DNA of 64,000 nt from the NCBI GenBank assembly GCA_022813865.1, contig JALDZX010000001.1, positions 62,001 to 126,000 of the forward strand. The letters run 5' to 3'. The notes below the pieces were generated by a model. The model had not been told where the DNA came from and ran no database searches. It saw only the letters and a program-made list of their open reading frames with translations. Positions within the stretch are counted from its first letter, which is position 1, and each line of letters opens with the position of its first letter. Below are positions 1-64,000 of this stretch, in pieces. The DNA comes from Xylographa opegraphella (taxonomy: Eukaryota). Position numbers and translations under genes: made by a program.

Positions 1-269
1 ACAGATGTGTCAGGTTGGCTAGTCGGTTCCCATTCGTCAATATCTATGATATCGACACCCTCTGGCATCATAAACTTTGGCTTGCCTGCGTGTATCCGAG
101 GCGAGTCATCGGGTGTAGGCGACTCTGAAAAATCACGTATCGGGGAGGGCGCCAGGAACATATCGTCCACGTTGACTTCCGCTTCATCAATCTCAGAAGG
201 AGGGTGTGTTATCTCGTTCTGAGTGCCCATGGACTCGTCCATAGGGTCATAACCAATGCCAAATGCCAT
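1..269 (-). CDS. 5' part of a hypothetical protein running off the left edge of the window
   Basis: Minus-strand frame open from ATG at 269 to the window edge (MAFGIGYDPMDESMGTQNEITHPPSEIDEAEVNVDDMFLAPSPIRDFSESPTPDDSPRIHAGKPKFMMPEGVDIIDIDEWEP...). Acidic and Pro-rich, no family recognised. Upstream exons in 300-1860 are possible but unresolved. Confidence 0.45.
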   Translation of the reverse strand, partial: MAFGIGYDPMDESMGTQNEITHPPSEIDEAEVNVDDMFLAPSPIRDFSESPTPDDSPRIHAGKPKFMMPEGVDIIDIDEWEPTSQPDTS

Positions 270-3114
270 GGTTGTGATTGCCCTAACACTTTCGATCAGC
301 ATCAAATCTCCAAGAACCGGCCCCAAATAGTAGTCAATTTACGGGTTTGACAACGTATTGACCTAGGTTGCACCAGGTAATGAGTAGCCGAAACTTTCCA
401 GTGAACTCACAAAACGAGCATGCAAAGGTACAACATGGAACTTGGTATGACTTGTAAACAAGCAATGGTAGCTTGAAGGAAGGATCAGGCATCAAAGCTA
501 CATAAAGTCTCTCCTCGAGTATGAATTTTCGAGTCCAATGTATGGTGGACTCAAAAACCGCAGTAGTAATAAAGACCGAGAAATTTATATGAGATCGCTA
601 GATGTAATTGAGCAGGAAAAGGACACGAGGCCTAAAGGACCAAGAAAGGGGTAGAATATCGATTCAACCAAGGACACAGAAGGAAGCATAAGTCATCTGT
701 CTGGAGTGAGATACGGTAGGCATCAAGCCAAGGAGACCGTAGGGTATGCGTAGCCTGGTAGAAGGAAGGTAAAAGATTTCTCTTATGTTGGACGATGAAA
801 ACGAGTCTTGAAACACTGAACGTAGATGTCTGAGATGTCCCAAGTGATTTTCAGAGAGCAATGGCTACACGGAAAGGACAACGACTATCACACAATGATG
901 TGAGGAAAGGCGGATAGTGGATGTCTACCTTATCAAATTGAGCTCGTGATAGGTATCCTGTGAAGTGTAGAAGATAGACTCGTTTGGGTCAGAAATAAGA
1001 CGTGAAGCAAGAAGAAAAGTAGCGTGGATGAGAAACAACCGAGACCACAAACAGAGGGAGATCTGTATGTACCCTAAGCCAAAGATGCGGATTTGGCAAC
1101 GGGGCCAAAGTGATTTTCAGTAGAGTGAAGACCGATTGGATACGTCTTTAGTAGCCCTGCACCAATCTTCAATGAGTCAGCTCGACAGCTATCGATTGAT
1201 GGGATGGGTACAACATTCCTCATGAAGTTTCAAACAAGATTGATTCACTCAGTGTAGACAATTTGTTATGGAGAAGTAAGAATGCCAACGGTGGAGCAAA
1301 GGGCTCGGTAACAAATTCAGAAGAGTTAACTGGATCGCCAGAAGAAATCAATGAAGGTACTGGAAGAATTACCAAAGGGTTCAGAAGAAGTCGTAGATTT
1401 GTATGTCGCCTTGGCGGATGCCTGAGCTTAGTACGACCAGCAATGGCCGGATCGGATGGCCAAAGGGAGAGGTTACAACAGGGAAGATCTTTAATTTAGA
1501 TACGGGAATTGCGCTCTCCCGCGAGGAAATAGCTCAGTTAATCGAATATCGAAGAAAGAGCAAGTAAGAAATGAAGTAATAGAAGTGATGATCGCTGGAG
1601 GCTCCAGATGAGATTGCCTTGACGCCCTTGGCGTAGGCTTGAAGGTACAGAATAGCAAGCGTCAGTGAGTCTGATCGTAATGATTATGCTTTGATAAGAT
1701 GAAGTGAAGAGAACTGCCGAAGAAGAGAGCGAAGCATCGAGCTTGTCAGGTAGAAGGTGAAGTCGAAGAGAAATTAGGTAGAGTACGTTGCAGTTCAAAG
1801 GCCGTGAAGTCGATCGATGTGGTGATATAAGCGATACTGGAGTTGGTGGATGAGAATCCATTCTGCTCGGTGATATAGTTCAAGAAAAAGAGTTTCCTCA
1901 GAGCTTCGTAGCGGCGACCAGTTTATAACCGGCTCACAGTCATGCTCCTAACCGTGCAAAGACAAGGGAAGTATATCTCACATTCCCACACCACCACCAT
2001 CACCACCACCCCAAGAAAGCAACAGTTCAAAGCAAAATCAAACCATCGCCACCAAGCAAAATATCGAATGCTTCGCGGCTCTAAACCAGACTCCGCCTCG
2101 ACAAGGCCATAAGAACGACAGGTAAATCATCTCAAAGCACTATTACTCTGACCTCGGAGGAAGTCAGGGACTGGCAAAACCCCAGCTTCGTGGTCGGGAG
2201 TGATCCAACAGCCCAAGGATATAAACAAGCGACGGCGGCGCATTTAACCATGGTGTGCCATGGACGGTATTGCAAGTAGACGATGCAAAGGTGTGAACAA
2301 GTAACAGGCTGCTGGTTCTAGCAGGCAGCATATTGGCAATAAAGTCTGGACATACAGAACATAGTCACAGAGTTCCACAAGCCTGGAGACCAATTGGTGG
2401 ACGCAATCTGATCATGGTGGAATAATGAGTAGTAGTTCAGCCTTAACCAAAGTAACAGGTTCGAGATATTTTCCGTGACATCACGTGCACAAAGCGAGTA
2501 TTGCTCCCGCCGGCACAAGCGCTTCACGCGTTACCCTTTCTACAACGTTCACAAAAGCGAAAACGACTCAAGTTACGACGCAGCCTATTGACGAATATTT
2601 ATATAATTCGATAACTCTCGACTAAGCCATTATCGACCATCTCTCTATGAGCTAGAAGAGAAACAAAAACATAGACAGGAAATGATGAAAAGGCTGTACC
2701 TGATGTATAAACCCCGCCCTGGTAGTAAGAAATAGTGGACTGCGTCCAAAGCCCGTTGTATCACACCGGCTGTTGAACCCCATATTGTACATTGCCCCAG
2801 TGGATGGTGCCATATTCTTGGACTTTTCACCAGCGCCTTCGCTACCCGCAAGTAAAGCACCACACATATTTACAAACGAAAAGAAATAACGTATTGTTGC
2901 ATCGGAGCTGAGTATGTATCTTCGGCACCTTCCACACCGCAATGCCTTTGCCGGTACGAGTCACCCGTTGATTTCATTGGGCGTTCCTTGCCTTTGAAGA
3001 ATCGGAATTTGTGGCAGGATTCGCCTCCTTGAAAGCTCGGGGTCATATTCGCACATATGGAAAAAGACCCTATTGAGGGATCTGGCAAGGACCAGAGCCA
3101 ATACGATGCAGGAC

Positions 3115-5127
3115 CTAACTAATTACCCCATTCGCAGGGTAGTACCAGGCACTAGGGAAAATTAGCGCTTTTACTCTCGACAGATGATGCAAAGGATATA
3201 CCTTATCGCTATGATCAAATAGAGGGTCTGCATGAGCCATCCTTCAAGCCAATGTGACTTACCGTCCGCTATCAGATAGTTGACTAGGGAAACGTCAGCA
3301 AAGGTAAAAATCTACGGCATCCGAGTCACATACTGAGTAGAACGGCAACGAAGAGAACGGCAATTTGAAAGCCATCGAATGAAAGATTCATCGTATCCTT
3401 CCCAAGCATCCATCCAAGAGTGACAACGGCAGGTAGTACGAACAGCGCAATCTGTAAGCTGGAGCCAACAGCGACACCAATAGCCAGATCCATTTTGTCC
3501 TTACACGCAACAGTGACGGCGGTAGCGTGCTCAGCAGCATTCCCCACAATCGGTAGCAGGATCAGGCCAACGAAAGTTTTGGAGATGCCACTGGGTCCCT
3601 CTGTCAATTGGTTGATATTGTCAACCATGAATTCGGCACAAACGGCCACCAAAGCAGTGGATGCGGCAAGCGTGAAGATTGCGACCGCGATACTGAGTTG
3701 CGGTTGTTCCTTGTCTTCCATTTGCATCGGATTCTCTTGAGATACCTCTCCACCCATAGCTGCAGACATGTTGGCGCCCATTTGAGCCAGACCTTTCGAC
3801 GCATCGCCCTTTCCAGCGCGAACACGCCGCTTTCCGACTTTTTTGCTGGGTTGGTTGTACATCTCCGAGTGAGTTTTGAGCTGGAAGAAAAGATAAGCAC
3901 CGTAGGTCAGAAGTAAGAGAATGGAAACGCCACGGGACAGAGCAGTGACCTCGGTGGCGGTAACGGCATTGCTACCACTAGCCCAGATATTGAACGCTGT
4001 CGGAATGATAAGGCTGCCTACTGCAAGAGCGAGCAGACTCGCAGCAGTTTGCGCAACAGTGACGTTGAAGTACTGCTCCACTCTGTTTAAGCCGCCGAAG
4101 AAAAAGCACATTCCCATGACAAGGAGAAGATTGGAAAGCATGCTGCCGATGAGTGAGGTCTGCACGATAAGAACTTGATTTTGAACCAAGGCCAATATTG
4201 AGACGATAAGTTCAACGGCATTTCTGTAGTGTATCAGCAGAGTTCTTATGTGAAAGAAAATGGCCACACATACCCAAAGGTGGCGTTGAGTAGACCTCCG
4301 ATAGTTTCACCAGTTCGTAGAGCAATCTCTTCAGTAGCATAACTCAGCATTGCTGCTAGTGGAATGATAGCGATGAAGTTGACCACGAACACCGCGACTG
4401 GACTGATGCCCTTCACGAAGTTGAGAGCGATTCCGATGGGCGCCATGATGAGGAGGATATTAATATATGAGTTGAGCAGCGTCGCTCTTATTTGGCTCAT
4501 GGCCGTGAAGGGCGCTTGTTTTGGTTTCGAGTCATCGTCGTCTGTGGTCGGGTTTCCGCTGCCGTTATGCTTCTTCTTGTGAAATCTACTCAGGAATCCT
4601 TTCCTTTGACGAGGCTGATCTGCTTCGGGTTGCATAGTGGTGGCATCACTGATACCTGTCGTGCCAGTATTTGTGTCTTCGCTATTGTCATGTTGTCTTT
4701 CACGCTTGAGGTCTTCTAACTCTTTGTCGCCATATATCTCTTCACCCTGATGTTCTTTTGAAGTGCCGCCTGTGACCGGGGAGAAATCCTGTGGCATGGT
4801 TGCGAACGGCCTTGTGGCGCCGGAGCCATCTTGAAATTGCTGCGAGCGTCTACGTATATCGTTCAGTATGGAAATATCGGCTTCAGACCGGTGAGTGTTG
4901 TTGTGCCCAATGGTCGCTGTCGGCTCACCGAACTCCAAATCGTGAATGTTTCGTTGGCTCGTCCTTGAATATGTCTTCTGGAATGGATTGAAAGAACTCT
5001 CGTTCGGCTCGTTGAACCAAGCCGCTCCATGCGCTGCTCTCTTGTATTTGTCTACATAACAAACAAAGCAAGTCAGCAGCCTGATCGGAAGCCAGTCTGT
5101 TACACCGATTCACAGCAACTTACGCAT
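3115..5127 (-). CDS. VCX1: Vacuolar Ca2+/H+ exchanger (CAX/VCX1 family), multi-exon
   Basis: Alpha-repeat motifs GGLLNATFG/NAVELIV and GLILLPIVGNAAEH, plus MDLAIGVAVGSSLQIAL. First coding exon is ATG C followed by GTAAGT. Last exon AWYYPANGVIS* ends at TAG 3115-3117. Confidence 0.93.
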
Positions 5128-6348
5128 GGTTTTCGGTAGAGCTCGCAGACTTGGTCAAGACGGCAAATTACTTGTGTTTGACAAGACCGCCTCGCCTGAT
5201 ATCAACGATCACGAGCGTTATCTGACGTGGTTTGCCCCGGCAGAGTTGCAGCAATCGGCGTGCGGTTGTGGGGGCCAAATTCTGGAGAAGCTGGCACACG
5301 AGGCAAATTAGCTTTAAGAAAGCGCTTGCAACATGGTAACAGGCCGCATGGTCGAGACCTGTACGACTTACCTTACTATCGCCTGAATCTGTTGTTAGAG
5401 ATGCTGAGCGCCCTACTGTGGGTACGGATGGTATGGCGCGCTCAGGTGGAAGGGGGAAGTGAGGCAGTTTTGTAGGCGGACTTCGGAGTTTGTAGCGACT
5501 TCACGAATCGCAACACGGCGCCCCCTTGCTAATGGAAGCGAAGAACTAGGGGCAGCGCTCGGGCGAAATAGTTTGTGCTTCGACCGAGATCGCTAACACT
5601 TCATGGTAGATTGCTCTTTGCGGAGATGAAATTGTGGGCAGCAGAGGGTTTGGTTGTTGATATCATCGCATTGTCGACGCGGTTTGCACACATCTCGAAG
5701 CGACGGGCACCCACATTTCCTGATTTCCACAAGGGGGGGGGGCAAATAACAAGAGACAGCGATGAATCAGCCAAGAACGTGAAGTGGCCACAAAACCTGA
5801 TGGGGGAGTTGGTGCTTGGTATTGCTTGGCATTGCTTGGCATTTGCGCGAATTGGTTGCCGCCTCTTTGGTGTGGACAGAAAGTGGATGATGAAGGGTTG
5901 AAGTGTGTGCTGTTCGCTTTATCTGATGCGCGAATTTCCACCAGCGGCACTTTGATTGGTCACCCCGTCGCGCTAGCAGCTGCACGCTCACCGATGCCAA
6001 GACTGCCAAGGCGCGACTCAGCCACAGTTCGACGTCACAACTCTTCACTCGTTCCATCTGTCGCCAGCACGATGTTCACTAGATGTTCATGCGAGCTGTC
6101 ATCATGCCGATATGATCTCGTCCACTTGCCACAGCTCGCTACTCACGGGACATCAATCCCAGTCTGTCCGTGACGAGCGGCCGATGATTGTTTCAAATCC
6201 TGAACTACATTCACTTTCTTGTGAATATTATGTGACAGTATTGAGGCTCGTCTCCCGTTCCCGTTTCGCAAACCACATCTATGTTTGTACAATTCATCGA
6301 CCATGAAGCCCTATAACTGGTACATTTTCTGTCTCTGAGTGACCGGAG

Positions 6349-6368
6349 TAATAATAATAATAATAATA
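6349..6368. repeat. (TAA)n microsatellite in the PRP22 3' region
   Basis: taataataataataataata read directly from the sequence. Confidence 0.8.
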
Positions 6369-6397
6369 TTCCATAATGAATCCAGCCCATCGCCATC

Positions 6398-9300
6398 TTA
6401 ACCCCAAGTGCCTCCGCCTCCACCACGACCCTGTCGTTTCTGCGCCGAGAGTCGCCAATCATCTTCGCCCGCGAATCGGTTGTACAAGGGCTGGATCCTC
6501 TCGGCCTTCTTCCGCTTGGACAACCGGTCAGTGGCAGCGACTTTGAAGAATGTGGGAGCTGCCTCGACAAGCCACTGGAAGCGGTTAGCGGCCGCACCTC
6601 GAAACCCGAGACACCACCACTCACCTTTGGTTCAATGCCTGTGGTGTAATGCATGTATTCCTTCGTGGTCAGAACCAGCGTGTGGTATATGACATGCTCT
6701 GCAGGCTTGCCGAACAGCGCCGAGCTCGGGTGCATGTACACTGGCGTTCCTTCGATGAGCGTCTTGTAGCCTTCCTGTGGATCCTTCCGGGCTGCGTTTC
6801 TGAAGAAGCCCGAACACAACGCTTGCCGGACTTTCATGGTGTTCCGCCCGCACGAGACAACCTGATGCCTGTAGCGCTCCATTATGCTGACGAGCTGCTG
6901 CCTGACATCCTGAGCACGTCGCATGTTTCGAGCCTGAATGAAGTTCTCGAAGCACCATGGGTTCGAGAACTTGGCTTGTTTCCAGCCGTTGTACACGTTC
7001 AGTAGAGTAAGGTGGTCGCCGTGGGGGTCGTGGAATTTCGCTTTCTTCTGATCCGCTTGCTGTTGCTTCTCCTTCGGCCGGTAAAACACCGTCTGGACGG
7101 AGAGCATAGCGACGATGCTCAGAATTTCATCAGAGCATCCAATCTCCACAGAAGCTATCAAAACTTTCGCCAACGTTGGTTCCATCGGAAAATCTGCCAT
7201 TTTCCGTCCCAGGCGCGTCAAAAGGCCTTCATCATCAAGAGCTGAGAGTGCATATAATTCTTCCAAAGCCGTAAGCATGGTATTTGTAGGCGGAGGATCC
7301 ATGAAGTCGAAATGAAGGAGATCGTTGATTCCCATGGCTTTAAGCATCAAAATAGTCGTTGATAGATTTTGGCGCTGTATTTCAGGAATTGAGGTTGGGA
7401 GCATTTCCGACTGGAATGCCGCCTCAGTGTATAGCCGAAAGCATTTCCCCGGTCCTGTTCGACCAGCACGTCCTGCTCGCTGTTTTGCTTGTGCTTGGGA
7501 GATTGGTGTAACAACAAGAGAGTCCATTCCGAGCTTCGGATCGTACGCATTTTGCTTTACAAACCCGGGGTCGATAACATAGTATATTCCATCGATAGTG
7601 ATGGACGTCTCAGCAATATTGGTTGCAATGACAACCTTACGACTTCCAGGCGGTGCAGGCTCAAAGATCTTACTTTGCATGTCGCTGGGGAGAGCAGAAT
7701 ATACCGGAAGGATGATAAGCTCTGGGACTGATGGTCCGAGCGCTTTCATCCGCTCGTACAATATTTCGCAGCTCGTGTCGATCTCTTCTTGTCCTGTTAA
7801 AAACAATAATATATCTCCCGCAGGCTCCTTCAGATGGATCTCCAGCACAGTGACAAGAGCCGCGTCTAGATAGTCTGACTCTGGTTCCCGTGAGTACATG
7901 ATTTCGACCGGAAAAGTCCTACCAGGTATCGTCACTATCGGGCATTTATTAAAGTACTCTGAGAACTTTTCTGCATCCAAAGTAGCCGAAGTGACCAAGA
8001 CTTTAAGATCCGGTCGTCGCTTTAGAGTTTTCTTTAACAAGCCAAAAAGAACATCGGTTGCAATGGTGCGTTCGTGGGCTTCGTCAAGCATAATTACGGA
8101 GTATCTTTTGAGATCTGGATCCAATAGAATCTCCCGCTGTAACATGCCGTCTGTCATGTACTTGATCCTCGTTTCTGGACTTGTGCAGTCTTCGAAACGG
8201 ATTGTGTACCCTACCTCTTGACCAAGTTTACAGCCGACCTCCTCCGCTACACGCTTAGCAACAGACATAGCAGCAACACGGCGAGGCTGAGTGCATCCAA
8301 TCATTCCCAGATTGGCGAAGCCGCTCTCCGCCAGATATTGTGTCAATTGTGTTGTTTTTCCGGAACCAGTATCACCAACGACGATCAAGAGCTGATTGGT
8401 GCTGACAGCATCAAGAAATGTTTTCCGAAATTTAAAAACCGGCAAGCTTTCACGTTGCTCCTTTATTGACATAGATGTTCTCTTACCTAATGGTTCATCC
8501 TTGCGCTGTGTTGATCGTTTCCATTCGGGCAAAGTGTCACTGACTTTCTGAGCCAGGGGATTGCGAAGATCGCTCGCGAACTGGCGCTCACCTGGCGCAA
8601 TCATCGGATCCTGCCACTGTGCATTCAGATCGACCTGCGAAGCTTGTTCAGCTGCTTTATCCTGTGCCTCTGACTGTCTCAAGTCTCGGCGTTCTTTGGC
8701 TAATGATGTACCAGCCATTGCTGCACGGTTCATCGATCCATCTGGCGCTTTTACAACTCTGATTGGCGAAAGCTCCAAAGATTGTTTCGTTTGTCCAGCA
8801 AGGAAGGGTGGTTCTTCTTCTCGAACTTCAATATCAATATCTACTTCCTCTTCAAAGTCACCCTCACCATTGAGTGTTGAATTGTACTCTTCATCTATAT
8901 CGGGGTAATCGCTTGCTTTTATGGCGCCGGATGCGATCAACTGTTTGATTTCCCACCTTTCTGGCGATGTCATTCGTTTCCTGTTCTTCGTCGACCTACC
9001 ATTCAGGTCACCTTCGACCACAAGAACGTTGGAATGAACATCACCATATCTGTCATAGCTATCTTCTGCGGGGCCCGTCCCGTCTAGACGTTCCATGTTA
9101 GCCCCGGAAGCCAGTCGCTTCTGAGGTACAAGATCACGACCGGTGTCTTGATCTACCTCCTTCATGGATAGACCGATGCGTGTTCCGTCGATGGTCATGA
9201 CTTTGACCTTAACAGCTTGGTTACGCGACACCAAATCAGAAGGATGATTCACCCTAGTACCTTCTTGCATGGCTGATATGTGGACCAGTCCATCTACCTT

Positions 9301-10140
9301 CCCTCTCACACCTTGAATATTGACAAAAGCACCAAAATCCTTCACCCCAGTCACTCTCCCATTGTAGACCTTAAACAACTTCGGTGCATCATCAATTTCC
9401 GGGGTTGGAGGCCTTTTAAACCAGTCCTCAGCTTCATGGCGGTGGCGTCGCTTGCTGCTTGCATGACCGTCCCGATTGTTACCATCTCTTTCGTAGTACC
9501 CACTGCTCCTCGAAGCCTTATCTAAGCTATGTCCATGTATTCCGTTCCGCCGTCGAAGTCTCTCGGGACTGTAGGATCCCGACCTTGATCTGTGCCTTTC
9601 TCTTCTCAGCCTGCCGTGCCTATCCTGATCTCCTTCATCATTCGGACTTCGGCTTCGCTTCCTGCCATTTGAACCATTTTGATGTGCGGTACTATTACCG
9701 GCCAGGCCTTCAAGAAGCGCAAAGGTATCGTCCATAGCTACGAGCTTTGCTTGGTCTTGCTGTGATGGTAACTCATCGTCCCATACCTGTTTTTGGTCCG
9801 GTACAGCCAGGCCTTTGAATATTCGGGTCTTTTTTTCCACGTCATTCACCGCGAAGCCGTTACTGGAGACACCGTTCTGACCAGCAACTCCGGCACGTTT
9901 GACTTTGTACTTAGGGTGCATGGTAAGAACCAGTCTATCGATACTCTCGATTAAACTCGGTGGGAATTCTGCACCCATCGCCTCCATCTGTAATTGAAAA
10001 TCTGCAAGAGAGCTGCATTTTGAATGTTGAGCAATGACAAATTCGGCTAGAGTCTTGTCACTGATACCCAGATGATTCTGAAGTTCAGAAGTGACCTTGG
10101 ACACAAGGGACAACAACTCCAGAGACTCCAGGTCATCCAT
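6398..10140 (-). CDS. PRP22: Pre-mRNA splicing DEAH-box RNA helicase Prp22/DHX8
   Basis: RS-rich region, S1 domain (GRVTGVKDFGAFV), GDTGSGKTT, TQPRRVAA, DEAH, SAT and QRAGRAGR motifs. A short intron near 6577-6625 gives the C-terminus WLVEAAPTFFK...GGGGGTWG* (TAA 6398-6400), so the ORF-track tail is intron read-through. Confidence 0.97.
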
Positions 10141-10447
10141 ATCTGCAAACGCTTAAGGGCTCTAGGCTTTGGTATTGGTGACACTACACTTGTGGAAGAA
10201 ATGAACCAATACCCTTGTTGGCGGCGGGATAGAACCTAGGTAGGTAGGGCTGAATTTGGAGCTTTGGAAATTGTCTTGGCAATCTCGGAAGGTTCTTCAC
10301 AGTCCTCATGGAATCACCTAAAATTACGAATTGGGAATGATTGCGAGTCGTCGCAAGCATACGTGAGCACTGATTGGATTCTAGTATAGCTTGTAGACAT
10401 GAACATGGTCAATTTGTGACCCTCTGATTGACATTATCTTCCCATTA

Positions 10448-13400
10448 ATGGGTAAACGCACGGTTTTCCTCGATCAACAGCCTACAAGTTTACCTAACAA
10501 GAGACCCAAGCTCGAAGGTAATTCCTTCAACGCAGATGGCAAGCTCATACAGTCATCCAAAGACTTGCGACGGCTTCTTGTCTTCCAGCAAGATTCTGCT
10601 TCAGCATTACGCCAAAGTAGTCTCCTTACTCTGCAGGAGTATTCCAGTTCGCTAATCGAGCCGTAGATATCCAAACATTCAAGGGCTTCCTAGACTCGAT
10701 TCTGTACGGAGATGAGAGCTCTAATCGACCGGCCAATCTAAGTATCCTACTCGAGTATTTGCGATCTACTCTCCCTGGTTCAGGAGACTCGTCATCTCTG
10801 CCTCTGACGGAAGTCATTCAAACGTGGAGTTTCGCGGCTCAAACCAATCATGATGGCCTCTTATCAGCTGTGCCTGCTGTCCTAGCTTTGTTGCTTAAAA
10901 CCATATCTACATCGATTGACTTTCGAGAGTGTGGTGTACAGCTCTGCCACGCTCTTCTCCAAAAGGAACAGGTTCGACTTTTCGATCGAGGGCTCACAGC
11001 GAATAAGTCGAAGGAGCGATTAATCTCACCGTGTCTACGTCTTCTAAATGAAATCACCACTTTCAATGGTGGTAGCTCAGCACGCAAGGTGTATCAACAA
11101 CGGGCCGTGACCTTCAAGCGTCTTGACATTTTCTTGTCTATAGGTAATCAGCCACCGCCCAAAGTGGACGCATACAAAACGAGGGCGTCTATTCGAAGTA
11201 TTGCTTTACAATACGTGCTCTCCAACCTCAGATTTCAAGATCAGGCTACGAAAGGGGATATCCTGTCTCACACTAAATTGATTCGAGCGATTTTTAATGG
11301 CATTTCAGAAGATCCTCGTGCACTGATCTTTGATGTTCTAGACTCCCTGAAGAAGTCGGTCATTCTAGACAACTCGCTTAGACGGAAATACAAGAGTATG
11401 CTTCTTAGTGAATGGACCTTGTCTCAGATTGTCCGCCTTTATGACTACCAAGAAGCTGCCAAGACTGAAGAGAGCAATACTACTGTTGCAGAATTTGCGC
11501 ATGAGTTTCTGCTGTTTGTCTGTACAACAAATGATCGTGGAGTTTTAGTTGATCAGAATGACTGGTATCCTCCAGGTACGGAGATCTTAACAAAACCCAA
11601 AGATAATGACCCCCTACTTCTGGATATTGACCAAATAGATACACGTGACAAATATACGAGCAGAGTACCAGTACGAAACACGGCGTTGGCATCGTTCATG
11701 CAAGGTCTGCGACCGTGGGCAAATAGTTATCATAGAATACTGGCTCTTGCTATTCTCAATGCCGCTCCAGAGCTAGTTGCGGATTACTTCTTCAAAAAAA
11801 GAACTTTCTCATTTGAACCAAAGCTTTCGGCCACTTGGATAGGCTACTCGGCCTTCTTGTTTACCAGCGTGCAGCTTCCACTTCCCAGCACCCGATATGA
11901 TTGGCCGCCGCCAGTCTCTATTGTCCTAGAAAGTATCCTTCCACAGCCGTTGAATCAAAAAAGCCTCACGCGTTGTATCAACCACAAGGCCGGATTTGTC
12001 AGCTTCGTCGCTGTAAGATTGTTACTTGTGGCATTTCAGAAGGTGGAAAGACTATTATCTCTTTGGACCACTAGGCAAGACGAGCGATGGGCGAAAGCTT
12101 GCTTGCAGCTTCTAGCAGGCTTCCGTCAGCGATGTCCTGAGTTGAAGTATGTGATCACGGCGAGCCGGAGTATCTCCGAAGATCACGTAATGTCCAGAGA
12201 AGCACTTCTACGACTAATAGCAATGTACTATAAGATCACTCCCCAGTTAGCCTTGAATGAAAAGTATGATATTTCCAGTTTGCTTGTAAATTCACTCAAA
12301 CAAGCCTTCCCGACAGAAGGAGGTACGCTGGATCAGAGTATGCGATTTCTTGAGCTAGACCATCTCCTAGAAATCGCCCGTCGAACGCCGGATATGTCCT
12401 GGTGGCATAAGTCAGGTAAGTTTTACACCGAGCTCAAATATCATGAGCTAATCGTGATATCTTACAGAAAGTATTCATTTGTCCCCTTTCACAACCGTCC
12501 TTCGACTGCATGTCTCACAAATTGGCACTAGGAGAGACAACATATGGAGTCTGTTACGGTCATTGATCAGGGAGTATTCAATCCTTCAACATGAAACGTC
12601 GAACTTATCTCTGAACGCCTTGGTCGTCAGCCTCACAGAACTTGAAGGTTGGAAGGCTTCCAGTGCCGTGTATTCGTTTCTGGATAATTGTCTATTACGA
12701 CTTGTACGGAAGTCGATCCATTACCATGGAGAACTTGATAAGATCGCGAAAAGTCTCTCTATTGGCAACTTCGGTCAAAATATGGATAGTCCGGTTAGCC
12801 TTCTATTCGTGGTTATCATGGAACAGTGGTCGTTCCTTCAAGAAGCGTGTGATAAGGCTGAATTAACAAATGTCACGGAATGGCTGACTCGTTATCTTGA
12901 GTATTCAGTGTACATCGGGGAGAACGTAACCATGCTAGGCGCTATAAAGAGCCGTATATTGGGATTCTCCAATATCGATTTACACGAAGTCGAACCAGAA
13001 CGAACGATTGGTAGATCGTTTCTGAGAGTTATACCGAAGGAATTACGACGGTTGCTCGAAGAGCATGACATATGTGTCACCAATGACGACAAGACTAGAA
13101 GTAGCATAAGTGACCAAGCACCGATCACAAAATCAGAGGTTGTCCTTGAACATCTGAAGCCGCCGGAAGAGCCGGAAGATCACTCAGGACTCGGCCGATG
13201 GACTAACAAACCTGTACTGGATGCTGTTGAGGATGGTGACGTGGGCGAATTAGTCCTTTGTCTTTCTTCGAAGCATGAGGAGATACGGAAGCAAGCTCTC
13301 GTTAACATTCGTGTTCTCGCTTCGAAACTCGAGGTTGGTGACATCGGTCTTTTGGCCATAACCTTCATATTGACAGTACTTAGACATCCGAATATGTTGA

Positions 13401-14077
13401 GTGGCAGCAACTATATCTACTCTTGGAAGAAGTCGTGGATTCAGCGAAAGACATCATTCTTACCAAGCAACTCCCGAGTGTCGCAGGAGTCATAGCCACT
13501 AGAGCTGTCATGGTGCTCAATGATCCATTACATTTTATGTATCCCAAGGTCAACAAGTTTTTAAACAGGAGTCCTAACTGGGAAATTGCTAAATTACCTT
13601 CGTATTGGGTTGACAAAGTGTTTTTGCATCCACCAGCTGACGACGATTCACATCAACGTGAAGTTCAATGGGTGGTGGACACATTAATCGATGGACTTCA
13701 GACTGCAGAGGTAATTCCAGGGAAGGAGACTGTCTAGAATCAATAGACTGACATGTGCTCAGGACATGGAATTGTATCGGAGGGGCAACATCTTTGAACG
13801 ACTTTTGTCCTTTGCAGCATCACCAACTATTACGTCAAACACCCTTGAGAAGATCATGCATCTATTCTACCGCTGCTCATTCGTAGAGGGCAGTTCAACA
13901 CTGATTACGCGCTGTGGTCTGATCAGTTGGGTCCAGGCTCGATTGATGCACGGAGATCGCCATCAAGCGTTTTGTGAAATCTTGATTCAACGCATCTATG
14001 AGACCTGTGACAAAAATAGTATGTTAGTGTGGAGTGATGGCTGTATAGCGAGAGCTGTAGACGACATAACTACTTAG
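10448..14077 (+). CDS. URB1: Nucleolar pre-ribosomal-associated protein Urb1/Npa1, about 5 exons
   Basis: Spliced ORFs 10448-, 10759-, 12479-, 13423- and 13766- join in frame through GT-AG introns. Npa1-type segments APELVADYFFK..FSFEPKLSATWIG and LNDPLHFMYPKVNKFL...IFERLLS (NopRA1-like). Confidence 0.85.
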
Positions 14078-14688
14078 ACACTCAATTGTCAATTTCATGA
14101 ACGAGCATGGAGGGCTACCGTCATAAAATCTGGAGTTAGTAACAAACTCAGTAAAATATCGGAAGTTTACGTAGATACTGCATGTTTGCCTCGGAGGAAT
14201 TCTCGCTTGTTCACGGACTTCAAGCACTCAAGCTTAAAGAATCACAAAACAGCTCGGGTCATGACATCTATTCAGCCAGATGATCCGCAAAGCTCTACTG
14301 TTTCCCTACTGTATCCCAAACTTCCAGTAACACTAGCAACTCATTCTCCAGCAGTCCCGTTCAGGAATAACCACTTTACCTCAATTCGGGGCAGTGAAGC
14401 CTAAATATTATACGGTGCTACATGGGAGCTTCTGCGGGAATCTGTCGAACCAATATTGAGGACGGCAGAGGCCTCCAATGCTCTTCTGGTTGCAGGGCGT
14501 CACTTGAGCTTTCTGTTTGGCGATAATCAAATCACCACAACGAAGCCCTCGAGTCTCGAGTACCGCTACCGGCCTCCCTCCATTATCTACATTTTACTTC
14601 GTCTTAGCCCATATTCAATTAGTAAATCTCCTCATACCATCAGCTTCAATCAACGGCCCCTTAGACATTTGGTAAATAGGTTGGCGAG

Positions 14689-17208
14689 ATGGGCAGGAAA
14701 TACTCTGCCGCAGAACTCATACACTTGCGCGATTCTCCTCTTATATGCAAGCCCACGAATCTGCCCCCTACAGAGCAATGGATGGGGTATGACACAGATC
14801 TCTTGAGAGTGTATGGGGCTAAGGATATATATAGACCACCACAAGAACAGCACCAGAGGAAACCTCCGATGAATAGAGCAAAGACCGAAGACCCATCGAC
14901 ATACAGTGAGATATCTGGGCCGAGACCTTCTCTTCATGAGACTAGACACATGTCACGAGCTTCGAACACTGGTCTGTTACGCCTGCGAGCATAGCGGTAC
15001 TTGAAGCTAACATGAGATCATTGTGAGGTAGTTCCCAGTGAGATTATTCTAGGTCCTCCCAAGACTGCATTTGCGTCTGCATCTTCTACGCGAAACCATC
15101 CAAAGACCTTCGACTCCCCCCACCGAAGTACCTTCGGACCTTACAATGGCGATTCCACACGGGCGGATTCATACGGTTCGAGGGAGAGGCCAAGCAGAGA
15201 TGGCAGCAAGCCAGAAGGAGAGGAGCACAAGCTGAGGGAGCCAAGGTCAGGAGCCAATTTCGGGCGAAATGCTACGAGAGAAGATGGGGACACATGGTCA
15301 GGTCTGCGATCTGGCAAGAATCTTTCTATGGACGAAACCGACCGTTCCTATCGGAGAAACGGTGACCACACGAAAGGCGAGCATGGAGACAGCAGACGGC
15401 CACACCGAGGATTTGAAAATCACCGTCGTGAAATTAAAGGCGAAGGTGATGATTTGGGAACACCGAAACGACCTAGTAATGGACGTGGGAGTCGGCCATC
15501 CTGGTACCGAGACGATGATGCTGCAGAAGGTCAGTCATTGGAAAATGCTAAGGATACAACGAAAAGAGGGGATTGGCGGGACAATGACAGAATAACTCGT
15601 CGTAACGGAGAGCGTGAATGGATCCGTGGTGGAAAGGTCGAGCAAGATCCGGAATGGATGCTAGAGCCGGATGTTGAAGACAAGAAGCAGACGCGTACAG
15701 CGGAGGATATTGAGCAGTGGAAAGCCAGTATGAAAGCCGCCAGGAATGCTACAGATACTGCAACACCAACCACAATAGCTGCAACCAAGCATGACACAAT
15801 ATCGACCCCGGGACCAAAGCTCGATACACCGCTGGGACTCGATTCATCTTTTGACAAGTTCTTTGGGCTCTGGCACGAGCCTTTAACAGGATATGAAGCT
15901 TCGACTGGTCAGAGCAGAGATGATCAACTGCGGCCAGATACGGGGAAATTGAATCCTCCTAAATCGTCACGATTCACCGGATTTTTCAGCCCGAAGCCAG
16001 AAATGAACTCTCAGGCACCGGCACCGGCAGCACCAACAGCACCTGTATCGCTCGCCTCTGCGGAGGCTGTTTCGTCAAATGAAGACAAAGAAGGCTTCCA
16101 GAGGATCCTACAGATGCTCGGAGGGGGCAATATGTTGCAAAGCCCGGCCCTACATCCCCCAATCAACCAGCCACCCACTGGCGGTCAAACTTTGAATACA
16201 CAGCTGTTGAAGACTTTCCGTGACGGTGCACCTCGGCCACCTCGAAACACAAAGACGCCGCCAACCCTTCAGCCTACCACTACAGCATCAGCGTCGCCTC
16301 CCATCCTTTCACCTCGCTCGCGGAGATCCATAACCATAGACAACTTACTTGGACCAAACCCACAATCCGCGAAGGAAGTAGCCCCTCCGCAGAACAGCGA
16401 GAGCGAATTTCTTCTCAGCTTGATGCGCCCCAAGGGCGCGGATCCCAAGCAGACTATTCCGAATAACCCGAGAACATCCGTCAGCAGTGCACCGGGCATT
16501 CTGCCACACCTGAATCTAATGAACCAGCAAATGAACCAGTCTCACTATCCCTACTCGTTGTCCGAACCCACTACTCAACACGTCTTTTACGACGACGCTG
16601 CTGCCGAGAGAAGCGAATCTCGCGACAAATTAAACCCAAACGCCTCCCGCCGCACTCAGCGCGGCTCCGTCCCTAAGCCATTTCACGATTTGAGCGACCC
16701 TCTCGATCAGCCGCCCTCAAACCGCCAGAACCAATTCCTTCCGCCTTCGGCCTTTACTCTCCCTCCCGGCCTCCAACGGCCGCCTGGCTTCGACCATCTC
16801 CCTCAAGGCTACGCCTCTACGCTCCAGTCTCAACGTGCCAGCATGGTCGCCCCTCCACCGGGATTCCTCGCGCAACCGATTCAAAACCCAAACTTGATTC
16901 GTAGCCCCAACCATTTCCCCCCGGGACTGATTCGCAACCTCGGGAACGTCAATAATGCTGCTGAAAGAGGCGCTGCCCCGTTCGGTATGCGTCAGATGGG
17001 CTCCGGTCCGGATGGCCCACCTCCCCCGCCAGGGTTCATGCCTATGGGCGGACCTCAAGCGCCCGGGTTTCCGCCGCTGCAGGACGAAAGCGGGAGAATG
17101 ATGTTTGGCGGCGGCGTGCCGAGAGAGATGGAAATGTTTGGCGAAATGGGAGGATTTGGCAATGGCGGCGGGGGCGGTGCCACGGGCAGGGGGGGTTTCG
17201 GACGGTAG
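14689..17208 (+). CDS. Low-complexity protein with an N-terminal eIF4E-binding motif; 4E-T/Eap1-like
   Basis: Three exons (introns at about 14787-14834 and 14972-15031). YSAAELI matches YxxxxL-phi. Also contains DPEWM, SSRFTGFF, several PPG[F/L] motifs and an RGG C-terminus. Confidence 0.7.
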
Positions 17209-18361
17209 ATATTGAAAGGGGATGGACTGCTAAGCGGTAGAAGGGCGCAGCATGGCCGTCGAAAGGTCAGAGTCGCATGATGGGAGAAGGCGATGTGTGT
17301 TGTGCTCTGCTGAGCAGCAAGAATCAAGACAATGCTCAGCATACATCCATCCCTCCCTTTTCGCCGGGTCAACCCATCGTCTCGGACCTGCAGCCGTTTC
17401 AACCCGTGAATTTCTTTCCGGCTGACCTTGTCGTGTTACATGCTCTACCTTAGTCTAGATACTGCCCCCTCCCATCTTGTACATCGTAGGCGCAATACAT
17501 ACGTCCGCTAGTGGAGCCGGTGTTCTCTCCCGCATGAGCCATGGCCCAATATTCAGCCACAGTACACAGAGTAGCTCGGCCAAGCTCTCGAAGGAAGGTG
17601 AACTGCATGCCTCTAACCTCCTTTCTCGCCTTCCTCGGGCTCGCTGCGTCAAGCAGTTCTTGGCCAGTGACGTCACTCAATATTTCCTTCCTTCCGCCGG
17701 ACGTCCTTCTTCTGCACCTTCTCCTGCCGCTCGGCACAATTGGCTTTGGTCTTGAGATGGATAAGGTAGGCTAGGTAGGTATGGCTGATTTCCACCCGGT
17801 AGCTACCACTATGGTGGCACTGGCGCCTTAGGTACCTACTACCATCCGTTCACCAACCATATCCCGTCAAGGTGCTATGGGGCAAGCCGCTCGCCTATGG
17901 TGTTTGTCCGAGCAAGGTTCGAGAGGTTCGAGTGTGCTTGCCCATCCGTGTACTCCGGCCTTCTGTGAGTGTGATGAATAATGTGTAGCTCTTTTGTTTG
18001 ATCTGCAGACCTACAGGTACCGTCATTCTATCGAATTGCGGGTCTTATCATCTTATTATAATACTGGTAATTGTTTGTGAACACACCAAAGACATGTACC
18101 GGCTCCCTCTGACTTCTGCATCGCTCCTGGCGCTACTCGAGATTCTTTATCAGCGTTGGCCGATACGCTGGTGTCCCGCCGTTTCTTTTAGCCGTTTTGT
18201 ATTCTATCTCCTTACCTGATCCTACTTAAAGTGTTCCTCGTTCTGCGTCCAAGGAGACTGGATCTTCGTTGCATATAGCTCGATTTTGCTCGACGTAAAT
18301 ATTTTCTTTCCATTTGTGTTCCTGCAATTTCTTGATCGGCTCGATTTTGTTCAATTGTGAA

Positions 18362-19529
18362 ATGAAAGAGAATACTAGTGTCAGGTAAGGTGTCGCTCTG
18401 TGAGCGATGACAGAAAACCCCCTTGACTAACAGCGATGATGCCTAGAGCTGACGACGTCAAGCCTGTTTATCCGTTCCCGAATCAGGTAAGGGTCTCATA
18501 AGATTTTTGTTTCGTTTGTTCGGTCACTGAAAGTCTTCCCAGTCAACTCTAGAAAGCAGGCGACTTGGTATGAGGTGGTCGTGTGTATTGCCGACGCCGA
18601 CATCTGACTACGTCACACCTAGATGCTCAGCATGAAGTGTTCAAGCTCAGATTAGGTGCTTCGTACAAAGCACCCATACTCGAGACATCAAAACGAGTTC
18701 TCGATCTCGGTTGCGGTACAGGTATCTGGTCTCGGGAATTCGCAGCTACGCATCCTTCCGCCCAAGTGATTGGAGTGGACCTATCTCCTCCTGATGAGAG
18801 GTCTATTCAAAGTGAAACGCCCAGTAACTGCACGTTTATCAAAGCCAACTTCGAGGATGACTGGGAGTTTGCAATAGGCGAAGAGCCATTTGATTTTATC
18901 TATGCACGTATGTTGATGGCTGGAGTCCATAACTGGCCGCGTCTATTTCAGCAGTGCTACGAGCACCTTAGTCCAGGTGGTTATCTTGAGGTCTTCGAAG
19001 GACTCTTTGAAATGCGTGCTGAAGACGGAAGTGGACCAGACGATTCGCCTGGCATTCGCTGGTTCGCGTTAGGTGCGAAATATTTGACCGACAACGGTAT
19101 GAAGTGGGACAGAGCTAGAGATCTACTTGGACAGCTGCGTGAGGCTGGCTTCAATATCGTCGAGGACATACCCAAGAAGATGAAGCTTTATCCTGACGAC
19201 GCGGATCCTGAAGCGGAAAGGGAACGAATCAGTGCACAATATTTGAATGACATGAACGACATCGTGAAGAATATGACGGTCAAGGTATGCCAGGATGCTT
19301 CATCAACGCTGACTCTGGAAGAGGGGCGACTGCTGGCTGAGGAGGCCACACGGGATCTGACTGAAAACTGCAAACGTCGAGGCTATCATACCACACTGTA
19401 AGTACTTTCCTGATTTGAGGACTGAGAAAGGCGGCTGACTTTGCGTGAAGTTATGTTCGGGTGGCACAGAAGCCACAAAATAGTCAGATAAGTTATGCAA
19501 AGATTTATCATCACTTTCCACTAACATGA
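18362..19529 (+). CDS. Class I SAM-dependent methyltransferase, LaeA-like family
   Basis: Three short 5' exons (MKENTSVR/ADDVKPVYPFPNQ/STLESRRL) lead into DAQH. Motif I VLDLGCGTGIW, then VIGVDLSP, FDFIYAR and LSPGGYLE. Last exon YVRVAQKP... ends at TGA 19527-19529. Confidence 0.88.
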
Positions 19530-20141
19530 TGCACAGAACATTGGTATCATCCTTGATCGAAAGCGTAGCCCAAATCTGGAAAAGAATATGGTAGCCCGCC
19601 CATTACAGAAGTCTGTTGATATCCGCGAATGCTCGCCTGTCTCATTTCTTGCTGAGATATTTGCGGGTATTAGATGGAGCAAATCGAATGTTCATCTATC
19701 GTGCTCTTCAATATTCCACATATTCAACATCAACCAAATGTGGGGAACTCATGCCCAGCTTCCGTGTGGCGGCAGTGCACCGAACCTTTGGAGCCTTCTG
19801 CGCAGACTATATCGCATCTCACTCATTGCAGGATAACATGCTACATCACGACCGTCGGACCATCGGCACAACGTTACAGACTGCACTGATAACATCTACA
19901 AGATTTCGTTCCAGAACTGCTGAGAAACTAAATAGTGCATCCCTTACGAAAACTCAAGCTCGATATCAAATAACAAGAGTCTTTCACGTTTCAAGTCTAC
20001 CTCTTATCTATTCTTGTAGGATATCGGTTGTTACCATGTCAAAGCAAAGTTAGACTGTGTACGCAATGTCGCGTTGAAAAGGAAACTGTCACACGAAACG
20101 TCTTTCTTTACAGAAGGTCGGAGTTCGCCACCTGCACTCTC

Positions 20142-22196
20142 TCATCTCTGCAGCACTTTTGTGACCTTGAACCGAAGACCTTTCCCCGATTTGTCCGGCT
20201 CCCCTGCAATATGTGCCCAAGTGTGGTCAATATCTCGCTCTCGTACGGTATCGTAGAGCTCAAAATCGAATTGCCGGAACATACGTGCAAGCCCGATATG
20301 CAGCTCGGCGTTGGCAAAACTGAAGAACGCCAATCGATTAGTACCATAGGCCTCCAAATATCGAGGACTTCAAGCATAGACTTACTGCATTCCGAGACAA
20401 CCACGACGGCCTGCAGCAAAAGGCATGAAGATGTGTTTCATGGCTGCCACCTTCTCCTCTGACTGGAGCCAGCGCTCTGGAGAAAATACAGTCGGGTTGG
20501 GGAAATAAGCAATATCGTAGGAGTTACGCGTCGGTGTCATGGAAACTCGAGTCTACAATACACCTCAGTTGATCAGTGATGATGGATCATTGGGCCGGCT
20601 GATCGAAGCCAGGGGGAAAAATATGAAAATTGAACATACGCCTGCAGGAATAATCCAGTCCTGGAACTGTAGAGACTCTTCTGTGGGAATGAGGCTGAGT
20701 CGATGATCGGTGACCTTTCCAATACGGAGCGCTTCTTTGATGATGGAGTTCTGGGAGAGCAGTGCAAGTTAGGATCCAACATGCCACCTCGGTGCCGTCA
20801 TTAGTGATTTGCACTTACCAACCACGGTAGTCCCTCCAGCGTCCTCAACTCAATGACGCTGTGTGGATGCGGCATTACTGTTTCAAGCTCTTTTCTCAGT
20901 CGGGTCTGAATATCCTTGTTGGCGAGCACGTGATAGACCGCAATCCCCATTGTTCGGGCTGTTGTATCGCTGCCAGCCAGCAGGACTTCGAAGCCTTCGT
21001 GTGCCATACGCTCGGGCCGTTTCTCTTCTTCCGGAAGGCTGCTGGCCAGTATTGCGTGGTAGAGGCTGTAATAGTTCCGCTTCTCGCCGTCACTCTGGAC
21101 CCCCTGCAACTTCTCAAGGCGCTGCGTGGCTTCATGCTCCTGTCGACTTTTGTCCGCCAACCTGATCATTTCCTACGGCATTTGAAGCCAGGCGTTAGCA
21201 ATTCAACCTTATGAACTGTATTCGAAACAGCATTCGGCAGCATAGCCAGAGAATAGACTTACGACATGGACGGTCAGCAGTGTTGCCAAAGGAGTGTAAA
21301 TATACCAAAAAGGACCTATTGGTAATTCCAAAGCCACGGGAATGATCCACTCAAATTGTTTCAGAATCGGATAGAATCTCGCAAAGGCCTTGAAGACGCG
21401 ATCGAATGCCATGGCCCGCTGAGGATCATCAAGCAAGTTCAAGCACTCGCCGAATGCACAGCTTCTTAGGGTGTCATTCGACCAGCCAAGGAAGGTAGCC
21501 CGCCCATTTACAGCTCTGTTCATTTGATAATGCTTCTGAAACACATCACACATGTACCCTGCACGTTCCCATATCCTGGCCTGCATTTCTGTGACTGCAT
21601 TCTTGGAGAAGTATGAGCTCACTGGAACCCGGCGACGGCGGTGCATGGTATGAGATACAGTGCCGAATGCTGCAGATCTACATCAGCCATGATACTATGA
21701 CTGTAGATTCGATCAAGGCATACTTCCATCCGCGGTCCCAGCTGCATGAGCAAGAGACGGGTCTTTGTCACGTTTCTGCTATATGTCAGCGTCACCCATG
21801 TGAACAGCTCGGGGAGCCACAGCATACATGTCCAGGCCCAGCGTAGAGGACGTGGGACCATTGTGAGTCCCTGACATGGACCTCATCCGGCGTAACACGG
21901 ACAATGGGACCTGAAGCAATGAACAAAGTGAGTTGGACTTCTTTTGTGTAGCATAATGCTCTTGGTAATCACGGACCGTAGAAGTCATGCATCTCCTCAA
22001 CTTGGTTCATATAAGTCCCGCCTTGGCCTGCAAAGACATCTTGGAGACATTCCCACCAAGCTGTAGCGGCGGCGATCTTTGGACCCGGGAAACGAGCCAG
22101 CGGGTGGAAGTAGAGACGATAGATCACCAATGCTGCATTGTACAAGAAGAGGGCCAAAGTAATCCACCCAGCTGTTACGAGAGAGATGATCGCCAT
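20142..22196 (-). CDS. Cytochrome P450 monooxygenase (trichodiene-oxygenase/CYP58-clan-like), about 8 exons
   Basis: N-terminal TM anchor followed by [16 protein letters not shown]-helix AGSDTT, K-helix KEALR, FSPERW and heme motif [10 protein letters not shown] (about 20392-20425). Exons I checked join in frame. Confidence 0.93.
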
Positions 22197-24014
22197 CGTG
22201 GAGCCCCTCCGACGAGATGGTACTCAAAGAACAGAGTATACGGCCCATCGACGAAAGCCATTCCTCTACACCTTCTTCTCCGACTTCTTCTGCACCATCT
22301 TCCATTCTACTTCTGGTGCATCTCCCGCAGACAGGGACCTAGAGTATGGCCTGCAGGCGGTGGGGTATGCATGTGCATCGTCTGTCGTGCGTACAGTACG
22401 GGCCTCAATACCAATTTTACGATTAGTCCGCTGCACGTCTGCAGAACCGCCGGGAATGTCTGCCTCCAGTGAGAGTGGGACCTGACCCTTCTCCAGCAGC
22501 AGCTTAGCCAGCGCTCCTTGCAGTAGGGCGCATTTGGGAGACAACCACCACCGGTTTTCTCGTCCTTCCTATGGCGAGTCACTATCTCATTATCGTATAT
22601 TGTGCATGACACCTATCGCTCGAATTCCTACTCTTCTGCACAGGGAACAAGGAGCGTTCACAACCTTCGGGACTAAATCAGGGCCGGACACACACACACA
22701 CACTTCCTCTCCCTCTCCACCGAACGTGCCGCTTCGAACTCTCCGACTGGTCCGCCGCTCTGGTTCGCAATGACGAGATCCTCGACGGACCCTCCTGCTA
22801 CGAAGAACTCGCTGGCAGGAGTCCGAAAGTCAATTGACCACTACGCCCGCACATCCCACGACAAAAGTCAATTTCCCACTCCAGCTTACGCTGTCAAAGT
22901 CGCTAGCCAGCCCCATCGCTCTGGCTGACTACTTCCTTGACCTGCCTTCGTGCCATCCGAAACCCGCTTTCTCAGACCGTGCTATGGACTGCCCACGTGT
23001 ACCCGCACCCCTCCCTGCCCCCTGTCTACAGTGATACCGAGGCCATTCATTGCCTGTGCAGCGGCCCTCCTCACCACTCCTCATCGCTACTATCGCCAAC
23101 GGCGACCCACTCCCGAGCAGCGCCCCCGTCCCGTCTCTTGACGACTCGGCTCGGCGCTGACAGCCTGCTGACAGCGGCAGTTGTCGGCTGGCTCGGACGT
23201 ACATATGTATGGCTGGGTGCTCCGCTGACAGCTTCGGTGGATGTCCTTCCCACCATCGCGCGATTTGAGACCCCGATGCGCAAGGCACCGTGTTCCCGTA
23301 GATATGCCTCGTAAACAAGAGTAATTAGGGGCGAATTTGCGAGCGCGCAACTAGGCGTAATGCAAATAGCTATAATCACAAATTCGATGATTTCCAGCCG
23401 TAGGAAAACCCGCTCGCTGGGTATCAACACCGCCACCCGCAGTAGCAGTAGAAGCCATATACCTGACCAAGCTTCCAGCACCGTAGGAAAACCCCCCTTT
23501 CCCAAGAAAGTACATCTCAACAACCCACCCACTTCAGACTGTCCATACCCATTCATCCATCCACCATATATATTACTCCAACCCCTATATATCTCCCCAG
23601 CAACGGAAGAAAAAAAAAACTCCCCCACGCGTAGATCTGTCATTTGTAGAAAGTTATATATATACAATGTTCCATCCCGAGAAATTTTTTTCACCCATCC
23701 AACAGAACCCCAAACCGTACAAAAAGCCCGCCCGGGTTATTTCTGCGCTTTTGCGTCACGCCGGACAGGAAGGGGAACGAGCCGTGGCTCGCTGCGTGCC
23801 GCCGGCCCAGGCTCGCGAACGACGCGAGGGGTGGATTTGCGGGGTTGGGGATGGGAGGATGGAGGATGGGAAGTGAGACGTGGCCAGACCACGCCACAAC
23901 ACAGCTACCGTATCGTATCGTACCGAAGGGCCAGAGCAGACGGACAGCAGAAGATATCGACACACCACACCCGCCCCCACCCACCGCGCCTCCGTTCCTT
24001 TCGCGCAAGAGAGC

Positions 24015-25416
24015 CTACGCCATATCGCCCGCATAAACCGCCTTCCCATGATCCCTACCGTGCCCAAACCCCTCGGGACTATCGGCGTCCCTCCCGCCCA
24101 CGGGCTCATGGCTGACGGTGATATCGTGCGTCATCTTGATGCCGTCGGCGGTAACCATCGCCTCCTGGCTAGTGTTGCGGGAGCCCAGCTTGCGGAACGC
24201 GTCGGCGTGCGGGCCGTCGCCGCCGGCGCCGTCGTCGCCGCGGGAGCTGTGGGCGGTGAATTTGCGGCGGGAGAAGACGGGCCCGGAGAAGAGGCTGTGG
24301 TCGGAGCGGTGGTGCTGCGTCAGGCGGGAGGCGGAGAGGCGGAGGAGGGGCCAGAGTGGGGCGACGGAGGAGGCGATGAGGACGATCCACATTTCGGTCA
24401 TGCCCCAGATCATGAGGGGGGCGATTTCGTCTGTTGGGGGGTGTTAGTGCCGTGGCGGTGGTTGGCGAGGGGTGGGGGATTGGGGTTAGGGGGCCTTACA
24501 GGTCGCGTCGGGGGAGATTTCGAGCCGGTTGAATTGGGCTGTCTTGACGAGGCTGCAGATGGCGGTGAAGACGCCGAGGCCCATCAGGAAGCAGAGGATG
24601 ATTTTGAGCCGGAGCTGGATCTGCAGGTTGTAGATGATGAAAACGGGGTATAGGGCGAGCAGGAGATCGGTCGCTGCGCCCCAGGCTGTAGGAAGCGATG
24701 CGATAGTCAGTGTCTGGGGGCATTTGGAATAGTAGTACAGTGATAGGAGACGAACCTCCAGTGATTTCCGCCCAGATGATTCCGCGGTTGATGCCGGAGC
24801 AGTCGGCGTTCAGAGCCATGTTCCACAAACCGGCGGTGGGAGTGCACTGGGTGAAAATGAGAGGCACCGTCACGATGTAGCAAATGAACTGAATGTCGAG
24901 TCAGCGGGTCTGCGCTTTGTTTGACGGGGTTTCCACAGGTCTCCTGACATTGCCGCCGACGAATACTAAGAGAGCCCAGCGTCCATATCCATGCGTACGT
25001 CGTTGCACATCAAGGATGTAGCACATCGCAGAAAGCTTTGCAAAGCCTACGGAAAATGAAATCGTGCATGCAGCAATCCATTCGTAGAGCAACGAATCCG
25101 CCAAGTAAGGATCTGTGGCCACGATCGAGAGATGGTTTCCGAGACCATCGAGGGCTGCCATAACGTAAAGAATGACGCTGGGAACACCGAGGGCCTACAG
25201 ATCGTAAGCTCTTCCGCCAGCAAGATATCCAATTTGTGGGGTCCATACATAAGCCACGCAGGCCCATATGAGGGCCCATCCGCCTGACCGCTTGACAATC
25301 GTGAAATGCGTATATATACGGAGGCTCACGAGGATGGTACCGATACAGAACAGAGTGCAAGAAACTCCCGCAATGGCTGGTCCCAGACCACCGTAGTACT
25401 GGAACCGGGACGACAT
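24015..25416 (-). CDS. PTH11-like / fungal rhodopsin-domain 7-TM integral membrane protein without CFEM
   Basis: Spliced segments VSLRIYTH, GLGNH, SVGFAKLS, FTQCTP..LW, ATDLLLALYP, IWGMTEMWIVLIASSVAPLWPL and a cytoplasmic tail. Confidence 0.82.
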
Positions 25417-27629
25417 GCTGGCGATGGTGCCCTAAAAGAGTGTCTGTTGATGGAAAAGCAACGTGGAGTACAAGTCACAGCGAGCAGACGTCAAAATATT
25501 AAACATGAGTTCAGGAGATGTCACTGCACTTGGTACCTACCTTAGAATGGTTCAACTGCCACCCGTCGGCGTGTGCAGTCAGTCCCTGCAACACCATTCA
25601 TGCAACGAGGCACACCTCTTCGGACGGTATTATGCTTCCATCAGGCACAGCACTCGCACTATTCGTTCCGGCTTCTCTCGGTTCGGTAACGGCAGGAAGG
25701 ACGCCAAATCCCAGAGCCGGGAATAGACGCGTAGAGTGGAATTCGAGGAGATTCAAACCCGCGAGGCTGCCGTAAGAAGTCAGATTTCATTACCAATCGA
25801 GCCTCTGTAGCTGTGGAGTTGTCCACATCCGCACATTTGTCTACAAAATCAGTGATAGAGCCACGCGACGAAGGATGGCATGACCCCCACATCTTTCGAT
25901 TAGCACGGCCAAAAATAACGACACCACTCTACACGAAGCAGGTTAGTACCGGTTTTAGCAAGGCTATCTCGGATTTCGCCCCTGTTATTGGGACAATTTG
26001 CCTACACGTCTACTGCAAAATAGCATGGAACGCTGTACCAACTTGTTCTCTAAGAACTCAAATTACACAACAACGTGCGATAAGAAGCAGCTTGCAGGAT
26101 TTCAAAACATGAACCAAAGTAACGGAAAACCTCAGTGGCTTGCCTATATCCAGCGTCACTGGAAGCGGGATGGACGTGCCAATTTCTGGCGAGCACGTCA
26201 CGCCACGGCGGGAACGATTGGCTGATCGACCTGCAGATGCGGGTCTGGGTTGTCACACAACATGAATCCCCACGCTCAGCGGTTCCTGATCCGCATTTCT
26301 GCTTCCTTTAGGATTCTATCCAGTGGGCCACCTTGGGCCCACAACAACGGTCCTGCAGACTCTCTTAATTCTTAAATGGACGTCTTGTCTACAGCAGTGT
26401 TACCAAGAGGCGATTGCAGAATTATTGCCAGCGAGTCTGCCCAAGGAATGGGATAATTCGTGCGCCAAAGCGTTGAACTCCATACTGTAAGACGACTCGA
26501 ATACTCCGTCCTGCCGTCCACTACGAAGTTAGCGGCGCTCGTAAGCGTCGCTAACTGTAGCATTAAGGATAGTGAGTGGTATGGCTTCTTTTGGTGCCCA
26601 AACTCCGTGCCTAGCTGTTGATGTTGTCATGCCGCATGCAGCTTCGATGCAACCCTGTTCGGCTTTAGGATTGCAATTTGGATTATTTGTGCCTGCCCCT
26701 CCTATCGGGAGAAGTCTACTACTGCCTCGTTGTAATCGTTTGGAACGATCGACCGTCGGATCCGCACGATAGTCCATTTGCATCCGTACCACGGTTCTCT
26801 GCTGATTGATAGAATAACATGCCGTGTGTTCACAACTCAGCAGATCCAATATTGCTCCATGCACCAGTCATTTCCCTGCGGACACGAAGGCCCAGAACGT
26901 CCAGAATGACTGAGCAAAATAGCGTGTACCAGCTTCTGTCATGTCGATCGCAACACCAATGTCTGGGACGGTAGAGACAGCGATCGCAAGCGAGCATGAC
27001 AAGTACCTGGGAAGCGGCCTGAAATCTAGGTGTGACGGCTGGGGCCATTGGGGAGAAGACGTTAGCAGTCCGTGTGAAATCCTGGCACAACTTGGCTTGA
27101 TCCCAGCACGCCCATCTTTTAGTACAGGTACCATCTATCCCTGCTTCGGGGCTAGTAGATGGTCTTCGAGCTGGCTGGAACTTGAGCCGTCTGAGAAGAG
27201 CATTATGCAAGCGACCTCGCGCCATCCCTTCCTCATCTGCGATCCGTGCCGCTCGGCGTGGCTCCTCTCAACTATTGGGGCCAAATCGCCGTCGATGAGC
27301 CGGGGAGATCCTGGAGAGTCCTTCAGGGGGCTCTTGCTGTTATCTGACGTTTCTCATCGGAGATTGATTGGTCGGAATCGCCCGGAACGTAACGATTGCA
27401 AGGCCCCAGTTCCTGCTTCCTCAGAATCCCATGGGTGTTTTATTCGAGCTCACCCGATGCTCTATCTACGTCTGGAGCCATTCTACTTATGGTAGTGCGG
27501 GATCTGCAAAAGTGTGACTAGTCCAATATTGTGGACGTTTCTTAGCTTCTCCGAATAATACAGACATGAAGTCTCTCCAAGGAGTACTATTCGTGCTGGC
27601 GGTTGAAAACATCGAGTCGTATTGTGCAC

Positions 27630-27830
27630 CGAGGATGGCCAGCCAGTATTCAACTCGGACACACCGAGTTTGTGAAGGCTACGATATGCGCTAGCTATCT
27701 AGAATAGCGGAGAGTTTTGAGGAGCTCATCGGCAGCGGCTCGGTGCGGGACGCTGAAATCTTGGCCGCTGCCGAGCGCGGAAACCTGGGGAAAGTGCAAA
27801 AGCTTGCGAGCGGAGCGCAAACTCAGTCCG
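27630..27830 (+). pseudogene. Possible degenerate ankyrin-repeat gene remnant
   Basis: Two ankyrin-like pieces separated by stops or frame breaks: ASIQLGHTEFVKA and EILAAAERGNLGKVQKL. No intact ORF. Confidence 0.3.
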
Positions 27831-27960
27831 GCGTGACCATCTCAAGTCGAACATGCGTATGGTGTCTAATGAATACCATAGATACTAACTATAGAGAGCT
27901 CAATGCTGCTCGTCTGAGGGTGAGATAGGCTATGTGAATAACATGGCCGGTTATAGAACT

Positions 27961-29696
27961 TCAAAGGCGAATATAGATCTCATTTTGGTCTAATTTCTGG
28001 TGTACACCGTACCTTCCGGTAGAAAGACTGTTCATATTTCCAAGGTCAGCCGGAACATACAGGCAAAATCGCATTAGAGTTGGCTGTACCTCCATGACAA
28101 GTTGCCGGTGCAGGCATACCTGCAACCGTCGACGAAGCTTTGAAGGGGCGCTGCGACAGTGGGATCTACGGAATATCGTTGCAACATCCGGTATGCGGCA
28201 AGGTCAAATTCTTTGACAGTCAGACGGGTTGTCTCCATTACATGATCGACAGCTGCTTGTGCTGATCGTAGTTGAGTGAAGAGGATAGGGACGAGGCTCT
28301 CTGCCGAGCCCTGAGCCTAGAAAGGAGTCAGTAACTTGATACATACTACGAATGCAAGTTCGTACTATCTCTTTCTTGACAGAGAGCAGGTCGTTGACAC
28401 TACGTTTCGAAGCAGTGAGTTAGTGAGTGTAGCTACACAACTGACAATTATGAACGGCCATCTTGCATCTCGACCGGTGAAATCAATCGGATAGCCAGAG
28501 CTCTCTTGGCATTCGAGCATATAAGAACGGAGTCTGCTGGTCGTCGCCCAAGTACAATTCAGGTACTCAGGGCGCTTTCAAAGTATGATACAAAATATGG
28601 CCTGGGAAGCTCCTAAATAGACCCACCTCGCATCTTTCTGGTCATTGTATGAGATCGGAGACTTACTTGCAAATGTTCGCATTTGTAAGGTCCCATAGCG
28701 TGGTCATATCCTCATCCTGCATGGTGTATGACGGCAATGTTGAATCATTGCTGAATCTAATGAATATTAGCACCACCCAGTTCGAGTATCTCAAACTGAA
28801 ATAACTGACTCAATGACAGCGAGCACGACCCTGACAGCGCTGGTACCAAGTCGATAGTGCCAGTACTCTTCTAGTGATACGACGTGCTCGCTCATTCGCA
28901 ATCGATGTTCAACCTCTGACTTTTCCATAAAATAGCCAATCTCATTCATGAAAATTCCTCTCTGTTCTAAGGGGAAGCCCTCAGTTATGATCACGAAAAG
29001 GTTTTGCACCTCGCCCACAAACCTCTTGTATAAGACTCCCGTAGGGCATCCCCAATCATGTCGAAAGACTTGATGACTGGATCGGATGTTTTCAGAAATT
29101 CCCCCGAAGTATCCAGACCAAGACGATTCTTGATGTAAGTCAGGGTTTCTGATCGGAATTTTTGGGCAAGGGCAAAATTGGCCGCAAGACTTCCAACATC
29201 TGAATCGATTTCTGCTTAACGTCAGCATGCAGCTGGCCATGCCTGGGGCTGTGGGTGTGTTTGGCGAACCATCGTCCCATATGAACAGCTGTCTATGTCA
29301 GCGAGGCTTCAGCGATCTCTTTGAAAGACATCGCACCCATATACACAAGAAGGTAACTATACGAAGCCTCTCTAGACTCGCGAATGGGAACCATGTTGCA
29401 CCGAAGAGTCCATAATCACCAGCTTTCAGCTTCCGAAGCTTTGGATGCAGAGAATGCAGACTGCTGTGGATCAGCACCTTGCGATACAAGGAGCATCTCG
29501 GAAATGCTGTCATTCTACTTCAGCGCGAGTACCTGTCTAGCCATGATTCTACATCGTCACGAATTCGCTCGACGGCTGCATTGGTTGCAAACGGCCAGGA
29601 GCCAAACGCAGAGCGAAGACCAGTGATCCTCAGCGTCTGGTCACGAAGTTCATCGAGAACGCCGACGCGAGAAGTGAGACCCATATCCACAATCAT
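27961..29696 (-). CDS. Class I terpene cyclase (probable sesquiterpene synthase), about 8 exons
   Basis: Manual splicing gives LFIWDDEIDS (DDxxD, split by an intron), YWHYRLGTSAV (pyrophosphate-sensor Arg), VNDLLSVKKE (NSE/DTE triad) and WSLSTGRY (WxxxxxRY), ending at TGA 27961-27963. All junctions are GT-AG and in frame. Start codon uncertain (29696 or 29684; an upstream exon is possible). Confidence 0.92.
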
Positions 29697-30738
29697 GAAG
29701 TGATAGATCGTATGGTATAGACATCGATCGTATGATTGCGCAAGATCTTCAGGCACATCCGAATCACTTGCAGCGAACCTTACCCCCACAACATCCCAGT
29801 CACCGAGGAGAGGATATCTTCACCCGGGATCGTGGCGGAGAATCGTACGCCAGTGTATGCTGTAGAAACCGTCACGGAGGCCAGAAGTTCTGGTAGAGGA
29901 AAAGCAGCGTGCTCCCATGCATTGGACTGACTCATTACGCGAAGCAGATACAGGACAGCTCCGGAAGTGCATAGCCCGTCCATCTGCTGTCAGACTAAAG
30001 AAAGTGCCTTAGAGTACTGCAGGCATGCTGAAGTGTGGAGCAGAAGCAGGAGGGGAGTGCGACCCAAGCCGGAAAATGATTAAAATCTCATGTAGTGTGG
30101 AGATGTTTTCGTACCGAGCTAGTAATTTCACTAGGGCGTCACCGGAATGAAGCCCTAAGGCAGGTGTTACTTTGTACTTGCAGGCAGCCTCGCAGCTTAG
30201 AGCACTCTTCCGCCCCTCGGCAGTCAGCGAACCCGCATTACTGCTCCGAGGTTGTGGCCAATCTCCACCATCAGTCTTGCCGATCGAGACACAAAGCGCC
30301 CGATTGCTGGCTTGCACAGTCAGACCACCTACATCGACTACCTAAGTCCAGGCCGTGATTCTCCCCCGAGGGAAGGTTGATCCACATCGCCAGAAGCTCG
30401 TTGGCTTCGCTCGGACTGCAGTTCGACCACATGTCGCCGTCATACCACGAACCCCGTCGACGGCGAAACTTAGTGAAGTAAACTACTGCGAGGAGCTGAT
30501 GAGCAGGCTGTGGGGTCTGCCGTCCCACGGGATAGTGGGGACTCATAACGTGTAGACAGGATGCCATTTGAGGAAAGAGATGTGTTTTAGATTTCAAAGC
30601 ACCGAGGAATAAACTGGAAGCAGAATTGTCTATTAGAATTAAATAGTGCTATACAAAAACTTGAGTAATATGTACAAGTGTGTTCTATGTACAAGTCTAA
30701 CAACTTTTGATGCTTCGAGGTGCTGACCAGGAACTGGA

Positions 30739-33061
30739 TCATTGTCCACTCAAAATTTCGGCCGCGATCTTCTCCGCAAGAGCGTCTGAAAGCGAGATTA
30801 GCCAAGGGCCCTTGAATTGCACACGTGCTGAAGGGGTGAAGCAGCAGGCGCGTTTCATACTTACAGACTGTCCCTTGGGGATGACCTGGTGGTAAGAAAG
30901 GGAAGCTACTCGCGTCCACAACCCGAAGCCCCTGGACCCCAATCACACGGGCGTGGGAGTCAATGACGGCATTCGTGTCGTTACTCATGCCCATGGCACA
31001 TGTGCCGGCCGCATGAGAGATGGTTGACGCAGTCTCCATGATCACTTGGAAGATATCTGCGTCCGATGTAATGTTGGCACCGGGGGAGAACTCCACGCCG
31101 CCATTGACAATGCTTTTGAGTGGGGCAGTCGCGAAGATTTGCCTGGCACGTTTGAAAGCTGCGACGGCCACCTCCTGGTCTCGTACATCGAGCAGAAAGT
31201 TCGGACTGACAACAGGATTGACGAGAGTGTCATTGGAGGCAATAGTCACGTTACCGCGCGAGAATGGCGCAACAAGAGCGGCCAGTGAGCTGGCATAGTT
31301 ACGACCGTCAGTAGGCAGACTAACAAGGTCGTTATCGAAAGGTACATATTCGACATCGGGCCAGTCGGGACCAAATTCTGCATCAAGAGCAGCGCGAGTG
31401 GATGCACTGAGAGCGCCCGCAGGAAGCTTTTCAAACGCTATATGGTGGTAGAGTCAGCCCATCGCGGTTTTACAGGAGAACATGCTACGCCAACGAGTGA
31501 AGCTTACCGAGAAAGTCAGCACCTGGATTGGTCAAGATTCCGGTGCGGTTTTGATTGTACTCCGCCACTGATTGCGCTGCGAATGCAGGACTTGCACTGA
31601 TTTGGCTGTGGGTGGTAAGGTTTACAGAATAAGCCTGGCCAACAAGTACGTGGTCCTACGAGCACGGTATCAGTATGTACATTTCTTATCTTCGTATAGG
31701 CGGGATTCGGTAGCTTCGATCAGTTTCTACTCGTGATTATATATGAGATTTAGAACGTACCCACATATTCTGGCCAACCCCAGGACGATCAGCAAGTACT
31801 GAAATGTTGTACTCTGCTAATGTCGCACTGGGACCCACACCGGATACCATCAGTAATTGTGGGGAGCGAAACTGACGGTTGTTAGCCACATGATCACCGT
31901 CCTTGACAAAGTTCCAGCTGACCGTTCCTGCTGAGACAATAACTTCTTTGTTGGCCGCGATCATATATGAGAAGCCACCAGTGTTTAATTGAACACCGTT
32001 TGCATGGTTCGTTGCATTGAACATAACCTTCTGTGCGGTAGTAGTCTTGTAGACATAAAGATTCGATGTTGTTTCGAACGCTGCGCGAAGGAATGATGAC
32101 TCGGAAGAGGACCGCACTTGGTCTGGCGTGCTTGTTTGAGCAATGTAAGAATATCCCAGAAGATTACCGCTCGTAAAGCCAGGCACTTGGACCAAGCCCA
32201 ATTTGCTAAGGGCAGCTCCGAACCATGATGATATTCCGTTCACCCAGTATGGATATGCGACCTGAAGGGGTCCGCCTTGAGAACTGAAGGCAGCGGAATC
32301 GTAGGAAGCCGATGCATTATTAGGACGAATCTTGTTTAACGGAGGGAAGAAGAATGGACTTTTTTTGAAGTATTGGTCCAGATTGCTGAATGTGTAAGTA
32401 GCATCACCAACTTGGTTGGCCCACTTTTGATATGCACCAACGGCGCTCCTGTAATGAAAAGTCAGCCGAATGCCGTTGACTTCGGCTGGAAGCTTTCCAG
32501 TGATACAACGTACCTCATGTACCAGAGGAAGTTCCTTGCACTTCCACCACCAAGGGTTTTGCCAGACGCATAATGGATAGCGCGGCCTCCGAATCCCTAA
32601 ACCTACACGTTAGCCTGTAGATATTCCATGCAGCGGTGTTACTGTTCCCGCTATACTATAGAAGCAGAACTTACCGGTTGAGGGGTAGTGAATTGATACC
32701 AATCAACAAGAGGATTCCTGACCACCGGTTCTGCCTCAAGCCAATAGACCACGTCGGCCGGGATCTGTGTCAAATTGGCGTTGTCCTCTTCATAGAATCC
32801 ACCGGCCTCTATCAAGGCCACTGTTGCTGAGGAACCTTGTGCCAGTCGCGTAGCCAACGTGATCCCCGCGGTACCACCTCCAACAACTATATAGTCATAT
32901 GAAGCTGGAAAACCAGGAATCCCGAAATGAGATCCCAACAGGCCAGATGCAGCAATTACATCCTGGAATAGGGTAGTTGGTACGCTGCGTTCCTGTGGAC
33001 TACCGGTCGACACCACAGATTGGACGCAAAGCGCCCAGATAGCAGAAGTGAGAGATAACAT
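30739..33061 (-). CDS. Secreted GMC (glucose-methanol-choline) oxidoreductase, multi-exon
   Basis: Signal-like N-terminus MLSLTSAIWALCVQSVVS, FAD-binding YDYIVVGGGTAG, GKTLGGGSARN, SPQLLMVSGVGP, and catalytic His pair in ISHAAGTCAMG and PPGHPQGT. Also GLRVVDASSFP. Confidence 0.93.
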
Positions 33062-35529
33062 TGTGGTTTATAGAACTTCTGTAGCAGGAGCTCTTATGTT
33101 CTTCGACAGCACCACCGAGACTGCTGTTAGGGCTTCCTCAAACAAAAGCTTTTATTGGGGAAGTCGACCAAGGTAGCTGATTCGACAAGTCTCATACATT
33201 TATTGTTTACAGGTCCTAGATCAATTAGGAGGTGATCTCTCGACTTTCAAGTCCAGCATCGACTGAAGACTCACCTAGAAAACGCAGAATGCATTACGAG
33301 CAGCAATTCTACGGCGACGATTATGATATACCCTGGCGAAAGTTGGTCAATAAAGACCTCTCGCCGCGAGCTCGAAAGGTATATAAAGTCTCCATAACGT
33401 CCATAACGAGACTAGGCACGCAACTCGATAACGCGCAAGCTCGGTGAATGGTGATGGGCATGCAGTCAGGTGTGAGCCGTAGTGAGCCGCAGCTCGCGAC
33501 GACTGGGTTAAGATCCCTGGTTAAGCAGGTGGATGTCATGTCCTGTCCAAGCGGGAAGCAAGGATTGGGGGTGGCATCGCTTGGATCGCGGCCCCGGGAC
33601 AACCACGCTGATAGAGGCTCGCCCCGTCGTAGTCTGCTGGGGAAAGAGCTAGTCTAGTTGAGACGCCTCAAAACAGGCACATCCCGTGTCTGCTGGGCTC
33701 TCGCGGCCAATTGCGAATGGCCTTCAACTGCCAGCAAGACAATAGTGCAATTTGTCTACTGACTAAGTGGCCAAGTTTGACCCGTCAATGTCCAATCTAG
33801 CTACAACGCTATCACTGTTGTAGGACTGAGGTATCTATCTCTTGCCTCTACCTGTCCAGAGTCGGACCGCGTCTTTGCTGCTCAGTGGCAAGCCTGAGCT
33901 TTGCTGATCCGTCCTAGTATGCTCCTATGCAGCTACATGGCACAGCACACACGTTTTGGGCATGGATTGCCTTGGGTGGCAATCTCCAGCTGAAGCTGAA
34001 GCCAACTCCGTGTACTCGTAGCAGTTGCAGAAATTTACAAAAGGGCTTGAGATTCGTCATTGAGTGCACAATTTGCTGGACTCACGATTTGCTTCACGCA
34101 GTTTTGGCTGTCTTTGGAGTGAGCTTAACTGTGTTGCCCTTTTTTCAAGAAGGTCGATCAATAAGGCCATCTCTATGTATTTTGCTAAAACTGTTGGTGC
34201 TATGATTACCATGGTTGAAGACCCTCCACGTTGCATTGCTCTACCTCACCATCAGAGGAACGTTCTGGCAGGGTATGCTATAAATTGCTCCGCGTGGCGG
34301 GTTGATTATCCACATGGGTGATTGATGATGATCGGCCATCATTTGGACAGTGTGCTTAAAGTCCACAATGTTTGCACCGTGTAGCCCGTGTTCAACCAAA
34401 GAAGGGAGTCAGGCAGGTAGGCACTGTCCCGTTGAACTTCGAACACCATGATGGCGGTTGGCACTCGGCTATAATTCGCTCGTCCCGTAGCAGCGCGATC
34501 TCTCTTAGCACGTGGCTGTCATGGAACAATCTATTGAGACGCATCGCCCTAGCTGAGCACCATACATTTGCAGGTGACCATAAGCGCTTCACGTCCCCAG
34601 TTTCGTAATCTGCGCTGCAGGTGTCCTTATTATTACTCAATTTTATGGCAGCACAAGCCAATCTCTAAGGGCCGGTCTTTAGGGCCGGATAAGGTAACAT
34701 ATTGAAGTACGTACAGAGTAGAAAGAAATGTCGTTCTTCCTATTCAAAAATCTATTAGCAACGGGGTCTCACGGAAGTGACTCTCTCACATCAGGAGACG
34801 TGGGAAACCCGCTCTTTTTGAACCGGAATACCTATTTCGCATATTTCGCTCTTTGAGACGAGACCGTATGAAAACGAAACAACATATTGCAAGTTTGCGA
34901 CTCAGGGTTTGCAGTCGTTGAATTCCTGACACATTACGGGGTGAGGAAGCATTTACGGAGTAGAATATCCCTGAATAGGTCCCAAGCGAGCAAACGCCTT
35001 GGTTTTCAACAGACCGCTCTTCTCGTAGATAGATTAATGAAGTTATAAAAATATATGCTTAGAATGCAGACCTTGCCTGGAACTTGTCTGAGGGCAGCTG
35101 AGTTCCGCAATTAGGACAATGATCGCAGTACGAGATCGCAGTGATATGGTGCTATGGCACCCGCGTCGGTAACCTCAACAGCGATCGGCTTTTCCCGCTT
35201 ACTGAGGCTGACGAGTGCAGTCCGTGTACATGGCGTCCGCCCTATCCTATCTATCCTGCCAGGTCAGTAAAGGCTTCAATGAATACTCTGTCAATGTGTA
35301 GGCCGTAACTGCGAAGTCTGGGTCGAGAACTACTACGACATGATTGCCTCACAGCCACGACTTCAGCTCGGAAATCGTCATTGAGGACATACCGTACTCA
35401 CTTCAGCTGCACGATTTCTCGAGCCACTCGTGCAACGTTGCATAATCTTCAAGCTCGCAGAATCAAGCTACATGTTCCTCAAACTTCCAAGCAAAGCTCG
35501 TCAAGTATTTCCATTACGCAGGTAAAGTG

Positions 35530-36857
35530 ATGCCTCTTACCGTCGCAGAAGTCCTTGAGCATCCTGCGTATCCTCATGTGATATGGAACTTTCAGCCGAG
35601 TAAGAAAGGCAAAGTCGCCGTGGCGAATCGACGAGGTGGACCGTTCGATATTGCATTCGAGGTTCATGGCAGCGGACCTAACCACCTTGTGGTAAGTCAG
35701 CTTTGATTTGTTCTGGAAGTCCCAAACTGTGTCTGGCATCGGACAGAGCTAGCTCGCCTCAAGACATCTCTTTTTACATGCTAATTATCACGTCAGTGGG
35801 TTATGGGTTTAGGGGCCTTGAAGTGGTTCTGGCAGCGGCAGACTAAAGATTTCGGGCATGACCGGAGTTCGAAGTACTCCTGCTTGGTATTCGACAATCG
35901 AGGTATGGGTGAAAGCGATAAGCCTATTATGCGATATACAACATCGGAGATGGCCAAAGACACTCTAGAAGTACTCAACCACCTCGACTGGACATCCAAA
36001 CGAGAGCTACATATCATTGGGATCAGCATGGGTGGAATGATTGCGCAGGAAATGGTCAGTGATACAAACGACTCTTGCTACAGAGCCCCATGCTGATATC
36101 TCAAATGAATAGGCATATCTTGAGCCTGAACGCATCGCTTCTCTCACGCTTGTTTCTACGGCAGCAGAGCTCAAGAGTACTGTCGTATGTGGTGCTGCGA
36201 AGCCTTCCACCATGTTATATTGATACAACTTCTAGGGATACATCGAGAACCTTCGGAATCGAATCAATATCCTGTAAGCCCATGCAATACGTGATTTTCA
36301 GAATCCTACAGTACCCTTCCTGCGTTCTGTCGCGTTCTTTCGTCGCCCTGCGTCTGTTCTTTCGTCTATCGTGCGTCATGCTATTGCTGAAAACCTTGAG
36401 TTTCAGAATCCCTAAGTCTGTCGATATCCAACTTGACGAAGTAAAATCACGTGTCAGCTACTCATGGCTCTCCGCGCCCGATGTAGATGGTGAATTTCCC
36501 ACGAACGGCGATCGTTTTGCAGCACAAGAGATCACGAAGCGGCGAGATAAGGATGGCTTTACACGCCGAGGTTTCCTTTGTCAGGCTGTGTCCACTGTGA
36601 CGCACAAAAAGAGTGTCGAGCAGCTCCGTCAAGTAACGGAAACTGTAGGAGGAAGCCGTATACAGTTGCTGCATGGTACGATTGATAACCTGATTACTAT
36701 ACCTCATGCGCATGTCCTGTATGATAGGCTTGGAGGTGAAGCCGCTGGTGTCACCAAGACCATATTTGAGGGTAGGGGTCACTATCTGCCTTGGGAGGAA
36801 AGACAGGAGTTCAGATCATTGATAGAGAGTTTGGTTGAAAAGGTTCAGGCACTCTAG
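35530..36857 (+). CDS. Alpha/beta-hydrolase fold protein, multi-exon
   Basis: Exon 1 MPLTVAEVLEHPAYPH...FEVHGSGPNHLV. Motifs FDNRGMGES, nucleophile elbow GISMGG, HGTID (acid) and GRGH (His). Confidence 0.88.
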
Positions 36858-37449
36858 CCAACTACATATACTTGTATTAGTTTTCATTACTGTTTTTCTG
36901 TCAAAGTTTGGGTAGTCTTGAGTCGTGATCAGGCAATATAGTTTATCCGTTCCGGCGCTAAGCTACCAGCAATCTTACATAGAACCTCTGTGCTTCATCC
37001 ATCTTTTTTCAATTTAGGTCTTCATCGTCGATGATCGGCTTCTTCAATTGTTAGAATCTTACAAACTTCCAGGCTAGCCATCAGACATGAGTTCGAACCT
37101 GGTTGTTTGTTTTTCACCTCTGATCACAGCCTTTTGCCCTTCGTTTTCTCGATAACGAATTTACACCTTGCCTCTCATCACCCACATCCCACTGTCTCCT
37201 GCGCAGACCCAGGTGCGGGCGATGAACTTTTTTATATTATTTGTGTTCACGTTACAGTGTACATTCTAAGGTGTCAATCCACAAACAGGCTAGACTCTGA
37301 ATCGTCTTTGCTTGAGCATCTGGAATTTCTTTCCTTCAGTCCTTCATATCAAGCCATCGGCCAGATCAACACACAAAACTCAAGCCAGTCGATCTGGATT
37401 TCTTGTTTTAGAATCCCCGAGTTGTCTGTTTGACGCAGGACGGAGTAGA

Positions 37450-39963
37450 ATGTCTGGGCAATGGCCTCAGCATGCCCAGCCTCAGACCGGGTTTGCTTAT
37501 CCAGGCTACCCACCACATTATCCGCAGCAGCAATTCGCCCCCGTACCGCAGCATTATCAGCACGCGCCTCAGCCCATACCGTATCAGAACTATCACTCTC
37601 CTCAAGCTGGGCCCTACCAACATCACCCCGAATATCAACAGGCTCCGCCATTCAAGCAGCCCGTAGCTCAACCGACCCCTGATACGTGCTACAATTGTGG
37701 ATCGCCGGAGCATTGGGCTCAGAGTTGCCCGGAACCACGCCGGGAGATACCAGCGTAGGTAAAGTCGAGAAGGCTTTTTTAATCATCAGTATTATCTAAC
37801 AATTCTTGCAAGGGGTGACTTGAATCGTGTCAACATAGCTCGACCGTCCAAGAAGTTCAGACCAAACTATATCCCTCCTGTCATTACCAAGTACCCGGTA
37901 CCTCCAAATGTACAGAATCATCATGGGTCCCACCAGGGACATGGAGCACAACCTTACCAGCAACCTACCATCGCACAATACCACAATGTACATGGACAGC
38001 CAACATTTATTCCAACACATTCGCCTACTCATTATCAGTACTCCCAGTGGTATGAGTCTAATCAGCACCAAGTACATCAAAATTCGCAAAATCCATATGG
38101 CCATAATACGTACCCTCAACCCCAATACTCGTATCATGACTCTCCTAAAAGTCTTCCTTATGGACAGCAGTACTCCGCTTCTGTCTCGGCTGACGGGCTG
38201 CCCCAACCCCATGATTCTTATCCAGACTATGGTCAAGGTCCACCGTACCAAGGGCCCCCAAAGAACACTTATCCAATTCCACCGCCTAATGCACGAAGAA
38301 TGTCGTTTTCTACGGCGAGAGCTTTCTCCGAACAAAGCAATGGTATGCCGTCTCAATCTGCTAGTGGCCAAACAATCTCTGGACCCCCTCTTACCGACAA
38401 TACCGGACCCCAATTTGCAGTAGTACAAAGTGATGAGATCGAGGAAGACGATATGACTTTATTAGACATATCTGACGTTCCTGTTGATGCTGAAGGTTAC
38501 GGTAAGTGAACAATGTAATCCGTTTCGGCAATTGAGGTATTAAATAAATCGATAGGCGGTCGTAATGCCCAACTAACACAACACCCAATACCAGCCAGCG
38601 TGGAAGATTTTGAGAAACTGGACGAGTTAATCTGTGGGTCAGAATGTCACGGCAACGAAAATATCAAATCAAAATTCGTTAACAGCGAGAACTTGTATTC
38701 TTTCCTCGAACGCAGTACTTACGAAGAGGACAACAAGCTTGAAGGTGGTGATCCAGTCTTCTTTTACAACAATTACGAGAGCCTAGATGTTCCGTTTGAG
38801 ATTTTGAGCGAGAGCCGCGGACGTTTGACGAGTTCTGAACTGAAAACTGTCCTACTCGGAGGGCACGCCGACACTCAAAACCCGACTCGTAGACCCGGTT
38901 CAGCATACTCCGAGGACCATGGCTATAGAACGCATTCAATAATGTCTCCAATAGAACCTTCTAGCCATTACAGGCGGAATACATCCTCGAGACGGCAATC
39001 GCAATCTTCGGTTGATAGTGATACCAGGCCAATTTTATCAGCACAAGAAACTGAAGACAGACTTGCAGCTCTGGGTGTGACTGGTACACCAAAGCCTGTC
39101 CGCGCTCCGGCGCGTCCATATCCACCACCAAACTCTTCCCATGGGCCTATTAATGGAGTTACCCCAACCCCTTCGTACGAAAACGAAGGTCGTAATTCTC
39201 ATGCTTCGGGAAATATGTCGAGCTCTAGGAGTAGGAGTCCACAGAGAGATAACGTGTAAGTGCTTGCTTGTATTTATGGATGCTCTGCTGGTTTAACGTC
39301 GTTGAAGAGCCATTTATGATCAGAGTCGGCCCTACTCGATCGATCGCCGCTCACCTCCGCCACTCAATGACGGCAATCGTACGCCGACATACCTGCGAGC
39401 CGAGCCTTCAAGCCGTGATCGAGCTTATGCTCCAGCACATCTACCCGACCATATCAAGGCTTGGGCAAGTACAGAGCACGATCCATTCGATCCCGAGGAC
39501 AAGGATCCAGACGAGCTATTATATCCCGACCACCCACACCCGGAAACCAATTACGATCAACACAACCCCCCTCCCCCGCCTCATATCCCACCACCAGCCA
39601 GGCGTACAACATCCGACTTACTATCCAAACGTGATCGTGTGAGTTCTTCGCCAGGTTCTAACAAGAAGAGGCACGAAAATTATAGCATCCGCGGTCCCGA
39701 TAGCGTTGATAATTATCATCAGCCTGAGTCGCCCGTTAAACTCAAAAGCGAAAGGAGTTATGCCCGCAAGAGATCGCGTGATCAGAAAGACGAGGATAGC
39801 GACGACGAACAGAGCAAAGAGAGGCGGCGTCAACACGACGATGTCACTCCAAAGCTAAAGCGTCGACAACCAAAGGTAGCAGAGGCCTACAGGTATGCCA
39901 AACGCTCTTTCCCCCTCCTTCGCTTGCTTACTCGTGTATTTCAACTGCAGTCGTCGATGGTAA
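37450..39963 (+). CDS. CCHC zinc-knuckle, Q/P/Y-rich low-complexity protein
   Basis: CYNCGSPEHWAQSC zinc knuckle in exon 1. Later exons join in frame, with internal RLAALGVTG.PKPV and C-terminus DDVTPKLKRRQPKVAEAYSRRW* (TAA 39961-39963). Confidence 0.8.
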
Positions 39964-41059
39964 GACTGCTTCGGCACTAAAAGTAAGATCAATGAGTTCT
40001 CCTTATCGGATGCTTATCTGTTGCCTCTCTGCGCGCGAGGGTTTGCTAGTATCTCGACTTCTCCTTGATTTGGAAATGGTCTGACAAAGCTTTTATGGCT
40101 GTACTCTGTTTGTCTAATGAAGGTTTTGCTCACTGTATTCGATATTGTCCGCCATAAGGACTGCATTGTAGTAGCATGTACAGCATTTTCAGATGTGGCG
40201 TCTGTCCCATCTTCAGTGGCTGCTAGTGTCAATCGTACTGCTTTCTCGCACGCATGACTTCACGTATCTCTACTTTGGCTATGCTGTTGATTTCTTTCCT
40301 TGCACCGGAGTATAATATGCCATGGTACGTCAAGACCATAACTTACTAACCCGTAGGACGATGAAACGTGCTGCGTAGCTATCAGACGTGTTTCGGCATG
40401 TAAGAATTGTAAATTGTCCGTATCTATTAGACTTCTCGGATCCCCCATCTTGAACGACGCGGATTGCAGTCCCTCCACAGTCTCGCAACGTCTTTTCTTT
40501 CACATTTGTCGGACACTATGCAACAGGTACATAATGGTTTTTGTAAATCTTCGGCTGTCCGTCGTGGAGCCATCTTGACATATGCCTGAAACTTATTTTA
40601 CTCCGAATTTACCCTCCAACTTACATCCAATCATGCTTTCACTCCACACATCTCCAAACACGCTTCATGCTTTTACATTCGAACCTCTCCCAACACGCTT
40701 GAATTTTAAATGTTAAGCTTTAATATTCTGCTCGCCACTCTTCAAGCGGCCGCTTCACCCCCCAGTGACGCTTGCACCGCGCCTCACCGTCCGCTTTCAT
40801 ATCCCGTAGTCTTATAGTCCGAAATATCCATCGATTGCAGACGGCCGACTACCTTCTCCATCATGAGCGACCACTCCTTCCACCCGGCCACGAACTCCAC
40901 GGCCCCATCACTCGCCATCTCACCCCCGCGCGCTCTCCAGCCGGTCATTTGCGAATCACATCAAACATCACACATCGCAACCACAATCACAACCACACGA
41001 CCGCTGATACAACCACACGACCGCTCTCATACAGACACTCAAAACCACCGCTCACACAC

Positions 41060-41100
41060 ACACTCAACACCACCACCACCACCACAACCACCACCACCAT
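41060..41100. repeat. (CAC/ACC)n imperfect microsatellite in a C-rich intergenic tract
   Basis: caccaccaccaccaccacaaccaccaccacc read directly. Confidence 0.7.
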
Positions 41101-41674
41101 GCCCTCCCGCCCAATACCTCCGGCCGAGATACGCCAACCACACGTCCCGTCCGCCAGGCGGGCGTGCGTCGCGCGAGAAAGTCATCATGCGCGCACTAGA
41201 TGTGCGCGCTTGGAGGCGACTATGCGGCGTGCGGGAGGTGTGTGTGTACTGGTCTTGGTGTGGGAGGTTGTAAACGGGATGGAGGATGGATGGACGGAGA
41301 CATTACCAATCCAGGGAGTCAGTAAATACGCTGTACGTAGCTACGCGGCACGAGCGTGCGCGAAAGGATACCTCCAACCACGATACATAGTCGCCGCAAG
41401 GTGGGAGGTCAATAGGAAAAGGGCCGACTACCGCTCCTCGTAGGATGGGTAATACTGGAGTTAGGACGGTGGACGGATCGGGCTCTTTGCGTATGTAAAC
41501 AAGGTATTTATCACATCGTTGCTTGCATGGTATGGTTCTACACCATGGAAGCCCCTCTCTCGCGCCATGCACTGGCCCGATGCAAACGCCTCGCTATGCA
41601 CACTTCCCCTTCTCGCCATCCTTTGCCCCACCTCCCCTTTCCCCCTTCCCCTTCGGGCGACCCGACCTTCCCAA

Positions 41675-43056
41675 TCAATACCAGATCTTAATCAGCTCCT
41701 CGCTCACCGCGCTCGGCGTTTGCACGCCCGACTCGGTGATCAGCGCCGTGATGAGGTCGGGCGGCGTGTAGTCGACCGCGGAGTCGTTGGCACGGAGCGC
41801 CGCTGCCGCAGTACCTTTCGACGGCGGCGGCGGCAGTGGCGCAGGAGGCTCGGACGCCGTGGCCAGCAGCGGGCCCTTGGAGCTCGTGGACGAGGTCTTG
41901 GAGCCGCCGCGGGGCGAGTCCAGCTTGTCGAAATACTCGCCGCGCTCCATCACGGCGGGGGTCTGCTCGACCCAGCGGCCAGAGTCGAGGATGGAGGTGG
42001 CGCGCGAGCGGGCGGTAGGGGAGGAGGCCGGCTTCGCGAGCTGGGCTCCGTCGTTGGCCATCTTCTCGTCGTCGTCGTCGTCGACGACGTCGGTGCGGAA
42101 GTCGAGCACCTTCTGCTCGATGGGCAGGTCGTACTGGCCGAGCGGGAACATGCGCACGAACTTGTGGCTCTCGGCCACGACGTAGACGGGCTTCGCGGCC
42201 GCTTTGGCCAGGATGCCCATCTGGTAGGTGCCCATGCGGGAGATGATGCCGCCGTTCTCGACCACGCCTTCCGCGCCCACGAGGACCATCGATACTCTGC
42301 CCATGCTGTACGCGACGGCCGATTCGGGGATCGTGGCCACGGGCACGGATAGCTGGCGTAGCGAGCGGATGATCTGGTGGGACTCCGAGTGCGGGGTCGA
42401 GGTCGATTGCACGTAGATGACTTTGAAGCGGGGCGAGCCGCCGCCGTGGGCTTCTGCTGCTGCTTGTAGGACCGCGCCCACGACTCGGCTGCCGCCGTTG
42501 GTGAGGACGACGCTCCCGTCGCGGACGAAGCGGCTGCCGTAGCTGGCTATTGTGCGTCGTGCTTCTTTTGCGCGCTTGACGAAGAGTCGGCCGTTGCTGA
42601 GGAGGTGTTGCCGTATGAGCTTGAAGTCGCCGCCGCCGCCGGGGCCGTGGTTGAGCGGGGTGCCGCGGAGGGTGGTGATGAGGTAGCGCTGGAAGAGGTC
42701 GGTGCCGGCAGAGAGGGAGATAGGGTTGGGTATGGAGCGCTTGAGTTGAGCGGTTGAGGTCGCGAGGAGGTCGAGGGTTTCGGAGATGGTGGACAGGGTG
42801 GGGGGCAATTGGGCAAGGAGGAGTACGAGGGCTTCGATGGCGGCGACGGGCATGGTGAGGTCGGGGTCTGAGGCGAGGAGGGACTGGTATGTAGAGACGA
42901 TACTGCATGTTGAATCAGCGCTTGCTACGTAAGAGAAGTATGTAATTCGCTCGAAGTTCGGTCTTCGGGAACGAAAAGGCAAACATGAGCCAGCGGGAAG
43001 GCATACTCGAAGTCGGACTTGCCATTGAGCGTGGGCACCGTGCCCACGGTATCCAT
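41675..43056 (-). CDS. GCN3: Translation initiation factor eIF2B alpha subunit
   Basis: Short exon 1 (MDTVGTVPTLNGKSDF) then GTATGC intron. Motifs DPDLTMPVAAIEAL, ISLSAGTDLF, LVGAEGVVENGGI, AESHKFVR and VDYTPP..ITALITESGVQTPSAVSEELIK. Confidence 0.95.
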
Positions 43057-46048
43057 ACGCGTCATGGCTGGTGGGTGCCCAGGTAGAGGCGGCGGTGTCG
43101 TTGACGGCTCAGCTGCAGGTGGAGAGGGGGAGGAGGGAGCTGTTTTGGCATCTCAGTATTTTTTTCGACCCGGGTATAGGCGTTGCATGCGCTAAGGAGG
43201 TTTGATCTGGGGTAGGGCTTACGCGATAGCATTGTTTCCGTCATCGTGAATGTTGAGCTAGTATTGTTCTTTCCAACTTTAGCAACCCTCGGAGCTTCTC
43301 GCAAATGGGTGAAGACTATAACACCGAACTCAGGTTATATTACTAGGGAGGCAATAACTATTCAATAAACTGTGTTGATGATGCAAGTGCTTCAATGCTA
43401 CGCCAGCTAAGGATAGGCTAGCTTATCTTAGAACGTGGCTCGGCCCGCAACAAACAAAGCCCTTGCATGAGCTTCAACACACGATCAACAATGAATGACT
43501 GAAGGTCTCCACCATAAGGTAGCCATCGAAGATCAACCTGAAGACGTGCGATACGTGCACCCAGATATATTACACTCTACATTGATCCCATAACTTGACA
43601 CAAGCGTTAACATCAGCAAGAAGGCGAAGGATAATCATATCTGGAGTCATAGCATGAGGGTGGACGTAGCATTATCCTATGGTAATTCGCACTGCTCTGC
43701 TGATACGCACGGAGCCGTATATTTGAGATATCGTACAACAGGGACGATCAATGTTTCTGATCAGAGGCGAAAGGGGAGTGGATGACACTATGGAAGTCAA
43801 GTGAGCAGGCCATTAGAGCGAGCATCAAACAGATGGACTCCTGTGTGATTCACAGGCGCATTAAACCTCCGTGATAGGAGACCGGCAACCATGTACAGTT
43901 AACGGATGACGACTATAGACAACCCCCATGTTGATCTCGAGTCACACCTATCCAGTTACCTCAATCGACAAAGTAATGCGGCGAACAGTCTGATAGTGCT
44001 CTTAAACAACCACTAATTCTGAATAAGAATTTCACAAATCTAAGAAGCTCCATGTGATGTACAGCTCTGATGCAGAACCTCTAACAGTTGTTGTGCCTTC
44101 CTATCTCCGAACTATGTAACCTGCTCGCAGTCTGTGGCCGTACGGTATCTATGGCGAGCTTGGTACCGCCATGTATCCCCTGATCGGACATCGTAGGTAT
44201 GCCATCATGCGGATACAATCGAAACTGTATGACACAAGGCGCCACCAGGCGTTGTCTAGTGCATGTAAGTAATGAGAGACCACTATAGTGACTTGTCAAC
44301 TCAACTTGTCGTACATGTTCAGCAGCCCCTCAGCCCTGCCGTACTCTCTCTTTATCCTGTTCTGAAAAGAGCACCATTTAATTGGAGAATCACCTGACTC
44401 AGACCGCACTCGGGGCATTTGCCCTTCTCCAAAAACACTCATCTTTTACCAACCTTGTGTTGCATCCTTTGGACGTCCAGCTTTTCCGATACCAAAGCCT
44501 CCGGTTGAGAGGTCTACGGATGGTCTGGGTGACCATTATTCTGGTGTTCCCACATGGTGGTCGCCAAGATTACATGTGAAAGGTTCTTTGTTCCGCATAG
44601 TGAGCGAAGTATTGACAAATTTTGATCGACGACCCTGCCATTCTGTTGTCAGAGATTCGCTGCAAATCAATAATTCCTGTCAGCCGAGTGCGATCATCAT
44701 ATACCGCTTTCAGCCAAGATGCAGTCAGGTTAGAATTGCAGTGTCCGTGCGATTGCTGTCGTCAAATCCAGGCGTATCAACCAAGGTTACGTTACAAAAT
44801 CCGATTTTGAATTGAGCCTCTTCGATCTCTGACGTACCTGTAGAGTGACTAATCAGGACGAGCCAGATAGGCAGGATTCATCAACAGCGACTCACAAGGT
44901 TGTAGTCCATAACCTATCTGAAGATCCCTTCCCGTGAGCTTGCTGATAAAAGACGACTTTCCAGTCCCAGTTAGACCGAAGACTGCAATAACGATATCGT
45001 TTGGCGATAGCCCTCCATAATTTTTTACATTTTTCGGAGTCTTTGAGCTATCTTTTGACCTACACTTTGAGCTAGGCTTGACAGGCCGAAGGGTTTGAAA
45101 GGTCTCGGGTCACGAACTTCCGCTCTCTGTGACTCGACGGGTATTTCCGTATCCGAGATATCCTTCTCCAAAACATCTGAGGCCGTTCATGGTGGCTCCT
45201 GGATCTCGGCTGGCACGGTCCAGGGTTCATATTCGTTGCAATGCATGCCTGGCGTAACCTGGACATGACTGTCATCTGTTTTCCAAACACAAGTACTGGG
45301 AATAAGCGTAGACCATGGTGTTTGTAGCTACTCCTCCATATTTGTATCACACAGTCTTGATGAGAACACCCACCCGTAGCTCGTTACGAACGATACACAG
45401 GAGCGGGCATATAATTGTCCTGCAGGCTGCTTATGGCTGAACCCGAAACTCGAGGAGATACATGTCTTGCATTACGCATTGTCAAAGTCGTAGCCTCGCG
45501 TTGAGCATACGCTCCCGATAGGATAAGATAACTGGCTAACATGGCCGAGGAGTGCCGTCCTTGCACAGCAACTATCCGTGAAAGACACCACGTCCGAGCT
45601 TGACTGGTCGAGTAAGGCTACCGACAGTCTCCGAATGAAAAGCTTGGATTGGCAATAAATTGTTGTAAGCTACAACATAATTGATGACGGTTTGAAAGAT
45701 AAGTGATACTTCAGAATAAAACAACGCTTCGAATGTGTTCAAGTCAAGTTCGTCGTTAGATTAGCCAAGAAGATATAGATCTGCCCGATATATTTTTGGT
45801 CAGACATCGTGTGAGGGCCGTTGTATTGTTCCAGAGGCTTGACAGCCCAGAGTATTGGCGATTGCAACCAACATGTATACACAAATTCATATTTAACCAA
45901 ACACAAGCTCGCATTGCGCTTTCGAAGATTCCAGCAGCTTTTGAGTTGCAACATTCTTTTGCGCAGTATCTCCCAAGAGAAAGCAAGATTGATATGCGTT
46001 TTATTACTGCCCATTAACCATTGGAAATTACTCATTGGTATACAAATA

Positions 46049-46102
46049 TGCAAAAAGCAGCATGAACAGGGCAATGATGCCCTGTTCATGCTGCTTTTTG
46101 CA
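46049..46102. repeat. Perfect 25-bp inverted repeat with a 4-nt loop
   Basis: TGCAAAAAGCAGCATGAACAGGGCA (46049-46073), ATGA, then TGCCCTGTTCATGCTGCTTTTTGCA (46078-46102), the exact reverse complement. Confidence 0.95.
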
Positions 46103-46605
46103 AGAATCTTTCCGATTCGATCAAGCACACAAAAAAGTATAGTATTAAATATTTTAGGACTTCCAAGGACTCAACGCTTGTCAAATACAGGTGCGAGCAA
46201 GAGTCGTGGAGAGCCAGTCGGATCAAGCAAGGTCCATTATCAGAGAACCAAAACCGCACCCAGATCTCAATCTTAGGCTGTCAATCAAATACTAATCCAT
46301 CGATTACATTCCAAGTTGCCTGTATATGGTTATGTGATTACGAGAGGAACCGTCCCACTTTTCTCCTCCCTAAGATCTTTTTTCGACTGCAAGTTTTCGT
46401 TTGTTCGGTAGTCTACCCAAATCGGGAAAACGTGGAGGACGATAGGACCTAGTACCTATCCTAGGATAATTTACCTGTAATCTATCTTATCGATAAAAAA
46501 CAAACACACAACTGCACTTCACTCCTCACCTCCAAGCCTCCACAACCCTCCCAACAAACGCAACACCTTCCACCCAGACCACTACCCACACCCCCCCACT
46601 CCACA

Positions 46606-47400
46606 ATGGACCCTCTCCCTCCCGACGCCATCCAACGCGTCCTCTTCGTCTCCCCCTCCGTCCACGTCTACGCCATCCCGCCCCTCACCAGCACAAAAGG
46701 CTACCTCGCCGCAAGCTGGACGACCCCCTCCGTGCACCAATTCCCTGCCTGCCGGCTGCGCATCGTGGAGACCGCCATCCCCTCCTCAAGCACCCCTGCC
46801 ACCAGCACCTCCCTCGCCCCCACCGCCTCCGAAACTCTCACCACGACCCTCCTCCTCGAAGACCCGTCCACGGGCGACCTCTTCGCCGCAAGCCCATACA
46901 CCACCCCCGCAGCGGTCTCTCCGGCGCTGGACTCATCGCGCTTCTTCGCCGTGCGCGTCGTTGGCGAGGGCGGGCGCAAAGCGGTGCTGGGCATCGGGTT
47001 CGAGGAGCGCGCCGAGGCGTTCGATTTCGGGGTCGCCCTGCAGGAGGTGCGGAAGGTGCTGGGGATGGATGGGGGAGGGGCCGACGGGAAGGGGTTGGTG
47101 GGGGAGGCGCCTGCGGGAAAGCGGAAGGTGGGGGGGAAGGAGAATGTGGCGGCGGAGGGGCCCGGGAAGAAGAGGGACTGGAGTCTGAAGGAGGGGGAGA
47201 GCATACATGTGGATGTGGGCGGGCGGGGGAGGGAGAGGAGGAAGGAGGGGATGGGGGTGGGGTGGATTGCGCCGCCGAGTGCGGGTGCCGGGGTGGGGTT
47301 TTTGCCGCCGCCGCCGAGCGCGAGGGAGGTGAGGGAGGAGAAGAGGAGAGAGGCGAAGGAGATGGGGTTCGATGACGGGGAGTTTGGGGAGTTTCAGTGA
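46606..47400 (+). CDS. Adaptin ear-binding coat-associated protein (NECAP, PHear domain)
   Basis: VHVYAIPP...GY.AASW, LEDPSTGDLFAASPY, LDSSRFFAVRV, LGIGFEERAEAFDFGVALQ, DWSLKEGESI and acidic FDDGEFGEFQ C-terminus. Intronless. Confidence 0.92.
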   Translation: MDPLPPDAIQRVLFVSPSVHVYAIPPLTSTKGYLAASWTTPSVHQFPACRLRIVETAIPSSSTPATSTSLAPTASETLTTTLLLEDPSTGDLFAASPYTTPAAVSPALDSSRFFAVRVVGEGGRKAVLGIGFEERAEAFDFGVALQEVRKVLGMDGGGADGKGLVGEAPAGKRKVGGKENVAAEGPGKKRDWSLKEGESIHVDVGGRGRERRKEGMGVGWIAPPSAGAGVGFLPPPPSAREVREEKRREAKEMGFDDGEFGEFQ

Positions 47401-47780
47401 GGAGGGGGGGCGTTTCGGTAAGGGGTGGTGGATTTGTTTCTGGGGTGTCAGGAGGTGGTGGATACCGGCTGGGGATATTTGGTTCCGAATTATGGCCTAT
47501 GGATATCTGGCTAGGTGATCGGGTCAATAGCATAGCCGTACGGACTTTATTCGAAATCTTTCTGAGGATGGCTGCTGTCGGTCGCTTAGATGTGACAGTA
47601 TACATTATCTCATTAGATGGGCAAGGTATGTCCCAGTCTCACGATATATCGGCAACGCTAATGCTGTACTGGGAAGCAGCCACCCGTACCATACCCAATG
47701 GCAAAACGACTCCCATATTCGCTCTACAAAGCCTAAGGTATTCAAACACTTGACCAAAGTGCTTCATGCCTCGAACATTT

Positions 47781-49701
47781 TCAGCCCTCACCATCGAGCT
47801 CCTGGAGCTCTTTCTCTTTGGCCTCCAGCATCTGTCTCATCTCCTCGGCTTCCCGTTTCAGTTTCGCTTTTCTTGTCGACTTCTCTAGCTCCGTGACGGC
47901 GCCACCAGGATCTTCATAGTCCAGAGGTCTCAACCGCTGTTCGGACGTTGGCATTGTATTATAAGGTTGATTTCGATGCTGTGGCTGGGAGCTACCGCTT
48001 CTTTGGTACCTGGTATCCATAACGATGTCATCGTTACTTTTGCCAGGTTGTTGAGCAGGGTTTAGTATCGAAGATATGGAGCTCAATCGATTCGATCGGG
48101 CGCTGTCTGGCGTGATCTCAAGCCCACTGGTGCCTTCCGCAGCAGCGAAGCTTCGCTTCCGGGTGGCCTCTGGCTTCGATAATTGCGAGGCTGGGCTTGT
48201 CTGCAAAGGTGGGATCGACATTGGTGGGTTGTAAGGTGATGAGAAATGCAGATTTTTCAAACGTTCCTGAGGATAGGTATCGGGCGACATCGAAGGAGGA
48301 CGTCCAAAACCGGTGAAATCTGTCGGGATTGCCTCATATTGGCGGTCTGTCGACCGGTTTCTTGGACGAAGACCAAGGCTGACTGAACCGTCATAATTTA
48401 TGTTCGAAAGTCGGCTTTGTTGCAATTGTGGTTCCGAGGTGGAAGCTGGAGATGCATCAGGAGAAACGGAAGTCGGAGGCAAGGTTCGGGAATTTGATGG
48501 TTCAGGTCCCTGATCCGAAAGTGCAGGTACCACTCTTTTTCTGCGTTTTATAGTAGATTTCTTCATTGCGACTGGTCTGGTAACTCCGTGCAATTTGTGG
48601 TATAGGCCTGCAAACCCGCCGTTAGTGGATTAAAAACTTTCGAGGAGATTTCTGAAAGCTTACCGCAAGCATTACATATGGTATGGCCTGCATCATCACG
48701 CCGCCAAAGAGGGGTGATGGTAGTGCCACAATTCTTGCATGATAGTTCAATACTACCCGAAGCACTTGTCGTTGAGGATTTGTCTTGTAAAGGGGTCAAC
48801 GGATCGGCTTCCCCTTGCATTTCTTGAGAAGTTTCATTATCATCGTCTTGATCACCAGCATTGGTTGTCCGATTTGCTGATTGTGGATTGTTTACTTGAG
48901 CTTTCTTCGAAAGTCGATTATTGTATGCCGGGCAGCCATTACAGCCATCGGCGCCTCCTGTGCCATTACAGCGACCACCTCCAGGGCAAGAACCTGTCGG
49001 CACCTGATGCGGAACCAGATCGGCTGTTCCAGTTTGCAACATCGAACCGTTTGGACCTGAGGGTGATATACTTTGGCGACGATCAGAGGTATCTGGTTCT
49101 GATGTAGATGCTGAAGTTGGGGGCAAAGGAGATCGTTTCAGGTTGATCGGCCGCGATGTGTTTCGTGCTTTCAGATATAATCCACATGCATTGCAAATGG
49201 TGGATCCGGTAGGCGATCGTCGCCACAAAGGAGTCTTAGATGTCCCACAATTGCTGAATATAAACTTTAGCATTTCTAGCATCAAAACTTAAATGGTACG
49301 AATTGCTCCACGGGAGATGCTCACCTGCATACCTGACCCAAAACAGTCGTGTTGACCAAGGGATATTGAAAATCGGTATTGTTATCATCCACAACTCTTT
49401 GGGGAGGGGTTTGTGTTTGCTGTCGAGCACTATACTCCGCTTCGGCCGAATCACTCATGTCGGAGTTTTGCCAGCGACGAAATGCATCTTGTGACGCAAT
49501 TGAAGCGCTGCTCCCCGCATTCATTCGCCCTTCCTGAGCATGCTGCAGAAGCTGATGAGCGGCATCATACTCGTCTTCCGAGGTCTGTCGAGGGGAATTC
49601 GAGGAATATGGCAGCTTTGTCGACACTGGCGAAAGTCTTTCCTTTGGGCCCGCCGTTTGAGGATCTGTCATCGTGGCATACCCTCGTCCGCTGCCCGCCA
49701 C
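47781..49701 (-). CDS. sreA: Iron-responsive GATA repressor SreA/SRE
   Basis: Two GATA fingers ([22 protein letters not shown], split by an intron; [23 protein letters not shown]) flank the Cys-rich iron-sensing region [23 protein letters not shown]-terminal coiled coil. Confidence 0.95.
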
Positions 49702-50134
49702 TGAAAGGCTACCGGGAGGCTTTGGCCGTCTTCTGAATCCGATAAGACTTTTGTGGACTGCGTGTTATGGTATCCATCAACTATGGCCAACAGAGGTTGC
49801 AAAAGGGTATATTGAGGCACCGACGAACAACTCGCAAGGGAATGAAAAGCCGGATAAAAGCCGTTGTGGCTGTCGGAAAGAGGACTCTGCGTGCGGAGAT
49901 ATACAACGAGGTCACGGTAGCACAGTCGCATGCAGACGAAGACAAAATGTACCACAACGTATGCACATGAAGGGGTACTGATAGTTGCAAGCTGCCGCCA
50001 GTAATCAGATGGAAGAGTAAAGTTCTCTACAGACGGGACCAGTGTGGAGGCCCGATGCGCGTTAGATGCGGCTTGACCCCAGACGCATGGTGGGATTCCC
50101 GGTGGTGAAATTGTTGCATGACATATAGCTCGCC

Positions 50135-50143
50135 GCTGATTGG
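50135..50143 (-). promoter_or_regulatory. CCAAT box (CCAATCAGC) about 440 bp upstream of the sreA ATG
   Basis: gctgattgg on the + strand. sreA is a known CBC/HapX target in Aspergillus, but the exact CSAAT-N12-RWT spacing is not met here. Confidence 0.3.
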
Positions 50144-50595
50144 CTGCTGCTGCCAAGCACTCCGGCTCGCGATCGGCTCCACGCCGCCCTATTGCCGCTT
50201 GGCGGTGCTGTTATCAGATTGCAGCCGGGGCTATATCCACAACGGGCGCCTGCTTCTGCACTTACGTACCACGATGCGTCAGACGCGAACACTCTTATAA
50301 ATAGATCATCACATCGCTGCTTCATCGATGGCCGTTTGCATGAATGTGCCCTTGTATATATACACTATTTGTGTGAAATGGCGCTTCACTAACGGGGAAC
50401 CCTCGATATGGTACAAGGCTAGATTTGATCTTTTCCACAGCCAATAGCTAGACCGCTGCTTTCTGGTGCACCTTCATCTGAACAAGACAGCAGGTCCATG
50501 CTCTCCTTTCCTTGCACACCTCCTTTCACGATTTGCTGTCGAGACAACTCATGCTTGGCGCCTGCATACCCACGGTTGTTTTCCGAGTAAAGGTC

Positions 50596-51241
50596 CTAGA
50601 CCTGCTCAGCGCCCCAGCCTTGGTCTGCCTCTCGCATGTTCGCTGGCGGCTCAATTGAAGGTAGGAATTCGAGAACGATATACGCGACACCAATGGCACC
50701 TACAATGGCGCCTGGAATGTAATTGTACCAATGTTCGCCAAGGAAACACGTCGAAATGAACAGATAAACTATCATACACCTTAGCCTGCATTTCACCGGC
50801 GACCTTGGGAGTAGATTTGAGCTTACAGAAACCTCGCCCGATGAAGCTGAACATGAACGACGCGAATCGCACGACATACGGGGGAATCTGAAACTCAAGA
50901 CCCGCAGTGGCTATTGAATCAGTTATAGTGGCCCGTACGTTTCAAAGACGGGGCCATACCCAAACCAAAGACAATCACGAAACAGCCGCGTATAACGCTG
51001 CTGCTGTAGAAGGCAGGAAATATCAGTATGTCATACGTCGCTTTTCAGAGTCGAGGTGTCCCCTACAAGTATATGGGAAAGAACAGCCCGATGCCTCCCA
51101 GCACCATGAACAGGCCTACGGCCAGATTGGCTATTCGGCTATCGAGTGATACAAGTCAGCCAACGACCCGTAGGAAAGGGAAAAGTAGCTGGAGTCAAGC
51201 ACACGGCAGGGGCAAGCTTACAATCCATTCTGAAGATCCAT
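50596..51241 (-). CDS. TVP15: Golgi membrane protein Tvp15 (COPI-associated family), about 5 exons
   Basis: Spliced product MDLQNGF/RIANLAVGLFMVLGGI.../LEFQIPPYVVRFASFMFSFIGRG/...LEFLPSIEPPANMREADQGWGAEQV*. Confidence 0.88.
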
Positions 51242-51766
51242 CGCGCGGAGTCTGCGTGCTGATTGAGTAAAAATAGACTTTGCTGGAGCGCAATAGGACA
51301 AGAACTGAAGCTGTAGTGCGTCGCAGATTGTCGTAGACACGAAAGCAGCCGCGCTGGAATGCGTAACGTACGTGGAAGATGATGAAGCTCTCTAGCGCAT
51401 GCGCACCGAAATTGGGAGGTTGGCATCAAAAGAAGCTTCATCATCACTACTCCGCATGTGGAATAGCGTTGGATCTGGAGCTGAGCCGCAAGCACTCAAA
51501 CAGATGGGAGGTACCTGAAATTACCAGTCCTCTTACACAGTACAGTCATGCACAAGGACGTTCAAGGACGAATGCTTGAATGCAAGATTCTATAATGTCT
51601 TCGATTAAGACTCTCCGGGCTTGTATAGGGTACTGCCTCTATATCTGCTGCGCCGATATTGTAAAAAGGCTGGCCAATCTCTTTGGACTTCTACCACCTG
51701 GGGTCTTAATACATCCTTGTTCTGCAACTCTTGCCTTGATCATTCATTTTTATATTGGAGTACACT

Positions 51767-54306
51767 TCAGATATGCTGAGCTAACTTGTCCTTCTTTTCG
51801 ACGAGTCCGACCTTCTCAGCATCTGAATCTTCCACATCGCTTTCTTCATCATCGTCGTCGTCGTCATCGTCCTCCTCCTCCTCGTCGTCGTCCTCGTCCT
51901 CTTCTTCTTCTTCTTCTTCTTCTTCTCCTTCTTCTTCGCCGTCCTCGTCGTCTTCTTCTGAGTCCGTACTGCCCTCGCCCTCTTCTTCCGCGAGCCAGTC
52001 GTCAAGTGTCATCTGATTCGTGACCTGCCCTACTCCATTAAGCTTCTTTTCAGCCACTTTTCCCTTAAGTGCACTGTCGAGTCTCTCGCCAGCGGGTGCC
52101 TCTCTTTTCTCTCCATATTGTGGTTTCGTTGGAGCCTCGTCCCTTACCTTCGAATCTGGCTCCTGACCTGACTGTACCCACTCGGGCAATTTTTCATACC
52201 CAGACAGCCCATTTGGGCCTGCCTGCTCTCCCACAACCAAGCTCGCAGAGCCAAGAAGCCAGTTTCTACGCCCTTCAGAAGGACTAGGGGTATGCGGTAC
52301 CGGCTTCGGAGCTAGGAGAAGAAGATTTGCAAGCTGTATTGAGGTCGGATCACTCAGCAGAGCTTTATAGAATCGCATACGATCTCGCAGATCGTAAGAA
52401 GTATCATAACGTGCCAGAAGCAATATATAATGCCAAAGAATGACTATTGGGTGTTCTTTCTCTGTGGAGGGATTTTGCTCATTTGACGAGTCCAGCTCGT
52501 CTCCGTTTTGTACTTTTGAGACATGGGCTGCGGACTCAGGTCTTTGCGTGCGGTTGATGTGATGAATATAGACTTTTGCGGCCAGCAGAATAATCTGTAA
52601 CTTGGCTGGCTCAGACTCGTCGGCAAACCCCTGTGCAAGAATGCGAAGCACATCAGGTGCGATGTTATCTTCACCTTCAATACCGGCAAATTCCCCTACC
52701 AACCAGATGATGCTAGCTCTGGCTTCAGGATTAGTCATTGTGTCCAAATTTTTGGCCAATCTTACAACCGTCATGACATGTGACGCTGGGTCCTGCTGAA
52801 TCAAGTGGCGCACGACGGTGAGAACTTCCGCAACTAAATTTCCATCTTCACTGGAGGTTTGCCTCAGTAACAGATTTAAACATCTCTTTGAGGTTCTGCT
52901 GTCACTCTGTGCACATCTTCCAATGGCTCTCACACTCTCGCGAACAAGATCATTCTGCGAGGTCTTGGTGAAATGCTCCAATTCGCTCAATATCAGGCCT
53001 TTTGATTGTGAATCACTGTGAGGGAAAACCAAAGTCAATAGTTCGATTTTCATCTGCCATACCTCGGGTACATCTGAAGAGCGGACAAAGAAGTGGGATG
53101 TATAAGGGACAAAAGGTACAGGGCGAACGAGGCAGACCGACACAATGTTGTAAAGTACAATCTGTTGAAGGTCTTGGCCACTCCGTAACAAAGCCACTAA
53201 TGGTCCGACAGCTGCATCGAGATATTCCGGCGTACCAAGGTGAAGGAAGGCACGCACAACAGCAACCACCACTGCTGAATTACGGCTTTGCAGCAATGGC
53301 TTACAAGCTTTGAGAAATAGTACCAAATCAGGATCCAAAACTTGGACTTCTTCCGTGGGCGTCTTTGTATTCTGCTCAGGGGTATCATCGTCGTAAAAGT
53401 CCTTGGCCGAGTCTTTCTTTAATCTAGTGAAACGTTTTGGAAAGCATTTCCGAGCATAAACGGTCATTAGACGTATCAGAGCAAGCTGGCCCCACTCATC
53501 CATATCAACCAGTTTCCTGATCAGTGCTCGATAGTGCTTATGTATCAAGTCGATCCTATCGGGACATATCTCGAGAAAGGCAGTCACAGCAGAGCCAACA
53601 ACGTAGTACTGCTTGTCCCCGAGCAGAATGGACAGATAATCGAGAAGCTGTGGTAGAGTGTTCGGGTCCAGCTTGTAGCACTTAGTGATAGCCAGTGCTG
53701 CGGCCTTGCGTACATGCGGACTCATGTCACCGCAACCTCTCTTGATGGCTAGAGAGACGATCTGGCTGATGACGGGTACACGGATGCCGGACATGACCCG
53801 CAAAGCCATAGCTCGAACTTGTGGATTCTGATCCGTCAATGATTTCTGAATGGTATTGATTGACAACAAAGCCAGATCGGGCTCGGATTCCGCATAATGG
53901 ATTAGATAGATGTAGACTAGTTTCTTGATCTCAATGTTGGGGCTCGCTACGTTCTTGACCACAGATGAGAAATATGGCAGACACGGCTTGGATCGGTACA
54001 TCATCTGAAGAACGGAGATCAGACGCCGCATCATAGACGCAAACCGCCCACTTACCGATATCACTTTTCGTAGTCCCTCCGAGATTTCTCGATCATGTCT
54101 ACTGTCAAGTAATTTCTTGACCTGTAGAAAGGGAACATCTCGAACAGCTGCCCTGCCTCCGAAGCTTCTGCTGGAGCCGGCAGATTGGGCTGCTTCAAGG
54201 GTCAGATCTCGTGCTGTCTTGATTGTGAGCGCATGTACCTCTGGCCCGGATAAAGGAATACACTACCGGTCTCTAACAAAGACGATATCTTGGAGATAGA
54301 CTCCAT
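51767..54306 (-). CDS. APL6: AP-3 adaptor complex beta subunit
   Basis: Exon 1 MESISKISSLLET. Adaptin N-domain FSSVVKNVAS.NIEIKKLVYIYL, DLALLSINTIQKSL and RYDTSYDLRDR. Long acidic C-terminal tract. Confidence 0.94.
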
Positions 54307-54572
54307 AGTTGCTTCAAATTCTGGTTGTTTTCATGTAGAGACCACAGCTAAGCTCGTTTATTTCCGCAAGTTCAGACTCGCTTCGATGTTTGACTTTCGA
54401 TTGTCGTCAGACATCAACTACAAGGCAACAATGGGCTATTTGGGTCACATTTTATATTGCAACTATCATGAACAGAGCCATTTCCATCATGACCTAGAAA
54501 AGCTATTTGACCAAGCAGCATAGTGCCAGGAAAAAAACCCCCCATACATTGCTTTGAGTACAACAGATCAGC

Positions 54573-55289
54573 ATGCCTTCTTATCCATCTACCGTGTTAA
54601 AATCCGTTTCCGTCGTCCCATTTCTTAATCTCATAATCCATTCACATACTCCACCTAGCACTTTAGTCATTTGTTGCACGCGCGAAGACTTTCTTCAAAT
54701 GCTGCTCTCCGCCTGCCGACCCCCTGAGCGGGCCGTGCCACTGACTGCAGAAGACGGCGGCGAGTATGTTTTCAGAAATTCACTGCTTACTCCCACCATA
54801 CACCTTCTGGCAACGTCGAGAACCATCAATCTGGCATTTACCCCTACACTTACAAGTCTCCGAGCTTACCTTGCCGTGTACAAACCTCCAAAGGATACGA
54901 CGGATCCAGGTCTGGCCTTCGATAAACCGGGAAAGCGGACACGTATCCTGGGAATCCTCAACATGCTGGAAGCGCATCGTGGGACCAGCGACTTCAGCGC
55001 TCAGGGTATATCGAGGACCTTTGCCAGTGCAGTGGATGCTGCGGCACGGAGTGACATGCAACTCCTCGTCAACGAGCTCCCAAGAAGTAGAGGGTTTGAT
55101 TATGAGGGAGACGCTCCGATCCAATGCCCTGACAGTGAGGCTTGGAGTGAGCACGTCCCGCTCCTATGCGGGAGTCTCAGATTCGGAGAGGAGCAAAGGA
55201 TATGGGCGGGCAGAACGGTGGAAATACGGCAGGTCGCAGCTCGATGGTGTCTTTTCAGAACACTGGACGAGCTTAAGGAAGCAGATTGA
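54573..55289 (+). CDS. Conserved hypothetical protein; probable Rdl1/SWSAP1-like Rad51-paralog (Shu complex)
   Basis: Intact intronless 238-aa ORF. Blocks LVICCTREDFL, INLAFTPTLTSLRAYLA, FSAQGISRTFA, W.EHVPLL and VEIRQVAARW resemble, from memory, fission-yeast Rdl1. Confidence 0.6.
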   Translation: MPSYPSTVLKSVSVVPFLNLIIHSHTPPSTLVICCTREDFLQMLLSACRPPERAVPLTAEDGGEYVFRNSLLTPTIHLLATSRTINLAFTPTLTSLRAYLAVYKPPKDTTDPGLAFDKPGKRTRILGILNMLEAHRGTSDFSAQGISRTFASAVDAAARSDMQLLVNELPRSRGFDYEGDAPIQCPDSEAWSEHVPLLCGSLRFGEEQRIWAGRTVEIRQVAARWCLFRTLDELKEAD

Positions 55290-55574
55290 GGCTTGGACAC
55301 TTTTCCTTGTGTTTTTGGCTGCGTTGCTACTCTACTAAAGACAAAGAAAGCATTGTTTTGGTGAGGGCGAAAAGTCTGACAAGAGGGTTGTTCAAACCCT
55401 TCATTGTATGATTCATGGGTCTTTGTCTGCCCTTCTTTTGTCCACAAAGGTATTATATTGAAGGCTTCGTCCTCAACATGAGATGGCTAGCCGAGCTTAC
55501 CTCAAGTATCTTCACAAACATTTCCTGCATCTAGTTGCAATCGCCCTTCACGACTTCAGAAGATACAATCAGAC

Positions 55575-56218
55575 ATGTTCCCCCGGTCCACCCGTGCGCC
55601 CCCCATGTTGCGTCTCTCACTTCTGATAAAATATGATTGCGGTTGTATTCATAGCTACCAAGCGTCGCGCTGCTCGATGTGCTACATGGTCGGTGGCCAA
55701 AGTTTATGCCTCCAACACCTCGTCAAGATGATCGTTCTTCCGCCAAATCGAAAGTGTACAGATTTTCGAGCCAGAGTTCTTGAAGTGAGGTGTCGACGAC
55801 CTTACAGTTGGGAGCTACCATTGGCTGTATTGATCGACACTGAGACCAAAGACGGAGGCGCCGAAGCCCAGTCACAACAGGGTGTGCCTCCGCTCGACAC
55901 GACTAGCAGCGTCGATGAAACAGAGATCATTGCTGAAAGCAACGACAAAGGGCAAAAGGTCTTGGGTTTCCAATTACATCAGACGCACAATATTATCGAC
56001 TTTCCGATGCCGCAGGGCAGCTGGGTCAATGGAAGGTGGAAGCCATGCATTTCGACAAGGGAAAAGTAGTATATTGTATGATCAGAATTGTGCAGGCACG
56101 AATCCCTCGAGAGGTACTGCTTGGCCGACGTGGCTTGCTGGTGGAGTATTCCTCTGATTTTGGCTACAAGGTGCGAGATTTGCCAGTATCAGTAGAAGAA
56201 TATTTGAGCATTTTATAG
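55575..56218 (+). CDS. Orphan or possibly frameshifted hypothetical protein with a Cys-rich N-terminus
   Basis: 164-aa ATG ORF (IKYDCGC...CSMC...C...KC) overlapped by a protein-like continuation in another frame (56036-56218). No family recognised. Confidence 0.3.
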
Positions 56219-57016
56219 TGAATCGCCGCCTGTGCTGAGTAGAGCAAACACTGGATAGAGTTTTATCGCAATCAGTTATGCATCGCGGTCTCTGCTGTCT
56301 CTGTTATGCCGTCCTGCGCCATAAAATATGTGATTGCAGTCTGCAAAAAGCTTCAATGGCGTGTCTTACAGTCATCAAGCCAGATCAGTAAAGATTGCAG
56401 CGGCCTTTGATGATTTATCCGTGTATGTCCTCTCTTCTGTATTGCCATAGATGACCGTTCGGCCCACGCTCTTTGTGTCCGTTACCACGGAGTGGTGAAC
56501 GTGAGCCTCCTTGAGCTGGGCAGGGACATTGAAGCCACGCTGGAGAACTGAAAACGTACAAGAGATACGCTTTGATCAAGATAGTTGATGCACAGCCTTT
56601 TGTGGTCTGGCAAGCAGCTCACGACTCCGTGCCTTGTTCTTGAATTGTTCAATATCGGTTACACTTGCCTGCCCTGATGCGAGAATAACTTAATAGAGAT
56701 ATCTCTATTTCTCAAGTCTCATGTATCGTTCTTACTTTAATGGATATAGTTAGCGCTTCGTATGATAGTCGAGATATTGTAGATGTATATCCTTGTGCAC
56801 TACGCGTGCGGCATTGGCCCCAAGAGCGCTCCACATGACTGCAATACCAGTCCTTGCTTTCGAATGAGGGTAGCCATTCGGAGGCATTGCACTTATGTGG
56901 AGCCTCCTAATAAGTAAGCTGATTTTCGCATGATTCCGTCCTGTTTGTTTGCGAATGTGACTTTCCACACTGGCCCAGCCTCGAGAATGGGTTTCGAAAC
57001 GAGCCCTACCAGATGG

Positions 57017-57949
57017 CTAGGCTTCCTTTTCCACTGTAATAGATTTAGAGAATCGAGAGGAGTGAAAGATCTCCGATATGAAACAAGCCCAGCGCCAAGG
57101 CTCTCCCTCTTGAGGATGTTCTGAGGTGATAGAATTGAAATATTCCCATCCCATGACACCTCCGAGCTTAGGATATTTCTCCAATAGAGCTGTTAAGGTG
57201 CTTCGCAATAATTTATCCTCTACCCAACCTGAGCAGTTTCGTGGGTTTGTTACCAATCCAACGACTATTTTCTCCACCGGCCAACGAATTGCAATCTTTT
57301 CGTAGTCCAGCGTGGATCGCATGCAGCCCCACCCACAATAGAACTGGGTATTATACCACGCGATCTTATGCCCAAAAGCTTTCTCCAATACCTCATAATC
57401 AAATCCAGAGAGGTTTTGCTGGGCTCGCATTGCCGTCGCCACTGGTGCCAGAGTGATCAAGAATTCGGTTCCAAAATCTGCCTTTAGGTGGTCTATCAGG
57501 CGGATGACTGCAGCAATAGACATGGCCTCTTCCACATCGAGGTCGAGCCCATCCAGGGCCATCCAAGCGATCATTTCCCGTAAAGGCTCGTAATGGGCAT
57601 TAAAGCTCGACATTTCGCCGTCTAGTGCAGAAAATGAGCCTTGATGTGCACCTCCAAGCATCCCCAATACCTTGATACCACTTTCCTGCAGCTTGCGAGT
57701 CTCGGCCCATAGCAGATCGTACTTTGTTGCCTTGTAAGGATCGTCGTTGAGAGTGATGTTGCCGGCAGGCTGATTTAGATGAATAGCAGCGACAATGACA
57801 TGAGTTGCCCCCGTCTTGTGGGTGATTAAGGGAAGGATCGATACGTATTTCCCATCATGGTAGTGAGTTTGGTGGTAGCAGACAATTCGTGGCTTGCTGG
57901 AGCTTGAGGTGGATGTGAGGTCCGAGCCGTCACACTTCAGCACACGCAT
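57017..57949 (-). CDS. GH18 glycoside hydrolase, endo-beta-N-acetylglucosaminidase (Endo T/Eng18-like), no signal peptide
   Basis: PRIVCYHQT, THVIVAAIH, KVLGMLGGA, catalytic DGLDLDVEE, WYNTQFYCGWG and GGVMGWEYFNS. Intronless. Confidence 0.85.
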   Translation of the reverse strand: MRVLKCDGSDLTSTSSSSKPRIVCYHQTHYHDGKYVSILPLITHKTGATHVIVAAIHLNQPAGNITLNDDPYKATKYDLLWAETRKLQESGIKVLGMLGGAHQGSFSALDGEMSSFNAHYEPLREMIAWMALDGLDLDVEEAMSIAAVIRLIDHLKADFGTEFLITLAPVATAMRAQQNLSGFDYEVLEKAFGHKIAWYNTQFYCGWGCMRSTLDYEKIAIRWPVEKIVVGLVTNPRNCSGWVEDKLLRSTLTALLEKYPKLGGVMGWEYFNSITSEHPQEGEPWRWACFISEIFHSSRFSKSITVEKEA

Positions 57950-58258
57950 GTTGACACTTGGGCTACAGCATTGATGCAACTGCTAGTTACTATGACTTGC
58001 ATGGCAGACCGTGATGTCTGGGAGTGCATTATTATGAGCTCAGGACGTCAAGAGCCAGCAGCTCTAAAGCACCAAGCTTTTGCACGTCAGATCTTGATCA
58101 AGGATGACGCACTAGCGTGAGATCTGGTGGAATTGTTATCCAGCTCTTCCGCAGGTTACGGCATCAACTGATTAAGTAGTATCAATTGTGTCCACCACAA
58201 CAGTCTTATTGTTAGTTGGGGTCAATTGACTTCCTATGAGTTTGCACAGAGCCTCACC

Positions 58259-60621
58259 ATGTTGCGCAGCGGGTCCAGCCGGCTTCTGGCACGCCTGTCT
58301 CCTATCCTAATAGCTACAGCAAGAACTTCGACGCCCAGTCTTCGCGAAAGCGCCGTCACCTTCAGGCAATCCTCCACATCACAATGCATGAGACTATACA
58401 ATCACCGACCTTTACCTTCCATTCGGACGAGAGACACACCATATCTTCATCCGCCATCATTGCGTTTCCATGCTCGAACAGCTGCAGTCGTCTCAGCAGC
58501 TCTTCCGAACAAGCACGGTCGTATTGTTCGCGCACTCTATCGCGTATTCGCTTGGACCGGCTTTTTCATACTGATTAGTGGTGGACTTGTTGTAGCCTTC
58601 TTCGCCTATGATGCATCGACTTACCGCGGAGACAACTCCTACGTCGACATCCCTGTCTCGGTGGCCGCACTTGAACCTCGGAGAGGGGGCCCCAAGAATT
58701 TGCCCATAGCGGAGGTACTTGTTGATGATGACGACTCGGATGAAATGCAGAAACAGAAGAACAAGCCTAAGCTGGTGATCCTGGGCAGCGGCTGGGGGAG
58801 TGTTGCGCTGTTGAAGTCGTTGAACCTCGATGATTATCATATAACAGTTGTCAGCCCGGTCAACTATTTTCTCTTCACACCCATGTTACCGAGTGCAACT
58901 GTGGGCACTTTGGAGCTGAGGAGCTTGGTGGAGCCCATCCGAAGAATTGTGCAGAGGGTGAGGGGGCACTTCCTAAAAGCCGAGGCTGTGGGGGTGGAGT
59001 TCTCTGAGAGATTACTGGAAGTCCAACAGACAGACGCCAACGGAGTACTCCAGCACTTTTACCTACCATATGACAAGCTGGTAATCGGTGTTGGTGAGAT
59101 AACAAGATGCTAAGAAGTGATTATTCTGCTGATATGAATTTTAGGATCCACAACAAACCCGCATGGCGTCAAAGGACTCGAAAACTGCTGTTTCCTAAAA
59201 TCAATAGACGACGCGAGAAATATTAGAAATAAAATTCTTCAGAATCTCGAGCGTGCTGTTCTGCCTACAACTTCCGATGAAGAAAGAAAACGACTATTGT
59301 CGTTCGTGGTCAGTGGTGGCGGACCCACAGGTGTTGAGTTCGCCGCGGAACTATTCGATATGCTGAATGAGGATCTTGGCCGATCGTTTCCTAAAATCCT
59401 AAGGAATGAGATATCAGTTCATGTCATCCAAAGTAGAGGGCACATATTGAACACATACGACGAAGCGTTGTCGAAATATGCCGAAGCTCGGTTCGCACAC
59501 GACCAAGTGGAGGTATTGACTAATTCACGGGTTAAGGAAGTACGGCCTGACAAGATTCTGTTTACGCAAAAAGACGAAGATGGCAAGACCGTGACCAAGG
59601 AACTGCCAATGGGATTCTGTCTCTGGTCTACGGGAGTTTGTAAGTCCGGGCTCGATATCCTAGTAGATTTCGCTGTTGGGCCCCTTTGATCTTATTTTCA
59701 TTATACTCCTGCGCACAGTGTTTGTCGTTATATCGGTTCCTTTCTATCTCAGGATAGTTATCGTAGAATGGATCGAGACTCCAGCTGATCTTATACGAAC
59801 AGCTCAAACCGACTTCTGCAAACGCATCTCCGATAGCCTCCCTGTCCAAACCAACAAGCATGCCCTCGAGACCGACACGCATCTCCGTCTCAACGGCACC
59901 CCCCTCGGCTCCGTCTACGCCATCGGGGACTGCTCCACCGTGCAAAACAACATCGCCGACCACCTCGTACACTTCCTACGCTCACTCGCCTATCAAAAGG
60001 GCAAAGACCCCGAAACCATGAAACTCTCCTTCACCGAGTGGCGCAGCGTCGCGCAGCAGGTCAAGAAACGCTTCCCACAAGCCTCGGACCATCTCCGTCG
60101 GCTGGACCGCCTCTTCCAGGAGTACGACAAGGACCAAAACGGCACGCTCGATTTTGGCGAGCTTCACGAGCTGCTCACCCAGATAGATAACAAGCTCACT
60201 TCTCTCCCCGCAACGGCCCAGCGCGCCCACCAGCAAGGCCAGTACCTGGGGAAAAAGTTCAACAAGCTGGCAGCCGCGGCGCCAGGCATGCAGGCGAACG
60301 AGATCTTCGACGGCGACCTCGACGAAGCTGTTTACAAGGCCTTCGACTACCACCACCTCGGCAGCTTGGCCTATATCGGCAACTCGGCCGTCTTCGACTA
60401 CAACGGCCTGAGCTTCAGCGGCGGCTTGCTCGCCGTGTACCTGTGGCGCAGCGTGTACTTTGCGCAGAGCGTGAGCATGCGCACGCGCGTGCTGCTGGCG
60501 ATGGATTGGAGCAAGAGGGCGCTGTTTGGGAGGGGTGAGTTGAACTTTTTCTCCGCTTTTTGGTGCTTTGGTGGTGGTCACGGGCTGACGCTGTGGGGGT
60601 TTAGATTTGATGGAGTTTTGA
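58259..60621 (+). CDS. Mitochondrial external alternative (type II) NADH dehydrogenase with EF-hand (NDE1/64-kDa type)
   Basis: Arg/Ser-rich presequence and a TM helix. VILGSGWG, YFLFTPMLPS, second Rossmann GGGPTGVEFAAE, EF-hand DKDQNGTLDFGEL, LPATAQRAHQQG and LGSLAYIG. Three introns; final mini-exon DLMEF*. Confidence 0.94.
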
Positions 60622-61129
60622 ATGTATATACAACGGATAGAGGAGGAGTGGGATACGGTCGATCGCTTTGCAGAATGGCGGTGGCACTTTTTGTGGTCTG
60701 ATGATCACCGTCGTGAAGTCATGGAAGAAGGGTGTCTTCTAGCACACTAGGTAGGATGTTATTGGTGGAAGTCTGAAGTGTCTTCATGCGATGTTCGACG
60801 TCCGGCTACCAACTCTCCATCCCTAGAAATAGATTCCGCGCTCTTTTAATCCCGTCCCCACCGCGTTGCCACGAGTCGTGAAACTCACTTCCATCTCGTC
60901 TCCCCGGGCTTCCTCCCCGCTCCTCACACCACCCCAGCCAGCACCTCCACAGAGCCAAGCGGCCCACCTAACACCGACCCCCCCCACTCGTGCCGTTGAG
61001 ATGCTGGATTGTATGGCTTCGTGGCTTCACGGCTTCGATGAGAAATGGGTGCGTGGGCGCGTGGTTTTTAAGTATGCCTAGTATATTCCATCCTGCAGAT
61101 AATTTTGTCGAAAAATCTCACGACCATAT

Positions 61130-62161
61130 TTGTATCCGGTGCGACCTCCCCCCTCCCCCTCCCTCCCCCCACCTTCCAACCCTACCGCCCCCTCCCCCTC
61201 CTCCACCTCCCCCACCAGCGGCAGCCCATCCTTCGTATACGCCACCACACCCGTCCAATCCATCACTACCGCGCCCTCCACCCCCCACCTCTCGGGCCCA
61301 AACACCGCTCGCGCCGCCGCGTGGTGCAGATAGGCCGCGATGGCGGGATGCACGACCGAGTCGTCCGTCGTGCCCCGCTCCCCCGTCGCGGACAGGTTCT
61401 TGCCGCCCCCGTGCAGCACGTCGCCCGCGCCGCGGAGGCCGCGGGCCCGCGCATGCAGGTAGTCGTCCGTGGGGCGGTCGCGCAGGCTGAGGCTGCGGCG
61501 CAGTAACGGGCGCGGTGGGCGTGCGATAAGAGACCCCGGCCGCACGGCGGCGACTTGGTTGCGCGCCGGCACGAGGAAGCCCGTGGCCGTGAGCGCGGGC
61601 AGCAGCGCGTTGGTGTAGCCGTTCGTGGCGAGCACGACGCGCGCCGCGCTCTGTCTCCACCGCCCATTCGCCATTGTCGGTCTTGGCTACCCGCGACGCG
61701 GGCGTGTTGGTGTGCAGCTGTAGCCCCAGCGCCAGCGGTGGCAAACACGTCCGCGGTGTCGACGGCGCGCAGATCGCAGTCGACGGCGTGTGCGCGCGCG
61801 CGCAAAGGCCGTGACGGCGGCGACGGTGTGCTGCTCGAGGGCGTCGAGGCGCAGGGCCTCGTCCTCGCCGAACAAGTCGCGGTGCTGCTGGAAGCGCAGC
61901 CACCACCCGGGGCGGCGGTGCGCGCTTCGAGCATCAGCATCCGCGAGGCGCGGCGCGCGCTTCGAGCAGCTTGTGTGCTGTGGCGGCGCCGGTGATGCCG
62001 GAGCCGATGATGCCGGAGCCGATGATGATGTAGTCGAAGAGGGTGGTGGTGGGGAGGGAGGGGGTGGTGCGGTGCGTGGCGAGCGGGTGGGGGGGGAGTT
62101 GCCAGTAGGACTGGGTGGGGTGCGGGTGCGGGAAGCCTGGGGCGTGGGCGCCGCCGCCCAT
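61130..62161 (-). pseudogene. FAD-dependent oxidoreductase (DAO family) pseudogene
   Basis: Family segments are spread over three frames: PTQSYWQLPPH..FDYIIIGSG, MLEARTA, FGEDEALRL, ARVVLATNGYT..LLP, VPARNQV, DDYL and DWTGVVAYTKDGLPLVG. There are internal deletions (no intact SGRNGG) and no C-terminal GxxGHG. Confidence 0.75.
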
Positions 62162-62749
62162 GGTTTGTGTGGCTGGAAGGAGAGGGAGGGGGTGGGAAGT
62201 AAGGTAGTGGTGGAAGTGCCAAGCGGGAGACAGCGCGGTGTGGGGGGTGGGTGGGAGCGGCGCCGAGATTTATATGTGCAACGGTCGGCGGGTAAAAAGC
62301 CGGACCCGGTTTAGCTACAGCAGTATATCCAGCGTCCCCTCATCCCATACCGATAGTGGCGACACTGCGTACTAGAGTACGTATCTACGTATCTTATCTC
62401 GATCGCCCAGCAAGGATACCAATCCTTCCCAACATTCTCGCCTCCCTCCATACGCGTTATCAACTTCCGTACTCTTTTACTAAGTTGTCCCATGGCAAAT
62501 CGGATCCATCACACCCCGACCGAAGACCCCACAGCGACGTAATCCCCCCCCAGTCGCGACCGTGTATTCATAATTACGTATAGTAAGCAGCAAGCAGCAA
62601 CGCAACGACCTCGCGAGGCCACGTAAACGGCAGCCGCCGCGTAACGACTATGCCGGCCACCCTCCACCATCCACTAGACTACCTCGCTGGTGGACTGCTG
62701 TAAATGTCGGTTTTGTTGATTCCATGTCCACCTATCCTACCGGGATCCA

Positions 62750-63830
62750 GGGGTTAAGAGGGGATTTCGCAAGCCGTGGAAAGTAGCCATGTGTTAATTG
62801 GTAGAAGCATCACTTGCTGTTCAGTACTAGCGTAGGAGGTATATGTCACGTTCTCGTGGCCTATACCGAACTTCACCGAATATACGATTACTGTTGCCCC
62901 CGCNNNNNNNNNAATACACGTGCCTTTTAATAGGTTATGAGCCCGGGTTAGCCTAGGTAGCAACAAACGTTAGGTCCAGCAGAACAGGTCTTGTTACTGC
63001 TGATATTCACGCGGCCGTACCCTCGAGCGAACGAGGCAGGATAGTGAATACCTCCTAGAGATCAGCGTGACGCTCAGCAGGAATTCGAACGATTCACGCG
63101 TGCTGCAGCTGTTGAAAGGTGACCTAAAGGACTGGTCCATCTATATAGGGGGAGAACGGGCAGCTCGATACCGATAGGACAACGAGCACCAGGGCAGCTT
63201 GATACCTACACGACAACAAGCAGAAAGGGCAGCTTGATACCTACAGAACAACAAGCAGAAAGGGTAGCTTGCTACAAACGCAATAAATTATTTTTTCTTC
63301 GACACATTCGATTCTTTTNNNNNNNNNNNNNNNNNNNNNNNNNNNNNNNNNNNNNNNNNNNNNNNNNNAGCGTCTATATTGCCTGCAGGCAACATAGAGG
63401 GCATTCTGCCAGGCAACGCTATTTCCAACAAAAAATAATAATTATTTAATAAAAATAAAAAAGGCTACGTTAATATACTGTTTAAATAAAACGATACAAT
63501 AATAATAAATTAATTAAATTTTTTATATTTTGTCTTAATATTTATATTCACTGTTAATACGCATTGATTATTGTGACTGTTGTATTTATTATAAATATTG
63601 TTTTTGAACGTGATTTTACGTGTCTTCTATGTGTTTTTACGTGTATATTATTTGTATTTGTATGTAATTCATAATACATGAAAAAACCTTAGGGTATCGG
63701 AGTTTTAGAAGACACCACTATACAGACATGTCGTGTAATAGGTAGGGAAAGGGAGTACCTCAGCGCATTTGCTATATATACTATATACTGCTATTATGTT
63801 AAATATGTTTTAGTACTTACTGTCTCTATA
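62750..63830. mobile_element. Probable RIP-degenerate repeat or transposon remnant spanning two assembly gaps
   Basis: Shift to TpA-rich, CpA/TpG-poor-looking sequence, very AT-rich at 63430-63700. No long ORF. N-runs at about 62904 and 63319-63368. Element family not identifiable. Confidence 0.45.
63191..63271 (+). repeat. 35-bp tandem repeat, about 2.3 copies
   Basis: AGGGCAGCTTGATACCTACACGACAACAAGCAGAA / AGGGCAGCTTGATACCTACAGAACAACAAGCAGAA / AGGGTAGCTTG. Confidence 0.9.
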
Positions 63831-64000
63831 TCATACCAAAGCGTTCCCATCTCCACTCCGCGATCACCCCCGAAGCTCCACCCCGCGAACACACCCCACT
63901 TTGATGTCGTTACCAACTCCTGACTCCCTAGACGAACCTGACCAGGCTCGCGGCAACCGCTCCGAACGCCAGCCTGATAAGGAGGCTCCTCAGGAACCCT

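Follow-up and report, generated by a model that had tools for sequence, protein, structure and literature searches.

The question raised by positions 18362..33061 of the window (the whole stretch of 64,000 nucleotides analysed here), which extend from the ATG of the methyltransferase gene (18362) to that of the GMC oxidoreductase gene (33061), is whether the five genes lying there make up a single sesquiterpenoid pathway, as a first-pass annotation had proposed. The reading that we prefer, with a probability of about 0.62, is that of a small, old fungal sesquiterpenoid cluster whose core would be a terpene cyclase and a cytochrome P450, probably accompanied by a dedicated methyltransferase.

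Splicing at GT-AG introns yields five stop-free gene models (Table 1), with single exons matching the Pfam families Methyltransf_23, p450, Fung_rhodopsin, Terpene_syn_C_2 and GMC_oxred_N/C, and the earlier description of five intact genes is thereby borne out. In the methyltransferase model, the three very small exons at the start are the least secure. The genes are separated by spacers of 0.6, 1.8, 2.5 and 1.0 kb, in which 18 ORFs were scanned against Pfam with no match at E<=0.01; no transcription factor or transporter was therefore found in the region, as the first-pass annotation had also concluded. The 2.5-kb spacer is single-copy, and repeats between 17 and 36 kb consist only of short pairs at chance level. 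To the left the region is flanked by Npa1/Urb1 and Eap1, and to the right by an alpha/beta hydrolase and a zinc-knuckle gene. The hydrolase (about 35530-36857) was considered as a further member and rejected, since the hydrolase merged with a cyclase in Pleopsidium has no tblastn match to it.

Table 1. Gene models in the region (positions in the window)
Predicted product	Positions	Strand	Model
SAM-dependent class I methyltransferase (Methyltransf_23)	18362..19529	+	5 exons, 313 aa
Cytochrome P450	20142..22196	-	8 exons, 523 aa, N-terminal membrane anchor
Pth11-like / Fung_rhodopsin membrane protein	24015..25416	-	5 exons, 382 aa
Class I terpene cyclase	27961..29696	-	9 exons, one intron of 267 nt, 357 aa
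PatE-like GMC oxidoreductase	30739..33061	-	7 exons, 623 aa

By its motifs and predicted fold, the cyclase is a class I terpene cyclase. The sequences DDEID (102), RLGTS (205), NDLLSVKKE (251) and WSLSTGRY (335) are intact and supply the DDxxD, pyrophosphate-sensor Arg, NSE/DTE and WxxxxxRY motifs required of this class. The spliced model is 86-87% identical to the annotated proteins of relatives. Its fold was read from the predicted model of an 87% identical orthologue (P0001, pLDDT 84), which has the all-helical terpene synthase architecture and superimposes best on TaTC6 (TM 0.87). The gene provides the sole Terpene_syn_C_2 (PF19086) match found in the genome, which is that of a Xylographa-type lichen fungus; a TRI5 family search gave no match there, and neither did its control. 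In the tree the enzyme falls within a 20-row clade (support 98/96) in which no characterised enzyme was found. The cyclisation type of ascomycete enzymes is reported not to be predictable with the models of PMC10210940. BcStc3, which has the motif DDMWE (PMC11120764), was rejected as a relative; a search of the supplement of that paper for six names or accessions from the clade gave no match.

Among known systems, TaTC6 (trichobrasilenol synthase, PDB 7W5F/7W5G) is the top PDB sequence match of the cyclase (E 7.5e-19 with the single sequence, 1.3e-30 with a profile). Both enzymes carry DDEID, but the identity in structural alignment is only 17-18%, so that the product cannot be transferred from one to the other. 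Brasilane clusters likewise join such a cyclase with a P450; the glycosyltransferase that is a feature of the bra cluster is lacking from the region. The second PDB sequence match (E 1.9e-15) is BcBOT2, the presilphiperfolan-8-beta-ol synthase of the botrydial cluster, which compares with the cyclase model at a TM of about 0.8 and 22-23% identity. The botrydial cluster and the region share the logic of cyclase plus P450, the former also having several P450s, an acetyltransferase and a transcription factor. The BOT transcription factor is also named in a reference title. Among the cyclase hits there is, in addition, a protein labelled 'Sesquiterpene cyclase hepA' (P0055). The hep clusters contain several P450s, an MFS transporter and a resistant GAPDH. 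Identity with the heptelidic acid (hep/vir) cluster was rejected, since P0055 is only 40% identical to the cyclase and lies outside its 20-row clade, and since the extra P450s, MFS transporter and GAPDH copy were not found in the region.

The P450 is equally well preserved, with its heme Cys, ExxR, PERW, I-helix Thr and N-terminal anchor all in place. Its identity to the annotated proteins of congeners is 94-97%, and to orthologues from Lecanora, Alectoria and Aspergillus 62-71%; matches in the PDB were generic, and the CYP58-clan label suggested in the first-pass annotation is putative, as is a resemblance to Tri4-type enzymes. The first-pass annotation had staked its cluster on the genes being conserved together, and for cyclase and P450 they are: in 8 of the 11 named P450 records from other genomes an orthologous cyclase lies no more than four locus or accession numbers away, linkage here meaning neighbouring numbers on equally long contigs rather than a reading of the DNA. 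The linked records (cyclase/P450 numbers in brackets) come from Xylographa carneopallida (004651/004653), X. parallela (003605/003607), Lecanora helva (003488/003487), Alectoria sarmentosa (two records, 001868/001869 and 000947/000948) and three Aspergillus species, namely A. carbonarius (125952/125951), A. ibericus (RAK99752/RAK99749) and A. sclerotiicarbonarius (PYI05892/PYI05888). The two Alectoria records hardly differ from each other and the congeners are kin, so that about five independent lineages are represented. As judged from such numbering, the pairing of cyclase and P450 is conserved in two fungal classes, Lecanoromycetes and Eurotiomycetes.

Both of the paralogous cyclase subclades in Aspergillus contain a P450-linked member, and pairwise identities of cyclase and P450 are correlated over 9 loci (rho 0.63, permutation p 0.002), a result that kinship alone could yield. 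A P450 partner was not found for 10 of the 18 named clade cyclases in a search with one P450 exon that scored only 151 candidates. Conversely, no clade cyclase was found for three of the 11 P450 records (X. vitiligo, X. soralifera and X. pallens), an absence that carries little weight, as the search missed even the intact cyclase of the window. Scans of JGI metagenomes gave 85 pattern matches for the cyclase alignment and 149 for that of the P450 and confirmed no locus, so that synteny rests on the locus and accession numbers.

The methyltransferase is the probable third member, through a link provided by one merged model in one genome. In A. varians a single annotated model (P0092) fuses a clade cyclase with a methyltransferase whose best match in our genome is the window enzyme (70+56 bits, where paralogues reach 33 and 31). 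Out of 5678 library hits, the two share an 11-row clade (SH-aLRT 99) in which no characterised enzyme was found. The co-conservation originally expected of this gene is thus seen in a single distant case. In fold searches, which do not tell O-, N- and C-methyltransferases apart, the best match was 3mgg (TM 0.65, Z 19.9).

By analogy, the most likely course is cyclisation of farnesyl diphosphate (FPP), followed by oxidation by the P450 and O-methylation. The class I cyclase would ionise FPP with Mg2+ to give a cyclic C15 hydrocarbon or alcohol, which the ER-anchored P450 may then oxidise, possibly in several steps and up to a carboxylic acid; the SAM-dependent methyltransferase would finally methylate the hydroxyl or carboxyl so formed, giving a methyl ether or a methyl ester. 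The order of steps is putative, and the chemistry is assigned by analogy since no characterised enzyme was found in either the cyclase clade or the methyltransferase clade. O-methylation in particular is inferred, the window enzyme belonging to Methyltransf_23 and not to the classical O-methyltransferase family Methyltransf_2.

This assignment leaves room for other roles of the methyltransferase. It is presumably LaeA-like by label, and the Methyltransf_23 family includes LaeA-type regulators. The pathway might thus comprise cyclase and P450 only, next to a regulator or an unrelated accessory gene, and both the size of this fungal family (7 further matches in the genome) and the single distant genome behind the linkage are consistent with that view. 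We hold it to be quite improbable, since a methyltransferase from the same small clade, as in A. varians, would rarely be expected from chance neighbourhood. A quite different role is suggested by the published methyltransferase-cyclase homoterpene pathway of Neonectria ditissima, ndi, in which, as in the region, a fungal class I cyclase is accompanied by a methyltransferase, also of class I (PMC12723460). Here the enzyme would C-methylate FPP before cyclisation, giving a C16 homoterpene by means of a fungal-born enzyme. Keeping of the cyclase-methyltransferase pairing between two classes fits such a route, as does the appearance of FPP methyltransferases among the fold matches (9sm0 at rank 8, TM 0.48), but these do not outscore unrelated class I enzymes and fall behind 3mgg, and none occurs among the 50 rows of another fold search. 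Moreover, NdiMT groups with bacterial SodC and is of bacterial origin, and the described ndi genes lack a P450 (PMC12723460), whereas the listed Atlas clusters nearest to the window methyltransferase are 96-100% eukaryotic, in keeping with a fungal family, and the P450 is the most constant partner here, providing the O-nucleophile that an O-methyltransferase requires. A wider version, in which a fungal-born Methyltransf_23 enzyme C-methylates either FPP or the cyclised skeleton in a P450-oxidised C16 pathway of lichens and Aspergilli, independent of the SodC route, is a long shot, and methylation of FPP itself a slightly longer one.

The GMC oxidoreductase poses the opposite problem, of whether the preferred three-gene cluster should be enlarged. 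The enzyme has a GGGTAG FAD motif, both catalytic-site histidines and 10 N-glycosylation sequons, and for two of its exons the top PDB match is patulin synthase PatE (8BXL, E 2.7e-51 and 7.1e-28), its closest solved relative, with which it shares the C-terminal His motifs. If all four enzymes served one pathway, as first proposed, the secreted oxidase might convert the product extracellularly to an aldehyde, lactol or lactone. The gene shares its strand with the cyclase, from which it is separated by 1.0 kb on the upstream side, and the 24.7-Mb genome gives only 6 GMC_oxred_C matches in all; PatE is itself the terminal enzyme of a fungal biosynthetic cluster; and in A. ibericus two genes, in A. 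sclerotiicarbonarius three, intervene between cyclase and P450. Nevertheless the model merged ahead of the cyclase in Pleopsidium flavum is an alpha/beta hydrolase rather than a GMC enzyme, and no upstream word of 8-12 nucleotides common to methyltransferase, P450, cyclase and GMC genes exceeded shuffled expectation. In a difference from the patulin system, there is no polyketide synthase among the ORFs of the window. We consider the four-enzyme pathway rather unlikely; the GMC protein may act as a late, non-essential oxidase or simply be a neighbour without connection to the pathway.

That the genes might form a chance accessory island, or a decaying cluster, was assessed through the probability of lying near the single cyclase, calculated post hoc under uniform spacing: about 3% for a P450, 0.7% for this type of methyltransferase, 0.2% for the GMC gene and 2.5% for the Pth11-like gene. 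Since the figures are post hoc and accessory genes clump in this genome (Pth11-like genes occur within 6 kb of 8 of the 37 P450 loci, where 1.1 would be expected), co-location by itself is weak evidence. The X. parallela cyclase model without the C-terminal motif might likewise suggest decay. Against this stand the intact frames and motifs throughout the region and the linkage of cyclase and P450 in two classes, and the lower identity of cyclases (84-88%) than of P450s (95-96%) within Xylographa resembles that within Aspergillus (86% and 93%). An island of unrelated genes is hardly credible overall, and for cyclase and P450 it is largely refuted.

What stands of the original proposal is accordingly a sesquiterpenoid cluster with its cyclase and P450 conserved together in two classes and its methyltransferase linked in one distant genome. 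The combination of cyclase, P450 and methyltransferase is itself ordinary and the pathway of a familiar type, but the product may plausibly have a new skeleton, or the methyltransferase subgroup gain its first known biochemical role, since no characterised member was found in either clade. The cluster was not described in the literature searched, whose coverage excludes most subscription journals, and no paper was found naming any of six accessions of the Aspergillus clade members. The presence of the core enzymes side by side in other lichens and in Aspergillus moulds points to a genuine, uncharacterised pathway and, as these Aspergilli are culturable, deletion or expression offers a way to its product that does not require the lichen to be grown.

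The five-gene unit first proposed is not supported. In four of the six loci outside Xylographa (Lecanora, both Alectoria records and A. carbonarius) the cyclase and P450 locus numbers are consecutive, so that no Pth11-like gene lies between the core genes there. On this numbering it is not a conserved part of the core and would be a lineage-specific lodger, one of about 62 Pth11-like loci in the genome. Its GC3 is 0.75, compared to 0.47-0.57 in the methyltransferase, P450, cyclase and GMC genes.

The terpene cyclase, the P450 and, probably, the methyltransferase (MT) of the Xylographa opegraphella locus represent a cluster family that is real and intact, common to lichen fungi and Aspergilli and apparently uncharacterised. 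No description of the cluster was found in the literature, including that on six accessions from the clade, MIBiG and most subscription journals lying outside the scope of the search. As the first-pass annotation had held, all five genes in the region are intact: GT-AG splicing gives stop-free proteins for 5/5, their catalytic motifs are complete and the family of each is backed by Pfam on single exons. Its statement that neither transcription factor nor transporter is visible was also borne out, since none of the 18 spacer ORFs had a Pfam match. The left flank carries Npa1/Urb1 and Eap1, the right a hydrolase and a zinc-knuckle gene. No promoter word common to the four enzyme genes was found. 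One cyclase intron is unusually long, the other seven measuring 48-69 nt.

Features of the cluster region and of the remainder of the window
Feature	Window position	Strand	Remarks
Methyltransferase (MT)	18362-19529	+	313 aa; spliced model
P450	22196-20142	-	523 aa; spliced model
Pth11-like membrane protein	25416-24015	-	382 aa; spliced model
Class I terpene cyclase	29696-27961	-	357 aa; spliced model
Cyclase intron 6	28400-28666		267 nt; canonical splice and branch sites
GMC oxidoreductase	33061-30739	-	623 aa; spliced model
DUF1681 gene	46465-47400	+	ordinary
GATA factor	47781-49764	-	two-finger, presumably SreA-like; ordinary
GH18 family gene	57017-57982	-	ordinary
N runs, two	62904-62912, 63319-63368		59 bases, close to window end

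The closest proteins are those of Xylographa species (P450 94-97%, cyclase 86-87%), which marks the genome as that of a Xylographa-type lichen fungus. Within it PF19086 matches the window cyclase alone, such counts being lower bounds. A one-exon query for the P450, which we take to resemble Tri4, returned seven proteins out of 151 candidates, whose clusters comprise 12 named records; one library protein, P0014, was left out of every count because it is identical to the window P450 (523/523 residues) and hence not independent. In eight of the 11 remaining, the P450 is accompanied by a cyclase from the clade of the window cyclase, at a distance of 1-4 locus or accession numbers and on a contig of equal length, linkage being judged from these identifiers rather than from DNA. 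These records come from X. carneopallida, X. parallela, Lecanora helva, Alectoria sarmentosa (two records), Aspergillus carbonarius, A. ibericus and A. sclerotiicarbonarius. No clade cyclase was found for the other three, all from other Xylographa species, a weak absence since the search also missed the intact nine-exon cyclase of the window itself. Two metagenome scans yielded no loci.

From the cyclase side, the full-length orthologue P0001 returned 65 cyclases out of 1996 candidates; a P450 partner was found for 8 of 18 named clade members and for none of the other 10, the P450 search being weak. In a tree built from the window model, the record P0097 and 38 of these 65 hits, with most unnamed hits omitted, these cyclases fall into a single 20-row clade (support 98/96) of Lecanoromycetes, Eurotiales and Bisporella, and both paralogous Aspergillus subclades include a P450-linked member. 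Cyclase and P450 identities are correlated across nine loci (rho 0.63, p 0.002), for which kinship alone could suffice. Judged from these comparisons, cyclase and P450 travel together as the conserved core of the cluster.

Some features of the clade deserve mention in their own right. A. ibericus, A. sclerotiicarbonarius and A. carbonarius each have two paralogous clade cyclases on different contigs (P0037/P0039, P0045/P0040 and P0048/P0042, respectively). The cyclase of Bisporella, a leotiomycete (P0036), groups with Penicillium and Aspergillus (100/100), a placement that may reflect horizontal transfer. The X. parallela model P0002 is without the C-terminal CTGNLxW..RY segment, through mis-annotation or decay.

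Of the three further genes that the first-pass annotation had placed in the cluster, the MT is the probable third member, a view suggested by one distant case. In A. varians a single annotated protein, P0092, comprises a cyclase part and an MT part, most simply explained as two neighbouring genes fused during gene calling. The MT portion aligns with the window MT at E 1e-37, its best match in the Xylographa genome (70+56 bits vs 33 and 31 for paralogues). When a quick tree was built from the window MT, two paralogues from its own genome and 45 of the top 150 library hits, the A. varians portion and the window MT came together in one 11-row clade (SH-aLRT 99); the whole family numbers 5678 library hits.

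The conserved core does not include the Pth11-like gene. In the two other Xylographa records a single locus number separates P450 from cyclase, but in Lecanora, both Alectoria records and A. carbonarius none does. The 24.7 Mb genome has some 62 Fung_rhodopsin (Pth11-like) loci, and such genes generally gather in accessory islands, since they occur within 6 kb at 8 of 37 P450 loci vs 1.1 expected (approximately sevenfold enrichment). GC3 of the gene is 0.75 vs 0.47-0.57 in the other four, some housekeeping genes of the window being equally high.

For the GMC oxidoreductase, a candidate member, the only indirect hint speaks against membership: in Pleopsidium flavum P0078 an Abhydrolase_6 model, not homologous to the window hydrolase, is fused before a cyclase of the clade. 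A hydrolase may thus be a cluster neighbour in that species. The five-gene boundary of the first-pass annotation is too wide or unproven.

As to chemistry, family knowledge suggests that the class I cyclase would cyclise FPP, the ER-anchored P450 would oxidise the product and the MT would methylate the new oxygen function, this route being the most likely. The MT, presumably LaeA-like, belongs to Methyltransf_23, not Methyltransf_2. Its predicted structure (pLDDT 95) matches class I methyltransferases broadly, the best being an uncharacterised archaeal one, so the acceptor atom cannot be read from it. The alternative, C-methylation of FPP or of the cyclised skeleton, is motivated by the first fungal MT-cyclase homoterpene pathway, which employs a bacterial-type MT according to PMC12723460; the present evidence does not favour it. 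The closest solved cyclases, TaTC6 and BcBOT2, share only 17-23% identity with the window type. PMC11120764 deals with a different clade. No skeleton is named for the product because the models of PMC10210940 are reported there to be unable to predict cyclisation type in ascomycete enzymes. For lichen terpenes generally, a definitive link to fungal clusters is lacking according to PMC12136951.

The cluster GMC is PatE-like and would be secreted, as its N-terminus, its similarity to PatE and the presence of ten sequons suggest; no signal peptide reached the threshold of a hydropathy scan. It has no close paralogue among the genome's GMC genes, at least six in number. Approximately 77 kb from the cluster GMC, its contig carries a second one (G000:C1:15865, L002), a distant relative (31-50% over pieces).
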